Assembly (NCBI GenBank): GCA_964482765.1 | Contig: CAYZYZ010000001.1 | Coordinates: forward strand, 1 to 44,135 | Direction: 5' to 3' | Origin: an uncultured Candidatus Saccharibacteria bacterium | Lineage (GTDB): Bacteria; Patescibacteriota; CPR2_A; CG2-30-33-46; CAYZYZ01 | Length of the DNA: 44,135 nt | Part shown: positions 1 through 44,135 of the stretch, one piece after another | How the letters are laid out: each line of letters starts with the position of its first letter | How positions within the stretch are numbered: position 1 is the stretch's first letter | Program-made: the position numbers and the translations under genes | The notes under the pieces: model-generated | What the model was told of the DNA's origin: nothing | The model's input: the letters and a program-made list of their open reading frames with translations, nothing else | Database searches by the model: none

Positions 1-428
1 ACCCTTGTCAGAAGCTGACGGTGACCGGCTTTTTTCCTGTATCTCTTTTTCGGCTTCATTTTGAAAACTATTACCTTTTTGCCTTTCTCTTGGGAGATGA
101 TTTTCCCTTCTACTTTAGCTTGAGGCACAGTCGGAGTGCCAATTTTCACATCTTTATCTTTGGCAATCAATAAAACATCACCAAAAGTTACCTTTTCCCC
201 CTCTTTTCCCTCCAGCTTCTCTACTAAAAGTTCCTGGTCCTCTTCTACTTTATACTGCTTTCCTCCGGTTTTTATCACAACAAAAGTTCGAGTCTTCTTT
301 AGAGGCTCTTTTTTCGCAAGTGGGGTTTTTTTCGCCTTACGGGCGATCCCGACATCCGTCGGGACCACCTTGGCAGCCTTTTTGGCTGCCTTCTTGGCTG
401 TTTTTTTAATATTTTCTTTTTGTGCCAT
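1..428 (-). CDS. rplU: 50S ribosomal protein L21, 3' end off-window, with ~45-aa Lys/Ala-rich N-terminal extension
   Basis: Absent from the ORF track because it runs off the edge. Manual minus-strand translation from ATG (426-428) gives MAQKENIKKTAKKAAKKAAKVVPTDVGIARKAKK...TFVVIKTGGKQYKVEEDQELLVEKL...KKAGHRQ. TGGKQYKV and GHRQ are L21 hallmarks. Start is uncertain: the SD is weak, and a GTG just before IKTGGKQY is an alternative. Confidence 0.85.
   Translation of the reverse strand, partial: MAQKENIKKTAKKAAKKAAKVVPTDVGIARKAKKTPLAKKEPLKKTRTFVVIKTGGKQYKVEEDQELLVEKLEGKEGEKVTFGDVLLIAKDKDVKIGTPTVPQAKVEGKIISQEKGKKVIVFKMKPKKRYRKKAGHRQLLTR
331..390. repeat. GC-rich triple mini-hairpin module inside the rplU N-terminal extension
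   Basis: Three hairpins: tcgcc-ttac-gggcga, tcccgac-atcc-gtcggga (347-364) and ggcagcc-ttttt-ggctgcc. The same architecture occurs at 9659-9708 in the nrdR tail. Confidence 0.6.
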
Positions 429-443
429 TTTCTATTCTCGAAG

Positions 444-509
444 CCTCGCTTAAATTTCTTCCTTAGCGAGGCGGAGACCCCGCACCCCGACCCTGGTCGG
501 GGTGCGGGA
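444..509 (-). other. Two strong hairpins between the SEDS gene stop and the rplU start (terminator and/or rplU leader)
   Basis: Hairpin cctcgct...agcgagg (444-471), plus a 13-bp GC stem cccgcaccccgac/gtcggggtgcggg (about 477-509) that contains ccccga-N6-tcgggg at 485-502. Confidence 0.5.
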
Positions 510-579
510 CTACTTTACTTTATATTTATAATATGAATATATTAGCAAAAATTTTAAAGCCATTCAACCCTTTAATAAA

Positions 580-1677
580 TCATCCCTTAAAGTTTAATTT
601 CTTGTAGCGAAGCTGGACGCTCTGCAACAAACCAAGTGATATTAAAATCGCCATTGCCGAACTGCCACCATAACTTACCAAAGGTAAAGGAACTCCAGTG
701 ACCGGTATTATGCCGATGTTCATTCCAATATTTACCAAAACCTGAAACAAAATCCAAACCGCTACACCAACTCCTAACAAACTACCAAAATTATCAGAAG
801 ATATTCTGGCGGCTCTTATAACCCTAAGCATCAAAATAGTGAACAAAGTTAATAGAATTACACCACCTGCTAGACCAAGCTCCTCGCCCAAAACAGCAAA
901 GATAAAATCGGTGTAGCGCTCGGGCAGGAACTTCAGCTGGCTTTGTGGGCCATGGCCCAATCCTCTTCCGAAAATTTTTCCGGAACCGATGGCAATTGTA
1001 GATTGTAAAACATTATAACCCGCACCCTGCGGATCGCTTGAAGGATTTAAAAAAGTAAGTATCCTGTTTTTCTGGTAATCTTTCAAAAAATGAAAAACTA
1101 TCGGCGCTGAAATTAAAGTTAAAAATCCCAAACCAAACAAATATATTTTTTTTATCTGAGTCGCCAAAACCATACCAGCCCATATCGCCAAAAGGACCAG
1201 CGCAGTACCCAAATCCGGCTGGGCAATAACCAAAACGACCGGAATAATTGTATAAATTAAAGAAACAGCAAACATTCTAAAAGAATCTGATTTTGAAGAT
1301 TTTTTTGAAAAGTATTTTGCCAGAATGATAATCAGGAAAACTTTGGAGATCTCTGATGGCTGGAGCTGGAAAAATCCTAAGTCAATCCAACGGGTTGCTC
1401 CATGAGCTAATCTTCCTAGAATCAAAACATAGAGCAGGAGACCAATCATCAAAATATAGAGAATATGAGTGAGAGATTTGAAGGTTCGGTAATCCAAAAA
1501 GGCAAACAAGAGCATCAAGAAAAACCCTAAAAGACCGTAAATTATTTGGTTTCGCGTCTCAGTAAACCCAGAGGTAGGAGAGGTAGTACTGTAGATTATC
1601 AGAATGCCTATCGTAAATAAAAAAAGGGCTACGATTATTAATATCCAATCCAAATTTTTTAAACGCCGCAAATCCAT
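580..1677 (-). CDS. SEDS family peptidoglycan polymerase (FtsW/RodA/SpoVE)
   Basis: 365 aa and multi-TM. C-terminal LPLVSYGGSS and the overall profile are typical of FtsW/RodA. ATG at 1675-1677, TGA stop. Confidence 0.9.
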   Translation of the reverse strand: MDLRRLKNLDWILIIVALFLFTIGILIIYSTTSPTSGFTETRNQIIYGLLGFFLMLLFAFLDYRTFKSLTHILYILMIGLLLYVLILGRLAHGATRWIDLGFFQLQPSEISKVFLIIILAKYFSKKSSKSDSFRMFAVSLIYTIIPVVLVIAQPDLGTALVLLAIWAGMVLATQIKKIYLFGLGFLTLISAPIVFHFLKDYQKNRILTFLNPSSDPQGAGYNVLQSTIAIGSGKIFGRGLGHGPQSQLKFLPERYTDFIFAVLGEELGLAGGVILLTLFTILMLRVIRAARISSDNFGSLLGVGVAVWILFQVLVNIGMNIGIIPVTGVPLPLVSYGGSSAMAILISLGLLQSVQLRYKKLNFKG

Positions 1678-1680
1678 AAT

Positions 1681-1715
1681 AAGACAGTTAACAGTTAACA
1701 GAAAACAGTTAACAG
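1681..1715 (-). repeat. ACTGTTA heptamer tandem array directly abutting the SEDS gene start
   Basis: Minus strand reads ctgtta actgttt tctgtta actgtta actgtctt att ATG. The same array and orientation relative to the gene occur at 23131-23186. Confidence 0.7.
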
Positions 1716-1725
1716 ATTTTAATTT

Positions 1726-4620
1726 TTACTTTTTAATTTTTTTTAGTCCGAGCCAGATTTCTTCGCCATTGACTTTTAGTTTTGACTCATAATCTATATC
1801 ACGGGATTTTTCTTCGTTAATCTCTCGAGCTAAAGTTTCCCGCTCGATGCTGTAATCCTGCTTCTCCTGAAATTCGCTTATCGTTTCTTTTAAAGCCTTG
1901 CTCTTGGTTTCAAAGTATATTTTTATGCGATCCTCGACATTAAAACCAGCTTTCTTTCTCGCTTCCTGAATCTGGCGAACTAGCTCGCGCGCCAATCCCT
2001 CTTTTTTCAGCTCTGGAGTGATTTTTGTATCAAGCGAAACGGCGAGTTTTTTTCCTTTTTTTAGTAAAACTTTTTTTACATTTATTTCATCCGCAACAAC
2101 ATCCAATAAGTTTTGTCTTGGCTCAAGCGGTGTTTCTATTGTAAGTTTAGATAGCGGTTGACGAACCTTAATACCGTTTTTAGCACGCTCCGACAGTCCC
2201 AGCTCCACCGCACTTTTAATCATTGTCATTTTTTCTTCAAGTTCATTATGAAGCATCTTTTCATCGGCTTTTGGCCAGTCAGAAAGATGAATACTTTTCT
2301 CTCTCTTTGGATCAATCTCTCGGACTAAATTTTGCCAGATTTCATCGGTAATGAATGGCGAAAACGGAGCCAAAAGCTTACAGTAATTAATTAACACCCA
2401 ATATAAAGTTTCGTAGGCTGCTAACTTATCAGTATCGTTTTCGCTTTTCCAAAAACGCTTCCTTGACCTTCTGATATACCAGTTAGAAAGTTCCTCAATA
2501 AAATCACTAGGTTCCCTAATGACTAGGGAAAGCTCATATCTTTCCATCTTATCCGTAATGCTCTTAATCAGATTATTTAATTTTGAAATAATCCATTTAT
2601 CTAGAACGTTATCGGTATTCAATTTATTTTTTGGCTTAAAGTTATCAAGCGAGGCATAAGTTACAAAAAAGCTATAAGAATTCCAGAGGGTTAGAACAAT
2701 TTTTTTGAATACTTCATCAACTCCTTTTTCCGAAAAACACAAATCCTCGGCTTTTACCGCCGGCGAGCCCATCATATAAAATCGCAAGGAATCAGCACCA
2801 TATTTTTCCACTACCTCCATGGGATCCGGGTAATTATTCAAACTCTTAGACATTTTTTGCCCATCTTCGGTCAAAACAATCCCGTTAACTACTACATTTT
2901 TATAGGGTGATTTCCCAAAAAGTGCAGTTCCTAAAATTAAAAGAGAGTAAAACCAACCACGGGTCTGGTCTATCCCCTCGGCAATAAAATCTGCCGGAAA
3001 ATCACGCTGGAACTTTTCCTTATTTTCAAAAGGATAATGAATAGACGCATATGGCATACTGCCAGAATCAAACCAAACATCCAAAACTTCGCCGGTGAGT
3101 TCCATTAAGCTCCCACACTGGCATTTTATTTTTACATCAAGAAGTTTATGAAGATGAATATCACTTATTTTTTTGCCGGCTGATTCTTCAAGCTCTTTAA
3201 CGCTTCCAAAAACTTGGGTTTTATTGCATTTTTTGCAAACCCAAACCGGCAAAGGCACCCCCCAAAAACGGTTTCGGGAAATGTTCCAGTCCGGAGCACT
3301 CTCCAGCATTTTTTGGAATCTGCCTTTTCCGACAAAATCGGGAACCCAGTGGATTTTTTTGTTGTTTTCTATGGCCTGTTTTTTAAGTTTATCGATTCTT
3401 ACAAACCAGCTGTCTATTGCTTTGTAAATTAAGGGGGTTTTACAGCGCCAGCAATGGGGGTATGCATGGGAATAATATTCTGTTTTTAAAACTTTGTCTT
3501 TTAAATCTTTTGTAATCTGCTCATTGGTTTCAAATTCAATAACGCCTTTACCGGAATAATCGAAAACTTCTAATGTAAAATGGCCCAAATCGTCAACAGG
3601 CATAAAAAAATCTATATTGTTTTCTTTAGCAACATTATAATCATCTTCACCGAAGGCCGGGGCAATGTGAACAATGCCAGTTCCGTCTTCTGTTGAAACA
3701 AAGTTGCCGGAGATAACTTCAAAAGCTTTCTTGGGATTTTTATAATATGGGAAAATCGGTTTGTATTTTTTACCAACTAAATCTTTTCCTAAAATCTCTT
3801 CTTCTGTTTTACCGGTTAAATCTTCTTTATAGATCTCCAGCCTGTCTTTAGCTAAAATATACTTATTTTTACCGGATTTTATCTTTACATATTTAATATC
3901 TTTGCCCACGGCCAATGCTAAATTGCCCGGCAATGTCCATGGCGTAGTGGTCCATGCTAAAAAATATGTTCCCGGCTCGTCTTCAAGCTCAAACTTAACG
4001 GTTATGGCTTTATCAGTTTTATCTTGATACTCTAATCCCACTTCGAAATTGGAAAGTCCGGTGGCGCATCGGGGACAATAAGGTAGGACTTTGTGGCTTT
4101 TATAAATTAAATCTTTATCCCAAAGTGATTTAAAAACCCACCAGACAGACTCCATGTATTTGATGTCCATCGTTATGTAGGCGTTTTCTATATCAACCCA
4201 GCGTCCGGTCCGCTCAACAATCTTTCTCCACTCTTTTGTGTAAGTTAAAACGCTCTCTCGGCACTTCTCATTAAATTTATCAATTCCATACTCGCGGATA
4301 TGGAGCTTTGTTTTGAAATTAAGATCCTGCTCTACAATATTTTCAATCGGAAGGCCGTGGGTATCCCAACCCCAAACTCTTTCTACACGATAGCCCTGCA
4401 TAGTTTTATAGCGAGGAACCACATCTTTAATAGTACCAGCGAGCAAATGGCCGTAATGAGGCATGCCCGTAGCATAAGGCGGTCCATCGTAAAAAGAGAA
4501 GGTTTTGCTTTTGGGCCGGTTTTTGACTGATTTCTCGAAAGTCTTATTCTTTCTCCAGAACTTTAAGATTTTTTCTTCAAGTTTGGGAAAATTCTGCTTT
4601 GGATCTACTTTTTTAAACAT
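1726..4620 (-). CDS. ileS: Isoleucyl-tRNA synthetase (long, type 2-like)
   Basis: Class I HIGH-type motif (MPHYGHLL), KMSKS (QKMSKSLNN) and a Zn-finger-like CPRC. I chose ATG at 4618-4620 (MFKKVDPKQNFPKLEE), preceded by aaggaag, rather than the ORF-track start at 4722. Confidence 0.95.
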   Translation of the reverse strand: MFKKVDPKQNFPKLEEKILKFWRKNKTFEKSVKNRPKSKTFSFYDGPPYATGMPHYGHLLAGTIKDVVPRYKTMQGYRVERVWGWDTHGLPIENIVEQDLNFKTKLHIREYGIDKFNEKCRESVLTYTKEWRKIVERTGRWVDIENAYITMDIKYMESVWWVFKSLWDKDLIYKSHKVLPYCPRCATGLSNFEVGLEYQDKTDKAITVKFELEDEPGTYFLAWTTTPWTLPGNLALAVGKDIKYVKIKSGKNKYILAKDRLEIYKEDLTGKTEEEILGKDLVGKKYKPIFPYYKNPKKAFEVISGNFVSTEDGTGIVHIAPAFGEDDYNVAKENNIDFFMPVDDLGHFTLEVFDYSGKGVIEFETNEQITKDLKDKVLKTEYYSHAYPHCWRCKTPLIYKAIDSWFVRIDKLKKQAIENNKKIHWVPDFVGKGRFQKMLESAPDWNISRNRFWGVPLPVWVCKKCNKTQVFGSVKELEESAGKKISDIHLHKLLDVKIKCQCGSLMELTGEVLDVWFDSGSMPYASIHYPFENKEKFQRDFPADFIAEGIDQTRGWFYSLLILGTALFGKSPYKNVVVNGIVLTEDGQKMSKSLNNYPDPMEVVEKYGADSLRFYMMGSPAVKAEDLCFSEKGVDEVFKKIVLTLWNSYSFFVTYASLDNFKPKNKLNTDNVLDKWIISKLNNLIKSITDKMERYELSLVIREPSDFIEELSNWYIRRSRKRFWKSENDTDKLAAYETLYWVLINYCKLLAPFSPFITDEIWQNLVREIDPKREKSIHLSDWPKADEKMLHNELEEKMTMIKSAVELGLSERAKNGIKVRQPLSKLTIETPLEPRQNLLDVVADEINVKKVLLKKGKKLAVSLDTKITPELKKEGLARELVRQIQEARKKAGFNVEDRIKIYFETKSKALKETISEFQEKQDYSIERETLAREINEEKSRDIDYESKLKVNGEEIWLGLKKIKK

Positions 4621-4788
4621 TTTGCTTCCTTTTTGAAACCTGATATCGGTATAAACTACTATACCAGAATTTTTGGCTTTAAAAAATAGTATTTCTGTTC
4701 TTTTGTCTGGCCAAAAGAACAAAGAAGTTTAAAACATTAACAAGTTTTGGTTCTTTTGTTTCCTTAAAGAAAGGAACAGAAAAATTAT

Positions 4789-4818
4789 TAAAAAAACCGA
4801 CTAAGGTTTTAGTCGGTG
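4789..4818 (-). terminator. Rho-independent terminator
   Basis: Minus strand reads caccgactaaaaccttagtcggt followed by ttttttt. Confidence 0.7.
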
Positions 4819-4825
4819 TAAATAT

Positions 4826-5053
4826 TTAGACTGTTTCTAATTCTTGAAGCTCTTTTTTTATATTGGCAATTTCCGTTAAAAGCTTTTTTGTATTTAGATA
4901 GCCCAGATTAAACTCACCTAGCTTATGCTCAAGTTCTGGAAGAATATTTTCCAATTCTTCCTTAAGTTGCTTTTTAATCTGAGCTAAACGGTTATCGCTC
5001 TCCCACTTAGCCTGATGAATCTTTCGCTCGTTTTCTTCATATGAATATCCCGC
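4826..5053 (-). other. 75-codon open frame (coiled-coil-like) with no canonical start codon; possible degraded or unconventionally initiated small gene
   Basis: Manual translation gives AGYSYEENERKIHQAKWESDNRLAQIKKQLKEELENILPELEHKLGEFNLGYLNTKKLLTEIANIKKELQELETV, then TAA. It is bounded upstream by TGA (5054-5056), followed by a good terminator, and has no ATG/GTG/TTG near the 5' end. Confidence 0.25.
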
Positions 5054-5061
5054 TCAAATTT

Positions 5062-5421
5062 CTAAACAGTTATGCTGCGTAAGAACTTATTAAGTTCTTT
5101 TTGAAAATCTTCAGGCAAGAACCCAAATCCTCGCCATTTGTCCCCTGATTCCAAAAATTGCCACTGGTTGTTTAACTGTCCAAAAAATATTCCGGGGGTT
5201 TTCTCCTCTTTATCGTCCCATTTCCAGTACTTGCAGTATATATGACCATCTTCACAAAAATAAATTCTTAAAGATTCCTTTCCTTCGTGAAGCGACCATG
5301 AGTCATTTTTTATTCTGGCCTTACAATTTTCAAAAAAACACTTAGTATCCGTATTTACTTCAAAGGGATTATCTACACATACTAAGCATGAATAGTCTTT
5401 CTGGCATTTAGCGCAACCCAT
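5062..5421 (-). CDS. Hypothetical Cys-rich (probably metal-binding) protein
   Basis: MGCAKCQKDYSCLVC...CFFENC...FCEDGHIYC. ATG at 5419-5421 sits 10 nt after gagagga; the ORF-track GTG at 5430 is too close to the SD. I recognise no family. Confidence 0.55.
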   Translation of the reverse strand: MGCAKCQKDYSCLVCVDNPFEVNTDTKCFFENCKARIKNDSWSLHEGKESLRIYFCEDGHIYCKYWKWDDKEEKTPGIFFGQLNNQWQFLESGDKWRGFGFLPEDFQKELNKFLRSITV

Positions 5422-5504
5422 CTTTACCACGTCCTCTCTATTTTCAAGTTACAAATCAAAACAATCTACTTTATCCAGCTACTTTTGTCAATAATTTTAT
5501 TATC

Positions 5505-5765
5505 TTAGTATGGAATTTTTGCTAAATAGTGAATTAAATACTGAAGACCTTGAAGGAGTATTATTGCCACAATAGGTGAAAAATCTATAAAAGAGGTCTT
5601 GGGGAGAATTTTTCTTATCGGGGCTAATACTGGTTCGGTAAGTTCTGTAAGGAGCTCAAAAAAGCGGCTTTTTGCCCCGAACCACGACAAAATAACTCTT
5701 ATAAATATAAGAACTACTGTTATCTCAACGAAAATGTCAAAAGTGTTTACTAAAAAATTTAGCAT
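5505..5765 (-). CDS. YggT family membrane protein
   Basis: 86 aa with two TM helices. RVILSWF...EPVLAPIRKILP...DFSPIVAIILLQ matches the YggT pattern. Confidence 0.85.
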   Translation of the reverse strand: MLNFLVNTFDIFVEITVVLIFIRVILSWFGAKSRFFELLTELTEPVLAPIRKILPKTSFIDFSPIVAIILLQGLQYLIHYLAKIPY

Positions 5766-5769
5766 AATA

Positions 5770-5955
5770 AATTTAAACTCTAAATTCTAATATCTAAATC
5801 CTAAACCCCGTTAGAAATTTTTAATTTCTAATATGGGGTAAACAAATTCTAAATTCCAATGTTCTAAATTTAAAATGTTTTATTTTTTGTTTTGTAATTT
5901 GGATTTTGGTCATTGGGATTTGTTTAGAAATTAGGAATTAGAAATTAGAAATTGT
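5770..5955. repeat. Long AT-rich imperfect palindrome (family C) with conserved right arm; a family A element is inserted in its left arm
   Basis: Right arm gtcattgggatttgtttagaaattaggaattagaaattagaaatt (5909-5953). Left arm is rich in tctaaattctaat / attccaatg. Confidence 0.6.
5802..5843. repeat. Family A palindromic mini-element (degenerate right end)
   Basis: TAAA|ccccgttagaaatttttaatttctaatatgggg|TAAA. Confidence 0.7.
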
Positions 5956-5973
5956 CTATCCGTCTTTGGCGGA

Positions 5974-6678
5974 TTAAACTCCTCTTATCTCCACCATCTC
6001 AAAAAAAGGCTCGGCTGCTTTTTTAAGCTCCATTAGCTCACCTATTTTGTAGGGCTTTATTTTAGTATATTCTGGATCCAATGTCTTCTCATTTCTGAAC
6101 TGTTGAATAAAGAGTCTCTTAGAGCCTTTGAGCCACTCGCCGATCTTTCTGATACCATCTTTGTCAATCAATCCCGGAACGACAGTAATCCTGAATTCAT
6201 AGTCAATTATGGAATTCCTTATTATTTTAACACTCTCCTTTATAGCATCTTTTCTTACTTTGACATCGACTACCTTTTCATATTTATCCAACGGTGCCTT
6301 TATGTCCATGGCAAAATAATCAACTTTGCCTTCTTGAATCAATTTTTTTAAACTCTTGGGATTGGTGCCATTTGTGTGCACAGCGACTTTTAATCCCAAA
6401 TTTCTTATCATCTCTACGATTTTTTCAAAACTTTTGTGAATGGTCGGCTCACCGCCCAGCATTACCACACCATCCAGCCACTTTTTCTTGGTTTCCAAAT
6501 AACTAAAGATTTTCTCATCATCCACGTCTTTCAAAGTCTGGGGATTCAAAATAAACTCCGGGTTGTAGCAGTAGTGACACCTAAAATTACAACCCGGTAA
6601 AAAAATAACTGCCGAGATCTTGCCCGGCCAGTCGATCAAAGAGGTAGGTTCAAATCCTTTTATGTCTAAAGCCATCAT
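5974..6678 (-). CDS. nrdG: Anaerobic ribonucleoside-triphosphate reductase activating protein (radical SAM)
   Basis: CNFRCHYCYN radical-SAM cluster motif, 234 aa, last gene of the nrdD operon. Confidence 0.9.
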   Translation of the reverse strand: MMALDIKGFEPTSLIDWPGKISAVIFLPGCNFRCHYCYNPEFILNPQTLKDVDDEKIFSYLETKKKWLDGVVMLGGEPTIHKSFEKIVEMIRNLGLKVAVHTNGTNPKSLKKLIQEGKVDYFAMDIKAPLDKYEKVVDVKVRKDAIKESVKIIRNSIIDYEFRITVVPGLIDKDGIRKIGEWLKGSKRLFIQQFRNEKTLDPEYTKIKPYKIGELMELKKAAEPFFEMVEIRGV

Positions 6679-6926
6679 GAGCCCCTTATTATCTCTTCTG
6701 CTTGAGGCACCACCCCTCGATAGGCTTTTTCTTCTTTACCTTCGTCATTAACTATTATTATTGTGGGAGTTGCCATTACATTAAACATTGAGGCTTCCGC
6801 CAAGCCGTCCGGAGTATCCATATCATATAACTCCACTTTTATGTCTTTGTTCTTTAGATCCTCGGCTAATTCTTTTGCTGGCGGGCACTTAGGACAAGTT
6901 TTCTTAATGAAGATTTTTACCTGCAT
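6675..6926 (-). CDS. Glutaredoxin-like / thioredoxin-fold small redoxin
   Basis: 83 aa, CPKC active-site motif at the N-terminus, TPTIII...G pattern. Overlaps the nrdG start by 4 nt. Confidence 0.8.
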   Translation of the reverse strand: MQVKIFIKKTCPKCPPAKELAEDLKNKDIKVELYDMDTPDGLAEASMFNVMATPTIIIVNDEGKEEKAYRGVVPQAEEIIRGS

Positions 6927-6932
6927 TAACTT

Positions 6933-7172
6933 TTAACTTAACTTGTAGTCTCCTCTTTGACGAGCTTCGAATTCAGCTTGTTTGGAAAGATTCCAATTGT
7001 TTATGGGCGAATAATAACCAACCACTCTCGAGATTCCATAAACATTGGTAGAGCCGCAAAAAGGACAGGCTCCGCCCAGAGGCTCTGCCCGGCGGGCTGC
7101 TAGACCTTCGCTTGAATGGCTTAGTTCGTGCACTTCTTCTCTTGTTAAAGTTTTTAGTTCTGGTGTTTGCAT
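6933..7172 (-). CDS. Stand-alone class III RNR C-terminal glycyl-radical domain
   Basis: CPFCGS...SRVVGYYSPINNWNLSKQAEFEARQR matches the NrdD C-terminal CxxC plus RxxGY...WNxxKxxE...R glycyl-radical signature. It starts 5 nt after the stop of the large nrdD ORF. Confidence 0.8.
   Translation of the reverse strand: MQTPELKTLTREEVHELSHSSEGLAARRAEPLGGACPFCGSTNVYGISRVVGYYSPINNWNLSKQAEFEARQRGDYKLS
7085..7125. repeat. GC-rich hairpin module inside the N-terminal part of the glycyl-radical ORF
   Basis: Coding strand reads gcagcccgccgggcagagcctctgggcggagcc (encodes AARRAEPLGGA). It shares gcctctgg(g)cgg with the recJ insertion at 27771-27835. Confidence 0.45.
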
Positions 7173-7177
7173 ATTTT

Positions 7178-9568
7178 TTACCTTTCTTTAATTAATGTTT
7201 TTGAAATTTTCTTGTTCTTTGCTATTTTTTTCACCAGACCTCTTTCTAGAAGTTCTGCCACGCTCTGCTTTATTGCCTTTCCGCAACCGCCTGATGTCTC
7301 GTCACCGCAGATGATATACTGCTCCTCTAAGGGTACGTTGTCCTGAGCTCCTTTATAGATTGCTTCAGTTTCAAATCCGCAGTGAGGACATCTGTACCAG
7401 ACCCTATCATCTTTTTGTATCTTGTTTTTTATGCCACCTGGTCTATTCACTTCTCTCCTGTATCCAGCACTGATTTTATGACAATCATCACAAAAGGTAA
7501 ATTCCGGGGATATGACAATCTGGGCGCTTAAGGTGTTATCCCAAGTTCTCTTAACTAAAGAGTAAATGCTTTCGGGAGATGGTCGCTGTTCGCCCAAAAA
7601 AACATGAGTTATGCAACCGGCTTCTATCAAATTATTGAACTTGCCTTGTTTTTCTATTCTTTCGATTATAGAAACAGACACGTCAGCAGCCAAATGAATG
7701 CTGTTGGTGTAATAAACTGTACCAGAAGAGATATCGCCTCTCACATACTTGGCGCTCTCTGGGTACTCTTTAAGGTCTACTTTTGCCAGTCTTAGGGAAG
7801 CTGACTCAGCCGGTGTCTCCTCAAGAACAACCTTAAAACCGGTTTCCTTCTCTAATTTTTTGGCTTTCAAATACATAGCGGAGATTATCTTTAAACCTAT
7901 TCTTAAAACATCATCATTTTCGTGAAGCTCCTCGCTGGTTAGGTATTTTACACACTCATTTAAGCCTATGATACCGATTATGTAGCTGGCTTTTTCTAAA
8001 TCAATATAGGGTCTGCCGTCTAAAGCTATCTCGCCGACCTGCGCCATTGGTCTTCCCGGTTCCATTAGTTTCTTTATAAACCCCTTCTTTTCAAAATGAG
8101 CCTTCATTGCCAAATCCATTGCCTCTTCAACCTCTTTTACAACCTCGTCTAGCGCACCCTTCTTTTTTCTTCCTGCTCTATAAGCGGCTTGAGGCAGATT
8201 TATGGTTACATTCTGGAAGCCGCAGAAACGCATACTTTCAGGATGCTCTATCACATACTTGTCGGTGATATTAGTTCTGAGGCGACAGCACATCGAAAGA
8301 TTGACCTTGTCGCGGTCATAAACAAAATATGGGGCACCATTTTCTGAAGCGATTTTCGAGGCATACTCTAGAAGTTCTCTTTGTTTAGGGTCTCTAAAGG
8401 AGTTCTCATCTACATGAAGATTCATCTTCGGGAAGGGAAAAGGCTTGCCATCAAAATCTCCCTCACGCCAAACATCCATCATTGCTTTTAAGAATCTTTG
8501 AGCTTCATCCTCATAATCGCCATAGGTCTTACCAGTATATTTTCCTTTGGGTCCAATGGCGGGAACATTTTTTAGGTAATCAGGAACTCCAAGGTGAACA
8601 TTAAAATCTATAAACAGGGTCTGACCACCCCTCGAGAAAGCATTTTGAGAGCAGGAAAAGATTAAATACTGCGCCTCTTGTTTTAAATCTTCCTCATCTA
8701 TATCAACAAGGTAAGGGGCATAAAAAATGTTGACATAAGTCAAACCTAAAGCACCGGCATAGTAAGCCTGCATCGAAGCCAAAAAGGTATTCAGGTGTCC
8801 GGTTAGAGTTGAAGCGTATCTTGCCGGAGTGGAGACGGTACTTAAATTCTCTAATCTTAAACCATATTTTTTCAAATACTCTATCGAATGAGCTGAGCAG
8901 TAAGCTCGAACTGGATATCCTAAATCGTGAAGATGGATGGCTCCCTTCATGTGAGCATCAGCAATCTCCGGAGAGAAGATTTCTTTTAAAGCATACTGCT
9001 TTAGGATCGTTTCCGCGATTCCTAAGTTTACCGCCTCAGGATTATTTGATTTTATATTGCTATTCTCTTTGGTATTAGAAAGAATCAGCTGGCTGATGTT
9101 ATAGGTAGACATACCAATAACTTCCTGCTTTTTGAGTTTGGCTTGATAGCCTCTCTCGAAAAGCTCATTGTCCACCAGTTCTCTTAAAAGGTTTATGTTT
9201 ATAGTTCTAATGCCAGAGGCTAATACTTTTCTCTCAACAGCAAAGGCTATATCGGAAGCCTCCTCTTTGGTAAGCTGAGCTTCTCTTTCAAGGGCACTGA
9301 CAATTCTTTTTCTATCCCAATTAGAGGTTTCTCCCTTAGTGGGAGCAGAAACTAAAAGGTGAAGATCGGTAGAGTCTTTATAATCCTCTTTCTTTTTTAC
9401 CACCTTCAAGATCTCGGTCATCTCCAACTGACTCTCGGGCAGCTTCTTGTATTTCTCAAAATTCTTTCCAATAACCTCGATTACCTCCTCTACCGCCTCT
9501 CTCGGCAGACCAGTATTCTCTATTTCCCTTGTAAGGTATTGGAAGAGTCCTCGGTTCTCTTTAGTCAT
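7178..9568 (-). CDS. nrdD: Anaerobic ribonucleoside-triphosphate reductase large chain (ATP-cone plus catalytic barrel), lacking the glycyl-radical motif
   Basis: 796 aa. ATP-cone-like SNWDRKRIVSALERE...LLRELVDNELFERGY, then a NrdD-like core (MCCRL, GGQTLFIDFNV). The C-terminus has CDDC...CPHC zinc-ribbon cysteines but no RxxGY. Confidence 0.92.
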   Translation of the reverse strand: MTKENRGLFQYLTREIENTGLPREAVEEVIEVIGKNFEKYKKLPESQLEMTEILKVVKKKEDYKDSTDLHLLVSAPTKGETSNWDRKRIVSALEREAQLTKEEASDIAFAVERKVLASGIRTININLLRELVDNELFERGYQAKLKKQEVIGMSTYNISQLILSNTKENSNIKSNNPEAVNLGIAETILKQYALKEIFSPEIADAHMKGAIHLHDLGYPVRAYCSAHSIEYLKKYGLRLENLSTVSTPARYASTLTGHLNTFLASMQAYYAGALGLTYVNIFYAPYLVDIDEEDLKQEAQYLIFSCSQNAFSRGGQTLFIDFNVHLGVPDYLKNVPAIGPKGKYTGKTYGDYEDEAQRFLKAMMDVWREGDFDGKPFPFPKMNLHVDENSFRDPKQRELLEYASKIASENGAPYFVYDRDKVNLSMCCRLRTNITDKYVIEHPESMRFCGFQNVTINLPQAAYRAGRKKKGALDEVVKEVEEAMDLAMKAHFEKKGFIKKLMEPGRPMAQVGEIALDGRPYIDLEKASYIIGIIGLNECVKYLTSEELHENDDVLRIGLKIISAMYLKAKKLEKETGFKVVLEETPAESASLRLAKVDLKEYPESAKYVRGDISSGTVYYTNSIHLAADVSVSIIERIEKQGKFNNLIEAGCITHVFLGEQRPSPESIYSLVKRTWDNTLSAQIVISPEFTFCDDCHKISAGYRREVNRPGGIKNKIQKDDRVWYRCPHCGFETEAIYKGAQDNVPLEEQYIICGDETSGGCGKAIKQSVAELLERGLVKKIAKNKKISKTLIKER

Positions 9569-9569
9569 A

Positions 9570-9626
9570 TTTACCCCGTTAGATGGTCTACCCCATTAGA
9601 TTATTGCTTTTATCTAACGGGGTTTA
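9570..9626. repeat. Family A element filling the nrdR-nrdD intergenic space
   Basis: TTTA|ccccgttagatggtctaccccattagattattgcttttatctaacgggg|TTTA. The nrdR stop TAA is the complement of TTA in the right TTTA. The nrdD ATG lies one base beyond the left TTTA. Confidence 0.8.
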
Positions 9627-10163
9627 CCTTTTAGTTACCTTAGATCTTTTCTTTTTTTCCGCCCTAGGCGCCACGCCCCGACCTGTCGGGGGACCAGCCT
9701 TGGGCTGGAATCCTTTTTTCTTGAAAATTTTTAACTCCTGCTCGAAAGATTTGATGTCATCAAAAGATTTGTAGACTGAAGCGAAACGAATGTAGGCAAC
9801 TTTGTCGGTCTTTTTTAAGGCTTTTATTGCCAACTCCCCAATCTCTCTGCTCTTCACCTCGGTGTCGCAAGTGGCTTGGAGTTTTCTTTCTATGTCGGAC
9901 ACTATCTTATCTATCTGCTCTTTGGAAATCGGCCTCTTCTCGCAAGCCTTCATTATCCCGAGCTCGAGTTTGTTTCTGTCAAAACTCTCTCTTCGTCTAC
10001 CTTTCTTAATTACCAGGAGGTTGGCGAGTTCGACCCTTTCATAAGTGGTGAAACGGTTCTTACATTTCAGGCACTTCCTCCTTCTTCTAATCGCTCGGAA
10101 ATCATCAACGTCTCGCGAATCAATAACCTTGGTATCAGGAGAAAGGCAGTTGGGGCATTTCAT
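9624..10163 (-). CDS. nrdR: Transcriptional repressor NrdR with ~25-aa GC-rich C-terminal extension
   Basis: MKCPNCLSPDTKVIDSR...CLKCKNRFTTYERVE zinc ribbon plus ATP-cone. SD aaaggaggg lies upstream. Confidence 0.93.
   Translation of the reverse strand: MKCPNCLSPDTKVIDSRDVDDFRAIRRRRKCLKCKNRFTTYERVELANLLVIKKGRRRESFDRNKLELGIMKACEKRPISKEQIDKIVSDIERKLQATCDTEVKSREIGELAIKALKKTDKVAYIRFASVYKSFDDIKSFEQELKIFKKKGFQPKAGPPTGRGVAPRAEKKKRSKVTKR
9659..9708. repeat. GC-rich triple mini-hairpin module forming the nrdR C-terminal tail
   Basis: Hairpins ccgccctaggcg, ccccga-cctg-tcgggg (9676-9691) and ccagcc-ttgg-gctgg. It encodes KAGPPTGRGVAPRAE. Confidence 0.6.
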
Positions 10164-10211
10164 TCAAGCCCTCCTTTTGAAGCGGCAAAAAAATTTCCCC
10201 CTTTTCTTTTA

Positions 10212-10240
10212 AGAATATTGCTAACCCGAAAATATGTCAA
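10212..10240 (-). promoter_or_regulatory. Candidate sigma70-type promoter of the nrdR-nrdD operon
   Basis: Minus strand reads TTGACA-17 nt-TATTCT, about 45 nt upstream of the nrdR ATG. Confidence 0.45.
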
Positions 10241-10251
10241 GAACTTTTTTA

Positions 10252-10300
10252 CCACAACATATAGTGCTTTAAATAGATACTGATATACAATATATTGAAA
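10252..10300. promoter_or_regulatory. Two candidate NrdR boxes in tandem
   Basis: ccacaacatatagtgc (10252-10267) and atacaatatattgaaa (10285-10300) each match about 12-13 of 16 positions of the NrdR-box consensus acaCwAtATaTwGtgt. Start-to-start spacing is 33 bp. Confidence 0.5.
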
Positions 10301-10304
10301 AAAG

Positions 10305-10352
10305 AAACGCTTGTCAAGCCCTTATTAAAAAGGCTCGCTTAAGCGTTTCTTT
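10305..10352 (-). terminator. Rho-independent terminator after serA
   Basis: Minus strand reads gaaacgcttaagcgagcc...gggcttgacaagcgtttc followed by ttttttc. Confidence 0.6.
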
Positions 10353-10367
10353 AAAAATGGAAGAAGA

Positions 10368-11330
10368 TTATTTTTCGAGCAACTCTTTATTAACAACGTT
10401 TCTGTAACAGCCTTTTTTAAGAGCATCAATTATCTCACAGGCTATATCCACGGTAACATTTTCTAAGGCTTCTATTGTCGAGGCTCCTAAATGAGGGGTG
10501 GCTAAAACATTTGGTATCTCCAAAAGTTCATTATCTACTGCCGGCTCCTTCTCCCAAACATCTATAGCCGCACCTCCAACTTTCCCTTTTTTTAAAGCTT
10601 TATACAAAGCTTTTTCGTTTATAATTCCGCCTCGGGCAACATTTATTATTTTCACCCCATTTTTCATTTTTTTGATTTCTTTTTCATCAATCAAGTTTCC
10701 AGTTTCGGAAGTTAAAGGAGTGTGAACGGTTACATAATCTGATTGCTCCAAAAGAGTGTCTAAGTCGGTCTTTCCCCCGCCAAGTTCCCTGATTTTTTTG
10801 GCTCCAACAAAAGGGTCAAAAACCAAAACCTTCATTTTTAAGCCTTTAGAAGCAATCTCGGTTACTATCTTTCCAACCTTTCCAAATCCAACTACACCCA
10901 AAGTTTTACCTTTGACCTCCACGCCAACAAAACATTTTCTGTCCCACTTTCTCTCCCTTTTTAAGGAGTGGTGTGCTTCGTGAATATGGCGCGAGAGGCT
11001 CAAAATCATCGCAATTGTATGCTCAGCAGCAGAATTGACATTCCCAAAAGGTGTATTTAAAACATAGATGCCCTTTTGGGTGGCGGCTTCCAGATCCACA
11101 TTATCAACACCAACACCCGCCCGACCAATGACCTTCAAGTTTTTTGCCTTATCCAGAATCTCTTGCGTTACAGTAACTGAGCTTCTTATTATTAGCGCTG
11201 AAAAGGGCTCGATGATATTTCTTAGCTCATCTCTAGTTAGCCCAAATCTTTCTTCAAAAAATATTCCTTTTTCGTTCTTTAGGATTTCGATGGCTTGAGG
11301 TGAAACTTTGTCAGTTATTAAAATTTTCAT
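10368..11330 (-). CDS. serA: D-3-phosphoglycerate dehydrogenase / D-isomer-specific 2-hydroxyacid dehydrogenase
   Basis: 320 aa. NAD-binding GVVGFGKVGK and catalytic-region ATPHLGAST. Sits next to the aminotransferase. Confidence 0.85.
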   Translation of the reverse strand: MKILITDKVSPQAIEILKNEKGIFFEERFGLTRDELRNIIEPFSALIIRSSVTVTQEILDKAKNLKVIGRAGVGVDNVDLEAATQKGIYVLNTPFGNVNSAAEHTIAMILSLSRHIHEAHHSLKRERKWDRKCFVGVEVKGKTLGVVGFGKVGKIVTEIASKGLKMKVLVFDPFVGAKKIRELGGGKTDLDTLLEQSDYVTVHTPLTSETGNLIDEKEIKKMKNGVKIINVARGGIINEKALYKALKKGKVGGAAIDVWEKEPAVDNELLEIPNVLATPHLGASTIEALENVTVDIACEIIDALKKGCYRNVVNKELLEK

Positions 11331-11339
11331 ACCCTTACT

Positions 11340-12413
11340 TTATTTTAATTTTAGAATTTCGTCCAGATCTTTCAAAAGCTCTTTTATATCTTCTGGATAA
11401 ATCTCTCCCATGTGAGAAATCCTAAAAGTTACATCTTTTAATTTGCCGTAGCCTCCCGAAATTACCTTGTCTCTTTTTTCGAGTTCTTCGTTTACCTTTT
11501 TGATGTCTAAATTTTTTGTATTTTTAACTGTTGTTAAAGTTAAAGAAGAAAAACTAGGCTCGGCAAAATCTTGAAAATTTTTTCCAGCCCAGTTCTTCAC
11601 CATCTCTGCCATCTTTTTGTGCCGCGAAAATCTCTCTTTTAACCCCTCTTTAAAAATAATGTCCAATTCTTTATCTAGAGCAAAGATTTGAGAGATGGGT
11701 CCGGTAGAAATGGTTTGCCCTTTTTTCCAATATTTTAGAAATTGAAGAAAATCAAAATAAGTTCCGCGGTTTCGAACCTCTGCGGCTCGTTTTATTGCTT
11801 TTGGAGAAACCGAGAAGATTGCCAGTCCCGGCGGGGTAGCTAATGCTTTCTGAGTGCTTGCCAAACAAACATCTATTCCCCATTCATCAACCTCAACCGG
11901 GATACCAGCCAAAGAACTTACAGCGTCAACCAGAAACAAAGTATCAGGATAATCTTTTAGAACATGGGCAATATCTTCTAAGGGATTAGTGACACCAGAG
12001 GAGGTTTCATTGTGAGTTAGACAAACCGCATCAAAGGAATCTTTCTCTAAAGCTTTTTTAACCATCTCGGGCTTTATAGCTTTCCCCCACTCCACCTCAA
12101 CCGAAACCGACTCTTTGCCATTGCTTTGGAAAATTTTTGCCCACTTCTCGGAGAATGCTCCGCAAACCAGGCTCAAAACTTTTTTCCCTTCACGTACTGT
12201 GTTTCTTGCACAAGCCTCCATAACCCCTAAGGCGGAAGAGCCCGAGAGAAAAACCGGATTCTTTGTATGCATCAACTTTTGAAGTTTTCCTGAAACTTCA
12301 TTGTGAAGGTTTTGGAATTCTTTAGATCGGTGACCGATTACCGGATGAGCCATAGCTTCCAAGACTTCTTTTCTAACTTCGGTTGGTCCTGGTATGAAAA
12401 GTTTTTTTGGCAT
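11340..12413 (-). CDS. Class V PLP aminotransferase (serine-glyoxylate/phosphoserine aminotransferase-like)
   Basis: 357 aa. STQKALATPPGL contains the PLP-lysine context. The serA neighbour suggests a role in serine biosynthesis. Confidence 0.8.
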   Translation of the reverse strand: MPKKLFIPGPTEVRKEVLEAMAHPVIGHRSKEFQNLHNEVSGKLQKLMHTKNPVFLSGSSALGVMEACARNTVREGKKVLSLVCGAFSEKWAKIFQSNGKESVSVEVEWGKAIKPEMVKKALEKDSFDAVCLTHNETSSGVTNPLEDIAHVLKDYPDTLFLVDAVSSLAGIPVEVDEWGIDVCLASTQKALATPPGLAIFSVSPKAIKRAAEVRNRGTYFDFLQFLKYWKKGQTISTGPISQIFALDKELDIIFKEGLKERFSRHKKMAEMVKNWAGKNFQDFAEPSFSSLTLTTVKNTKNLDIKKVNEELEKRDKVISGGYGKLKDVTFRISHMGEIYPEDIKELLKDLDEILKLK

Positions 12414-12529
12414 TTTTTATACTTTTTATTTTTTTATCTTTTTAAAATTTATAGCCTAAATTTTAACTGCCGCTGAATATCTTTTGCAAGTATTAATTTA
12501 AGAATAAGAACTGTTTTAAACAGTCCTTA

Positions 12530-12638
12530 TTTACCCCGTTAGAGACAGATCGCCCCAAGGCGGTCGCCTGCCCCGTAGCTCCAAAGGATGGTATCGGGGT
12601 AGCCGCGCCTTTGGCGGGGCGGTTTCTAACGGGGTTTA
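12530..12638. repeat. Family A element, long GC-rich-interior form carrying a nested 33-nt mini-insertion
   Basis: TTTA|ccccgttagagacagatcgccccaaggcggtcg[cctgccccgtagctccaaaggatggtatcgggg]tagccgcgcctttggcggggcggtttctaacgggg|TTTA. Apart from the bracketed 33 nt and one mismatch, it is the reverse complement of 28469-28544. Confidence 0.9.
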
Positions 12639-12666
12639 CCTAAAGCTTATTGAAGGATCTCTTATA

Positions 12667-13857
12667 TTATTTTTTTAGTTTTCTTCTTATGAATGCCGGG
12701 ACATCAAATTCATCCTCTTCGGAGAAACTGGCAATTTCTTCTTTTTCTTTTTCGGTATCCAAACTTACTCTTTTTGTGGGCCTCAAATCCTCTTCTTCTT
12801 CTCTTTCTATAACCTCTCCGGTTTTTAGGGGTCTTTCTTCAAAAGTCTCTTGCATGTGAAGATCGGTTACTGATTGATCTTTCTTGGCGTGCTTGCCGTC
12901 AAAACCGGTAGCAATAACTGTAATCTTTATCTCGCCTTGCATGCTCTCATCTATAACAGCACCAAAAATGATATTTGCTTCTGGATCTGTGACTTCGGTT
13001 ATGACTCTGGCGGCTTCATCTATCTCATGCATCCCTAGATCATAACCACCAGTGACATTAAACAATACTCCTTGGGCACCATCAATTGAAAGATCAAGTA
13101 ACGGACTGTCTATGGCGGCTTTGGCAGCATCCACTGCTCTGTTATCACCTGAGGCAATGCCAATTCCCATCAAAGCCGAACCTGCCTCTGCCATAATTGA
13201 TTTAACATCGGCGAAGTCGACATTAATCATACCGTGCATTGTTATCAAATCAGCAATACCCTGAACTCCTTGACGCAAAACATCATCTACAATCTTGAAA
13301 GCATCTAACATGGAGGTTTTTTTATCAACGATTTGTAAAACCCTGTCATTGGGTATGGTAATCAAAGTATCAACTTTTTCTCGCAAACCCATGAGCCCTG
13401 TCTCGGCAACTACTTTTCTTTTTTGCCCTTCAAAAGTAAAAGGTTTGGTAACAACGGCAACTGTTAAAGCACTAGCGTTTCTGGCTGCCTCCGCCACTAT
13501 TGGACCGGCACCAGTTCCTGTTCCGCCGCCTAACCCATAAGTTACAAAAACCATATCAGCACCTGCTAAAGATTCGGCAATCTCTTCCTTGCCATCTTCT
13601 CCTGCCCTTCTGCCGATTTCGGGGTCTGAACCAGCTCCTAAACCTCTGGTTATATCCTTACCGATGTGAATTTTAGTTGACGCTTCTGAAAAGTGCAAAG
13701 CTTGGGAGTCTGTGTTAATAGAAATAAATTCAACTCCTTTGAGTTTGGAGCTTATCATTCTATTAACTGCTTGAGATCCGCCCCCTCCAACACCAACCAC
13801 TTTAATTCTTGCAAAAGTTTCGATGTCTGGTTTAACTTCCATTTTGTTTACCTCCAA
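12667..13857 (-). CDS. ftsZ: Cell division GTPase FtsZ
   Basis: Contains [13 protein letters not shown] and [10 protein letters not shown] (tubulin signature). SD ggagg lies 8 nt upstream of the ATG. Confidence 0.97.
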
Positions 13858-14026
13858 TTTGCCCAGTTAGATAACTTTGTATCTAATGGGCTGTCTAAAG
13901 ATATGAACAAGATTATTGTTCAAGCTAATTTTTGTTAATTTGTAAATAAAAATTTATAGTTAATTTTTTTGTTCAAATATCAATTTAACAAAAGTATAAC
14001 AGAAAAAAAACAATTGGCAAGTCTTT

Positions 14027-14098
14027 TTTACCTCGTTAGAAAATAGCTACTTAATCTCTCTACAATCTCTTACTATACAAGCTTTCTAACGGGGTTTG
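14027..14098. repeat. Family A element (AT-rich 44-nt interior) between ftsA and ftsZ
   Basis: TTTA|cctcgttaga-44 nt-tctaacgggg|TTTG. Confidence 0.75.
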
Positions 14099-14121
14099 CC
14101 AATTATTTTTAGAAATTTTGC

Positions 14122-15366
14122 CTAAGGAAGGAAGTTTTTAAACCACTTCTTCACGTTTTTAAGTGTCCCGCCCAACTGGACATCTTTTATAGATTTTAAT
14201 AATGACTTACTAGTTCCTCCTTGTTCAAACGCCCAGGCAACAAGCCCTAAGGGCACAGCATATGAGGGATCGTCTACTCTATCGACAATTCCTTGGATGT
14301 TTCTCGGAAAACCAATTTGGGCAGGAAGATTCAGCTCTTCTTTAGCAAAATCAACGATACCAGGAAGTTTAGCGCCTCCGCCGGTCAAAATTACACCTCC
14401 TGGCAAGAGGTTTCCTTTTTTTATCTTATTTAATTCTTTTCTTATTAAAGAAAAAGTTTCGCTTAATCTTGCCTCAATTATTTCCACCACATCTAATCTT
14501 TTTACTTTTGTATCTTCTATTTTAGAAAAACCCGAAAGATCTATCTCGTCCTTTTTGTCGATATCCTTTTTCAATGCTGTGCCGTATTCTAATTTTACTC
14601 TTTCGGCAATATCAACTGAGGTTCTTAATCCGATGGCTATATCGTTGGTTATGTGATTGGCGCCAACCGGTAACACTTTGCTACCTATTATATTACCTTC
14701 CTCAAATGCCGCTATACTTGTTGTGCCTCCGCCCAGATCAATTAGAGCACATCCCAACTCTTTCTGTCTTTTGGACAAAACAGACATACTACAAGCTACA
14801 GGAACAGCAACTATTCTCTCCACTTCAACGCCGGCTTGGTCAACGCACTTGTTTAAATTCCTAATAACAGGGATGGAGCCGTGAATGATGTGTGTTACAA
14901 CCTCAAGTCTTATTCCACTCATACCGACTGGGTCTTTAATCCCTTCCTGATCATCAACCGTGAAGGTCTGAGGAATTACGTGGAGTATCTCCCTATTTGG
15001 CGGGAAAGAGACTGCTGAGGCTGCCTCTATGGTTCTTTCTTCATCTTCGGCTGTTATCTCGCCTTCTTTTGAGGCAATTGCAACTGCTCCTTTGTTTTCT
15101 ATAGATTCTAAATGGGGGCCGCCAGCAGAAATTGTAACCCTAAAAATCCTAATTCCAGACATTCTCTCTGCCTTTTCTAGGGCTGCACTTATACTAGTAA
15201 CTGTCTCCTCAACATCAATCACAACACCCCTTCTTAAACCTTTGGTCGGCGAAGAACCTACTCCTATTACTTCTATTTTAGAATCATTGCCGCTCTTTCT
15301 GGCGACAACAGCACAGATTTTCGTCGTACCTATATCTAATCCTACTGCCAAATTAGCTTGCCTCAA
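14122..15366 (-). CDS. ftsA: Cell division protein FtsA
   Basis: Actin-like ATPase motifs VGLDIGTTKI and IDLGGGTT. TTG start sits 5 nt after aaggag. Confidence 0.95.
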   Translation of the reverse strand: MRQANLAVGLDIGTTKICAVVARKSGNDSKIEVIGVGSSPTKGLRRGVVIDVEETVTSISAALEKAERMSGIRIFRVTISAGGPHLESIENKGAVAIASKEGEITAEDEERTIEAASAVSFPPNREILHVIPQTFTVDDQEGIKDPVGMSGIRLEVVTHIIHGSIPVIRNLNKCVDQAGVEVERIVAVPVACSMSVLSKRQKELGCALIDLGGGTTSIAAFEEGNIIGSKVLPVGANHITNDIAIGLRTSVDIAERVKLEYGTALKKDIDKKDEIDLSGFSKIEDTKVKRLDVVEIIEARLSETFSLIRKELNKIKKGNLLPGGVILTGGGAKLPGIVDFAKEELNLPAQIGFPRNIQGIVDRVDDPSYAVPLGLVAWAFEQGGTSKSLLKSIKDVQLGGTLKNVKKWFKNFLP

Positions 15367-15482
15367 TTATTCTCCTTTAAAAAATTAATATTCTAAAAAT
15401 TATTATAAAAACAAATCCTGCACCTTTCAATAAGATGTTGTATTATGACAAGATAACTTATGCGATTTCATGGAAAGAATCA

Positions 15483-15594
15483 TAAACCCCACATAACCCA
15501 GGAAGCCCCGGTTTTCAGACCGGTGATGAATGGAAAGGTCTTTCAAAAAACAAAATCAATCCCTACACTTCAAGGCGGGGATATACGGGGTTTA
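15483..15594. repeat. Family B palindromic element
   Basis: TAAA|ccccacataacccaggaagccccggttttcagaccgg...ggcggggatatacgggg|TTTA. The dgkA stop TAA is the complement of TTA in the right TTTA. Confidence 0.7.
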
Positions 15595-15954
15595 CTGCAA
15601 ATTCCTTAAAATGTACGGCGTAAAAATCAAGAGTCCGACAATAAAACTTCCCAAAGCAGCAATAAAAACCGCGGCGGCGGACAAGTCTTTAATAATCATT
15701 ACTTTACCATTTCTTTCTGGATAAAGTAAATCTATCAAGTCCTCAATAACCGTATTTAGGATCTCTAAACTTATAACTAAAGATATTGAAATAGCAATAG
15801 CCACCCATTCTATCAACATAATACCAAAGATTATTCCCAAAAGAACAGCCAAAAGAGCTGCCCCAAAATGGATTTTTATGTTTCTCTCTTTCACAAAAAA
15901 CTTAAATCCTGTCCAAGCATATGAAAAACTCTTTTTAATTTTTCTAAATATCAT
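15592..15954 (-). CDS. dgkA: Diacylglycerol/undecaprenol kinase (DgkA family)
   Basis: 120 aa, 3 TM helices, EILNTVIEDLIDL motif. Confidence 0.85.
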   Translation of the reverse strand: MIFRKIKKSFSYAWTGFKFFVKERNIKIHFGAALLAVLLGIIFGIMLIEWVAIAISISLVISLEILNTVIEDLIDLLYPERNGKVMIIKDLSAAAVFIAALGSFIVGLLIFTPYILRNLQ

Positions 15955-16384
15955 TTAAAACTCCTATTAATTTTTCCTCCTCTTTCTTCATAATCTTCTC
16001 ATCTCTTTGTGAATTATGGGTGTAAGATAAAAGATGAAGAAAAGAATGCGCCAAGTTTTTTTTGATCTCTGCTTTAAAATCCTTTTTTTCTTTTTTTATT
16101 TTCTCAATATTTATTATTATATCACCTAAAAACAATTCTTCCTCCGGGGTGATAAATTTGGAAGAACTAAGTAAAGGAAAAGAAAGAATAGAAGTGATCC
16201 TGTTTTTGCCTCTAAACATTTTATTGATTTCTTTTATTGTTTTGTTGCCCACTACCACCAAAGAAACAACCACTCTCTTTTGAATTTTTTCTGCTTTTAT
16301 TAATCTTTCTAAAATTTCTCTAAGTAACTTTTCGTCGGTTTTAAATTTGTCGGCGAATATTATGTTAATCTTATTTTTTAACAT
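15944..16384 (-). CDS. ybeY: rRNA maturation endoribonuclease YbeY
   Basis: HSFLHLLSYTH corresponds to the HxxxHxxxxxH zinc motif. I chose ATG at 16382-16384 (MLKNKINIIF), which overlaps the upstream gene end, rather than the ORF-track TTG at 16396. Confidence 0.85.
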   Translation of the reverse strand: MLKNKINIIFADKFKTDEKLLREILERLIKAEKIQKRVVVSLVVVGNKTIKEINKMFRGKNRITSILSFPLLSSSKFITPEEELFLGDIIINIEKIKKEKKDFKAEIKKNLAHSFLHLLSYTHNSQRDEKIMKKEEEKLIGVLNDI

Positions 16385-18422
16385 CCGGGTACTCAATCCT
16401 TTTATGATACATAGTCCTTAAAACATCAATAAATGATCCTTTTAAGGTCCCTATCTCTTTTAAGGTAAGCTCTGATTTATCTAGCTGACCTGTCTTGAGT
16501 TTGGAGTCTACAACCTCGAAAACTAGTTCTTTGATGCTGTCACCTGTAAGATGGGGTTCTGAACGGGCTTTCGCTTCTATTGAGTCAGCCAGCATTAGGA
16601 TAGCGGCTTCTCTTGTTTGAGGCAAAGGTCCTTCATAATGAAACTTTGAAAGATCAATGTCCAATTTTTGCTCCTTGGCTTTTGACAAAAAATAGAATAC
16701 CTCAGAAGTCCCATGGTGGCTTTCTATAAAATGAATAATTTCTTTGGGGAGCTTTTCTTTCTTAGCTAGCTCGACCCCTCCCAAAACATGGTCCTTAATA
16801 AGTGAAGCGCTCTTTTCAGGATCTTTTAGCTTGTCGTGGATATTATATCTCTTTTGATTCTCAATAAAATAAGAAGGATTTATTGTTTTTCCGATGTCGT
16901 GATAGAAAGCCCCGACCCTTACAAGGAAAGTGTTGGCACCTATGCTTTGGGCGGCTTTCTCTGCCAGGTTGGAAACTAGTATGCTGTGGTGGTATGTTCC
17001 CGGCGCCTTTAAAGACAAATCCTTCAAAAGTGATTGGTTAGGATTCTCAAGCTCTAAAAGCTCCAGAATGGTAGTAATCTTAAAAACATTGCCCCAAAAC
17101 AACAAGGTACCAATTATCAGAACAACTGAGCCGAGTCCGTAAATTGAAGCAGCTCCCAGCAAAACGGAAATTGTTCTGGGAGAAAAACTTCCCGCTATTA
17201 AATGAAAGGTCGTGGCAACAAAAAAATTGAAAGCCGCCAAGAAAATACCAATTCTAAAAATGTCTTCCAATCTGTTAACAAATTTTATACTGTAAACACC
17301 GACCAGAGAGGTTATAAGATATATTACCGAAAGCTCTAAAGAGCCTGATATAACTCCCAAAAAAGAAGAAATAATTATGGCTGAAAATACTGCTACCTCA
17401 GAAGAGATAAGAATTGAAACAAGTAAAACAGAAGCGGCTACAGGAATAACGTAAGCCATTATTGGTTTTAAAGGAGCAAGTACTTGAAATCCCAGGACCG
17501 TTAACAAAAAGAATGTGAGAAAAATATAAAAAGCTTTAAGACGAGAAAATGGGGTCACAGACTGAGGAGGAACAAAAAAATATTTAAAGTAGAAAACCGC
17601 CATAAGAACTACAATTAAAGAAAAAGTGATGATTCCGAAGGTTTTGGGATTAAAGAATTCTCTCGTCTTTAAACCCACTGCCTCAAGTTTCTCCAAATCC
17701 AGTTTATCAATTACTTTGCCAGAGTTAACTATAACCTCGTCTTTGGCTAAAAGTAGCGACACGGGCTCGGTCTCAGCCTTTGTTTTCTCAGCCTCCTTGT
17801 CGGTCTCATTTTTTGAAAATATGTAGTTGGAAATGAGAAGTGAAGAAACCAATTCCTTAATGGCGGTACGATTTTTTTCTGTGAACTGCCCCGGAATCTT
17901 TTTTTCTATGCTTTCGGAGGGAAACTTCTCATCGTTTCTGATTTTTTCTTTTTCCTGAAGCTCTGTCAAAACTTTCAAGACCTCTGATTTTATCATCTGC
18001 CAATCCTCAACTCCCATCTCACCAATGTAAGACGAAATCTCATCTGACAAATTGAGGTTGTAAGCTGAGGCAATCTGACTTGCCTTATCTTGAGGATTTG
18101 CCTCTCTTATAGTATCTATTTTCTTGAAAACCTCTTCTGTCTTGCTCTTTTGCTGAACCTCTATACTGGGATCGAATTTATATACCTTTTCCACTTTTTC
18201 AGCTGCTTTTGCCTGAGCTTCTTCTGTCTTAGTAATGCTTTTGAAATAAACTGTTCTGGGAGATTTTATGGTTTTGTCTGAAACCATGCCCTCAACAAGT
18301 TCGGTCTTGGGAGTAAATATAAAAGATATAGTAAAAATATTTAAAAAGATAAACAAAATCAAAGCCCCGGCAAAGAAACCGGGTATCTCTTTAAAAGGCG
18401 CTTTATTTTTTTGAGTCTCCAT
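16371..18422 (-). CDS. 7TM-receptor HD-domain phosphohydrolase (PgpH/YqfF-like)
   Basis: 683 aa with an extracellular N-domain, a multi-TM block and a C-terminal HD domain (HHSILVSNL...FYHDIGK...ESHHG). It occupies the conserved position upstream of ybeY-dgkA. Confidence 0.85.
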   Translation of the reverse strand: METQKNKAPFKEIPGFFAGALILFIFLNIFTISFIFTPKTELVEGMVSDKTIKSPRTVYFKSITKTEEAQAKAAEKVEKVYKFDPSIEVQQKSKTEEVFKKIDTIREANPQDKASQIASAYNLNLSDEISSYIGEMGVEDWQMIKSEVLKVLTELQEKEKIRNDEKFPSESIEKKIPGQFTEKNRTAIKELVSSLLISNYIFSKNETDKEAEKTKAETEPVSLLLAKDEVIVNSGKVIDKLDLEKLEAVGLKTREFFNPKTFGIITFSLIVVLMAVFYFKYFFVPPQSVTPFSRLKAFYIFLTFFLLTVLGFQVLAPLKPIMAYVIPVAASVLLVSILISSEVAVFSAIIISSFLGVISGSLELSVIYLITSLVGVYSIKFVNRLEDIFRIGIFLAAFNFFVATTFHLIAGSFSPRTISVLLGAASIYGLGSVVLIIGTLLFWGNVFKITTILELLELENPNQSLLKDLSLKAPGTYHHSILVSNLAEKAAQSIGANTFLVRVGAFYHDIGKTINPSYFIENQKRYNIHDKLKDPEKSASLIKDHVLGGVELAKKEKLPKEIIHFIESHHGTSEVFYFLSKAKEQKLDIDLSKFHYEGPLPQTREAAILMLADSIEAKARSEPHLTGDSIKELVFEVVDSKLKTGQLDKSELTLKEIGTLKGSFIDVLRTMYHKRIEYPDVKK

Positions 18423-18424
18423 AG

Positions 18425-18868
18425 TTAACTTAAAAGTTCTTGAACCTTTTTGGAAACAACACTACCCTCAACCCTACCTTTGAGGCGAGGCATGAGCTTA
18501 CTCATCACCTTACCTATGTCTTGAGGACCGCTGGCTCCAACTTTTAGAATCACTTCTTTTATCACTTGGGCAAGCTCCTCCTCGCTAATCTGCTCCGGAA
18601 GATACTTTTCTAGAATCTCCTTCTCTTTATTTTCTTTTTCTTGAAGCTCCACTCTTCCAGCTTTCTCATAAATATCTCGAGCCTCTTTTCTTTTTTTGAT
18701 CTCTTTGAAAATCAAATCCTGGAGTTCTTTTTCTTTCAACTTGCCCCTCTTTTCTATCTCTTTGTTTTTAATAACAGACTTTAAGAGACGCAACGTTGAT
18801 ACTGTTTCTTCGTCTTTGGATTTTAGAGCTTTTTTAAAGTCTTCTTCGATTTTGGCAAAAGTTGACAT
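18425..18868 (-). CDS. GatB/YqeY domain protein
   Basis: 147 aa. The pattern ALKSKDEETVSTLRLLKSVIKN...KYLPEQISEEEL...GPQDIGKVM is typical of YqeY. Follows rpsU, as in Firmicutes. Confidence 0.85.
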   Translation of the reverse strand: MSTFAKIEEDFKKALKSKDEETVSTLRLLKSVIKNKEIEKRGKLKEKELQDLIFKEIKKRKEARDIYEKAGRVELQEKENKEKEILEKYLPEQISEEELAQVIKEVILKVGASGPQDIGKVMSKLMPRLKGRVEGSVVSKKVQELLS

Positions 18869-19080
18869 TATTTTTTTCCTTTTTTAAATACTTCTTTTCT
18901 TAGCTCCTTAATTTTTGCTTTTCTTATAGCCTCAACTCTTCTTCTGGTTTTGCTTAAAGATCTTTTAAAGAATTGATTTCGCCGAGCCTGTGATAGTTTT
19001 CCGCTTTGCAATACTTTTCTGTTGAAACGCCTGAAAAGATTTTCAAAAGACTCATTCTCTTTCTTGGTTACTTCTTGCAA
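18868..19080 (-). CDS. rpsU: 30S ribosomal protein S21
   Basis: ENESFENLFRRFNRKVLQSGKL...RRNQFFKRSLSKTRRR. TTG start sits 7 nt after ggagg. Confidence 0.9.
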   Translation of the reverse strand: MQEVTKKENESFENLFRRFNRKVLQSGKLSQARRNQFFKRSLSKTRRRVEAIRKAKIKELRKEVFKKGKK

Positions 19081-19098
19081 GTTAATACCTCCTCTCTA

Positions 19099-19443
19099 TT
19101 ATGCCTCTGGACCTAGTTTACCGCCTCCTAGAAGATGAAGATGGATGTGATCTAAAATAACAGCTCCGGCATTCGGACCAACGTTAAATGTTAGTCGGTA
19201 GCCGTCTTTTATTAATCCTTTCTTTTCGGCAATCTTTTTAGCAACTAAAATTAGTTTGCCAACTAAAAGCAAATCTTCTTCAGAAATATCTGCCGCTGAC
19301 TTTATTCGGTGTTCTTTGGGAACAATAAGAATGTGAATCGGCGCTCTAGGTTTTATGTCTCGGAAAGCAACAATCTTTTGGTCTTCATACTCTATATCTG
19401 CCGGCACTTCTTTTTTTATAATTTTACAAAAAATACACTCCAT
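19099..19443 (-). CDS. HIT family (histidine triad) nucleotide hydrolase
   Basis: CIFCKII at the N-terminus and the HIHLHLLGG histidine triad. Confidence 0.9.
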   Translation of the reverse strand: MECIFCKIIKKEVPADIEYEDQKIVAFRDIKPRAPIHILIVPKEHRIKSAADISEEDLLLVGKLILVAKKIAEKKGLIKDGYRLTFNVGPNAGAVILDHIHLHLLGGGKLGPEA

Positions 19444-19504
19444 CTCTTTTCCTATATAGATTAAATTTTAGCAAACATAATTTTAGCAGAAAAATAGCTA
19501 AGTG

Positions 19505-19635
19505 TAAAACCCCATATATCCCCAGCCTTCACCCCATTAGAAAAACGAAATATCAATCTATCGTTCCAATTGTAAAACAAAGGGATGATTTCTAACGGGA
19601 TGAACCCAGGGCTTTCGGGATTATACGGGGTAAAA
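19505..19635. repeat. Family B element with a family A element nested in its centre
   Basis: TAAAA|ccccatatatccccagcc[ttcaccccattaga-49 nt-tctaacgggatgaa]cccagggctttcgggattatacgggg|TAAAA. The inner A copy is at 19528-19604. Confidence 0.75.
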
Positions 19636-19673
19636 CCTTTAATTTCCTTCCCAATTTCCTCTTTACAAAAGTA

Positions 19674-19702
19674 TTGACAAATTTCAAAAAGCTTGCTATA
19701 CT
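19674..19702 (+). promoter_or_regulatory. Strong sigma70-type promoter for the transglycosylase gene
   Basis: TTGACA (19674-19679), 17-nt spacer, TATACT (19697-19702). Confidence 0.6.
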
Positions 19703-19773
19703 ATCCCCTTTATAAAAAATAGGCTATTAGCGCCTATTTTTTATTTTTGGGGAAATTTTCCCCAAAAAGGAGG

Positions 19774-19813
19774 TTTACCCCGTTAGATGGTTAGTTTTAT
19801 CTAACGGGGTTTA
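19774..19813. repeat. Family A element, minimal 32-nt core form, in the 5' leader
   Basis: TTTA|ccccgttagatggttagttttatctaacgggg|TTTA. It sits between an upstream aaggagg and the functional aggag SD. Confidence 0.85.
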
Positions 19814-19822
19814 GGAGAATTT

Positions 19823-20440
19823 ATGAGTAGAATAAGAATTTTAGCCTTAATACTTCTAATTTTAGGAACAAGCTTCTTGAACGAGGTCAAGGCTCAAGAA
19901 CAGCCTCAATTTGAGATCCCTCTAAGAGAGGATAAAATCGAGAGGTTAGCTTCAATTAAAGCTCAAGAAACAGAAAAAGAGCCTGTTTTGGAGAATTTAC
20001 AGACTCTCCAGATTCAGCGTGAACAGAATGAAGCCAAAACAATCGATGAAGCTAATATCCAGAAACTTTTAGCTAGCAGCTTTAAGGCTGATTTCTATGA
20101 TGTATACAAAAATGCAGCCTCCCAATACGGGCTGGAGTGGCAGATACTGGCAGCTGTTCATAAGGTTGAAACTGGTCAAAGCGGAGACACGGGAAGAAAA
20201 AGCTCTCAAGTTGCAACCGGACCAATGCAGTTTATTCCCTCTACTTTTAGGGCTTATGGTGTTGACGGCAACGGAGATGGCATAAAAGACATTAATAATG
20301 TCCATGATACCATATTCTCGGCAGCCAATTATCTTAGGGCCAATGTAAAAGGAGGCGACATAACTCCGGCGCTGTTTCGCTATAACCACAGCTCAAGCTA
20401 TGTGAATAAAGTCAAAAATCTTGCCTCCTTATTGAAATAA
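19823..20440 (+). CDS. Secreted lytic transglycosylase-like peptidoglycan hydrolase
   Basis: N-terminal signal/TM segment (ILALILLILGTSFL). The C-terminal GPMQFIPSTFRAYGVDGNGDGIKDINNVHDTIFSAANYL matches the lytic murein transglycosylase (SLT_2-type) pattern. Confidence 0.8.
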   Translation: MSRIRILALILLILGTSFLNEVKAQEQPQFEIPLREDKIERLASIKAQETEKEPVLENLQTLQIQREQNEAKTIDEANIQKLLASSFKADFYDVYKNAASQYGLEWQILAAVHKVETGQSGDTGRKSSQVATGPMQFIPSTFRAYGVDGNGDGIKDINNVHDTIFSAANYLRANVKGGDITPALFRYNHSSSYVNKVKNLASLLK

Positions 20441-20445
20441 ACAAA

Positions 20446-20471
20446 ACCCCGCACCCTTTCTGGTGCGGGGT
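20446..20471 (+). terminator. GC-rich hairpin after the transglycosylase gene (weak U-tract)
   Basis: accccgcacc-ctttct-ggtgcggggt. The same cccgcac/gtgcggg stem type recurs at 477-509, 24198-24347 and 42196-42260. Confidence 0.5.
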
Positions 20472-20681
20472 AGAATTATCGCTGCAGAAGAAATACCGAC
20501 CCTTCTATTCAAGTTTTTAGCTCCTGCCTAAGCCTCAACTTAAACAGCGACAGCTAAATAATTTTTGTTTTTTTATCGGGAGCTTCTGCAACTGAGTAAC
20601 TCCGTTTATAATTTAAAACTATTTTTAAATTTTGTCTGTGATTTAAATCACTTTTTTTAGTGGATAACTTAAAAACGTATT

Positions 20682-21367
20682 TTAGATAAATTCTTTAATC
20701 TTATCTGTATTTAAAATTATGCGCCTATCTTTTGCCAGATTGATGAAAGAAAGCTTACGCAGTTTCTTTAGGATTTTTGTTGCCGTCTCTCTAGAAGTTC
20801 CGATCATATCTGCAAACTCTTCATGAGTTAAACGAACACCTATCTTTACCCCATTGTTTCCCAGTCTTGTACCAACCTTTCTGCTTAACCTCAAAAGTTC
20901 ATTTATGGCTCTGATGGTGGCGTTATGCAAAGCTAAATCTCGTATCCTGCTATCAGCCTCATTCAACTTTTTAGCAAGCTCTCTTATAACGTTCAAAGCC
21001 ACTTTCGGATACTTTGAAATAACCTCGAAAAAATCTTCCTTTCCCATTTTATAAATTTTTGTTTCTTCTCCTGCTACCGCAAAATCGGTCATCCTAATCG
21101 AAGGATCAGACACCAAAGAAAAGTTAAAAAAACATCACCGGGCTTTAGAATGTCAATTATTATTTTCTTGCCCTCAGCTGACAGCTCGTAGAGCAAAACC
21201 TCGCCCGAATCAACCATATAAAAATTTTCGAAATCTTCATACGGCGTAAATATCGTTTCTCCCCTTTCATGCTTTTCTTCTTTAAAAAAAGAAACTACAT
21301 CGCTTCTCTCTTTTTCGTCGAGGTCTTTAAATATGTTTATGCACTGTACACATATGTAGTTTGACAT
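20682..21367 (-). pseudogene. Crp/Fnr family transcriptional regulator interrupted by a frameshift in a T7 run
   Basis: The N-terminal cNMP-binding half (21089-21367, ...ILKPGDVF) and the C-terminal half with the HTH (20682-21116, ...LTHEEFADMIGTSRETATKILKKL) are in different frames. Adding one T to the run at 21126-21132 gives PGDVFFNFSLVSDPSIRMTDFAVA, a normal Crp beta-roll. Confidence 0.8.
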
Positions 21368-21402
21368 CTGGCTCTCCGGATAAATTTGGGGATTAAATTA
21401 TA

Positions 21403-21431
21403 TTAAAAAATAAACCCTTTTTCAAGGGTTT
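21403..21431 (-). terminator. Rho-independent terminator after hisS
   Basis: Minus strand reads aaacccttgaaaaagggttt followed by atttttt. Confidence 0.6.
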
Positions 21432-21500
21432 ACCCCGTTAGATCCCTACGGGATCCCGTAGGGATAAATCGTATAGTGGGGGATTGCTATCCCGATTACC
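21429..21500. repeat. Partial family A element (left end only) with a perfect 24-nt palindrome
   Basis: TTTA|ccccgttag then atccctacgggatcccgtagggat, then gggggattgctatcccg. No matching right end was found. Confidence 0.55.
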
Positions 21501-21570
21501 TTAGTATATTTTATCAGATGAAGTAATCATTGTAGCAGTTCTTGAAGGGTTTATTACCAAAAAGAAAATG

Positions 21571-22893
21571 TTAGAAGTTGGAATTTTCTCTTGGCAGACG
21601 CTTCTTTATTTCGTCTACCACATTTTCAACGCTCACAACTTCCTGCATGCCTCCGCTCATATCCCTAATAATTACTGTACCGTCCAGAACCTCTTTGTGT
21701 CCCAAAATAAGCGCCAACGGAACTTTTAATTTATCAACCAGCTTAAGCTGAGATTTTATGCTCTCTTTTCCCAAAGCGGATGTTACCTTGAATCCTTCTT
21801 CCCTGAGCTCTTCGGTTAAATTAAGGCTCTTCTTCTTTGCCAGCTTGCCTAGCTGAACTATGAAAATATCAGGTATATCTCTTATGGGGATTTTTACTTC
21901 ATTTTCTTTTAAGAGATCTATAATTCTCTCAATACCCAAGGCAAATCCAATAGCAGGAGTCGGCTTTCCGCCAAACATGGAAATCAAATCATCATATCTT
22001 CCGCCGCCGCCCAGCGACACCTGCGAAGGGTCTTTTATCTTTTCATCCTGAGGCCAAATCTCAAAAACCGTCCTAGTGTAATAATCCAACCCTCTAACCA
22101 AATAAGTATTTAACTCATAAGGAATCCCCAGCTCGTCGAGATATTCCAAAACCTCTCTAAAGTGATTCTGATCTTCGCTGTCGAGATAATCTATAATCTG
22201 CGGAGCGCCGGCTTTGTATTCTTGGCAAGCCGGCTCTTTACAATCTAAGAGTCTTAAAGGATTCTTGTTGTATCTCCTCTTGCAGTCCGGACAGAGATGC
22301 CTCAAAACAGGTTTGTAATAGCTTATGAGTTTTTTTATAAATTTCCCTCGACACTTGGAGCAACCAATAGAGTTAATCTGAATTGAAAAATCTTTAATCT
22401 TGAAACTTCTTACGAGTCTTGAAACTAGAGAAATTAGTTGAGCATCTAAAATGGGGTCCATCTCTCCCAAAATTTCAAAACCGAGCTGGTGGAACTGTCG
22501 GTATCTTCCTTTTTGGGGGCGGTCATAACGAAACATCGGACCTATATAATAAAGCTGGACCGGCTGAGGCAGCGACTGCATACCGTGTTCGATGTATGAA
22601 CGAGCAATAGAAGCGGTACTCTCTGGTCTTAAAACCAATCTCTCTTTATCTTCTTTCTCATCGCCCCCTTTGCCCCTTTCTACCTTGAACATCTCTTTTT
22701 CTATTATGTCTGTCTCTCGACCTATGGAGTGTTCAAAAAGAAGAGCCTTTTCAACTATTGGCGTCTCGATTTCCAAAAAACCGGCAGACTTGGCGATTCT
22801 TAGAAAATTATTTTCTATAAACTGCCAGTATTTTTGATCTTCGGGAAGAATGTCGTGCATTCCCCTAATGGTTTGTATCTGATTTTTCGCCAT
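21571..22893 (-). CDS. hisS: Histidyl-tRNA synthetase
   Basis: Class II motifs: RGMHDILP, LRPESTAS, FRYDRPQKGRYRQFHQ, GGGGRYD and an anticodon-binding C-terminus. Confidence 0.95.
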   Translation of the reverse strand: MAKNQIQTIRGMHDILPEDQKYWQFIENNFLRIAKSAGFLEIETPIVEKALLFEHSIGRETDIIEKEMFKVERGKGGDEKEDKERLVLRPESTASIARSYIEHGMQSLPQPVQLYYIGPMFRYDRPQKGRYRQFHQLGFEILGEMDPILDAQLISLVSRLVRSFKIKDFSIQINSIGCSKCRGKFIKKLISYYKPVLRHLCPDCKRRYNKNPLRLLDCKEPACQEYKAGAPQIIDYLDSEDQNHFREVLEYLDELGIPYELNTYLVRGLDYYTRTVFEIWPQDEKIKDPSQVSLGGGGRYDDLISMFGGKPTPAIGFALGIERIIDLLKENEVKIPIRDIPDIFIVQLGKLAKKKSLNLTEELREEGFKVTSALGKESIKSQLKLVDKLKVPLALILGHKEVLDGTVIIRDMSGGMQEVVSVENVVDEIKKRLPRENSNF

Positions 22894-22990
22894 ACTATTT
22901 TTTCTAACTTGATTTTAAATTTAACACATAAAGGCAAAAAATTCAAAAATCCACTTCTCAGGAAATAAGAAAAAAGGCAAAAAATTAAAA

Positions 22991-23108
22991 ATGTCTAATT
23001 ACTAATTTCTAATCAACAACCAATTTTTCAATGTCCAATGCCTGAAATTATTTGGTTATTTTGTCATTGGGATTTAATTAGAAATTAGAGCAATTAGGAA
23101 TTAGTTAT
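22991..23108. repeat. Family C long AT-rich palindrome in the hisS/galT-like divergent region
   Basis: Left arm ctaattactaatttctaat...tccaatg. Right arm gtcattgggatttaattagaaattagagcaattaggaattag (23063-23104), nearly identical to 37733-37778. Confidence 0.65.
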
Positions 23109-23130
23109 TAAAACTGTCTAATATCTGATT

Positions 23131-23186
23131 ACTTGTTCACTGTTAACTGTTAACTGTTTACTGTTAACTGTTTACTGTCTTATAAT
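23131..23186 (+). repeat. ACTGTTA/ACTGTTT heptamer tandem array ending in TATAAT, 7 nt upstream of the start codon
   Basis: cttgttc actgtta actgtta actgttt actgtta actgttt actgtct tataat agacct ATG. Confidence 0.75.
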
Positions 23187-23192
23187 AGACCT

Positions 23193-24197
23193 ATGAATGA
23201 ATTACGAACTTGTCCTATCACCGGCAGAAAGGTAATAATCGCCAAAAGGAGAGCGAAAAGATTTAGAGATGTCAGAGGACCTAAATCTTTTGCCTCAACT
23301 AGCAAAAAGGACTGTCCCTTTTGCTATGGAAAAAATTTAAAGGTTAAAGAAACTTTCAGAATCGACTGGCACTTGATTGACAAATACAACTGGGACTTAA
23401 GAGGATTTTTGAATCTTTCCCCCTATCTTGAAAAAAAGAATATCAGATTAAGGAAACATGGCGATAGTCTATTTAAAATTACCCTTCCTTATGGATCAGC
23501 TGAGATTTTGATAGAAAACCGTGAACACTCCAAAAAACTGGCAGATATGAGCGAGATCGAATTGGAAGAAATTTTTATAGCCTACAAGAATAGATACGAA
23601 GACTTGATGAAAGAGTGGAAAGAGGTTTTAATTTTCAGAAATTACGGATTTTTTGCTGGGCAGAGCATCACCCATCCGCATACCCAGATAGTAGCATTGG
23701 GCGATGAGAGTTTCAATGTTAAAAGAGAAAAAGACATAGCCCTACATTATTATAACAAGAAAAGGAAATGCTTAATTTGCAATTTTATTAAAAAAGAGCA
23801 AGGAAAAAAAGAGAGGATTATCTTTGAAAATGAAGATTTTATAGCCTTGGCTTCTTGGGCACCAGTATTTCCTTATGAGCTTTTAATCATACCTAAGAAA
23901 CACCAAAATAACATTTTAGATATCTCTTTGGACTCAATGTCTTGCTTTGGAAAAATTTTTAAAGATGTCTTTAAGGCGCTGGATGAAAAATTATTTGATC
24001 CCTCTTACAATTATTATCTTAGAAATTATGAACCTCAAGACAAAAAAGAGGAAAAATCTCTGCACTGGTTTATTAGAGTTATGCCTCGCGGCATATCAAT
24101 ACCTGCCGGTTTTGAGTTAGGAACCGGAATTGAATCGGTCAATGTGATTCCGCCGGAAGATGCGGCAAAATTTTTAAAGTCAGAAGCTAAAAAATAA
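23193..24197 (+). CDS. Galactose-1-phosphate uridylyltransferase-like (GalT branch of the HIT superfamily) nucleotidyltransferase
   Basis: 334 aa. N-terminal CP...CPFC zinc site and the catalytic HPHTQ motif (SITHPHTQIVAL). Confidence 0.8.
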   Translation: MNELRTCPITGRKVIIAKRRAKRFRDVRGPKSFASTSKKDCPFCYGKNLKVKETFRIDWHLIDKYNWDLRGFLNLSPYLEKKNIRLRKHGDSLFKITLPYGSAEILIENREHSKKLADMSEIELEEIFIAYKNRYEDLMKEWKEVLIFRNYGFFAGQSITHPHTQIVALGDESFNVKREKDIALHYYNKKRKCLICNFIKKEQGKKERIIFENEDFIALASWAPVFPYELLIIPKKHQNNILDISLDSMSCFGKIFKDVFKALDEKLFDPSYNYYLRNYEPQDKKEEKSLHWFIRVMPRGISIPAGFELGTGIESVNVIPPEDAAKFLKSEAKK

Positions 24198-24347
24198 ATC
24201 CCACACTAACTTTGCCCTCAACTTTAGGGACGGCACGCCCCGATGGCCATCGGGGACCCTATTCGGGTCAGTGCCGCAGCCTGTTGACTAATTTTCTTAT
24301 TAATTTTGCGTAATTCTTGGTTAAGAAACGCGAAGTTAGTGCGGGAT
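24198..24347. other. GC-rich structured island closed by a 15-bp long-range stem (ncRNA or composite repeat)
   Basis: atcccacactaactt (24198-24212) pairs with aagttagtgcgggat (24333-24347). Inside, cggcac/gtgccg encloses the hairpins ccccgatggccatcgggg (24238-24255) and gaccctattcgggtc. Confidence 0.4.
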
Positions 24348-24354
24348 AAAAATA

Positions 24355-24426
24355 TAAACCCCGTTAGAAATACGAGATATTAAATATCTATCACTCCAGC
24401 TAAAAAAAGATTTCTAACGAGGTAAA
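24355..24426. repeat. Family A element (AT-rich 44-nt interior) just past the rel stop
   Basis: TAAA|ccccgttaga-44 nt-tctaacgagg|TAAA. Confidence 0.8.
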
Positions 24427-24427
24427 A

Positions 24428-26581
24428 TTATATCTTTTTTACTAACCTTACCCCAGAAAGGCTGGGTATTTTTTCTAAAGCGTTTTTTAGCTGCTGTTTA
24501 TTATTTATCCTTAAATTAGCAATGATCTTGGAAAATTTACCAGTCTTAAAATTAACATTCTTTATGCCTATCTTCAACTCATCCAAAAGTTCTGTTAAAT
24601 CTTTCAAGATGTTAGAATCTTTTTCAGCCTCAATATATACCGGCACTTCCCAGAACTCGTCTACCACCCAACTTACATTTATAAATCTTCTCTCATCTTC
24701 CTTTTTTATATTGGAACAGGTTTTTTTGTGAACCGTGAGTCCCTTCCCTCTGGTTATGAAACCTATTATTTTATCGGGCGGCTTGGGCTTGCAACAGAAA
24801 GCAAAGTTTATTAGAAAATTTTCCTCACCTTGAACTACTACCTTAGGTCTTATTTTGGGCTTGGCTAGAAATGGAAAAAATCGCTTCAGGAAGCCTCTTT
24901 TTTTGATGTCGATTTTCTCCTCGCTCAAAAACAACCCCGAAACTATCTGTTTCGGGCTAAGATATCCCCTCCCGATAGCTACCAGAACTGCTTCCAGGTC
25001 TTTATAGGGCTGTTTGGTTTTTAAAAGATACTCCTCCAGTTCTTTCTGGCGTATTTTCTCTACTGACTTTCCTATTTTCTTGAGCTCTTCTCCTAAAAGC
25101 TCTTTTCCCAACGAGAGATCTTGCCCTCTGTCTTTTCCTTTAAACCATCTTCTAATCGAAGAAAGTGCTAGAGAGGTTTTAACAAACCTTAACCAATCCC
25201 TTGAGGGTCCTAAGATTTTTTTAGAAGTCAAAATCTCCACCATGTCGCCATTCTGCAAAGAAGTATTTAGAGGAACGATTTTCCCATTCACTTTGGCACC
25301 AATACAGCTATTTCCTATCTGAGTATGAATCAAATAAGCAAAATCAACCGGCGTTGCTCCTTCGGGTAAGTCCAGCGCTTCTCCCTTTGGGGTAAATACA
25401 AATATCCTGTCTTTAAAAACATCTATCTTCAAACCCTCCATGAAGGCAGAGGCTTCCAGATCTTTTTGCCAATCAATCAACTGCTTTATCCAATCCAACT
25501 TCTTACCAATAATTTTCGACTCCTTTTCCAACTCATAAAGATGGTGACCGGCTATTCCCCATTCAGCTTCCTCATGCATCTTCTTGGTTCTAATCTGAAT
25601 TTCTAATATTTTTCCTTCCAGGCAAATTACGGTTGTATGAAGAGATCTGTATCCATTGGGTTTAGAAACTGCTATATAGTCTTTTATCCTTTTAATAAGG
25701 GGCTTCCAATCTTCATGCACAATACCCAACACTTTGTAACAATCACTTACAGTATCTACAATAATTCTTACAGCAACCACATCATAGATCTTGGAAAAAT
25801 CATCATTGTATCTTTTTAACTTGAGATAGAGACTCCAAAGATGCTTTACCCTTCCTTCAACCGCTGCTTTAATGTTAGTTTTTTTGAGTTTGTTTTTTAA
25901 CTCTTCTATTACCATCTTTATATAGTCCCTCTTTACTTTCTCTTCCTCTTCCAGCAAAAAAGAGACTCTCTTGAATTCTTTGGGAAGGTAATACTTAAAG
26001 CTCAAGTCTTCCAAAATTCCCTTCATTTCACCCATGCCTAACCTAGATGCTAAAGGTGCATATACTTCTATAGTCTCGGCAGCAATTTTTTTTCTTTTCT
26101 GAGGAGACAAAGCGCTTAGTGTTTGAATGTTATGAAGTCGGTCGGCTAACTTTACAATAACCACTCTCAAATCCTTTGCCATAATTACCAAAAGCTTCCT
26201 CAGGTCTTCGACTCTCCCTCTTTTACCGAAATATTTAACGCCCCCTAAACGCGTAACCCCTTCTACGATTCTGTTTATCTCCTCACCGAACTCCTTTTTG
26301 ATTTCTCCTGGATCACATTTGGTATCCTCGGGGACATCATGAAGAAGTCCGGCGGCGATGGTGGAAGCATCCATCCTAAGCTCCGCCAGGTAGTAAGCTA
26401 CATATAGAGAATGGACAATATAAGGATCACCAGTTAGCCTCTTTTGTCCATGGTGCCATTTTTCAGCAAATGCGTAAGCTTTTTCTATCAGTTCCTCATC
26501 GTCTTTTGTTATCTTGGATTTCTCCCGGGCTTTCTTTAAAACAATCTCAATTATCGGTTTTATATTTGTTAAAAGCTGCAT
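24428..26581 (-). CDS. relA: Bifunctional (p)ppGpp synthetase/hydrolase (RelA/SpoT homologue)
   Basis: 717 aa. Contains an HD hydrolase domain (HDVPEDT), a synthetase domain (YRSLHTTV...EIQIRTKKMHEEAEWG), TGS and a C-terminal ACT-like domain. Confidence 0.95.
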   Translation of the reverse strand: MQLLTNIKPIIEIVLKKAREKSKITKDDEELIEKAYAFAEKWHHGQKRLTGDPYIVHSLYVAYYLAELRMDASTIAAGLLHDVPEDTKCDPGEIKKEFGEEINRIVEGVTRLGGVKYFGKRGRVEDLRKLLVIMAKDLRVVIVKLADRLHNIQTLSALSPQKRKKIAAETIEVYAPLASRLGMGEMKGILEDLSFKYYLPKEFKRVSFLLEEEEKVKRDYIKMVIEELKNKLKKTNIKAAVEGRVKHLWSLYLKLKRYNDDFSKIYDVVAVRIIVDTVSDCYKVLGIVHEDWKPLIKRIKDYIAVSKPNGYRSLHTTVICLEGKILEIQIRTKKMHEEAEWGIAGHHLYELEKESKIIGKKLDWIKQLIDWQKDLEASAFMEGLKIDVFKDRIFVFTPKGEALDLPEGATPVDFAYLIHTQIGNSCIGAKVNGKIVPLNTSLQNGDMVEILTSKKILGPSRDWLRFVKTSLALSSIRRWFKGKDRGQDLSLGKELLGEELKKIGKSVEKIRQKELEEYLLKTKQPYKDLEAVLVAIGRGYLSPKQIVSGLFLSEEKIDIKKRGFLKRFFPFLAKPKIRPKVVVQGEENFLINFAFCCKPKPPDKIIGFITRGKGLTVHKKTCSNIKKEDERRFINVSWVVDEFWEVPVYIEAEKDSNILKDLTELLDELKIGIKNVNFKTGKFSKIIANLRINNKQQLKNALEKIPSLSGVRLVKKI

Positions 26582-26585
26582 GCTT

Positions 26586-28376
26586 TTATTTTCTCCTTTT
26601 TGAAGCCTTTAAGTCTAAAATCTCTAATTGAACGGTGGAAACCCCGAGATAAAAATTCTCGCCCAATTTAAAGATAAAGTCAACGTATCCTTCGATTTCA
26701 AACTCGTTCTCCAGATCCCCCCTATTGAAAGCTATAGCGTTCATTCTTTTGCAATTTTTCAAGAACCTAATTTTTAAGTGATCGTTCAAACCCACGTGGC
26801 GTTTTTCTAAAATTTTAGCCCTCCTGATCAAAAAAACAGGATCAGGATTAGAAGCCCCAAAAGGCTCCAGCATTTTGAGGTTTTTATAAAATTCGTGATT
26901 TAAATCCTCTGTGTTTATCTCTAAATCAACTGGTATTATCTTCCTGATTTCTTTTATCTTCCTGGAGGCTATCTCGGTAAGCTCTCGAACAATCTCTTCA
27001 TGATTCTCTGTCTCGTAAATGAAACCAGCTGCCTCCTTGTGACCACCAACCTTTTTGAATAAATGACTTAATTTCTCTAAGGCTTTTACAATATTAAAAC
27101 CTTGATAGCTTCTTGCGGAACCCTTAGAAAGCTCTCCCTTGTTTTCTATCACCAAAGCCGGCCTTTGATATTCTTCAGCCAATCTTCCGGCTACAATTCC
27201 GGAAATAGCTGATGGCCAGTTCTCTTTTGCCAAAATTATTATCTTCTGGCTGGGGCTTAAGAAACCGAACTCTCCCTTGGCTTCTCTTAAAACCCTGTCG
27301 GTTTCTTCCCGTCTCTTTTTATTAAGTTGTTCGATTTTGTTTATCAGCTTAAAAGCCTCGATCCTAGAACGGGTAATTAAAAGCATAAACGCCCAATTGG
27401 CGTGGTCCATTCTGCCAGCGGCATTCAGTCTGGGCGCCAAATAAAAAGCGATATCATTCTCCTTTCCGTTTCTTATTGTTTTTTTAAGCTCTAAAATTCC
27501 TATTCTTCTTGTTTTTTTAAAGACAAGCATTCCGAACTTGACAAGTATTCGGTTCTCGCTTATTAAAGGAACACAATCCCCAATAGTACCGATAACGACC
27601 AAGTCTAAAAGCCATTTTAGGAATGTTTCGCTTTTGTGGATATCCTTCAGGAGCCCTTGGGATAATTTAAAAGCCACACCTACGCCGGCTAATTGCTTAA
27701 AAGGATATTTGCAGTTCTCTTGCTTAGGATTTATAACCGCCAATGACCTGGGTACTAAATCTTTGGGTCTATTTTTGATTTTTGATTTTTTCCGCCAAAG
27801 GTGGACCCGCCTCTGGCGGGGATTTTTGATTTTCCTTGGTACCTCGTGGTGATCTGTAATAATAACATCCATTCCCAGTTTTTTGGCTTCCTCTACCTCT
27901 TTTATATTTCTTATTCCACAATCAATAGTTATCAAAAGCTTAATCTTTTTCTTGGCAATTTTTTTTATTGCTTCAGAATTTAAGCCATATCCTTCTTTAT
28001 CACGATGAGGAATATAGGTAACAACCTCTTGACCCAAAAAATTAAAAACTTCATACAGCAAAGCAGTAGCAGTGACACCGTCAGCATCATAATCACCAAA
28101 AATCGCTATTTTCTCTTTATTCTTTAGGGCTTTTTTGATACGTAGGACAGCCTTTTTTAAATCTTTCATTAAAAAAGGGTCAAAAAGATTTTCATAAGAA
28201 GGGTCTAGGAATTCTTCAATCTTTTTTTCTTTCTCTTTTTTCAAGTCTCTAATGCTAAAAATTTCTCTATTATAAAGAAGCTGAAGGATAACCTCGGGAA
28301 TCTGCTGATGTTCTTTAATAATTTTTTTCGGTAATGGTTTTTGGACTTTCCACTCTTTTGATAACTCTCTTACCAT
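26586..28376 (-). CDS. recJ: Single-stranded-DNA-specific exonuclease RecJ
   Basis: DHH family motifs FGDYDADGVTA, ITIDCG and IITDHH, plus DHHA1 (GGHKEAAG). Confidence 0.93.
   Translation of the reverse strand: MVRELSKEWKVQKPLPKKIIKEHQQIPEVILQLLYNREIFSIRDLKKEKEKKIEEFLDPSYENLFDPFLMKDLKKAVLRIKKALKNKEKIAIFGDYDADGVTATALLYEVFNFLGQEVVTYIPHRDKEGYGLNSEAIKKIAKKKIKLLITIDCGIRNIKEVEEAKKLGMDVIITDHHEVPRKIKNPRQRRVHLWRKKSKIKNRPKDLVPRSLAVINPKQENCKYPFKQLAGVGVAFKLSQGLLKDIHKSETFLKWLLDLVVIGTIGDCVPLISENRILVKFGMLVFKKTRRIGILELKKTIRNGKENDIAFYLAPRLNAAGRMDHANWAFMLLITRSRIEAFKLINKIEQLNKKRREETDRVLREAKGEFGFLSPSQKIIILAKENWPSAISGIVAGRLAEEYQRPALVIENKGELSKGSARSYQGFNIVKALEKLSHLFKKVGGHKEAAGFIYETENHEEIVRELTEIASRKIKEIRKIIPVDLEINTEDLNHEFYKNLKMLEPFGASNPDPVFLIRRAKILEKRHVGLNDHLKIRFLKNCKRMNAIAFNRGDLENEFEIEGYVDFIFKLGENFYLGVSTVQLEILDLKASKRRK
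27771..27835. repeat. GC-rich double-hairpin module with flanking direct repeats, inserted in frame in recJ just after the DHH motif
   Basis: Coding strand reads gaaaatcaaaaat CCCCGCCAGAGGCGGGTCCACCTTTGGCGG aaaaaatcaaaaatcaaaaat. It encodes KIKN-PRQRRVHLWRKKS-KIKN. Confidence 0.65.
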
Positions 28377-28398
28377 TATTTCCTCGATAAGTATTTCT

Positions 28399-28407
28399 AG
28401 TATAACA
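28399..28407 (-). promoter_or_regulatory. Candidate extended -10 promoter element for recJ
   Basis: Minus strand reads TGT TATACT about 22 nt upstream of the ATG; SD gagga follows. Confidence 0.35.
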
Positions 28408-28411
28408 CAAA

Positions 28412-28438
28412 AAATTCCTTTGTTTTAAAAAGGAATTT
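28412..28438 (-). terminator. Rho-independent terminator after the secDF operon
   Basis: Minus strand reads aaattccttt-ttaaaac-aaaggaattt followed by a T-rich run (ttttgtg). Confidence 0.55.
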
Positions 28439-28445
28439 TAAATAA

Positions 28446-28544
28446 CTAATGGGGTTAATTTAACGGGGTAAACCCCGTTAGAAACCGCCCCGCCAAAGGC
28501 GCGGCTACGACCGCCTTGGGGCGATCTGTTTCTAACGGGGTAAA
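28446..28544. repeat. Family A cluster: two solo end fragments followed by a full GC-rich-interior element
   Basis: Fragments ctaatggggtta and ttaacgggg, then TAAA|ccccgttagaaaccgccccgccaaaggcgcggctacgaccgccttggggcgatctgtttctaacgggg|TAAA (28469-28544). Confidence 0.9.
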
Positions 28545-28581
28545 TGTCTAAAAAATATTTAGTAATTTGGCCATTAAGATT

Positions 28582-28636
28582 TTCCGCCAAGGGCGGATCT
28601 CCTCCAGAGGCGGATGAGCCTTTGGCTCAAGCCTTG
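28582..28636. repeat. GC-rich hairpin modules (CCGCC-N-GGCGG type) in the secF-recJ spacer
   Basis: Hairpins tccgccaagggcgga, tcctccagaggcgga and gagcctttggctc / ccaaggcttgagcc. Confidence 0.55.
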
Positions 28637-28658
28637 GACTGAGATTAGAAATTAAAAA

Positions 28659-29567
28659 TTAGAGCTTAGAAATTTTTTTCTGTGCTCTCTTGTCGTCCCA
28701 GTTTTTCCAAACAACTAAAAATGGGCTGGCTATGAATACTGATGAATAGGTTCCGGTAATTAATCCCAAAAGCAAAGCTAAAACAAAAGTTTTTATTGTT
28801 TCGCCGCCTATTAAAAATAGAGCTAAAACTACCAAAATTATTACCAGCGAAGTATTTATTGAACGGGCAATCATCTCCAAAACGCTATCATTTACAATCT
28901 CCTCAAAGTCCTCTTTTTCGGAACGTTTTAAATTTTCCTTTATTCGGTCGAAAATAACTATGGTGTCATGAACAGAAAAGCTTATTACAGTTAAAAGGGC
29001 AGTCACAAACAGACTGTCAATCTCTGTTTTGAACAAAAGACCTAAAATAGAAAATATTCCAACAACAAACAATACATCATGAAGAATGGCCAAAACAGCG
29101 CAAACTCCATATTTCCAGGAAGCAACCGGCTTCGAAACTTTCCTAAAAGACCAACCTACATAAAGAATAATCAACAAAGAAGCAAGAGCGATTGAAATAT
29201 AAGCCTTCTCTGTAATATCTCTTGAAACTGTTGCTCCAATGGTTTCAAATTTAAGCTCTTTAACTTCTTTGCTGGCATTAATATTTTTAAACTCATCAAG
29301 TATTTTTTTATGGTCTTCCTCTTTTAAAACTTTGGTTTTGATTTTTAATTTCAAACCGTCTTTATCTATAGAAATAACATCAGCTTTAAAATTATTAAGC
29401 ACCTCTTTAACTTTCTCTTTATCTTCTATTCCTTCAATCTCCCAAAAGCTTCCTCCGGTAAAATCAAGACCCGTTTTTAGTCCCCTAAAAGCTATTCCTA
29501 AAACACTAAGGACAAAAAAGATTCCCCAGATTGTAAACCAGATTTTTCTTTTTCCGATTATGTTCAC
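28659..29567 (-). CDS. secF: Protein translocase subunit SecF
   Basis: 302 aa. GLDFTGG near the N-terminus and a C-terminal 6-TM RND-like block. Overlaps the secD stop. Confidence 0.93.
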   Translation of the reverse strand: MNIIGKRKIWFTIWGIFFVLSVLGIAFRGLKTGLDFTGGSFWEIEGIEDKEKVKEVLNNFKADVISIDKDGLKLKIKTKVLKEEDHKKILDEFKNINASKEVKELKFETIGATVSRDITEKAYISIALASLLIILYVGWSFRKVSKPVASWKYGVCAVLAILHDVLFVVGIFSILGLLFKTEIDSLFVTALLTVISFSVHDTIVIFDRIKENLKRSEKEDFEEIVNDSVLEMIARSINTSLVIILVVLALFLIGGETIKTFVLALLLGLITGTYSSVFIASPFLVVWKNWDDKRAQKKISKL

Positions 29568-30910
29568 AACTTTTCTCCTTTAATATCTTTCTCTTTAATC
29601 CCTAAAAGGATACTAAGGTATTTTTTGTTTCTTATGAAACTTCTGGTTGCCAAAAATTTAAGAACAGGACCGGAAACTAAAACTACGGTCAATAAACTGA
29701 TAACCACTCCTATCGCCAGGGTGATACCGAAGCCTTTAATAAGCCCAGTTCCCAAGTAATAGACTATGAAAGCCAGAATTAAGCTCGCCATATTGGAGTC
29801 GAAAATACTGTTCCAAGCGCCTTTGTATCCCATGTCTATTGCTGTCTCTATTGGTTTGCCTTTTCTTAACTCTTCTCTAATTCTTTCCAAAATAAGAACC
29901 GAGGCTTCGGCGGCGGCACCGGTTGAAAGAATAAAACCAGCGATCCCAGCCAAGGTTAAAGTTACTGAAAATAATTTAAATATTGTTAAAACTATCAGTG
30001 TATAAACAAACAGAGAGATTACTGTTATAAAGCCAAAGAAACGGTAAAAAGCTAAAAGGAAAATCATAACCGCAAAGAGACCGACAACAGCGGCAAGGAA
30101 ACTATTGTTTATTGATTCTTCGCCCAAAGTGGCGCCAATGTTTTTCTGCTCAACAAGTTTCATTGGAACTGGCAAGGCTCCAGCATTAAGCTGAATAGCT
30201 AAATTTTTAGCTTCCTTTAAATCAAACTTTCCTGTGATTACACCTTTTCCGTTAGCTATCTCTGATTGAACAGTAGGTGCAGAAATAACTTGATTATCTA
30301 AAAAAATGGCAATTTGTTTTCCTATATTTCTTTTAGTAGCTTCAGCAAATTTTTTGGCGCCTTCGGAATTAAACTCTATGTCAATCTCTACATTGCCTTG
30401 TTCATCGCGATTCACCTCGGCTTTTTTGAATTCAGCGCCGGTTAATACCGGCTCCTTCTTCCAATTACCCTGAAGCGTCATCAACTGTCCGCCCTCAACA
30501 TTCATTGGCTCCTGCTCTTTGAATTCCAACTGAGCGGTCTTGCCGATAAGATTTAAAGCCTCGTCTATATTTTGGATTCCCGGCAATTGAATTATAATCC
30601 TTAGCGAATTGCCAAAAGATTCGGGATAGATTACCGGTTCAGCCACTCCGAAAGCGTCTATTCTGTTTCTTATAACTGTAATGGCTTTATCCTGAGCTTC
30701 TGATTTATTCTTTTCTTTAGAAACATCAAGCTCATAAACCAGCTGCGTTCCACCTTGAAGGTCTAAACCTTTGTGAAGCTTTAACTCCTTTTTGTAATTG
30801 ATGCCGATTATCTTTAGATTCAAATCCGGACCCTTTGGTAAAACGACCACAATCGAAATTACCACAATGAAAAGTAAAAAAACAAATTTGAATATTAAAG
30901 ATTTTTTCAT
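29564..30910 (-). CDS. secD: Protein translocase subunit SecD
   Basis: 448 aa. LGLDLQGG-type motif (KGLDLQGGT), a periplasmic domain and a C-terminal TM block. Confidence 0.93.
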   Translation of the reverse strand: MKKSLIFKFVFLLFIVVISIVVVLPKGPDLNLKIIGINYKKELKLHKGLDLQGGTQLVYELDVSKEKNKSEAQDKAITVIRNRIDAFGVAEPVIYPESFGNSLRIIIQLPGIQNIDEALNLIGKTAQLEFKEQEPMNVEGGQLMTLQGNWKKEPVLTGAEFKKAEVNRDEQGNVEIDIEFNSEGAKKFAEATKRNIGKQIAIFLDNQVISAPTVQSEIANGKGVITGKFDLKEAKNLAIQLNAGALPVPMKLVEQKNIGATLGEESINNSFLAAVVGLFAVMIFLLAFYRFFGFITVISLFVYTLIVLTIFKLFSVTLTLAGIAGFILSTGAAAEASVLILERIREELRKGKPIETAIDMGYKGAWNSIFDSNMASLILAFIVYYLGTGLIKGFGITLAIGVVISLLTVVLVSGPVLKFLATRSFIRNKKYLSILLGIKEKDIKGEKL

Positions 30911-30959
30911 AATCTAAGAATTTATTATTTCCTTATTACCTTATTACCTTATCAACTTA

Positions 30960-31580
30960 TTACCTACTTTTAGTAAGTATTTCCTTAACTTCCTTATCTT
31001 CTACCTGAGGAAAAAAGTCATAAAACTGACTGATGGCAAAAAACAATTCTGGTACCTCTAAAAAAATCAACTCATCAACCTCCCTTTTTATCCTTTCGGC
31101 CGTATCACGGGCTATAACAGGTGTTGCTAAAATTACTTTTTTTGCGCCTCTTGATTTTACAAAGCCAACGGCTTTTAAAGTTGTAAGACCGGTGGCTATC
31201 CCGTCATCCACTAAAATCATGGTCTTTCCTTTAAAATCTAGTTCCTCCTTGCCGCCTCTGTACTCCTTGATTCTTCTTTCTATCTCTTTCTTTTCTTTTT
31301 CTGCCTCCTTATTAAGATATTCGTCCTGAACCCCTGCCTCGGGATTTTTCAAAATCTTCCCATCTTGGTCAACAGCTCCGGCGGCAAATTCCGGATTGCC
31401 TGGGTAACCTATCTTTCTAACTACGGCGATATCAAGGGGAAGATTTAAAGATTTGGCAACTTCAAAACCCAAAACCACTCCTCCGCGAGGAATGGCTAAA
31501 ATTACTGTATCTTCTTGGTCTTTGTATTTTTCTAAACTCTTGGCTAGTTTTTGCCCGGCTTCTATTCTATCTTGAAACAT
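30960..31580 (-). CDS. Phosphoribosyltransferase family protein
   Basis: 206 aa with the PRPP-binding loop MILVDDGIATGLT. Confidence 0.8.
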   Translation of the reverse strand: MFQDRIEAGQKLAKSLEKYKDQEDTVILAIPRGGVVLGFEVAKSLNLPLDIAVVRKIGYPGNPEFAAGAVDQDGKILKNPEAGVQDEYLNKEAEKEKKEIERRIKEYRGGKEELDFKGKTMILVDDGIATGLTTLKAVGFVKSRGAKKVILATPVIARDTAERIKREVDELIFLEVPELFFAISQFYDFFPQVEDKEVKEILTKSR

Positions 31581-31597
31581 TTAATATTCCTTAAAAT

Positions 31598-32158
31598 CTA
31601 AGAATTTTTAAGATTCACTTTGAAAAGAATTTTGTGTTCTGCGCCACTTTCTCTCAGCTCACTTTCCATAACATCAATGCTGGTGACAAGGAATTTTCTC
31701 AAAGAGATTTTTTTTGATAAATTGATTATTTTTTGGATGTTTTTTATTTCCCTTTTTGCTTTCCCAATAGTCAGATGAGGGGTAAATAACCTGTTGTCAG
31801 TTTTAAAATCATTCATCTCGAGCTGTTTTTTTAAATTATTTTCCAAATTTAGGAGATTCAGATTTTCTCCAGCGCCGAGCCATATTATTCTTGGCATATT
31901 TAAAGATGGGAAAAAACCAATATTTTCCAAGCTTAAATCAAACTTTTCTTGATTTTTAGCCAAAAGTTTAAGAATAGCGGTAATCCTGGCAATCTCTTCC
32001 TGGGATATCAAACCCAAAAAAGCTAAGGTTATGTGCGCATTTTGAGGATTTATCCATTTGGCATCTGGCTCTAAAGACTCTAACTTTTTTATGATTTCTG
32101 CCACTGACTTCTTTATATTTTCGGGGAAGTTAATTGCCACAAAAACTCTCTTTTTCAT
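31598..32158 (-). CDS. thpR: RNA 2',3'-cyclic phosphodiesterase (2H family, ThpR/LigT)
   Basis: Two HxTx motifs: HITLAFLG and HLTIGK. Confidence 0.85.
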   Translation of the reverse strand: MKKRVFVAINFPENIKKSVAEIIKKLESLEPDAKWINPQNAHITLAFLGLISQEEIARITAILKLLAKNQEKFDLSLENIGFFPSLNMPRIIWLGAGENLNLLNLENNLKKQLEMNDFKTDNRLFTPHLTIGKAKREIKNIQKIINLSKKISLRKFLVTSIDVMESELRESGAEHKILFKVNLKNS

Positions 32159-32201
32159 TAAAAACTCCTTTTAATCTTTTATAATTCTATCATAATTCAA
32201 G

Positions 32202-32270
32202 TATACCCTGTTAGATAATTCTTTATAAAATTATAACAGATTATTTACTAAATACATCTAACAGGGTATT
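32202..32270. repeat. Family A variant element (CCCTGTTAGA ends)
   Basis: TATA|ccctgttaga-41 nt-tctaacaggg|TATT. Confidence 0.65.
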
Positions 32271-32317
32271 ATACATAACATAATACATCAGCGGACGGAT
32301 ATGGTAAAATTAAACTA

Positions 32318-33364
32318 ATGAAAGAAAGCTACAATTATAAAAAATTGAGCAAAGGAAAAATGCAGTGTTTAACCTGCAGCCACTTTTGTGCACCACTAGA
32401 GGGAAAAAGAGGAAAATGCGGGGTTAGAGAAAATGTAGAAGGAAAGCTTTTTGCTTTAAATTATGGCAAGCTTATAGCCTCCAATATCGACCCAATTGAA
32501 AAGAAGCCGCTGTTCCATTTCTTGCCAGGAACTTTTTCTTACTCTATCTCCACAGTTGGCTGTAATCTTGCCTGCGATTTCTGCCAGAATTGGGATATAT
32601 CTCAAAGCCCAAAGCCCAAAAATCCCATCATTGGTGAAGATGTAAAAGCGGAAACAGTTGTTAAGGAGGCTTTAAGAACCGGCTGCCAATCAATCTCTTA
32701 CACCTACACTGAACCGACAATTTTTCTGGAATTCGCCCTAGACACTATGAAGATTGCCAAAAAGAAAGGGCTTTTTAATGTCTGGGTATCCAACGGCTTT
32801 ATGTCACCCCAGACATTAAAACTCGTCATACCCTACCTTGATGCTGTAAATGTGGACTTGAAATCATTTTCGGAAAAATTTTACGAGAAAGTATGCAAAG
32901 CTCGGCTTGAGCCGGTTTTGGAAAACTTGAAAGAACTCTATAAGAAAAAAGTTCATTTAGAGGTTACCACTCTTATCATCCCGACTCTAAATGATTCCAA
33001 AGAAAATCTCCAAAATATTGCCCGTTTTATTAAAAAAGAACTAAGTCCTGAAGTGCCTTGGCACATCTCCAGATTTTTTCCTGCCTACCGTTTGTCCGAC
33101 CTCCCCCCAACTGATGTCAAAAAAATTCACCAGGCTTATGAGATTGGCAAAAAAGAAGGCTTGAAGTTTGTTTATGCCGGAAACATTCCCGGCGACAGCA
33201 TCGATGGCATTACCACCGAATCAACCTACTGCCCTAAGTGCGGAAAACTTGTTGCAGGACGGGCTGGTTTTGAAATTTATAACCTTAATTTAGACAAAAA
33301 GGGCAGATGTAAATATTGTAAAACTGATTTGAATATATTTACCCCACATAATCCCAGAAGTTGA
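32318..33364 (+). CDS. AmmeMemoRadiSam system radical SAM enzyme
   Basis: 348 aa. CNLACDFCQNW radical-SAM motif, N-terminal CLTCSHFC and C-terminal CPKCG...CKYC extra cysteine clusters. Followed by Memo/LigB-like and AMMECR1 genes. Confidence 0.85.
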   Translation: MKESYNYKKLSKGKMQCLTCSHFCAPLEGKRGKCGVRENVEGKLFALNYGKLIASNIDPIEKKPLFHFLPGTFSYSISTVGCNLACDFCQNWDISQSPKPKNPIIGEDVKAETVVKEALRTGCQSISYTYTEPTIFLEFALDTMKIAKKKGLFNVWVSNGFMSPQTLKLVIPYLDAVNVDLKSFSEKFYEKVCKARLEPVLENLKELYKKKVHLEVTTLIIPTLNDSKENLQNIARFIKKELSPEVPWHISRFFPAYRLSDLPPTDVKKIHQAYEIGKKEGLKFVYAGNIPGDSIDGITTESTYCPKCGKLVAGRAGFEIYNLNLDKKGRCKYCKTDLNIFTPHNPRS

Positions 33365-33427
33365 CTTCATTTTTGGAGAATAGCTATTGAAAGCTATAAG
33401 AATTATATCTTGCAATAGATCTAAACG

Positions 33428-33500
33428 CAGGGATATTACGGGGTTTACCCCGTATAATTCAGGGAACCCCGGACTTCAGGCCAGGGATATACGGGGTTTA
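33428..33500. repeat. Family B: a solo end followed by a complete minimal element, between the radical SAM and Memo-like genes
   Basis: cagggatattacgggg, then TTTA|ccccgtataattcagggaaccccggacttcaggccagggatatacgggg|TTTA (33444-33500). Confidence 0.8.
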
Positions 33501-33516
33501 TAAAATAAGGAGTCTT

Positions 33517-34131
33517 ATGTCTTTGGTGTTTGGAGTAATTTCTCCTCACCCGCCGATTATCATTCCGGAAATCGGCGGAAGTGAGACAGAAAAGGTTAAA
33601 AAAACCATAAAAGCTTTGGAAACTGCTGCCGAAGATTTGGCAACTAAAAATCCGGAAAAGCTTATAATAATCTCTCCCCATGAAGAACATGGCTTCCGGG
33701 TTCCGTTTTATTATTTAGGAAAAAAATTAAATCCGGCTTTGAAAATTGAAAAAATCTTGGTTACAAATCCTTCTTACGAATATTACTTTAATCTGGGGGA
33801 AAAATACAGAAAAAAGCTAGAACCAGAAAAAGAAAAAACCGCTATAATCGCTTCCGGCGACCTCTCCCATGTTTTAAAAGAAGAAGGACCTTATGGTTTC
33901 AATCCCGCCGGACCAAAATTAGACAAGATAATTGTCGAGGAAGTTAAAAATAACAATCCGCAAAATCTATTAAATATCGACCCCGCAATTTTAGAAGAAG
34001 GCGCTGAATGCGGACTTCGCTCAATTCTCTTTCTTATGGGTGCAATGAGTGAAGCCAAAACCGAGATCTTGTCATATGAAGGACCTTTCGGAGTTGGTTA
34101 CTTAGTTGCCGAATTTGAGAACAGAAAATGA
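33517..34131 (+). CDS. Memo/LigB-superfamily protein (short AmmeMemoRadiSam partner, extradiol-dioxygenase-B-like fold)
   Basis: 204 aa. GVISPHPPIIIPE...IISPHEEH...ASGDLSH...ECG pattern. SD aaggag. Its TGA stop overlaps the next ATG (ATGA). Confidence 0.65.
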   Translation: MSLVFGVISPHPPIIIPEIGGSETEKVKKTIKALETAAEDLATKNPEKLIIISPHEEHGFRVPFYYLGKKLNPALKIEKILVTNPSYEYYFNLGEKYRKKLEPEKEKTAIIASGDLSHVLKEEGPYGFNPAGPKLDKIIVEEVKNNNPQNLLNIDPAILEEGAECGLRSILFLMGAMSEAKTEILSYEGPFGVGYLVAEFENRK

Positions 34132-34670
34132 AAACAGATTATGTAAAAATCGCCCGGGAAGCAATTGAAGAATATATCAAAAGCAAAAAGGTAAAAGATT
34201 TCCCTGAGTATAAAAATGTTACTCAAAAATCAGGAGCTTTTGTTTCTATATATAAAAAAAGCAACAAGCGGCCAGAGATGAGCGATAAGAAATTGGAACT
34301 AAGGAGTTGTATTGGAACATTTTTACCTACTCAAAAGAATGTAATTTTAGAAATTATCAAGAATGCTATCTCGGCTGCTACAACTGATTATCGATTTAAT
34401 CCAATAACTTTAGAGGAACTGCCGAATCTTTGCTACTCGGTTGATATTTTGAAGGCTCCTAAACTGGTTAAGAATATAAAAGAGCTCGATCCAAAAAAGT
34501 ACGGAATTATTGTTAGGTGTGGCACCCGCACCGGACTCCTTCTTCCCGATCTTGACGACGTAGATAAAACTGAACAACAAATTTGGATAACCTGCCAAAA
34601 AGCCGGTATTGATCCTCGTAAAGAAAAAATCGAGCTTTATAAATTTCTTGTTGACCGATACAAGGAATAA
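34128..34670 (+). CDS. AMMECR1 domain protein (AmmeMemoRadiSam system protein A)
   Basis: 180 aa. GAFVSI...LRSCIGTF is the AMMECR1 signature. Confidence 0.85.
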   Translation: MKTDYVKIAREAIEEYIKSKKVKDFPEYKNVTQKSGAFVSIYKKSNKRPEMSDKKLELRSCIGTFLPTQKNVILEIIKNAISAATTDYRFNPITLEELPNLCYSVDILKAPKLVKNIKELDPKKYGIIVRCGTRTGLLLPDLDDVDKTEQQIWITCQKAGIDPRKEKIELYKFLVDRYKE

Positions 34671-34688
34671 ACTATAAAATATCTAAAT

Positions 34689-35180
34689 ATGCTCTTTAAC
34701 AAAGGGGTGATTTCCTTGAAGAGACTGTTTGGTAAATTCGCTAAAGATAACAAAAAAACCAAATCTTCTTTGAAAAAGACATTGAGGGAAGAGAAATGTT
34801 GGCTTGATGGGAAATACACGGATAAAAACACAAAGGAGTTTAAAAGAAAAAGGCTCGAAGGTAAAGTAACTATAGAGACTATAAACAATTCTGGTGTAAT
34901 AGAAAAAAGGCTTGAATTTGTATTTCCCTATTCAGATCCCGAAGATAAAGATTACGTGGGACACTATGTACGAGAGATTTTTCAGCCAATATTTATGTAT
35001 AAAAAAGAAGTTAACAGCAAAGATGAAAAAATGATTCATTACTCAAAAATGCTTAGCATGGAATGTATAACAATTAGCGCATTAAGTTTTGGCAGGTTTA
35101 GAATCATTGCTGAAGGAAAAAGTGATATCGAAATATCAAACCTTCTATCTCCCCATATAACAACCGAAAACTATCCTTGA
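34689..35180 (+). CDS. Hypothetical protein
   Basis: 163-aa ORF with a basic N-terminus and no motif I recognise. It is followed by a hairpin. Confidence 0.5.
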   Translation: MLFNKGVISLKRLFGKFAKDNKKTKSSLKKTLREEKCWLDGKYTDKNTKEFKRKRLEGKVTIETINNSGVIEKRLEFVFPYSDPEDKDYVGHYVREIFQPIFMYKKEVNSKDEKMIHYSKMLSMECITISALSFGRFRIIAEGKSDIEISNLLSPHITTENYP

Positions 35181-35183
35181 ATG

Positions 35184-35229
35184 AGGGGAAAGTCTCTAAA
35201 ATAAAAAAGACTAACCCCTTATTTTTATA
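35184..35229 (+). terminator. Candidate terminator hairpin
   Basis: aggggaaagtct...agactaacccct followed by tatttttat. Confidence 0.45.
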
Positions 35230-35253
35230 TCTTATTTGCGATAAAATTAAAGT

Positions 35254-37110
35254 ATGTATGCTGAAATTTCAACAAATGCGCCTGAGCTTTTTACATATAA
35301 AATCCCTAAAAGTCTTTTGCCTAAAATCAAAATTGGTCAGTTAGTAAAAATTTCTCTCGGCAAAAGAATAAATCAGGGAATAGTATTTGAAATTACCAAA
35401 AAGAAGCCTCGTTTTAGAACCAAAGATATTCTAGAAATAATTCATCCGGAACCATTGCTTTCTTCTTACCAGGTCAAGCTGGCAAATTGGCTCTCTTTAT
35501 ATTACTTTTCATCGATTTATCAGTCTTTAAAAAATATCAAGATTGACGGCTTGGAAAAAAGTTTAGAAAATCAGCCATTAAAGCCTAAACGCTTCTATAC
35601 TCCAGTGTATAAGAGTAAAAAAGATTATAAATATAAAAGATTTATATTTTTTGGTGGAAATGAACTTTATCCAAAGATTGCTTCAAAATTCCTGAAGAAT
35701 AAAAAACAGGTTTTAATCCTCTTCCCTGATAACTTCAGTTTGGAAAAATTCTTAAACAATAATCTGTTTAAATCTAAAAAAACCTCTGTTATTACAAGCA
35801 ACCTCGCATCAAAAGAAAGGATTAAAGAGTGGTTTAGGATTAAAAACGAAGAAAGTAAACTGATTTTAGGAACAAGAACCGCAATATTCTCGCCCTTCAA
35901 AAATCTAGGGTTAATTATTTTGGATAAAGAATATGAGGATGGATACAAGCAGGAAAAAACGCCGAAATATGACTCAAAAGAAGTAGCTGAATTTTTACAA
36001 GAGCTTACTAACTGTACCTTGGTCCTGCAAACAGACATCCCGACCCTAGAAAATTACTACCGACTAAAAAATGAATACAGAATATTAAAATCCAAACTTT
36101 CAAAGAAACAAACCAAAATAATAATCGACGCCGAGCCTTTAAAGTTTTCTGTCTTAGGATCAAAAACCGAAAGCCTCATCAGGAAAAATCTTGAAGAAAA
36201 AAAACAAACAATTCTCTTTCTAAATAGAAAAGGTAGGGAGATTTTCGTATCCTGTACTGATTGCGGTTTCTCCCCCACCTGCCCTAATTGCGAGGTGCCA
36301 TTTACAACCACCGCAAATTACTTAGTGTGCAACCACTGCGGACATAAAGAAGAAATTCATTTGACCTGTAGAAAATGCCAGAGTCCGCTCATCAAAAAAA
36401 TTGGAATAGGCACTGAGAAACTCGAAGAGGAAGTTAAAAAAATATTTCCCGAAAAGAGGATTGAAAGAATTGATGAAACGACCAGAAAAACTCTAAACCC
36501 CATTAGAAATCCGCCTATTGTAAATGGCGGCAGTCGCCAGTGGCGACTTATTTCTAACGGGGTAAACAGAAAAAAAATAGAGCAAGCTGATATAATTATC
36601 GGCACCCAGATGATAAAGGGATTAGATTTTAAAAACACCGGGCTTTTGGTGTTCTTCTCAATCGACAATATGCTCAATCTTCCTTCGTATAAAGCTTTAG
36701 AGAATGCTCAAAAAATCATATCCTCACTAATTTCGAAATTACCGGAAAGGGCGCACGTTGTTATCAAAACTTCTAATCCTGAGAGTGAATTAATACAGAC
36801 TATAAAAAAGAGTGATTATCTATCATTTTTCGAAAAAGAGTTTAAAAACAGGAAAAAATTTCATTACCCGCCTTTCTTTGATTTGATCTCAATTATTTTC
36901 CCAGAGGAAAAACAAAAAGAGGTTAAGAAAGAATTAAAGAGTATCAAGAATTATGAAATTATAGGTCCTTTTAAACCTTTTCTTCCCAAAGGACGAGGCA
37001 AAAATAGAAAGATTATTGTCTTAAAAACCTCAAAAAACAGCTTTTTTTATGATAAAATATCTAAGATTAAAAAAATATCCATAACCAGAAACCCAGAATC
37101 AATTATTTAA
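35254..37110 (+). CDS. priA: Primosomal protein N' (PriA) homologue with degenerate helicase motifs and a 23-aa repeat-derived insertion
   Basis: Cys-rich region CTDCG...CPNC...CNHCG...CRKC and GTQMIKGLDF are PriA hallmarks. The positions of Walker A (FFGGNELY) and DExH (DKEY) are degenerate. Confidence 0.85.
   Translation: MYAEISTNAPELFTYKIPKSLLPKIKIGQLVKISLGKRINQGIVFEITKKKPRFRTKDILEIIHPEPLLSSYQVKLANWLSLYYFSSIYQSLKNIKIDGLEKSLENQPLKPKRFYTPVYKSKKDYKYKRFIFFGGNELYPKIASKFLKNKKQVLILFPDNFSLEKFLNNNLFKSKKTSVITSNLASKERIKEWFRIKNEESKLILGTRTAIFSPFKNLGLIILDKEYEDGYKQEKTPKYDSKEVAEFLQELTNCTLVLQTDIPTLENYYRLKNEYRILKSKLSKKQTKIIIDAEPLKFSVLGSKTESLIRKNLEEKKQTILFLNRKGREIFVSCTDCGFSPTCPNCEVPFTTTANYLVCNHCGHKEEIHLTCRKCQSPLIKKIGIGTEKLEEEVKKIFPEKRIERIDETTRKTLNPIRNPPIVNGGSRQWRLISNGVNRKKIEQADIIIGTQMIKGLDFKNTGLLVFFSIDNMLNLPSYKALENAQKIISSLISKLPERAHVVIKTSNPESELIQTIKKSDYLSFFEKEFKNRKKFHYPPFFDLISIIFPEEKQKEVKKELKSIKNYEIIGPFKPFLPKGRGKNRKIIVLKTSKNSFFYDKISKIKKISITRNPESII
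36494..36566. repeat. Family A element inserted in frame inside priA
   Basis: TAAA|ccccattagaaatccgcctattgtaaatggcggcagtcgccagtggcgacttatttctaacgggg|TAAA. The 65-nt core plus one 4-nt flank totals 69 nt, or 23 codons. Confidence 0.85.
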
Positions 37111-37118
37111 GGAGAAAA

Positions 37119-37640
37119 GTGGAAATACTAACTGTTCCATCTGAAATTTTGAGAAAAAAATCAGTAAAGGTTAAAAAAATAAACCCCTCTATAAAAAGAC
37201 TAATTAAAGGAATGATAGAAACGCTAAAAGAGGTTGGTGGTTTAGGAATTGCCGCCCCCCAGGTAGGGTGTCTTTTGAGGATTGTTGTTATTGAATCAAA
37301 AGGCGGGAAGAGAAAAAACGGCTTGAGAAAGCCAAAAATACCTCTGACTGTATTAATAAATCCTGAGATAGTAGAAAACTCTAAGGAGAAAGAGGAAGAC
37401 GATGAGGGCTGTTTAAGTGTGCCGGAAATCTGGGGTATGGTAAAAAGAGCAAAATCTGTTGTTGCAAAAGCTCTTGATGAAAAAGGCAAACCAAAAAAGA
37501 TAAAAGCCTCTGAGTTATTCGCCAGGGTCCTGCAACACGAAATAGATCACCTAAACGGTATTCTCTTTACTGACAAAGCAGATGTTTCAACGCTACACAA
37601 AATAAGTCCCGAGGGAGAAATTATTAAAATAAAACTATAA
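37119..37640 (+). CDS. def: Peptide deformylase
   Basis: Motifs GIAAPQVG, EGCLS and HEIDHLNG. GTG start sits 4 nt after aaggag. Confidence 0.93.
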   Translation: MEILTVPSEILRKKSVKVKKINPSIKRLIKGMIETLKEVGGLGIAAPQVGCLLRIVVIESKGGKRKNGLRKPKIPLTVLINPEIVENSKEKEEDDEGCLSVPEIWGMVKRAKSVVAKALDEKGKPKKIKASELFARVLQHEIDHLNGILFTDKADVSTLHKISPEGEIIKIKL

Positions 37641-37644
37641 AAAA

Positions 37645-37780
37645 ATTACTAATTAACCTAATGTCTAATTAACCTAAATAATTACCAATGACCAATTACC
37701 AATGACCAAAATTTAGACATTAGATATTCAAACATTGGGATTTGATTAGAAATTAGAGCAATCAGAAATTAGAAATTTAT
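37645..37780. repeat. Family C long AT-rich palindrome between def and fmt
   Basis: Internal direct repeats taattaaccta x2 and attaccaatgacca x2. Right arm cattgggatttgattagaaattagagcaatcagaaattagaaattt (37733-37778). Confidence 0.65.
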
Positions 37781-37811
37781 ATTCCGCTAGATCTAATTAA
37801 ATTATAGAAAA

Positions 37812-38726
37812 ATGAAATCAATAACAAATATAAAAAATATTAAAAAGAAAGTATTTTTTGCAGGTAGTGGTGCTTTTGCTGTTCCACAAATTGAAGCACT
37901 CGCTAAAACTTATAATCTAGGAATAATCACCCAAAAAAATAATACCCCAGTAAAAAAAGAAGTCGTTAAATTAAATTTAAAAATCCGCGAGGTGCAAAAA
38001 GCGCAAGAACTTGAAAACCTTTTAGAAGAACTGAAGCCAGAAATTTTGATAGTTTCTGATTTTGGCATTATACTTTCCGAAAAATCTTTGAAAATACCAA
38101 AGCTGGTTTTAAACACCCACCCTTCGCTTTTGCCTAAATACCGCGGGCCATCTCCATATGTAACTGCCTTGTTAAACGGCGAAAAAGAAACTGGCGTCTC
38201 TCTTATTAAGATGACAGAAGAAATGGATGCTGGACCAATTTTTTTAAAAGAAAAAGTAAAAATTGCCAAGAGGGAAACGAGTACTTCTCTAAGAGAAAAA
38301 CTGGGAAATTTGGCTGGCAATCTTTTGCTTTCAAATCTAGAAAAAATAATCGCTGGGAAAATAGAACCGATTTCGCAGAACGAAAAAGAAGCTACTTACA
38401 CCAAATTTTTTAAAAAAGAAGATGGACTAATAGATTGGGAGGAAGACGCGAAATTAATTGAGAGAAAAATCAGAGCCTTTACTCCCTGGCCTGGAACTTT
38501 TACTTTTTTTGAAACCCCAAAAAAGAAAATAAGAGTTAAAATTTTGTATGCGGAGGTTGAAGAAGGAAATGCTTTAAAACCTGAGGAGATAAAAATAGAG
38601 AACAAAAAACTAAAAATAAAAACAGGAAAAGACTACATTGTAGTAAAAAAGTTACAGCCGGAAGGTAAAAGAGAAATGATCGCCGAAGAATTTTTACATG
38701 GCTACCAAATAAAGTTAAAAGTTTAA
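37812..38726 (+). CDS. fmt: Methionyl-tRNA formyltransferase
   Basis: 304 aa. HPSLLPKYRG motif; lies downstream of def. Confidence 0.93.
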   Translation: MKSITNIKNIKKKVFFAGSGAFAVPQIEALAKTYNLGIITQKNNTPVKKEVVKLNLKIREVQKAQELENLLEELKPEILIVSDFGIILSEKSLKIPKLVLNTHPSLLPKYRGPSPYVTALLNGEKETGVSLIKMTEEMDAGPIFLKEKVKIAKRETSTSLREKLGNLAGNLLLSNLEKIIAGKIEPISQNEKEATYTKFFKKEDGLIDWEEDAKLIERKIRAFTPWPGTFTFFETPKKKIRVKILYAEVEEGNALKPEEIKIENKKLKIKTGKDYIVVKKLQPEGKREMIAEEFLHGYQIKLKV

Positions 38727-38821
38727 AACGAAGGTATGCCGTGATTTTATAATTAAAAATTCGCATTAGTGAATTACCAAAATTTTTAACTTTTAATTTT
38801 AAATTTTTAACTTAGAAGAAT

Positions 38822-38850
38822 AAAAAATTGCGGAACAACCGCAATTTTTT
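38822..38850. terminator. Bidirectional terminator between the convergent fmt and nrnA-like genes
   Basis: aaaaaattgcgg-aaca-accgcaatttttt. Confidence 0.65.
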
Positions 38851-39808
38851 ATTCTTCTATAATTTCCCAGCCGTCTTCTGTTTCGCGAAGTTTGCCTTTT
38901 ATTCTAAAACCAGAGGCTCGAATGTGCCCGCCTCCGCCAAACAGGCTAGCTAATTTATTTACATCTAACCCACCTTCTTCTGAGCGAAGGCTTCCTTTTA
39001 TCTGGTCCTCATCCTCTGTTAAAAGCAAAGCTGCTTTAGATTCAGGTATGGCATTTATCAAATTAACAACGCCTTCTAGATCGGCTTTGGTAGCTTCGCA
39101 CTCCTCAAGATCTTTTTTGGTAATGATTGAACTCACTATACCTTTTTCCCGGTCATTTTTAACTCTTGTTAAGACTCTTCCCCATAATTTTAAAGTTGAT
39201 ACATTCTTTCTTCTTATGATATTGTCAGCGATATTTTTGATATTAGCTCCTTTAGAAATCAGCTTAGCGGCAATCTCTAAACTACTCTTTGTAGTATTCG
39301 AGTGCATAAAACTTCCGGTGTCTGAAAAAATTCCTGTTAGAAGATAGGTAGCTAGTTCTCTGTCAATCTCTATATTCAAAATCTCCAATAAATAGAAAAT
39401 TATCTCTGAAGTCGAGGTAGAAGAAGTATCTACAATGTTTAGATGACCGAAGCTGTCTTCTTGAGGGTGATGGTCAATATTTATTATTTTTGCACTTCTA
39501 AGATTTTTTATCTCTTCATGAAAACCAGTTCTTTCAACAAGGGCACAGTCTAAAACTATAATCAAACTTAAGTTACATGTTAAAGTTGTCTCGAACATTG
39601 GGAGCGGAAGAAAGTAGAAATTCCTTGGAACAACACCCTGAAGAAAAGCTTTAACATCCTTCTCCATTCTTTCTAAAGCTAGCTCCAAAGCTGCCACACA
39701 TCCAATTGCATCGCCATCAGGATCAGTATGCGTAAAAATACCGATCCTGTTATTTTCCAGAATCAAATCCTTCGCTTTTCTTAAATTCTCTTTTAGATCA
39801 ACCCTCAT
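38849..39808 (-). CDS. DHH/DHHA1 phosphoesterase (NrnA-like oligoribonuclease / pAp phosphatase)
   Basis: Motifs HTDPDGDAIG, IDHHP and GGGGH. I chose ATG at 39806-39808, 4 nt after aaggag. The ORF-track TTG at 39841 lies inside a GC-rich repeat. Confidence 0.85.
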   Translation of the reverse strand: MRVDLKENLRKAKDLILENNRIGIFTHTDPDGDAIGCVAALELALERMEKDVKAFLQGVVPRNFYFLPLPMFETTLTCNLSLIIVLDCALVERTGFHEEIKNLRSAKIINIDHHPQEDSFGHLNIVDTSSTSTSEIIFYLLEILNIEIDRELATYLLTGIFSDTGSFMHSNTTKSSLEIAAKLISKGANIKNIADNIIRRKNVSTLKLWGRVLTRVKNDREKGIVSSIITKKDLEECEATKADLEGVVNLINAIPESKAALLLTEDEDQIKGSLRSEEGGLDVNKLASLFGGGGHIRASGFRIKGKLRETEDGWEIIEE

Positions 39809-39830
39809 CCAACTCCTTATCACCTTATTG

Positions 39831-39903
39831 CCTTCGGCCAAAGGCCGATCGTCCTCTCTTCGAGAGCCTGAGGGCTCCTCAGAGCCTCGAACGGCTGGAC
39901 GAT
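39831..39903. repeat. GC-rich nested stem-loop island between rbfA and the nrnA-like gene
   Basis: Minus strand reads atcgtcc agccg ttcgag gctctgagg agc cctcag gctc tcgaa gaga ggacgat, followed by cggcc-ttt-ggccg. Confidence 0.5.
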
Positions 39904-39909
39904 ATTACT

Positions 39910-40260
39910 TTACGAGCGCCTCATCTTACCACTCTTTATTTCCCTAATCAACCCCTCAATCTTGTCTTCATATTCAAGAGATTCATCTAATTCTAATGCT
40001 ATTTTGGGAAGGTATTTGAGTTTTACGGTTTCTCCTAAAATGAGTTGAAATTTGGAAAAATTTTCTTTAAGCTCCTTCAAAATTTTTTCTGCTTCGGAAA
40101 AAGGAAATATACTTATATATGCCTTAGCGCTTTTTAAATCAGGAGCGGTCTTTACATAAGAAACAGTGACTAAGGCTTCTTTGGGATTAAAATGTTCTCT
40201 TAATATTTTGCTTAGTTCTTTCTTTATTAGCTCATTAACTTTTTCGGTTCTTCTAGTCAT
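39910..40260 (-). CDS. rbfA: Ribosome-binding factor A
   Basis: 116 aa. The pattern R..KVNELIKKELSKIL...VTVSYVKTAPDLKSAKAYIS is typical of RbfA. Lies downstream of infB. Confidence 0.9.
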   Translation of the reverse strand: MTRRTEKVNELIKKELSKILREHFNPKEALVTVSYVKTAPDLKSAKAYISIFPFSEAEKILKELKENFSKFQLILGETVKLKYLPKIALELDESLEYEDKIEGLIREIKSGKMRRS

Positions 40261-40296
40261 AAACTTAATGCCAAAGGATTAATTTTATGTGCGGGG

Positions 40297-40336
40297 TAAA
40301 CCCCGTTAGATAGTTAGTTTTATCTAATGGGGTAAA
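40297..40336. repeat. Family A element (minimal form) overlapping the last codons and stop of infB
   Basis: TAAA|ccccgttagatagttagttttatctaatgggg|TAAA. The infB end ...agt tta ccc cat tag (SLPH stop) is read from the element terminus. Confidence 0.85.
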
Positions 40337-42168
40337 CTTCTTATTTTTTCTTCCTTGGTTATAAATATAAGTTCATCACCTTCTTTAATATCAGTGATTC
40401 CGAAAATGTTCATTCCGAATTCCTTATCACCGGTGACTTCAGAAACATCGTCTTTGACAATCTTTAATCCTTCAATCTTTCCATAATTTGCTCCGTCTTC
40501 TCTTTCTACTTTTACTTCCATCTCCTTGGTTACCATACCTCTAAGGAGTTTGGCGCCCAAAATCATATCCTTTTTACCGAATTTAAAGATTTTTAGAACC
40601 TTTGCTTTGGCTTGTTCTCTTTCAATTATCTCTTTAGGAAGAAGGTGTGATAGAGCTTCTTTAATGTCATCCACAACATTGTAAATGATATCATAAAGCC
40701 TAACCTCGACATTGAGTTTCTCTATTGCTTTCTGTGCCGATAGACTAATACCAACCCTGAAACCTATAACTATGGCATCATTTCCGGCTAAGGTAACATC
40801 AGATTCCGAAATTTCGCCAATACCTTCACGGGTTATATTGACTGCAACTTCTTCGGTACTTAATTTTTTTAAGGCTAAGGTTAAGGCTTCGAGCGAACCC
40901 TTAACATCTGTCTTTAAAATTACCTTCAATTTCTTAATCTTTCCTTCTTTTATTTTGTCAGAAATGCCTTTAACGCCGAGTGCCCTTCTGTCTCTTAATG
41001 CCTTGAGGCTTTTGAACCTCTTTCTTTCAGCAACCTCGGCTTTGGCTTCTTTTTCTGAAGCGACTCCTTCTAAAAGCTCGCCTACCTCTGGAACATCTTT
41101 TAAGCCTAGAATCCTTACCGGTGTCCCGGGTCCTGCTTCTTTTATTTTTTTAAGGCTAGAATCCTCGATGCTTTTTACTTTTCCAAAAACAGAACCAGAG
41201 ACAACAAAATCGCTTACTCTTAAAGTTCCATTTTGAATCAAAGCTGTAGCAACAGGGCCTCTTCCCTTATCCAAGTGCGATTCTATTATCGTACCCCATA
41301 ATTTTCCTTTGGGATTTGCTTTTGGCTCCTTGAGTTCTGAAACCAGAAGAATCATCTCTAGAATCTGGTCGATGCCTTCGCCTGTTTTGGCGGAAACTGG
41401 GATAAAAACCGTATCTCCCCCCCACTCTTCGGTAATTACTTTTTGCTCGGAAAGCTCTTTTTTTACTCTTTCTATATCCGCCTCGGGTTTGTCAATTTTA
41501 TTTATGGCAACCACAAAAGGTAAGTCAGCGCTTCTAAGATGATTTATTGACTCAATTGTCTGAGGTTTTACGCCGTCATCGGCAGCCACCACCAAAACGC
41601 CCACATCCGTAACCTGAGCTCCCCTAGCTCTCATAGTGGAAAAGGCTTCATGACCCGGCGTATCCAAAAAGGTAATTTTTTTACCATCCTTTTCGACTTG
41701 ATAAGCACCAATGTGCTGGGTTATACCCCCAGATTCAGCGGCTACCACATTCGTTTTTCTTATTGAGTCTAAAAGCGAGGTTTTCCCATGATCAACATGA
41801 CCCATAACTATAACCACCGGGGGTCGCGGCTCGGTTTTTTCTTCGTCGGCTTCCAGTTCTTTGGCATTCTTTTTAGGTGTGCTATCTTCTTCTAAAATTT
41901 CTCTGGCGAAAAATCCAAAATCTTGAGAGATAATAGCAGCGGTTTCAAAATCTATATCCTCATTTATGGTAGCCATTACGCCATTTTTAACTAATAGAGA
42001 TATAACCTCCACAACAGGTTTGCCGAGTTTTTCCGCCAGCTCTTTTACCTGAATTATGGACGGAATTTCTATTGTTTTTTCAGCTAAAGGCTCGCCTCGA
42101 TTCGGAGTCGAAGCGGGCTGATCCCGATTTTCATCGGGATTTCCTATTTGTTCTTTAACTTTTGTCAT
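40324..42168 (-). CDS. infB: Translation initiation factor IF-2
   Basis: GTPase motifs GHVDHGKTSLLD, DTPGH and NKID, plus the conserved C-terminal domains. 614 aa. Confidence 0.96.
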   Translation of the reverse strand: MTKVKEQIGNPDENRDQPASTPNRGEPLAEKTIEIPSIIQVKELAEKLGKPVVEVISLLVKNGVMATINEDIDFETAAIISQDFGFFAREILEEDSTPKKNAKELEADEEKTEPRPPVVIVMGHVDHGKTSLLDSIRKTNVVAAESGGITQHIGAYQVEKDGKKITFLDTPGHEAFSTMRARGAQVTDVGVLVVAADDGVKPQTIESINHLRSADLPFVVAINKIDKPEADIERVKKELSEQKVITEEWGGDTVFIPVSAKTGEGIDQILEMILLVSELKEPKANPKGKLWGTIIESHLDKGRGPVATALIQNGTLRVSDFVVSGSVFGKVKSIEDSSLKKIKEAGPGTPVRILGLKDVPEVGELLEGVASEKEAKAEVAERKRFKSLKALRDRRALGVKGISDKIKEGKIKKLKVILKTDVKGSLEALTLALKKLSTEEVAVNITREGIGEISESDVTLAGNDAIVIGFRVGISLSAQKAIEKLNVEVRLYDIIYNVVDDIKEALSHLLPKEIIEREQAKAKVLKIFKFGKKDMILGAKLLRGMVTKEMEVKVEREDGANYGKIEGLKIVKDDVSEVTGDKEFGMNIFGITDIKEGDELIFITKEEKIRSLPH

Positions 42169-42305
42169 TTTTTATTCCTTTCTTGCAAGAACTTTATCCC
42201 GCACTTTTTTGAATAAGCTACTCTTTTGAAAAAGTCAACCCACAAAAGGTGCGGGATTTTCTATTATAGCGACTTTTTGGGCTTTTGAAAAGTAAAATAT
42301 TATTG

Positions 42306-42330
42306 AAAAATCCCCCTGAGGGGGATTTTT
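42306..42330 (-). terminator. Rho-independent terminator after rpsA
   Basis: Minus strand reads aaaaatccccctcagggggattttt. Confidence 0.75.
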
Positions 42331-42351
42331 CAAATTTGCTTATCAATTATT

Positions 42352-43494
42352 TTATTTAACCTTTACTTCTTTTTTCGTTTTTTGGGTTGATTGGACTTCC
42401 TTCAGCGATAAGGACAACTTCCTATTTTCTGCTTCTATAGAAATAATTTTTAGTCTATACTCCTCTTTTTCCTTAATAATATCTTTGGGATTTGAAACGT
42501 GCTCTTGAGAAAGCTCGGAAATGTGGACCAAACCGTCGATTATGTGTTTTTTATCCGGCGTCTCTACCTGGACAAAGGCTCCAAATGGCGTAACCCTAAT
42601 GACTTTACCTAAAACTATATCTCCTTCCTTAAATTGCTTAACTGCTTCTTTAAAAGGATCGGGTAAAAGTCTCTTAATGCTTAGCGACACCTTGTCATCT
42701 TCTATCTCCAACACAACCACGTTAATCTCATCATTAACTCTTACCACTTTCTTGATATCGTCCACCCTCTCCCAAGAAACCTCTGATATATGAACCAAAC
42801 CTTCTATGTCTCCGATATTGACGAAAACTCCGAAATCCACCACTCCCGAGACTCTTCCTTTTAGTTTTTGACCAACTTTCAATTCTTCTAAAAATTTCTT
42901 CTGCTCTTCACTCTTGGCAGCTTTCTGAGAAAGAATCAGCTTATTGGTGGCTCGATCAATATCAATGACTTTGACTTGCAAATATTTGCCAACAAGGATG
43001 GACAATCTTGAGAGAATCTCTTCTTTGTCGCCACCTTCTACCCGAGGGTAGTATTCTGCTGTTAACTGGGAAACTGGAACGAAGCCCTGAATGCCTTCTA
43101 TCTGAGTTAAAAGCCCTCCTTTGTTGGCATCAGTAATTTTTACATCAATTAAGAAGCCCTTTTCCATTTTCCTCCCTAGATCAATCCATATTCTTTCTTT
43201 TCCAGCCTTCTTCAGAGAAAGCACCAAAAATCCATCCTTATCCTCTTCTTCTAAAACATAGGTTAGAACTTCGTCGCCCTCTGCTAAATCAGAACTCGCT
43301 GACTTCTCCCCTAATTCTCTCCCGTAAACAACACCAGTAGCTCTTCCTTCTAAGTCGACCAAGATTTCATTTTTCTTTACCTCAATAACCGTTCCTTTTA
43401 AAACTTTTCCAATCTCGATTTTTTCAACTGATGAAAGCGCTTGCTCAAAAAGCGCTTTTTCTTGGTCTTTGATTGTTTTCTGCTTAACTTCCAC
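42352..43494 (-). CDS. rpsA: 30S ribosomal protein S1 (four S1 domains)
   Basis: Repeated S1/OB motifs: G.V..V...G..VD..., GLVHISE x2 and GFVPVSQ. GTG start sits 9 nt after aaggag. Confidence 0.88.
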   Translation of the reverse strand: MEVKQKTIKDQEKALFEQALSSVEKIEIGKVLKGTVIEVKKNEILVDLEGRATGVVYGRELGEKSASSDLAEGDEVLTYVLEEEDKDGFLVLSLKKAGKERIWIDLGRKMEKGFLIDVKITDANKGGLLTQIEGIQGFVPVSQLTAEYYPRVEGGDKEEILSRLSILVGKYLQVKVIDIDRATNKLILSQKAAKSEEQKKFLEELKVGQKLKGRVSGVVDFGVFVNIGDIEGLVHISEVSWERVDDIKKVVRVNDEINVVVLEIEDDKVSLSIKRLLPDPFKEAVKQFKEGDIVLGKVIRVTPFGAFVQVETPDKKHIIDGLVHISELSQEHVSNPKDIIKEKEEYRLKIISIEAENRKLSLSLKEVQSTQKTKKEVKVK

Positions 43495-43555
43495 TAATTT
43501 TGACTCCTTTGTTTATTTCTAATGGTATACAAAATTTTTTAATCTGGCAACTACT

Positions 43556-43891
43556 TTATTTACTTGCTAAGTAAGTTTCAAGATTGATGATTTTGCCGTC
43601 CTTTATTTTTAGCCCATCCTTCAGAAGCAACTCTTCCTTTTTTGTTGTTCCACCCGCATAACCACCAACTCCACCGCTGCTTTTCACAATTCTATAGCAA
43701 GGTATTCTTTGAAGGTCTCTATTTTTTCCTAAAACATTACCTACTGTTCGTGCCAATCCCGGGGTTCCAATTTTTTGGGCAATCATCTTATATGTTAAAA
43801 CCTTGCCTTTGGGGATTTTTTTTGTTAGATCGAAAACCCTTTTTTCAAATTTTGTAAGAATAATTTTATTTTTTCTTTTCATCTTTTTCAT
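43556..43891 (-). CDS. MGMT-family (methylated-DNA--protein-cysteine methyltransferase DNA-binding/active-site domain) protein
   Basis: 111 aa. IPCYRIV corresponds to the PCHR active-site motif, with the Cys retained. Only the C-terminal domain is present. Confidence 0.8.
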   Translation of the reverse strand: MKKMKRKNKIILTKFEKRVFDLTKKIPKGKVLTYKMIAQKIGTPGLARTVGNVLGKNRDLQRIPCYRIVKSSGGVGGYAGGTTKKEELLLKDGLKIKDGKIINLETYLASK

Positions 43892-44135
43892 CTATTCCAC
43901 CAGCAAGTTTAGTCAAATAATAAGTAACAAATACAATAATAGCCGTGATAAAAAAAGCATAAGTAAACATCGCGACTAAACTATTGGCCTTATTAGGAAA
44001 AACTACTTCAAACAGTTTCTGAATCGCTTCATTCCAAGCCAAAGCGGCAACAAGCCCCAGAGATGTTACAGCTAAAGTTTTTACTGTATTGACTAATTGT
44101 CTTCTAAGCTCTTGAATTTCTTTTTTAGTTTTTTT
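43866..44135 (-). CDS. Small membrane protein, 5' end off-window (hypothetical)
   Basis: Manual translation gives ...LAVTSLGLVAALAWNEAIQKLFEVVFPNKANSLVAMFTYAFFITAIIVFVTYYLTKLAGGIDEKDEKKK, then a stop. It has two hydrophobic segments and overlaps the MGMT gene start by 26 nt. Confidence 0.5.
   Translation of the reverse strand, partial: KKTKKEIQELRRQLVNTVKTLAVTSLGLVAALAWNEAIQKLFEVVFPNKANSLVAMFTYAFFITAIIVFVTYYLTKLAGGIDEKDEKKK

Follow-up and report, generated by a model that had tools for sequence, protein, structure and literature searches.

Mini-hairpin modules of an ultra-small patescibacterium as a lineage-specific variant of a widespread, probably mobile palindrome family

The window (the whole stretch of 44,135 nt that was analysed) belongs to a fragmented MAG of 83 contigs from an AT-rich, ultra-small bacterium (genome G000, 808 kb). 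It contains five CCCGA…TCGGG hairpins, at 348–363, 486–501, 9677–9690, 24239–24254 and 42123–42138. All five had been noted in a preliminary description, in which the sites were right but each carried one extra flanking base per side and the loop was given as 6–8 nt, whereas the nrdR copy has a loop of 4 nt. The first hairpin is part of a three-hairpin module (326–392, minus strand) that lies in frame in the N-terminal extension of rplU (L21) and encodes KKAAKKAAKVVPTDVGIARKAKK. Its hairpins are GGCAGCC-N5-GGCTGCC (372–390), TCCCGAC-N4-GTCGGGA (347–364) and TCGCC-N5-GGCGA (332–346), after which the coding strand has an A-run. In the rodA–rplU spacer, the rplU leader holds a 30-bp perfect palindrome, CCCGCACCCCGAC-CCTG-GTCGGGGTGCGGG (479–508, with GTAG 1 nt ahead on the minus strand), and a second hairpin was read from the sequence, GCCTCGCT-N14-AGCGAGGC (443–472). 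This spacer is ~150 nt long in G000 and 55 nt in G003, a genome of the same order, where both hairpins are absent. The 3' end of nrdR carries a 69-nt three-hairpin module, also in frame (9645–9713, minus strand; encoding GFQPKAGPPTGRGVAPRAEKKKR), with CCAGCC-N3-GGCTGG (9694–9708), CCCCGA-N4-TCGGGG (9676–9691), CGCC-N3-GGCG (9660–9670) and then an A-run. As proposed earlier, rplU and nrdR share an architecture, with the same order on the coding strand (GGCAGCC/CCAGCC type, CCCGA type, CGCC type, A-run). The fourth hairpin, CCCGAT-GGCC-ATCGGG (24239–24254), is found in a GC-rich composite island between convergent genes. The fifth opens an in-frame hairpin chain at the N-terminus of infB (IF-2; 42074–42144, minus strand; encoding GNPDENRDQPASTPNRGEP), where ATCCCGAT-N4-ATCGGGAT (42121–42140) is followed by more hairpins, and the first 29 nt of the chain are near-identical to an rplL module on contig C12.

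Eight places with modules of the CCGCC type had also been described; seven of them, all but 12600–12625, were read, and six of these are real. In recJ, two abutting 15-nt units, TCCGCC-aaa-GGTGGA and CCCGCC-tct-GGCGGG, lie in frame (27791–27820, minus strand), bracketed by direct repeats AAAATCAAAAAT. A small glycyl-radical ORF 3' of nrdD has a 24-nt GC hairpin insert encoding RRAEPLGG (7071–7094, minus strand), which is missing from G003 and G001; the hairpin is not the cause of the nrdD split, which is the same in these two genomes. Intergenic units are TCCGCC-aag-GGCGGA (28583–28597), TGAGCC-ttt-GGCTCA (28615–28629) and TCGGCC-aaa-GGCCGA (39834–39848), and the unit TCCGTC-ttt-GGCGGA (5959–5973) has one G.T mismatch. 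The seventh place, 36510–36531, has no CCGCC…GGCGG unit; AGTCGCC-agt-GGCGACT is found nearby (36532–36548), overlapping TGGCG…CGCCA (36525–36539).

The hairpins form a strongly enriched palindromic module class, as had been suggested. The five CCCGA-N4-10-TCGGG hairpins of the window compare with a mean of 0.09 (maximum 1) in dinucleotide shuffles, and the genome holds 67 against 1.6 expected, a count that is a lower bound, with some contexts incomplete, because the MAG is fragmented and contigs break near repeats. The 5-mer CCCGA by itself is not enriched in G000 (999 vs 896 expected), so the enriched unit is the hairpin. A DNA-uptake-sequence model is rejected, the k-mers CCCGA and CCCGAC being at most barely enriched outside hairpins. 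Only 22 of the 67 copies lie in ORFs, though these cover 85% of G000; about two thirds are housed in non-coding DNA or RNA genes, and the copy density of non-coding DNA is ~12 times that of coding DNA. An Rfam scan of the window gave zero gathering-score matches, and no known RNA family accounts for the copies in it. The same 16-mer, CCCGACGGATGTCGGG, in genomes of family f53 is the 16S V1 hairpin and is unrelated.

The CCCGA…TCGGG hairpin is a local 18-nt variant, TCCCGAY-N4-RTCGGGA. The form CCCGAC-N4-GTCGGG occurs 27 times in G000 vs 0–5 times per genome across 300 other Patescibacteria. The common family unit is 15 nt long, TC-NNCC-N3-GGNN-GA; units abut head to tail in chains of 1–3 or more, giving composites of 30–84 nt. 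G000 carries the pair TCAGCC-N3-GGCTGA|TCCGCC-N3-GGCGGA or close variants of it at C13:4854, C26:8560 and C7:8725 (contig:position). The CCCGA hairpins had been set apart from a first palindrome class of this genome, which is contradicted by their nesting within AACCCCGTTAGA-type elements (C3:9329, C8:17091).

The stems are kept perfect at the DNA level. One-mismatch CCCGA stems show no excess in G000 (52 vs 58.6 expected), while 74 two-mismatch stems are perfectly compensated. A sense-strand G.U bias is absent (28 vs 38), and selection for mRNA structure was rejected, as neither sense-strand G.U nor one-mismatch or wobble variants exceed background. The second hairpin covaries (CACCC/GGGTG, CGCC/GGCG, CACCA/TGGTG) as the encoded peptide changes. 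From these patterns in the sequence, the constraint appears to act on perfect DNA palindromy and stem sequence, and neither on the peptide nor on mRNA pairing. The total lack of decayed copies is odd for neutral MITEs, and selection for a cellular function could be an alternative explanation of it.

Copies that are in frame and free of stops are found in rplU, nrdR, infB, mnmG, polA, rpsB, tsaD, rplL, rsmA, rplV, rpsE, recJ, a PrgI-family gene and a PpiC-type gene. The hosts were identified by Pfam, except infB and nrdR, for which homologue alignments were used. In a Pfam scan of nine hosts, seven have no hairpin-coded residues within the matched domains, the exceptions being MnmG and RsmA; in the rplU product the L21 domain begins at residue 49. 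Genic copies persist only in places that tolerate an in-frame peptide rich in Pro, Gly, Ala, Thr and Arg, i.e. in disordered tails, N-terminal extensions and linkers. Their frames are intact, and the segments are presumably translated in the host proteins. With in-frame copies in at least 14 genes, the earlier proposal that the hairpins are tolerated as protein tails and linkers is borne out. The segments are lineage-specific, as had also been expected, in two of these proteins: the N-terminus of IF-2 is 8–19 residues longer than in relatives of 68–75% identity, exactly at the hairpins, and no homologue of up to 85% identity has the NrdR tail segment, while the same 90% cluster also has a member without it. 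The predicted NrdR structure (mean pLDDT 61.5) has a tail with no predicted structure (pLDDT 35–41), and the modest overall confidence of the model makes this weak evidence for a disordered tail. In the case of L21, the claim that hairpins form the extension does not hold, since in G003 it has a similar length (42 vs 47 residues) without GC hairpins. On this comparison the L21 hairpins are best described as sitting within a Lys-rich extension that evolves fast and was there before them.

Two reading frames are used for one and the same module, giving EVPTDVGITRRVKK in L22, S5, L21 and the PrgI-family protein and GSPDENRDQPQAEK in L12 and IF-2. This bears on the possibility that the repeated unit is in fact a peptide (PTDVGI, FQPKAxPP), selected in ribosomal-protein tails and copied by recombination, with palindromy arising from Pro/Gly/Ala codons. 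The frame P-T-x-V-G is used in 13 of ~18 clearly coding copies, FQPKA(G/D)PP recurs in distant lineages, and the hosts are enriched for Lys-rich ribosomal-protein tails. Against it stand the second frame in L12 and IF-2, the location of about two thirds of the copies in non-coding DNA or RNA genes, and the compensatory stem changes in the DNA despite peptide change. Moreover, chance palindromy cannot yield 67 perfect stems without a one-mismatch excess, and no peptide motif in non-palindromic synonymous codons was found in the L21 of G003 or in the homologues of NrdR and IF-2. We regard this origin as very improbable.

Close relatives preserve the steps of insertion. At the 3' end of nrdR three states are found: the site is empty in L062 (a relative >90% identical), occupied by the hairpin module only in L151, and occupied by the module plus a 53-nt class-A element in G000 and L152. 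The 23S rRNA gene of G000 has a clean 36-nt insert that is missing from G001–G003. The RNase P RNA has a copy at a helix tip, and other copies of RNA regions lie in the spacer after the 16S rRNA gene and in tRNA-array spacers. An 84-nt module is common to the rplV tail and the rpsE N-terminal extension (78 of 84 positions identical). Thus, the nrdR states, the 23S insert, the shared rplV/rpsE module and the two-frame reading bear out the selfish, inserted behaviour suggested in the preliminary description. Inserted DNA of this kind has spread through G000, apparently recently, chiefly into non-coding DNA, into other hairpins at the tip or loop and into stable RNA genes. No transposase could be tied to the modules. 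At 237 hairpin chains, flanking direct repeats of at least 6 nt occur at 2.1% vs 2.8% of random positions, so the fixed-length target-site duplication of a classical MITE is not seen; isolated A-rich flanking repeats are present only at nrdR, recJ and polA.

The presence or absence of copies among close relatives also argues against the view that the hairpins are not mobile but are cellular signals selected in place, such as terminators, transcript-end stabilisers, RNA processing sites or host-protein binding sites. This explanation draws on the perfection of the stems and the absence of decayed copies, on the phylum-wide retention of identical stems, and on several intergenic copies that are fully palindromic over as much as 30 bp, preceded by an A-run and followed by a T-run (C25:8289, C11:5731, C3:24849), the first two of which resemble bidirectional terminators. 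However, a T-run within 22 nt downstream, as in an intrinsic terminator, accompanies only ~5 of 45 non-coding copies, and in coding copies the hairpin is followed by an A-run, which precludes termination. The transcribed strand shows no G.U wobble excess, unrelated genes carry near-identical modules, and neither the in-frame copies of at least 14 genes nor those of 23S rRNA and RNase P RNA fit such signals. Selection in place is thus unlikely as a general explanation, while individual copies have likely been exapted as terminators.

The hairpin class is not a peculiarity of this genome. Of 301 Patescibacteria genomes, 158 contain TCMGCC-N3-GGCKGA, the highest count being 103 copies, and the 30-mer pair TCAGCC..GGCTGA|TCCGCC..GGCGGA gave at least 120 matches in many phyla, vs ~0.004 expected. 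Unrelated ORFs of G186 and G233 read the 30-mer in frame as FQPKA(D/G)PP.AE. A full-text literature search found no description of the hairpin family.

Physical linkage to the hairpins was seen for one gene only, which encodes a small GIY-YIG nuclease and not a transposase. At the 30-mer loci, 13 of 17 small GIY-YIG ORFs (80–100 aa) are within ~100 nt of a hairpin pair, and these pairs sit inside loops of tRNA gene copies. In G000, a tRNA 5' fragment whose D-loop contains a hairpin chain lies ahead of three of the four small GIY-YIG genes, and the same layout of tRNA fragment, hairpin and GIY-YIG gene is present in G004, G012, G039 and G189. The small GIY-YIG gene of G186 lies between GC hairpins, and no tRNA fragment was identified at that locus. 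As for the CCCGA variant, the G189 cassette has TCCCGAT-GCAC-ATCGGGA in place of the anticodon arm, and in G186 GACCCGAC-GCAC-GTCGGGTC follows the GIY-YIG ORF. No autonomous copy with the CCCGA variant was found in G000, whose GIY-YIG-adjacent chains use TCCGAC, TCCGCC and CGGCCC stems. Genomes with more hairpins tend to have more GIY-YIG genes (Spearman 0.49, p=2e-19, uncorrected for phylogeny or mobile-element load). The Patescibacteria/CPR full-text literature, in a search not specific to it, yielded no description of a cassette of GIY-YIG gene and double hairpin.

The correlation of hairpin count with Y1_Tnp count is weaker (rho 0.26), and the Y1_Tnp and GIY-YIG counts are themselves correlated (0.29). 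These values bear on the reading of the hairpins as REP elements spread by RAYT (REP-associated Y1 tyrosine transposase). In its favour, three Y1_Tnp genes of 200–256 aa are present in G000, a Y1 gene is found in 82% of hairpin-rich genomes vs 41% of the rest, GTAG lies within 2 nt 5' of the stem in ~8 of 67 hairpins (including the rplU leader copy), and Y1 enzymes leave no target duplication, which is consistent with the flank test. However, the other 59 copies have no GTAG, and neither GTAG nor CGTC is a conserved tetranucleotide of the hairpins. Two of the three Y1_Tnp copies of G000 are bracketed by their own, different palindromes (the third runs into N's), as are eight of ten RAYT-like copies in G004, G080, G186, G189, G024 and G231; for the other two, in G024 and G231, the scan showed no flanking GC-rich hairpin. 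The identity with REP/RAYT was rejected, as the Y1 genes of G000, G004, G080, G186 and G189 are flanked by other palindromes or repeats and never by these units, and spread by RAYT seems quite improbable to us.

The CCCGA hairpins are probably a lineage-specific variant of a widespread mobile mini-hairpin family, in which they would be the non-autonomous partner of a tiny (80–100 aa) Slx1/UPF0213-like GIY-YIG nuclease cassette. Such a cassette would adjoin tRNA genes, and partial tRNA copies within it would bear the same hairpins in their D-, anticodon- or T-loops. Copying into a new site may proceed by structure-directed nicking followed by repair, or by template switching at A-rich tracts. 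More tentatively, and with less confidence than in the family assignment, the modules and the bare GIY-YIG nuclease may constitute a transposase-free mobile system that passes between phyla, targets DNA structure instead of sequence and writes peptides into proteins. It would be directed at loops that form when single-stranded DNA folds, for example in tRNA-gene cloverleaves and at the tips of hairpins and rRNA helices, and its by-product would be ready-made units of 5 or 6 codons (PTxVG, FQPKAxPP.AE) placed in the tails and linkers of essential proteins. Such a system would supply ultra-small bacteria with new disordered stretches of protein.

In general, the idea of selfish palindromes tolerated as protein tails stands as regards insertion and tolerance; it falls for the hairpins as builders of the L21 extension and as a separate class. 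Judging by an empty, an intermediate and a filled site in close relatives, inserted selfish DNA makes up part of the tails and extensions that ribosomal proteins, IF-2 and NrdR have in a CPR bacterium, a finding relevant to how the unusual protein extensions and rRNA insertions of candidate-phyla-radiation bacteria arose. A local oddity is thereby connected to a hairpin family of many phyla linked with a minimal nuclease gene and, if the nuclease link is true, to a candidate structure-directed mobile element without a transposase. In practice, the repeats break MAG assemblies, and the spurious extensions and fused ORFs that they cause distort or inflate gene calls.

Among known systems, the Rickettsia palindromic elements (RPEs) of Ogata et al. 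(2000) are reportedly single elements of ~100–150 bp in one genus. The likeness to RPEs (reviewed in PMC10969869) lies in palindromic mobile repeats of a reduced AT-rich genome that are intergenic and in frame in conserved genes, where genic copies contribute surface or linker peptides; the hairpin modules, like RPEs, insert in frame into conserved genes without disrupting them. Compared by description, the modules described here differ in their setting (a Patescibacteria MAG), in being 15–18 nt units chained into the composites given above, and in their perfect stems, lack of decayed copies, presence in many phyla and linkage to GIY-YIG genes at tRNA loci. The REP/BIME elements that go with RAYT transposases are GTAG- and CGTC-tagged palindromes (PMC3733652). 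They share with the modules a short, GC-rich, extragenic palindromic form, high copy number, single or clustered occurrence, no target duplication and, on a minority of copies here, the GTAG tag. In contrast, most copies here are untagged and many are inside genes and RNA genes, and the RAYT-like genes of G000 and other genomes are flanked by other palindromes.

Yeast mitochondrial GC clusters, the 'byp' elements of Magnusiomyces and the hairpin repeats of placozoan and sponge mitochondria are further examples of hairpin elements. In AT-rich organelle genomes, these GC clusters and hairpins (PMC7813641) are likewise small GC-rich mobile inserts in intergenic DNA, rRNA and protein-coding genes. 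They are organellar, whereas the present modules are bacterial, with stem sequences conserved across phyla; translational bypass is not needed here, since all coding copies in G000 keep the frame. The rRNA genes of CPR bacteria have many uncharacterised insertions of <200 bp without an ORF, mostly at the top or base of stem-loops, and GIY-YIG ORFs occur in their non-intron insertions (PMC11270868). That survey gives no account of hairpin units, of their spread beyond rRNA or of protein-coding copies (PMC11270868). The 36-nt 23S insert of G000 and a GIY-YIG ORF in the 16S rRNA gene of G003 fit such insertions. Free-standing GIY-YIG homing endonucleases are represented by SegB of phage T4, located in a tRNA gene cluster; Seg proteins are phage-borne and have DNA-binding domains. 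The resemblance is that of a small GIY-YIG gene beside tRNA genes, with part of the target gene duplicated, while the difference is that the nuclease here is a bare catalytic domain of 80–100 aa, accompanied by conserved hairpin modules that are also abundant alone.

The five CCCGA..TCGGG hairpins of the preliminary description are present in the window at 348-363, 486-501, 9677-9690, 24239-24254 and 42123-42138, against an average of 0.09 matches in dinucleotide-preserving shuffles. The observation is real and extends beyond what had been noted. In the genome that holds the window (808 kb, 83 contigs, 37.5% GC) there are 67 copies, with 1.6 expected for the whole assembly under a first-order Markov model. 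The CCCGA 5-mer alone is not enriched (999 vs 896 expected) and TCGGG lies 3-12 nt after 69 of the 467 plus-strand CCCGA words; the enriched item is therefore the hairpin and not the word. GC-rich stems of all kinds are 3-5 times over-represented, with a strong polarity of the arms: 532 stems have the C-rich arm 5' and 192 have the G-rich arm there (~106 expected for each).

The common unit is 15 nt long, TC-NNCC-N3-GGNN-GA, with the stem TCCGCC found 16 times, TCAGCC 12 times, and TCACCC, TCGGCC and TCGTCC also present. The hairpin described previously is an 18-nt variant, TCCCGAY-N4-RTCGGGA. The units, whose lengths are multiples of three, adjoin head to tail, the terminal GA of one meeting the TC of the next. 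A recurrent in-gene composite reads, on the coding strand, AAGGAAGT-CCCGAY-N4-RTCGGG-AT-CA[CG]CC-N3-GG[GC]TG-AAAAAAG; the three-hairpin order reported for the rplU and nrdR copies is indeed common to both, and in both it is followed by an A-run on the coding strand. Among the CCGCC-type places listed earlier, six of the seven read (all those listed but 12600-12625) hold, the exception being the priA place (36532-36548), with the stem AGTCGCC..GGCGACT and no CCGCC unit.

On a crude ORF map (756 ORFs, 85% of the genome), 22 of the 67 copies fall within ORFs and 45 outside, so that the non-coding density is ~12 times higher. The non-coding copies are found, among other places, in long perfect palindromes, of which some have A- and T-runs and resemble terminators, in tRNA array spacers, in the spacer after the 16S rRNA gene, at a helix tip of RNase P RNA, and in 23S rRNA. 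In the tRNA arrays of contigs C20, C22, C26, C50 and C59, ~80-nt multi-hairpin spacers recur between the genes (for example ..GGGCTTCCGCCC..GGCGC-CCCGACC.GGGTCGGG-GC..CCCCAAGCGGGG..). Two near-identical GC-rich structured stretches, C19:2770-2860 and C23:229-300, have no Rfam match.

The coding hosts identified with Pfam are the ribosomal proteins L21, S2, S5, L22 and L7/L12, together with TsaD, MnmG, RsmA, a PpiC-type isomerase and a PrgI-family membrane protein; NrdR, IF-2, PolA and RecJ are further hosts. The hairpin-coded residues fall outside the Pfam-matched domains in the ribosomal proteins, TsaD, and the PpiC-type and PrgI-family proteins, and interrupt the domain in MnmG and RsmA. In-frame tolerance of the modules, as proposed earlier, is borne out for disordered parts of essential proteins. 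A 431-aa open frame (C8:16649-17941) spans a CCCGAC palindrome and a palindromic element of class A; by eye, its translation joins metallophosphoesterase-like and HD-domain-like parts, and it may be a pair of genes read as one through inserted repeats.

Comparison with relatives shows the hairpin modules to be insertions, most clearly in nrdR. All NrdR homologues at <=85% identity end 3-15 residues past ELKGLKKK, where the present protein additionally has GFQPKAGPPTGRGVAPRAE, and the segment is also absent from P0125 (157 aa), a member of the same 90% cluster. Three states are seen in the DNA at the nrdR 3' end: one relative's locus (L062) lacks both the 69-nt hairpin module and a 53-nt class A element (AACCCCGTTAGA-type), another (L151) has the module only, and a third (L152) has both, as does the genome studied here. 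The 53-nt element occupies 9571-9623 of the window, directly behind the nrdR stop codon, and is flanked by GGTAA on both sides. The copy in 23S rRNA forms a clean insert of 36 nt (ATCCAGCACCCCGACCCAGGTCGGGGTGCTGGGTGA) that is missing in three same-order genomes. In G003, a same-order relative, the rodA-rplU spacer has no hairpin and measures 55 nt, vs ~150 nt with two hairpins here. IF-2 has an N-terminal surplus: relatives (68-75% identity) have 12-23 residues before TIEIP vs 31 here, the surplus being the hairpin chain. The N-terminal extension of L21, which had been ascribed to the hairpins, must predate them, because the G003 protein has an extension without GC hairpins (42 vs 47 residues). 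The small glycyl-radical ORF carries a 24-nt GC insert absent in G003 and G001, another same-order relative. The split of nrdD (6936-9568) into a 796-aa ORF and this separate small ORF is common to G003 and G001, and the hairpin insert is therefore ruled out as its cause.

An 84-nt segment is common to the rplV tail and the rpsE N-extension (78/84 identical). Contigs C25 (82-300) and C74 (870-1129) end near this module, and it is probably this repeat that interrupts assembly of the ribosomal protein operon. GGAAxTCCCGATGAAAATCGGGATCAGCC is common to infB and rplL. One composite is read in two frames: L22, S5, L21 and PrgI have it as EVPTDVGITRRVKK, and L12 and IF-2, with a shift of one base, have it as GSPDENRDQPQAEK. 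Double changes in the second hairpin (CACCC/GGGTG, CGCC/GGCG, CACCA/TGGTG) keep its arms paired, and the peptide over it varies from TRRV to ARKA to TSMV. The feature that is kept is the nucleic-acid palindrome and not the peptide. Next to the 67 exact stems, one-mismatch variants show no excess (52 vs 58.6 expected), and 74 two-mismatch variants are perfectly compensated. For hairpins inside long ORFs, G.U shows no excess over A.C at the first unpaired sense-strand position (28 vs 38). What is kept is the stem sequence itself together with perfect Watson-Crick palindromy, which points to a process or recognition at the DNA level.

CCCGAC-N4-GTCGGG occurs 27 times in this genome vs 0-5 times per genome in 300 other Patescibacteria, where some matches are rRNA hairpins. 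The general unit TCMGCC-N3-GGCKGA is present in 158 of 301 Patescibacteria genomes, with expansions to 103, 80 and 47 copies, and its reversed control is near zero. The 30-mer formed by two adjoining units, TCAGCC-N3-GGCTGA and TCCGCC-N3-GGCGGA, has at least 120 loci vs ~0.004 expected by chance. Among the loci listed, the hosts include Patescibacteria, Ignavibacteria, Gamma- and Deltaproteobacteria, Bacteroidota, Omnitrophota, Elusimicrobia, Planctomycetes, Verrucomicrobiota and Binatia, and the 30-mer is often found within a loop of a tRNA or at the tip of an inverted repeat that flanks it. In two genomes (G186 and G233) it lies in frame within large ORFs as FQPKA(D/G)PP(L/M)AE, which matches the first part of the NrdR tail.

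As to the mover, three Y1_Tnp (RAYT-like) genes of 200-256 aa are present (C15:603-1205, C2:31189-31932, C49:4517-5287). Those on C15 and C49 each have a palindrome of their own on both sides (GGTGACWGTCACC; TGCCAAGGGT-N3-ACCCTTGGCA), and the C2 copy meets a run of N that makes the far flank unreadable. In six other genomes, G186, G189, G080 and G004 among them, most copies that were examined likewise have cognate palindromes on their flanks; around two copies no flanking hairpin was found at all. With most of these genes bracketed by other palindromes, and GTAG on only ~8 of the 67 CCCGA hairpins, a REP/RAYT system was rejected as the mover. No general target-site duplication was found at the hairpins; A-rich direct repeats, 8-12 nt long, lie on either side of the nrdR, recJ and polA inserts.

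The one positive lead is a set of small GIY-YIG genes. Four such ORFs (78-100 aa) are present at C7:14910-15119, C33:3727-3942, C50:4-198 and C5:23362-23562, three of them coming after a 5' piece of a tRNA whose D-loop holds a chain of GC hairpins; an intact tRNA comes after the C7 and C33 ORFs, and the C50 ORF is cut off by the end of its contig. The same layout is found in G004, G012, G039 and G189, where the hairpins lie in the anticodon loop, in the T-loop or in place of the anticodon arm, and in G186 GC hairpins flank the ORF, with no tRNA fragment identified there. Across 301 genomes, uncorrected for phylogeny, hairpin and GIY-YIG counts are correlated (Spearman 0.49, p=2e-19), and hairpin and Y1_Tnp counts more weakly so (0.26). 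The cross-phylum 30-mer loci listed hold 17 small GIY-YIG ORFs, of which 13 are no more than ~100 nt away from the hairpin pair, and the ORFs near the 30-mer adjoin intact and hairpin-interrupted tRNA copies. With this support we infer that a small GIY-YIG nuclease is the partner of the hairpin modules. A small GIY-YIG ORF also lies within the V1 region of a 16S rRNA gene in G003 (C26:486-1486).

Overall, the hairpins belong to a family of mobile GC mini-hairpin modules that spans phyla and has undergone an expansion specific to this lineage. Full-text literature searches on palindromic elements and on GIY-YIG in Patescibacteria or CPR gave no description of such elements there. A survey of CPR rRNA insertions describes many uncharacterised ORF-less inserts of <200 bp at the tops of stem-loops, and GIY-YIG ORFs in non-intron inserts (PMC11270868).

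Follow-up and report, generated by a model that had tools for sequence, protein, structure and literature searches.

A short palindromic element of a dispersed repeat family lies in frame within priA of an uncultured Candidatus Saccharibacteria bacterium

The priA locus and its palindromic element

The window, a 44,135-nt (44-kb) stretch of DNA from an uncultured Candidatus Saccharibacteria bacterium of groundwater, contains an uninterrupted ORF that hosts a palindromic element (Table 1). Profile searches identify the product as PriA (TIGR00595, E 3.6e-93, 312.8 bits against a cut-off of 230), with further matches to PriA_3primeBD (PF17764, E 3.9e-18) and to PriA chains in the PDB (E 5e-55). 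The 3'BD, two RecA-like helicase lobes, the Cys-rich zinc region and the C-terminal domain are all present, a domain set common to this protein and to E. coli and K. pneumoniae PriA (4NL4, 6DCR, 6DGD, 8FAK). Unlike these, the clade examined here lacks Walker A, Walker B, motif VI and the winged-helix domain, and the 23-aa insert is restricted to this organism. In the alignment, all 12 of the 12 clade members have GG--NE in place of GSGKT, DKEY in place of DEEH and KLPER in place of GRAGR, so that the Walker A lysine and the motif VI arginines are gone. The Pfam DEAD and Helicase_C domains are missing from the precomputed matches in this PriA clade only. The AF2 model of the protein (pLDDT 79.9, pTM 0.83) superimposes on PriA structures with TM 0.73–0.76, the closest being 6DCR, a WH-deletion construct. 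IF-2 and PriA of the host group with the unclassified 'bacterium CG2_30_33_46' and 'CG_4_10_14_0_2_um_filter_33_32', while the next IF-2 matches, at ~50% identity, are mainly from Bacillota.

Positions 36494–36566 read TAAA-CCCCATTAGAAAT-CCGCC-TATTGTAAAT-GGCGG-C-AGTCGCC-AGT-GGCGACT-T-ATTTCTAACGGGG-TAAA. A palindromic core with TAAA flanks sits in frame within an intact ORF of 618 codons, and, as the preliminary description of this DNA had proposed, the 65-nt core (36498–36562) plus one 4-nt flank amounts to 69 nt, or 23 codons. The ends CCCCATTAGAAAT and ATTTCTAACGGGG are each 13 nt long and complementary at 12 of 13 positions. The element is 52% GC, compared to 32% for the priA gene. On the + strand, the frame in use is the sole stop-free frame. 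The translated insert is LNPIRNPPIVNGGSRQWRLISNG(V), flanked by RIDETTRKT and NRKKIEQADIIIGTQMIKGLDF (with its flanking residues, (L)NPIRNPPIVNGGSRQWRLISNG(V)), and the translation places it between the DETTRK segment and the GTQMIKGLDF motif, where it had originally been located. NCBIfam holds domain models for Rickettsia palindromic elements (RPE). Searches of NCBIfam and Pfam with the insert peptide, at E values up to 10, matched no family, and none was matched at the insert within full-length PriA either.

A 91-nt stretch folds as a Y-shaped three-way junction of -33.4 kcal/mol, compared to -16.2 +/- 2.9 kcal/mol for shuffled sequences (z -5.8; 0 of 200 shuffles equal). Further copies of the family show the two-hairpin architecture as well, built from other sequences; in a homologous element (L146:386), the counterpart of hairpin 2 is AGCCACC-TTGG-GGCGGCT. 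Such a stable and recurrent fold would be expected had the element been co-opted, either as an RNA hairpin in the priA mRNA that regulates translation or stability, or as a loop that gained a function in PriA, and MITE RNA hairpins are known as targets of RNase III and of mRNA-stability control (PMC2229807). However, the fold matches no Rfam family, the AF2 model predicts a disordered loop, eleven homologues work without the insert, and the interiors of the family are otherwise unconserved. We therefore regard co-option as very unlikely. Searches of Rfam with the whole window at the gathering threshold, and with the locus at E values up to 10, returned nothing relevant. Weak CRISPR-DR matches (E 0.28–6.2) fall outside the element, so a CRISPR repeat was rejected. 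A scan of the DNA for tRNA and tmRNA genes found none.

Table 1. Coordinates of priA, of the parts of the element within it, and of the other family copies in the window.
Feature	Position	Strand	Remarks
priA ORF, host of element	35254..37110	+	618 aa, uninterrupted
Left target-site duplication TAAA	36494..36497	+	nt 2-3 of Leu414 codon and nt 1-2 of Asn415 codon
Left terminal inverted repeat CCCCATTAGAAAT	36498..36510	+	one G>A relative to family consensus CCCCGTTAGAAAT
Internal hairpin 1, CCGCC-TATTGTAAAT-GGCGG	36511..36530	+	RNA fold
Internal hairpin 2, AGTCGCC-AGT-GGCGACT	36532..36548	+	RNA fold
Right terminal inverted repeat ATTTCTAACGGGG	36550..36562	+	family consensus ends
Right target-site duplication TAAA	36563..36566	+	sequence; orthologue comparison
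Family copy, 33-nt mini element	5806..5838		degenerate right end, TAAA/TAAA flanks, intergenic
Family copy, extra left end and 32-nt mini element	9574..9622		TTTA/TTTA flanks, between nrdD start and stop of ORF 9624-10163
Family copy, 101 nt	12534..12634		68-nt GC-rich type with 33-nt internal addition, TTTA/TTTA flanks, intergenic
Family copy, 64 nt	14031..14094		AT-rich interior, between ftsZ and ftsA
Family copy, 69 nt	19532..19600		AT-rich interior, degenerate right end, intergenic
Family copy, 32-nt mini element	19778..19809		TTTA/TTTA flanks, intergenic
Family copy, 64 nt	24359..24422		TAAA/TAAA flanks, directly 3' of relA/spoT stop
Family copy, 68 nt	28473..28540		GC-rich two-hairpin interior like priA copy, TAAA/TAAA flanks, between recJ and secF
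Probable diverged family copy, 61 nt	32206..32266		ends CCCTGTTAGA/TCTAACAGGG, intergenic
Family copy, 32-nt mini element	40301..40332		in 3' end of infB

Empty sites in orthologues and the consequences for PriA

Alignment with close PriA orthologues had been suggested as a check on the insertion, and its outcome supports one. The exact 23-residue segment is missing in 11 of the 11 nearest homologues (36–60% identity, 587–602 aa), the nearest of which is only 60% identical. Two of these, L085 and L086, are syntenic orthologues (radical SAM-Memo-AMMECR1-hyp-priA-def(-fmt)); each locus has a copy of the family between genes, while its priA is copy-free and the site is empty. Removal of 36498–36566 restores a 595-aa ORF (...DETTRKTLNRKKIEQADIIIGTQM) that is collinear with the orthologues at the codon level, and L085 has A-TAAA-T at the homologous codon positions. 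Thus, as judged by orthologue collinearity and by the matching flanks of 96 of 156 family copies, the two TAAA flanks have the behaviour expected of a genuine target-site duplication, in keeping with the repeat first noticed at this position.

Four other assemblies, which derive from four samples, contain the DNA of the priA element base for base, between flanks that are unique on either side. This excludes a one-off assembly artefact. The insert-bearing allele is the sole allele among the five assemblies, and an exact 32-mer spanning the restored junction, used to find an empty-site allele of the host species, had 0 matches in metagenome contigs. Species representatives yielded one clade member only (L005), with no family copies in its 21 kb.

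Repeats can mislead assemblers, and the loop at the insert site differs in length among PriAs, canonical ones being 7 residues longer than those of this clade, as might be expected if the segment were a lineage-specific native loop or a repeat-made assembly chimera. However, the inverted ends of the segment are specific to the family, and TAAA is duplicated around it; it is a GC outlier, is exactly missing from syntenic orthologues, and is identical, between unique flanks, in five independent assemblies. A native loop or a chimera is therefore close to excluded.

A predicted structure had been proposed as a way to see whether the insert maps to a surface loop. In the AF2 model, residues 411–436 have pLDDT values below 50 (25–44 for the insert itself) and no secondary structure, so the insert is predicted to be a disordered loop of helicase lobe 2.

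Since the clade was already without the Walker A lysine, the DEEH motif and the arginines of motif VI, and since the insert is within helicase lobe 2, the insertion could be real and PriA nonetheless crippled, a young pseudogene or dispensable remnant whose frame is open by chance. A random 23-codon stretch is stop-free about 1 time in 3, so an open insert of this length, with one + frame open only, is on its own weak evidence of function. On the other hand, apart from the insert the ORF of 618 codons is intact, in a gene of 32% GC where stops arise easily, and the clade alignment keeps 75 invariant columns, all eight zinc-binding cysteines among them. The loop that received the insert varies in length from one PriA to another, no allele but the identical one is seen in the five assemblies, and elsewhere in the family the frame has been retained over long divergence. 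In E. coli, primosome assembly is still supported by the helicase-dead PriA variant K230R, so a PriA without ATPase need not be without function. We consider a crippled PriA unlikely, while noting that the loss of Walker A/B and motif VI in this clade suggests that constraint on this PriA may be unusual.

The explanation that we favor, and consider highly probable, is that a MITE-like element transposed into priA, duplicated TAAA, kept the frame and is read through as a 23-residue loop. A 65-bp non-autonomous element, probably mobilised in trans by a putative DDE-type transposase, would have entered a TAAA spanning the Leu414 and Asn415 codons and duplicated it. The downstream frame would be kept because 65 + 4 = 69 nt, or 23 codons, and ribosomes would read through because there is no stop in the terminal repeats or the interior in the phase xTA-AAC-CCC-RTT-AGA-AAT...ATT-TCT-AAC-GGG-GTA-AAx. 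PriA would thereby gain a 23-residue loop within a disordered connection at the surface of helicase lobe 2, which links the RID strand to the helix preceding the TQM motif and likely tolerates added residues. The effect on PriA function was presumably near-neutral, and the allele survived. On this reading, priA is a clear natural case in which selfish DNA has lengthened a core replication protein by a peptide and left the protein undestroyed. The empty site, the duplicated target and a rationale in the structure can all be seen in it.

A dispersed family with inverted ends and a 4-bp target duplication

There are at least 11 family copies in the 44-kb window. The end motif CCCCRTTAGA occurs 29 times, compared to 4.15 expected, a count reached by 0 of 100 shuffles. 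The TAA stop of ORF 9624-10163 falls within the TTTA flank of the copy at 9574–9622, and in infB a TAG within the terminal repeat of the copy now terminates the protein (...RSLPH*).

Outside the window, the family was found at more than 120 metagenome loci. A total of 298 element ends give the 13-nt consensus CCCCGTTAGAAAT, whose positions 12–13 are conserved even though the search pattern did not demand them; nothing is conserved inside these inverted ends. The same 13-nt ends occur in contigs of 29–57% GC. Exact 4-nt direct repeats flank 96 of 156 copies, while flanks of 3 or 5 nt match in 2–3 copies only. The 4-nt flanks are of varied sequence and include TAAA/TTTA (46), TGAA/TTCA (17), TCAA/TTGA (12) and CAAG/CTTG (6). 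Element length ranges from 29 to 110 nt, which leaves no room for a transposase gene. In its small size, terminal inverted repeats, target-site duplications, numerous scattered copies and sites that are empty in relatives, the family has features of prokaryotic MITEs.

We looked for an autonomous IS among end pairs 400–4000 bp apart with matching flanks, and among unpaired ends, in 788 kb of related loci, and found no transposase-bearing partner. The candidates enclose ordinary genes, for instance those for a P-type ATPase fragment, a pilin-like protein and a CBS-domain protein. Viral contigs gave 2 family matches only, suggesting that phage carriage is not a feature of the family, and annotated plasmids and phages gave no meaningful match. 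Literature searches with the end sequences and the encoded peptide ends returned unrelated primers or nothing.

RPE are palindromic repeats of 105–146 bp in Rickettsia (Ogata et al. 2000, 2002; reviewed in PMC2229807, PMC10969869). The preliminary description had seen in priA the same phenomenon as RPE, in an unrelated element family. The phenomenon is indeed the same: both are palindromes with inverted ends that lie in frame in conserved protein genes and add a peptide at fold-compatible places, and both families are also intergenic and have many unrelated host genes. In-frame residence at structurally tolerant sites of conserved genes was seen for priA and for other hosts of the family. The comparison has to be widened in one respect, as in-frame MITE fusions are already documented for ERIC and Correia elements as well as RPE and are not confined to Rickettsia (PMC10969869, PMC2229807), and translation of the insert in PriA is presumed rather than observed. 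That the family is unrelated to RPE is consistent with the 65-nt length (as opposed to 105–146 bp), the different host and the failure of the insert peptide to match NCBIfam or Pfam. As judged by these protein profiles, the element is probably not a member of RPE-1 to RPE-10 or of the RPE peptide domains. In contrast to RPE, for which target-site duplication is uncertain, the present family has a clear 4-bp duplication. It also differs in its ends (CCCCGTTAGAAAT), in its hosts, which are uncultured free-living or aquifer lineages of several phyla, and in its unconserved interior, with no family-specific peptide beyond the NPVRN/ISNGV ends.

MITEs that are fused in frame to genes include ERIC/IRU (127 bp), Correia/NEMIS (107 bp), YPAL, QMITE1 and the Anabaena MITEs (PMC2229807, PMC10969869). 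Like the present family, these are small, non-autonomous and mostly intergenic, with terminal inverted repeats and target-site duplications, and variants with open frames are occasionally read through. However, ERIC/Correia-type MITEs duplicate TA or other targets, are 100–170 bp long and are each limited to a genus or family, whereas the unit described here is 29–110 nt long, has a T-W-W-A target with a 4-bp duplication, and is found in contigs of 29–57% GC. REP/BIME sequences, mobilised by RAYT (IS200/IS605-like) transposases (PMC3733652, PMC2817692), are likewise short, abundant, hairpin-forming palindromes. In contrast to the present element, which is tag-free and has true inverted ends, a 4-bp duplication and intragenic occurrences, REPs are 20–40 nt long and extragenic, with a GTAG or CGTC tag and without a target-site duplication. 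A REP/RAYT element was rejected on the basis of the CCCC.../...GGGG ends, the 4-bp duplication and the intragenic location.

Whole-codon lengths and read-through

Among copies that a long ORF reads through, 24 of 25 add a whole number of codons. Their hosts include CCA-adding enzyme, CinA, CDC48, PrmC and formate dehydrogenase, so that genuine conserved genes elsewhere hold the family in frame, and they do so in the same 'NPVRN...ISNGV' frame as priA. This rule also bears on the possibility that the transcript or the protein is processed in the manner of an intron or intein, so that mature PriA lacks the insert. While the RNA does fold into a compact junction that brings the two flanks together, whole-codon lengths are needed for read-through and not for splicing. 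In addition, 65 nt (23 aa) is far below the size of known self-splicing introns or inteins, Rfam gave no ribozyme or intron match, and there are neither intein motifs nor a Pfam match. Removal is thus highly improbable.

The bias is also present in the lengths of the elements themselves, such that length + 4 tends to be a multiple of three. Grouping of the copies at 70% interior identity gave 94 clusters, of which 60 obeyed this rule (p-value 1.5e-9), as did 43 of the 75 clusters with no ORF-read member (p-value 1.7e-5). On either strand, two of the three frames through the 13-nt ends contain no stop. In copies without long-ORF read-through, depletion of stop codons is only modest, with 2.54 of 4 frames open compared to 2.23 +/- 0.11 for shuffled interiors, and we give it no weight.

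These patterns raise the possibility, which we put forward tentatively and rate somewhat below even, that the priA insert is one case of an undescribed cross-phylum MITE superfamily built, or filtered, for read-through, with lengths quantised to whole codons, that has repeatedly colonised conserved genes of uncultured subsurface bacteria. We found no account of in-frame MITEs in metagenome-assembled genomes in the literature. If this suggestion is correct, the superfamily would parallel, in free-living bacteria and over a much broader phylogenetic range, the phenomenon known from RPE in Rickettsia. The family-wide pattern is a more interesting lead than the priA case. Inserts of this kind inflate and distort automated annotation and marker-gene alignments in metagenome-assembled genomes. 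The family also offers dozens of independent pairs of insert-present and insert-absent proteins among conserved enzymes of uncultured lineages, making it testable how often mobile palindromes seed new protein loops.

For formate dehydrogenase, inserts are present in some homologues and absent in others. Across homologues at 77–83% identity, these inserts remain in frame while their amino-acid sequence drifts. Such persistence is an argument that cells make and retain proteins with inserts.

An in-frame palindromic insertion in priA

The priA element is a 65-nt palindromic repeat reading CCCCATTAGAAAT-CCGCC-TATTGTAAAT-GGCGG-C-AGTCGCC-AGT-GGCGACT-T-ATTTCTAACGGGG. Its outer 13 nt form inverted repeats, complementary at 12 of 13 positions, with two GC-rich hairpins between them; the single-strand fold is a Y-shaped junction of -33.4 kcal/mol, compared to -16.2 +/- 2.9 for shuffles (z -5.8). 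GC content is 52% for the element and 32% for the host gene. The host ORF was identified as PriA by NCBIfam TIGR00595 (E 3.6e-93), Pfam PriA_3primeBD and a sequence match to solved PriA structures. Element plus one TAAA make 69 nt (65 + 4), or 23 codons, and the only stop-free + frame is the one in use. Checks of sequence, ORF and frame showed that the preliminary description, which reported an in-frame palindrome of this length in priA, was right in every particular.

Coordinates of the priA element, other family copies and further repeats (L144 and L176 are metagenome contigs)
Feature	Position	Context
TAAA + 65-nt element + TAAA	window 36494-36566	inside priA
priA ORF, 618 codons, uninterrupted	window 35254-37110	contains the element
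Family copy, 101 nt	window 12534-12634	68-nt copy (28473-28540) in opposite orientation, plus 33-nt hairpin-forming internal addition
Family copy	window 9574-9626	between nrdD start codon (9568) and stop of ORF 9624-10163
32-nt mini element	window 40301-40332	3' end of infB (minus strand)
29-nt mini element, essentially the two ends alone	L144 3834-3862	CDC48-type ATPase, +11 codons (ARPVRNGISNGVN)
Two family inserts separated by about 50 residues	L176 about 2000-2300	formate dehydrogenase alpha subunit
Second, unrelated repeat set	window 5912-5953, 22979-23131, 28634-28678, 37674-37799; also 1673-1715, 23129-23189	apparently between ORFs

A search of 5.8 billion proteins for PriA homologues returned eleven clade members (36-60% identity, 587-602 aa), and all eleven align with an exact 23-column gap opposite LNPIRNPPIVNGGSRQWRLISNG. 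The two nearest homologues, from related contigs L085 and L086, are orthologues because their gene order is that of the window (radical SAM, Memo/LigB, AMMECR1, hypothetical, priA, def); fmt is next in L086, and the L085 contig stops after def. At codon level the window site reads ACT C-TAAA-C[CCC...GGGG TAAA C]AG. With the element and a single TAAA removed, the protein reads RKT-LN-RKKIEQAD, collinear with KKS-IN-FKEAEKAD of L085, which has A-TAAA-T at the matching codon positions. The repeat family is also present on both of these contigs, each with a single intergenic copy. A homologous 23-residue segment in orthologues would argue against insertion, and all eleven homologues are without one; given this gap, the collinear restored junction and the orthology of the L085 and L086 proteins, the 23 residues are an insertion, as originally proposed. 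Four further assemblies, representing four samples, contain the filled priA allele without a single base change; the metagenome collection yielded no restored-junction allele.

Probable tolerance of the insert by PriA

An AlphaFold2 model of the window PriA (mean pLDDT 79.9, pTM 0.83) aligns structurally with PriA from E. coli and Klebsiella (TM 0.73-0.76). Residues 411-436 form one of its three stretches below pLDDT 50 (means of 33, 25 and 44 over 10-residue blocks). They have no secondary structure in the model and run, in helicase lobe 2, from the R-I-D strand to the helix preceding the GTQM motif, a connection whose length differs between canonical PriAs and the window's clade. The model places the insert in a predicted disordered loop of lobe 2. 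The likely mechanism is that insertion of whole codons into a tolerant surface loop would allow read-through; we infer translation itself.

Throughout the PriA clade (the window protein and P0002-P0012), GG--NE stands in place of Walker A GSGKT, with loss of the lysine, and DKEY in place of DEEH; motif VI GRAGR and the winged-helix domain are missing. Conserved features are the 3'BD, the eight zinc-binding cysteines and the C-terminal domain. Judged from these sequences, the whole clade looks ATPase-dead, and the motif and winged-helix losses may relax constraint on lobe 2.

The element family and its in-frame copies

The window contains 29 occurrences of the end motif CCCCRTTAGA (4.15 expected), and matches to it define at least 11 family elements of 30-101 nt; apart from the priA copy, all are intergenic or sit at the end of a gene. 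Scanning public metagenome contigs revealed at least 120 loci with paired ends, and our family census comprises 156 elements within 788 kb of sequence (contig GC 0.29-0.57). Conservation across the 156 is confined to 13 nt, CCCCGTTAGAAAT, with none further inward. Exact 4-nt direct-repeat flanks were detected for 96 of 156 elements, compared to only 2-3 cases matching for 3- or 5-nt flanks, and their sequences vary (TAAA/TTTA 46, TGAA/TTCA 17, TCAA/TTGA 12, CAAG/CTTG 6). This pattern is the hallmark of insertion by cut-and-paste, with a 4-bp target duplicated at T-W-W-A sites. [quoted passage not shown] No autonomous partner was found among the 788 kb of related loci, no Rfam family matches the element, annotated plasmids and phages gave no match, and only two viral contigs did. 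The literature search also returned no mention of the family ends or encoded peptide ends. The family behind the priA insert is widespread and apparently undescribed.

If an ORF must extend at least 40 codons to each side, 25 of 156 elements are read through, and for 24 of these 25 (length + 4) is divisible by three. Read-through occurs in one of two frames, xNPVR[N/S/K]...[I/T]SNGVx (the PriA frame) or FTPLE...FLTG; in the third, the terminal repeats contain TAG and TAA. The hosts are genuine conserved proteins, including a CCA-adding/poly(A) polymerase, CinA, a CDC48-type AAA ATPase, PrmC and an epimerase; ComEC, polyprenyl synthase and glycogen-debranching enzyme were named from inspection of translated ORFs only. 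The priA element falls into one cluster with an in-frame copy on metagenome contig L146, VDPVRNPPSFGVAAATLGRLISNGVD. The mini element of the CDC48-type ATPase separates the first AAA domain from its lid, and its flanks (TTTA / CGAG) form no direct repeat. Insert A, B or both are present in 13 of 120 formate dehydrogenase homologues (P0241-P0360; base length 891 aa), with diverged peptides and the frame kept. Named relatives belong to Thermodesulfobacteriota and Chloroflexota, phyla other than that of the window lineage.

The length rule extends to 96 of all 156 elements (window and L085-L206), to 60 of 94 clusters (70% interior identity clustering; binomial p 1.5e-9) and also to 43 of 75 clusters without any ORF-read-through member (p 1.7e-5). 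In copies not read through by a long ORF, open frames are only weakly in excess of shuffled interiors. The bias could reflect family-level selection for harmless insertion, or lengths inherited from founders.

In-frame MITEs include ERIC, the 107-bp Correia form, YPAL, QMITE1 and Anabaena MITEs, with Rickettsia palindromic elements (RPEs) as the extreme case; both translation and activity have been demonstrated for an RPE-bearing guanylate kinase (PMC2229807, PMC10969869). The priA insertion is an event of this already known kind. It works like an RPE, but the element is set apart by its size, host and ends, by a clear 4-bp duplication and by an interior that is not conserved, and the insert peptide matched no curated protein family; its assignment as an RPE was therefore rejected. 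The priA observation is confirmed, and its interpretation as the same phenomenon in an unrelated family is supported. REP/RAYT was also rejected, as the element is without the GTAG/CGTC tag, has a duplication and is intragenic. The family deserves a proper census.

Other copies, repeats and window context

The window is ordinary chromosome, encoding IleRS, NrdD, RelA/SpoT, RecJ, SecD, HisRS, FtsZ, FtsA, IF-2, PriA, Def and Fmt (def and fmt assigned from gene order conserved with L085 and L086). Both its IF-2 and its PriA fall into a group with the unclassified 'bacterium CG2_30_33_46' and 'CG_4_10_14_0_2_um_filter_33_32'; beyond these, the next matches to IF-2 are about 50% identical and mainly from Bacillota.

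The internal addition of the 101-nt copy is again a multiple of three. In 68-nt copies related to that at 28473-28540 from other organisms (L132:2007, L177:613), hairpin differences are apparently compensatory. In the copy next to the nrdD start codon, an unpaired additional left end (9574-9583) precedes the 32-nt unit, and the TAA stop of the neighboring ORF falls within the TTTA/TAAA flank. The window IF-2 ends in ...RSLPH, its TAG stop lying in the terminal repeat of the mini element, and relatives end in ...EEKIRSL; by their C-terminal sequences, IF-2 homologues P0123 (...RSLPC) and P0128 (...RSLPSI) may have similar insertions. Contig L164 has three tandem units with 113-nt spacing (6002, 6115 and 6228), each starting TCAA + CCCCGTTAGAAATTCAGGGTAAATC, which may be an array derived from the MITE-like family. 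The second repeat set is composed of ATTAGAAATTAG-like and CATTGGGATTT motifs, and a ACAGTTAACAG-type tandem motif reported with it has inverted copies 21 kb apart.
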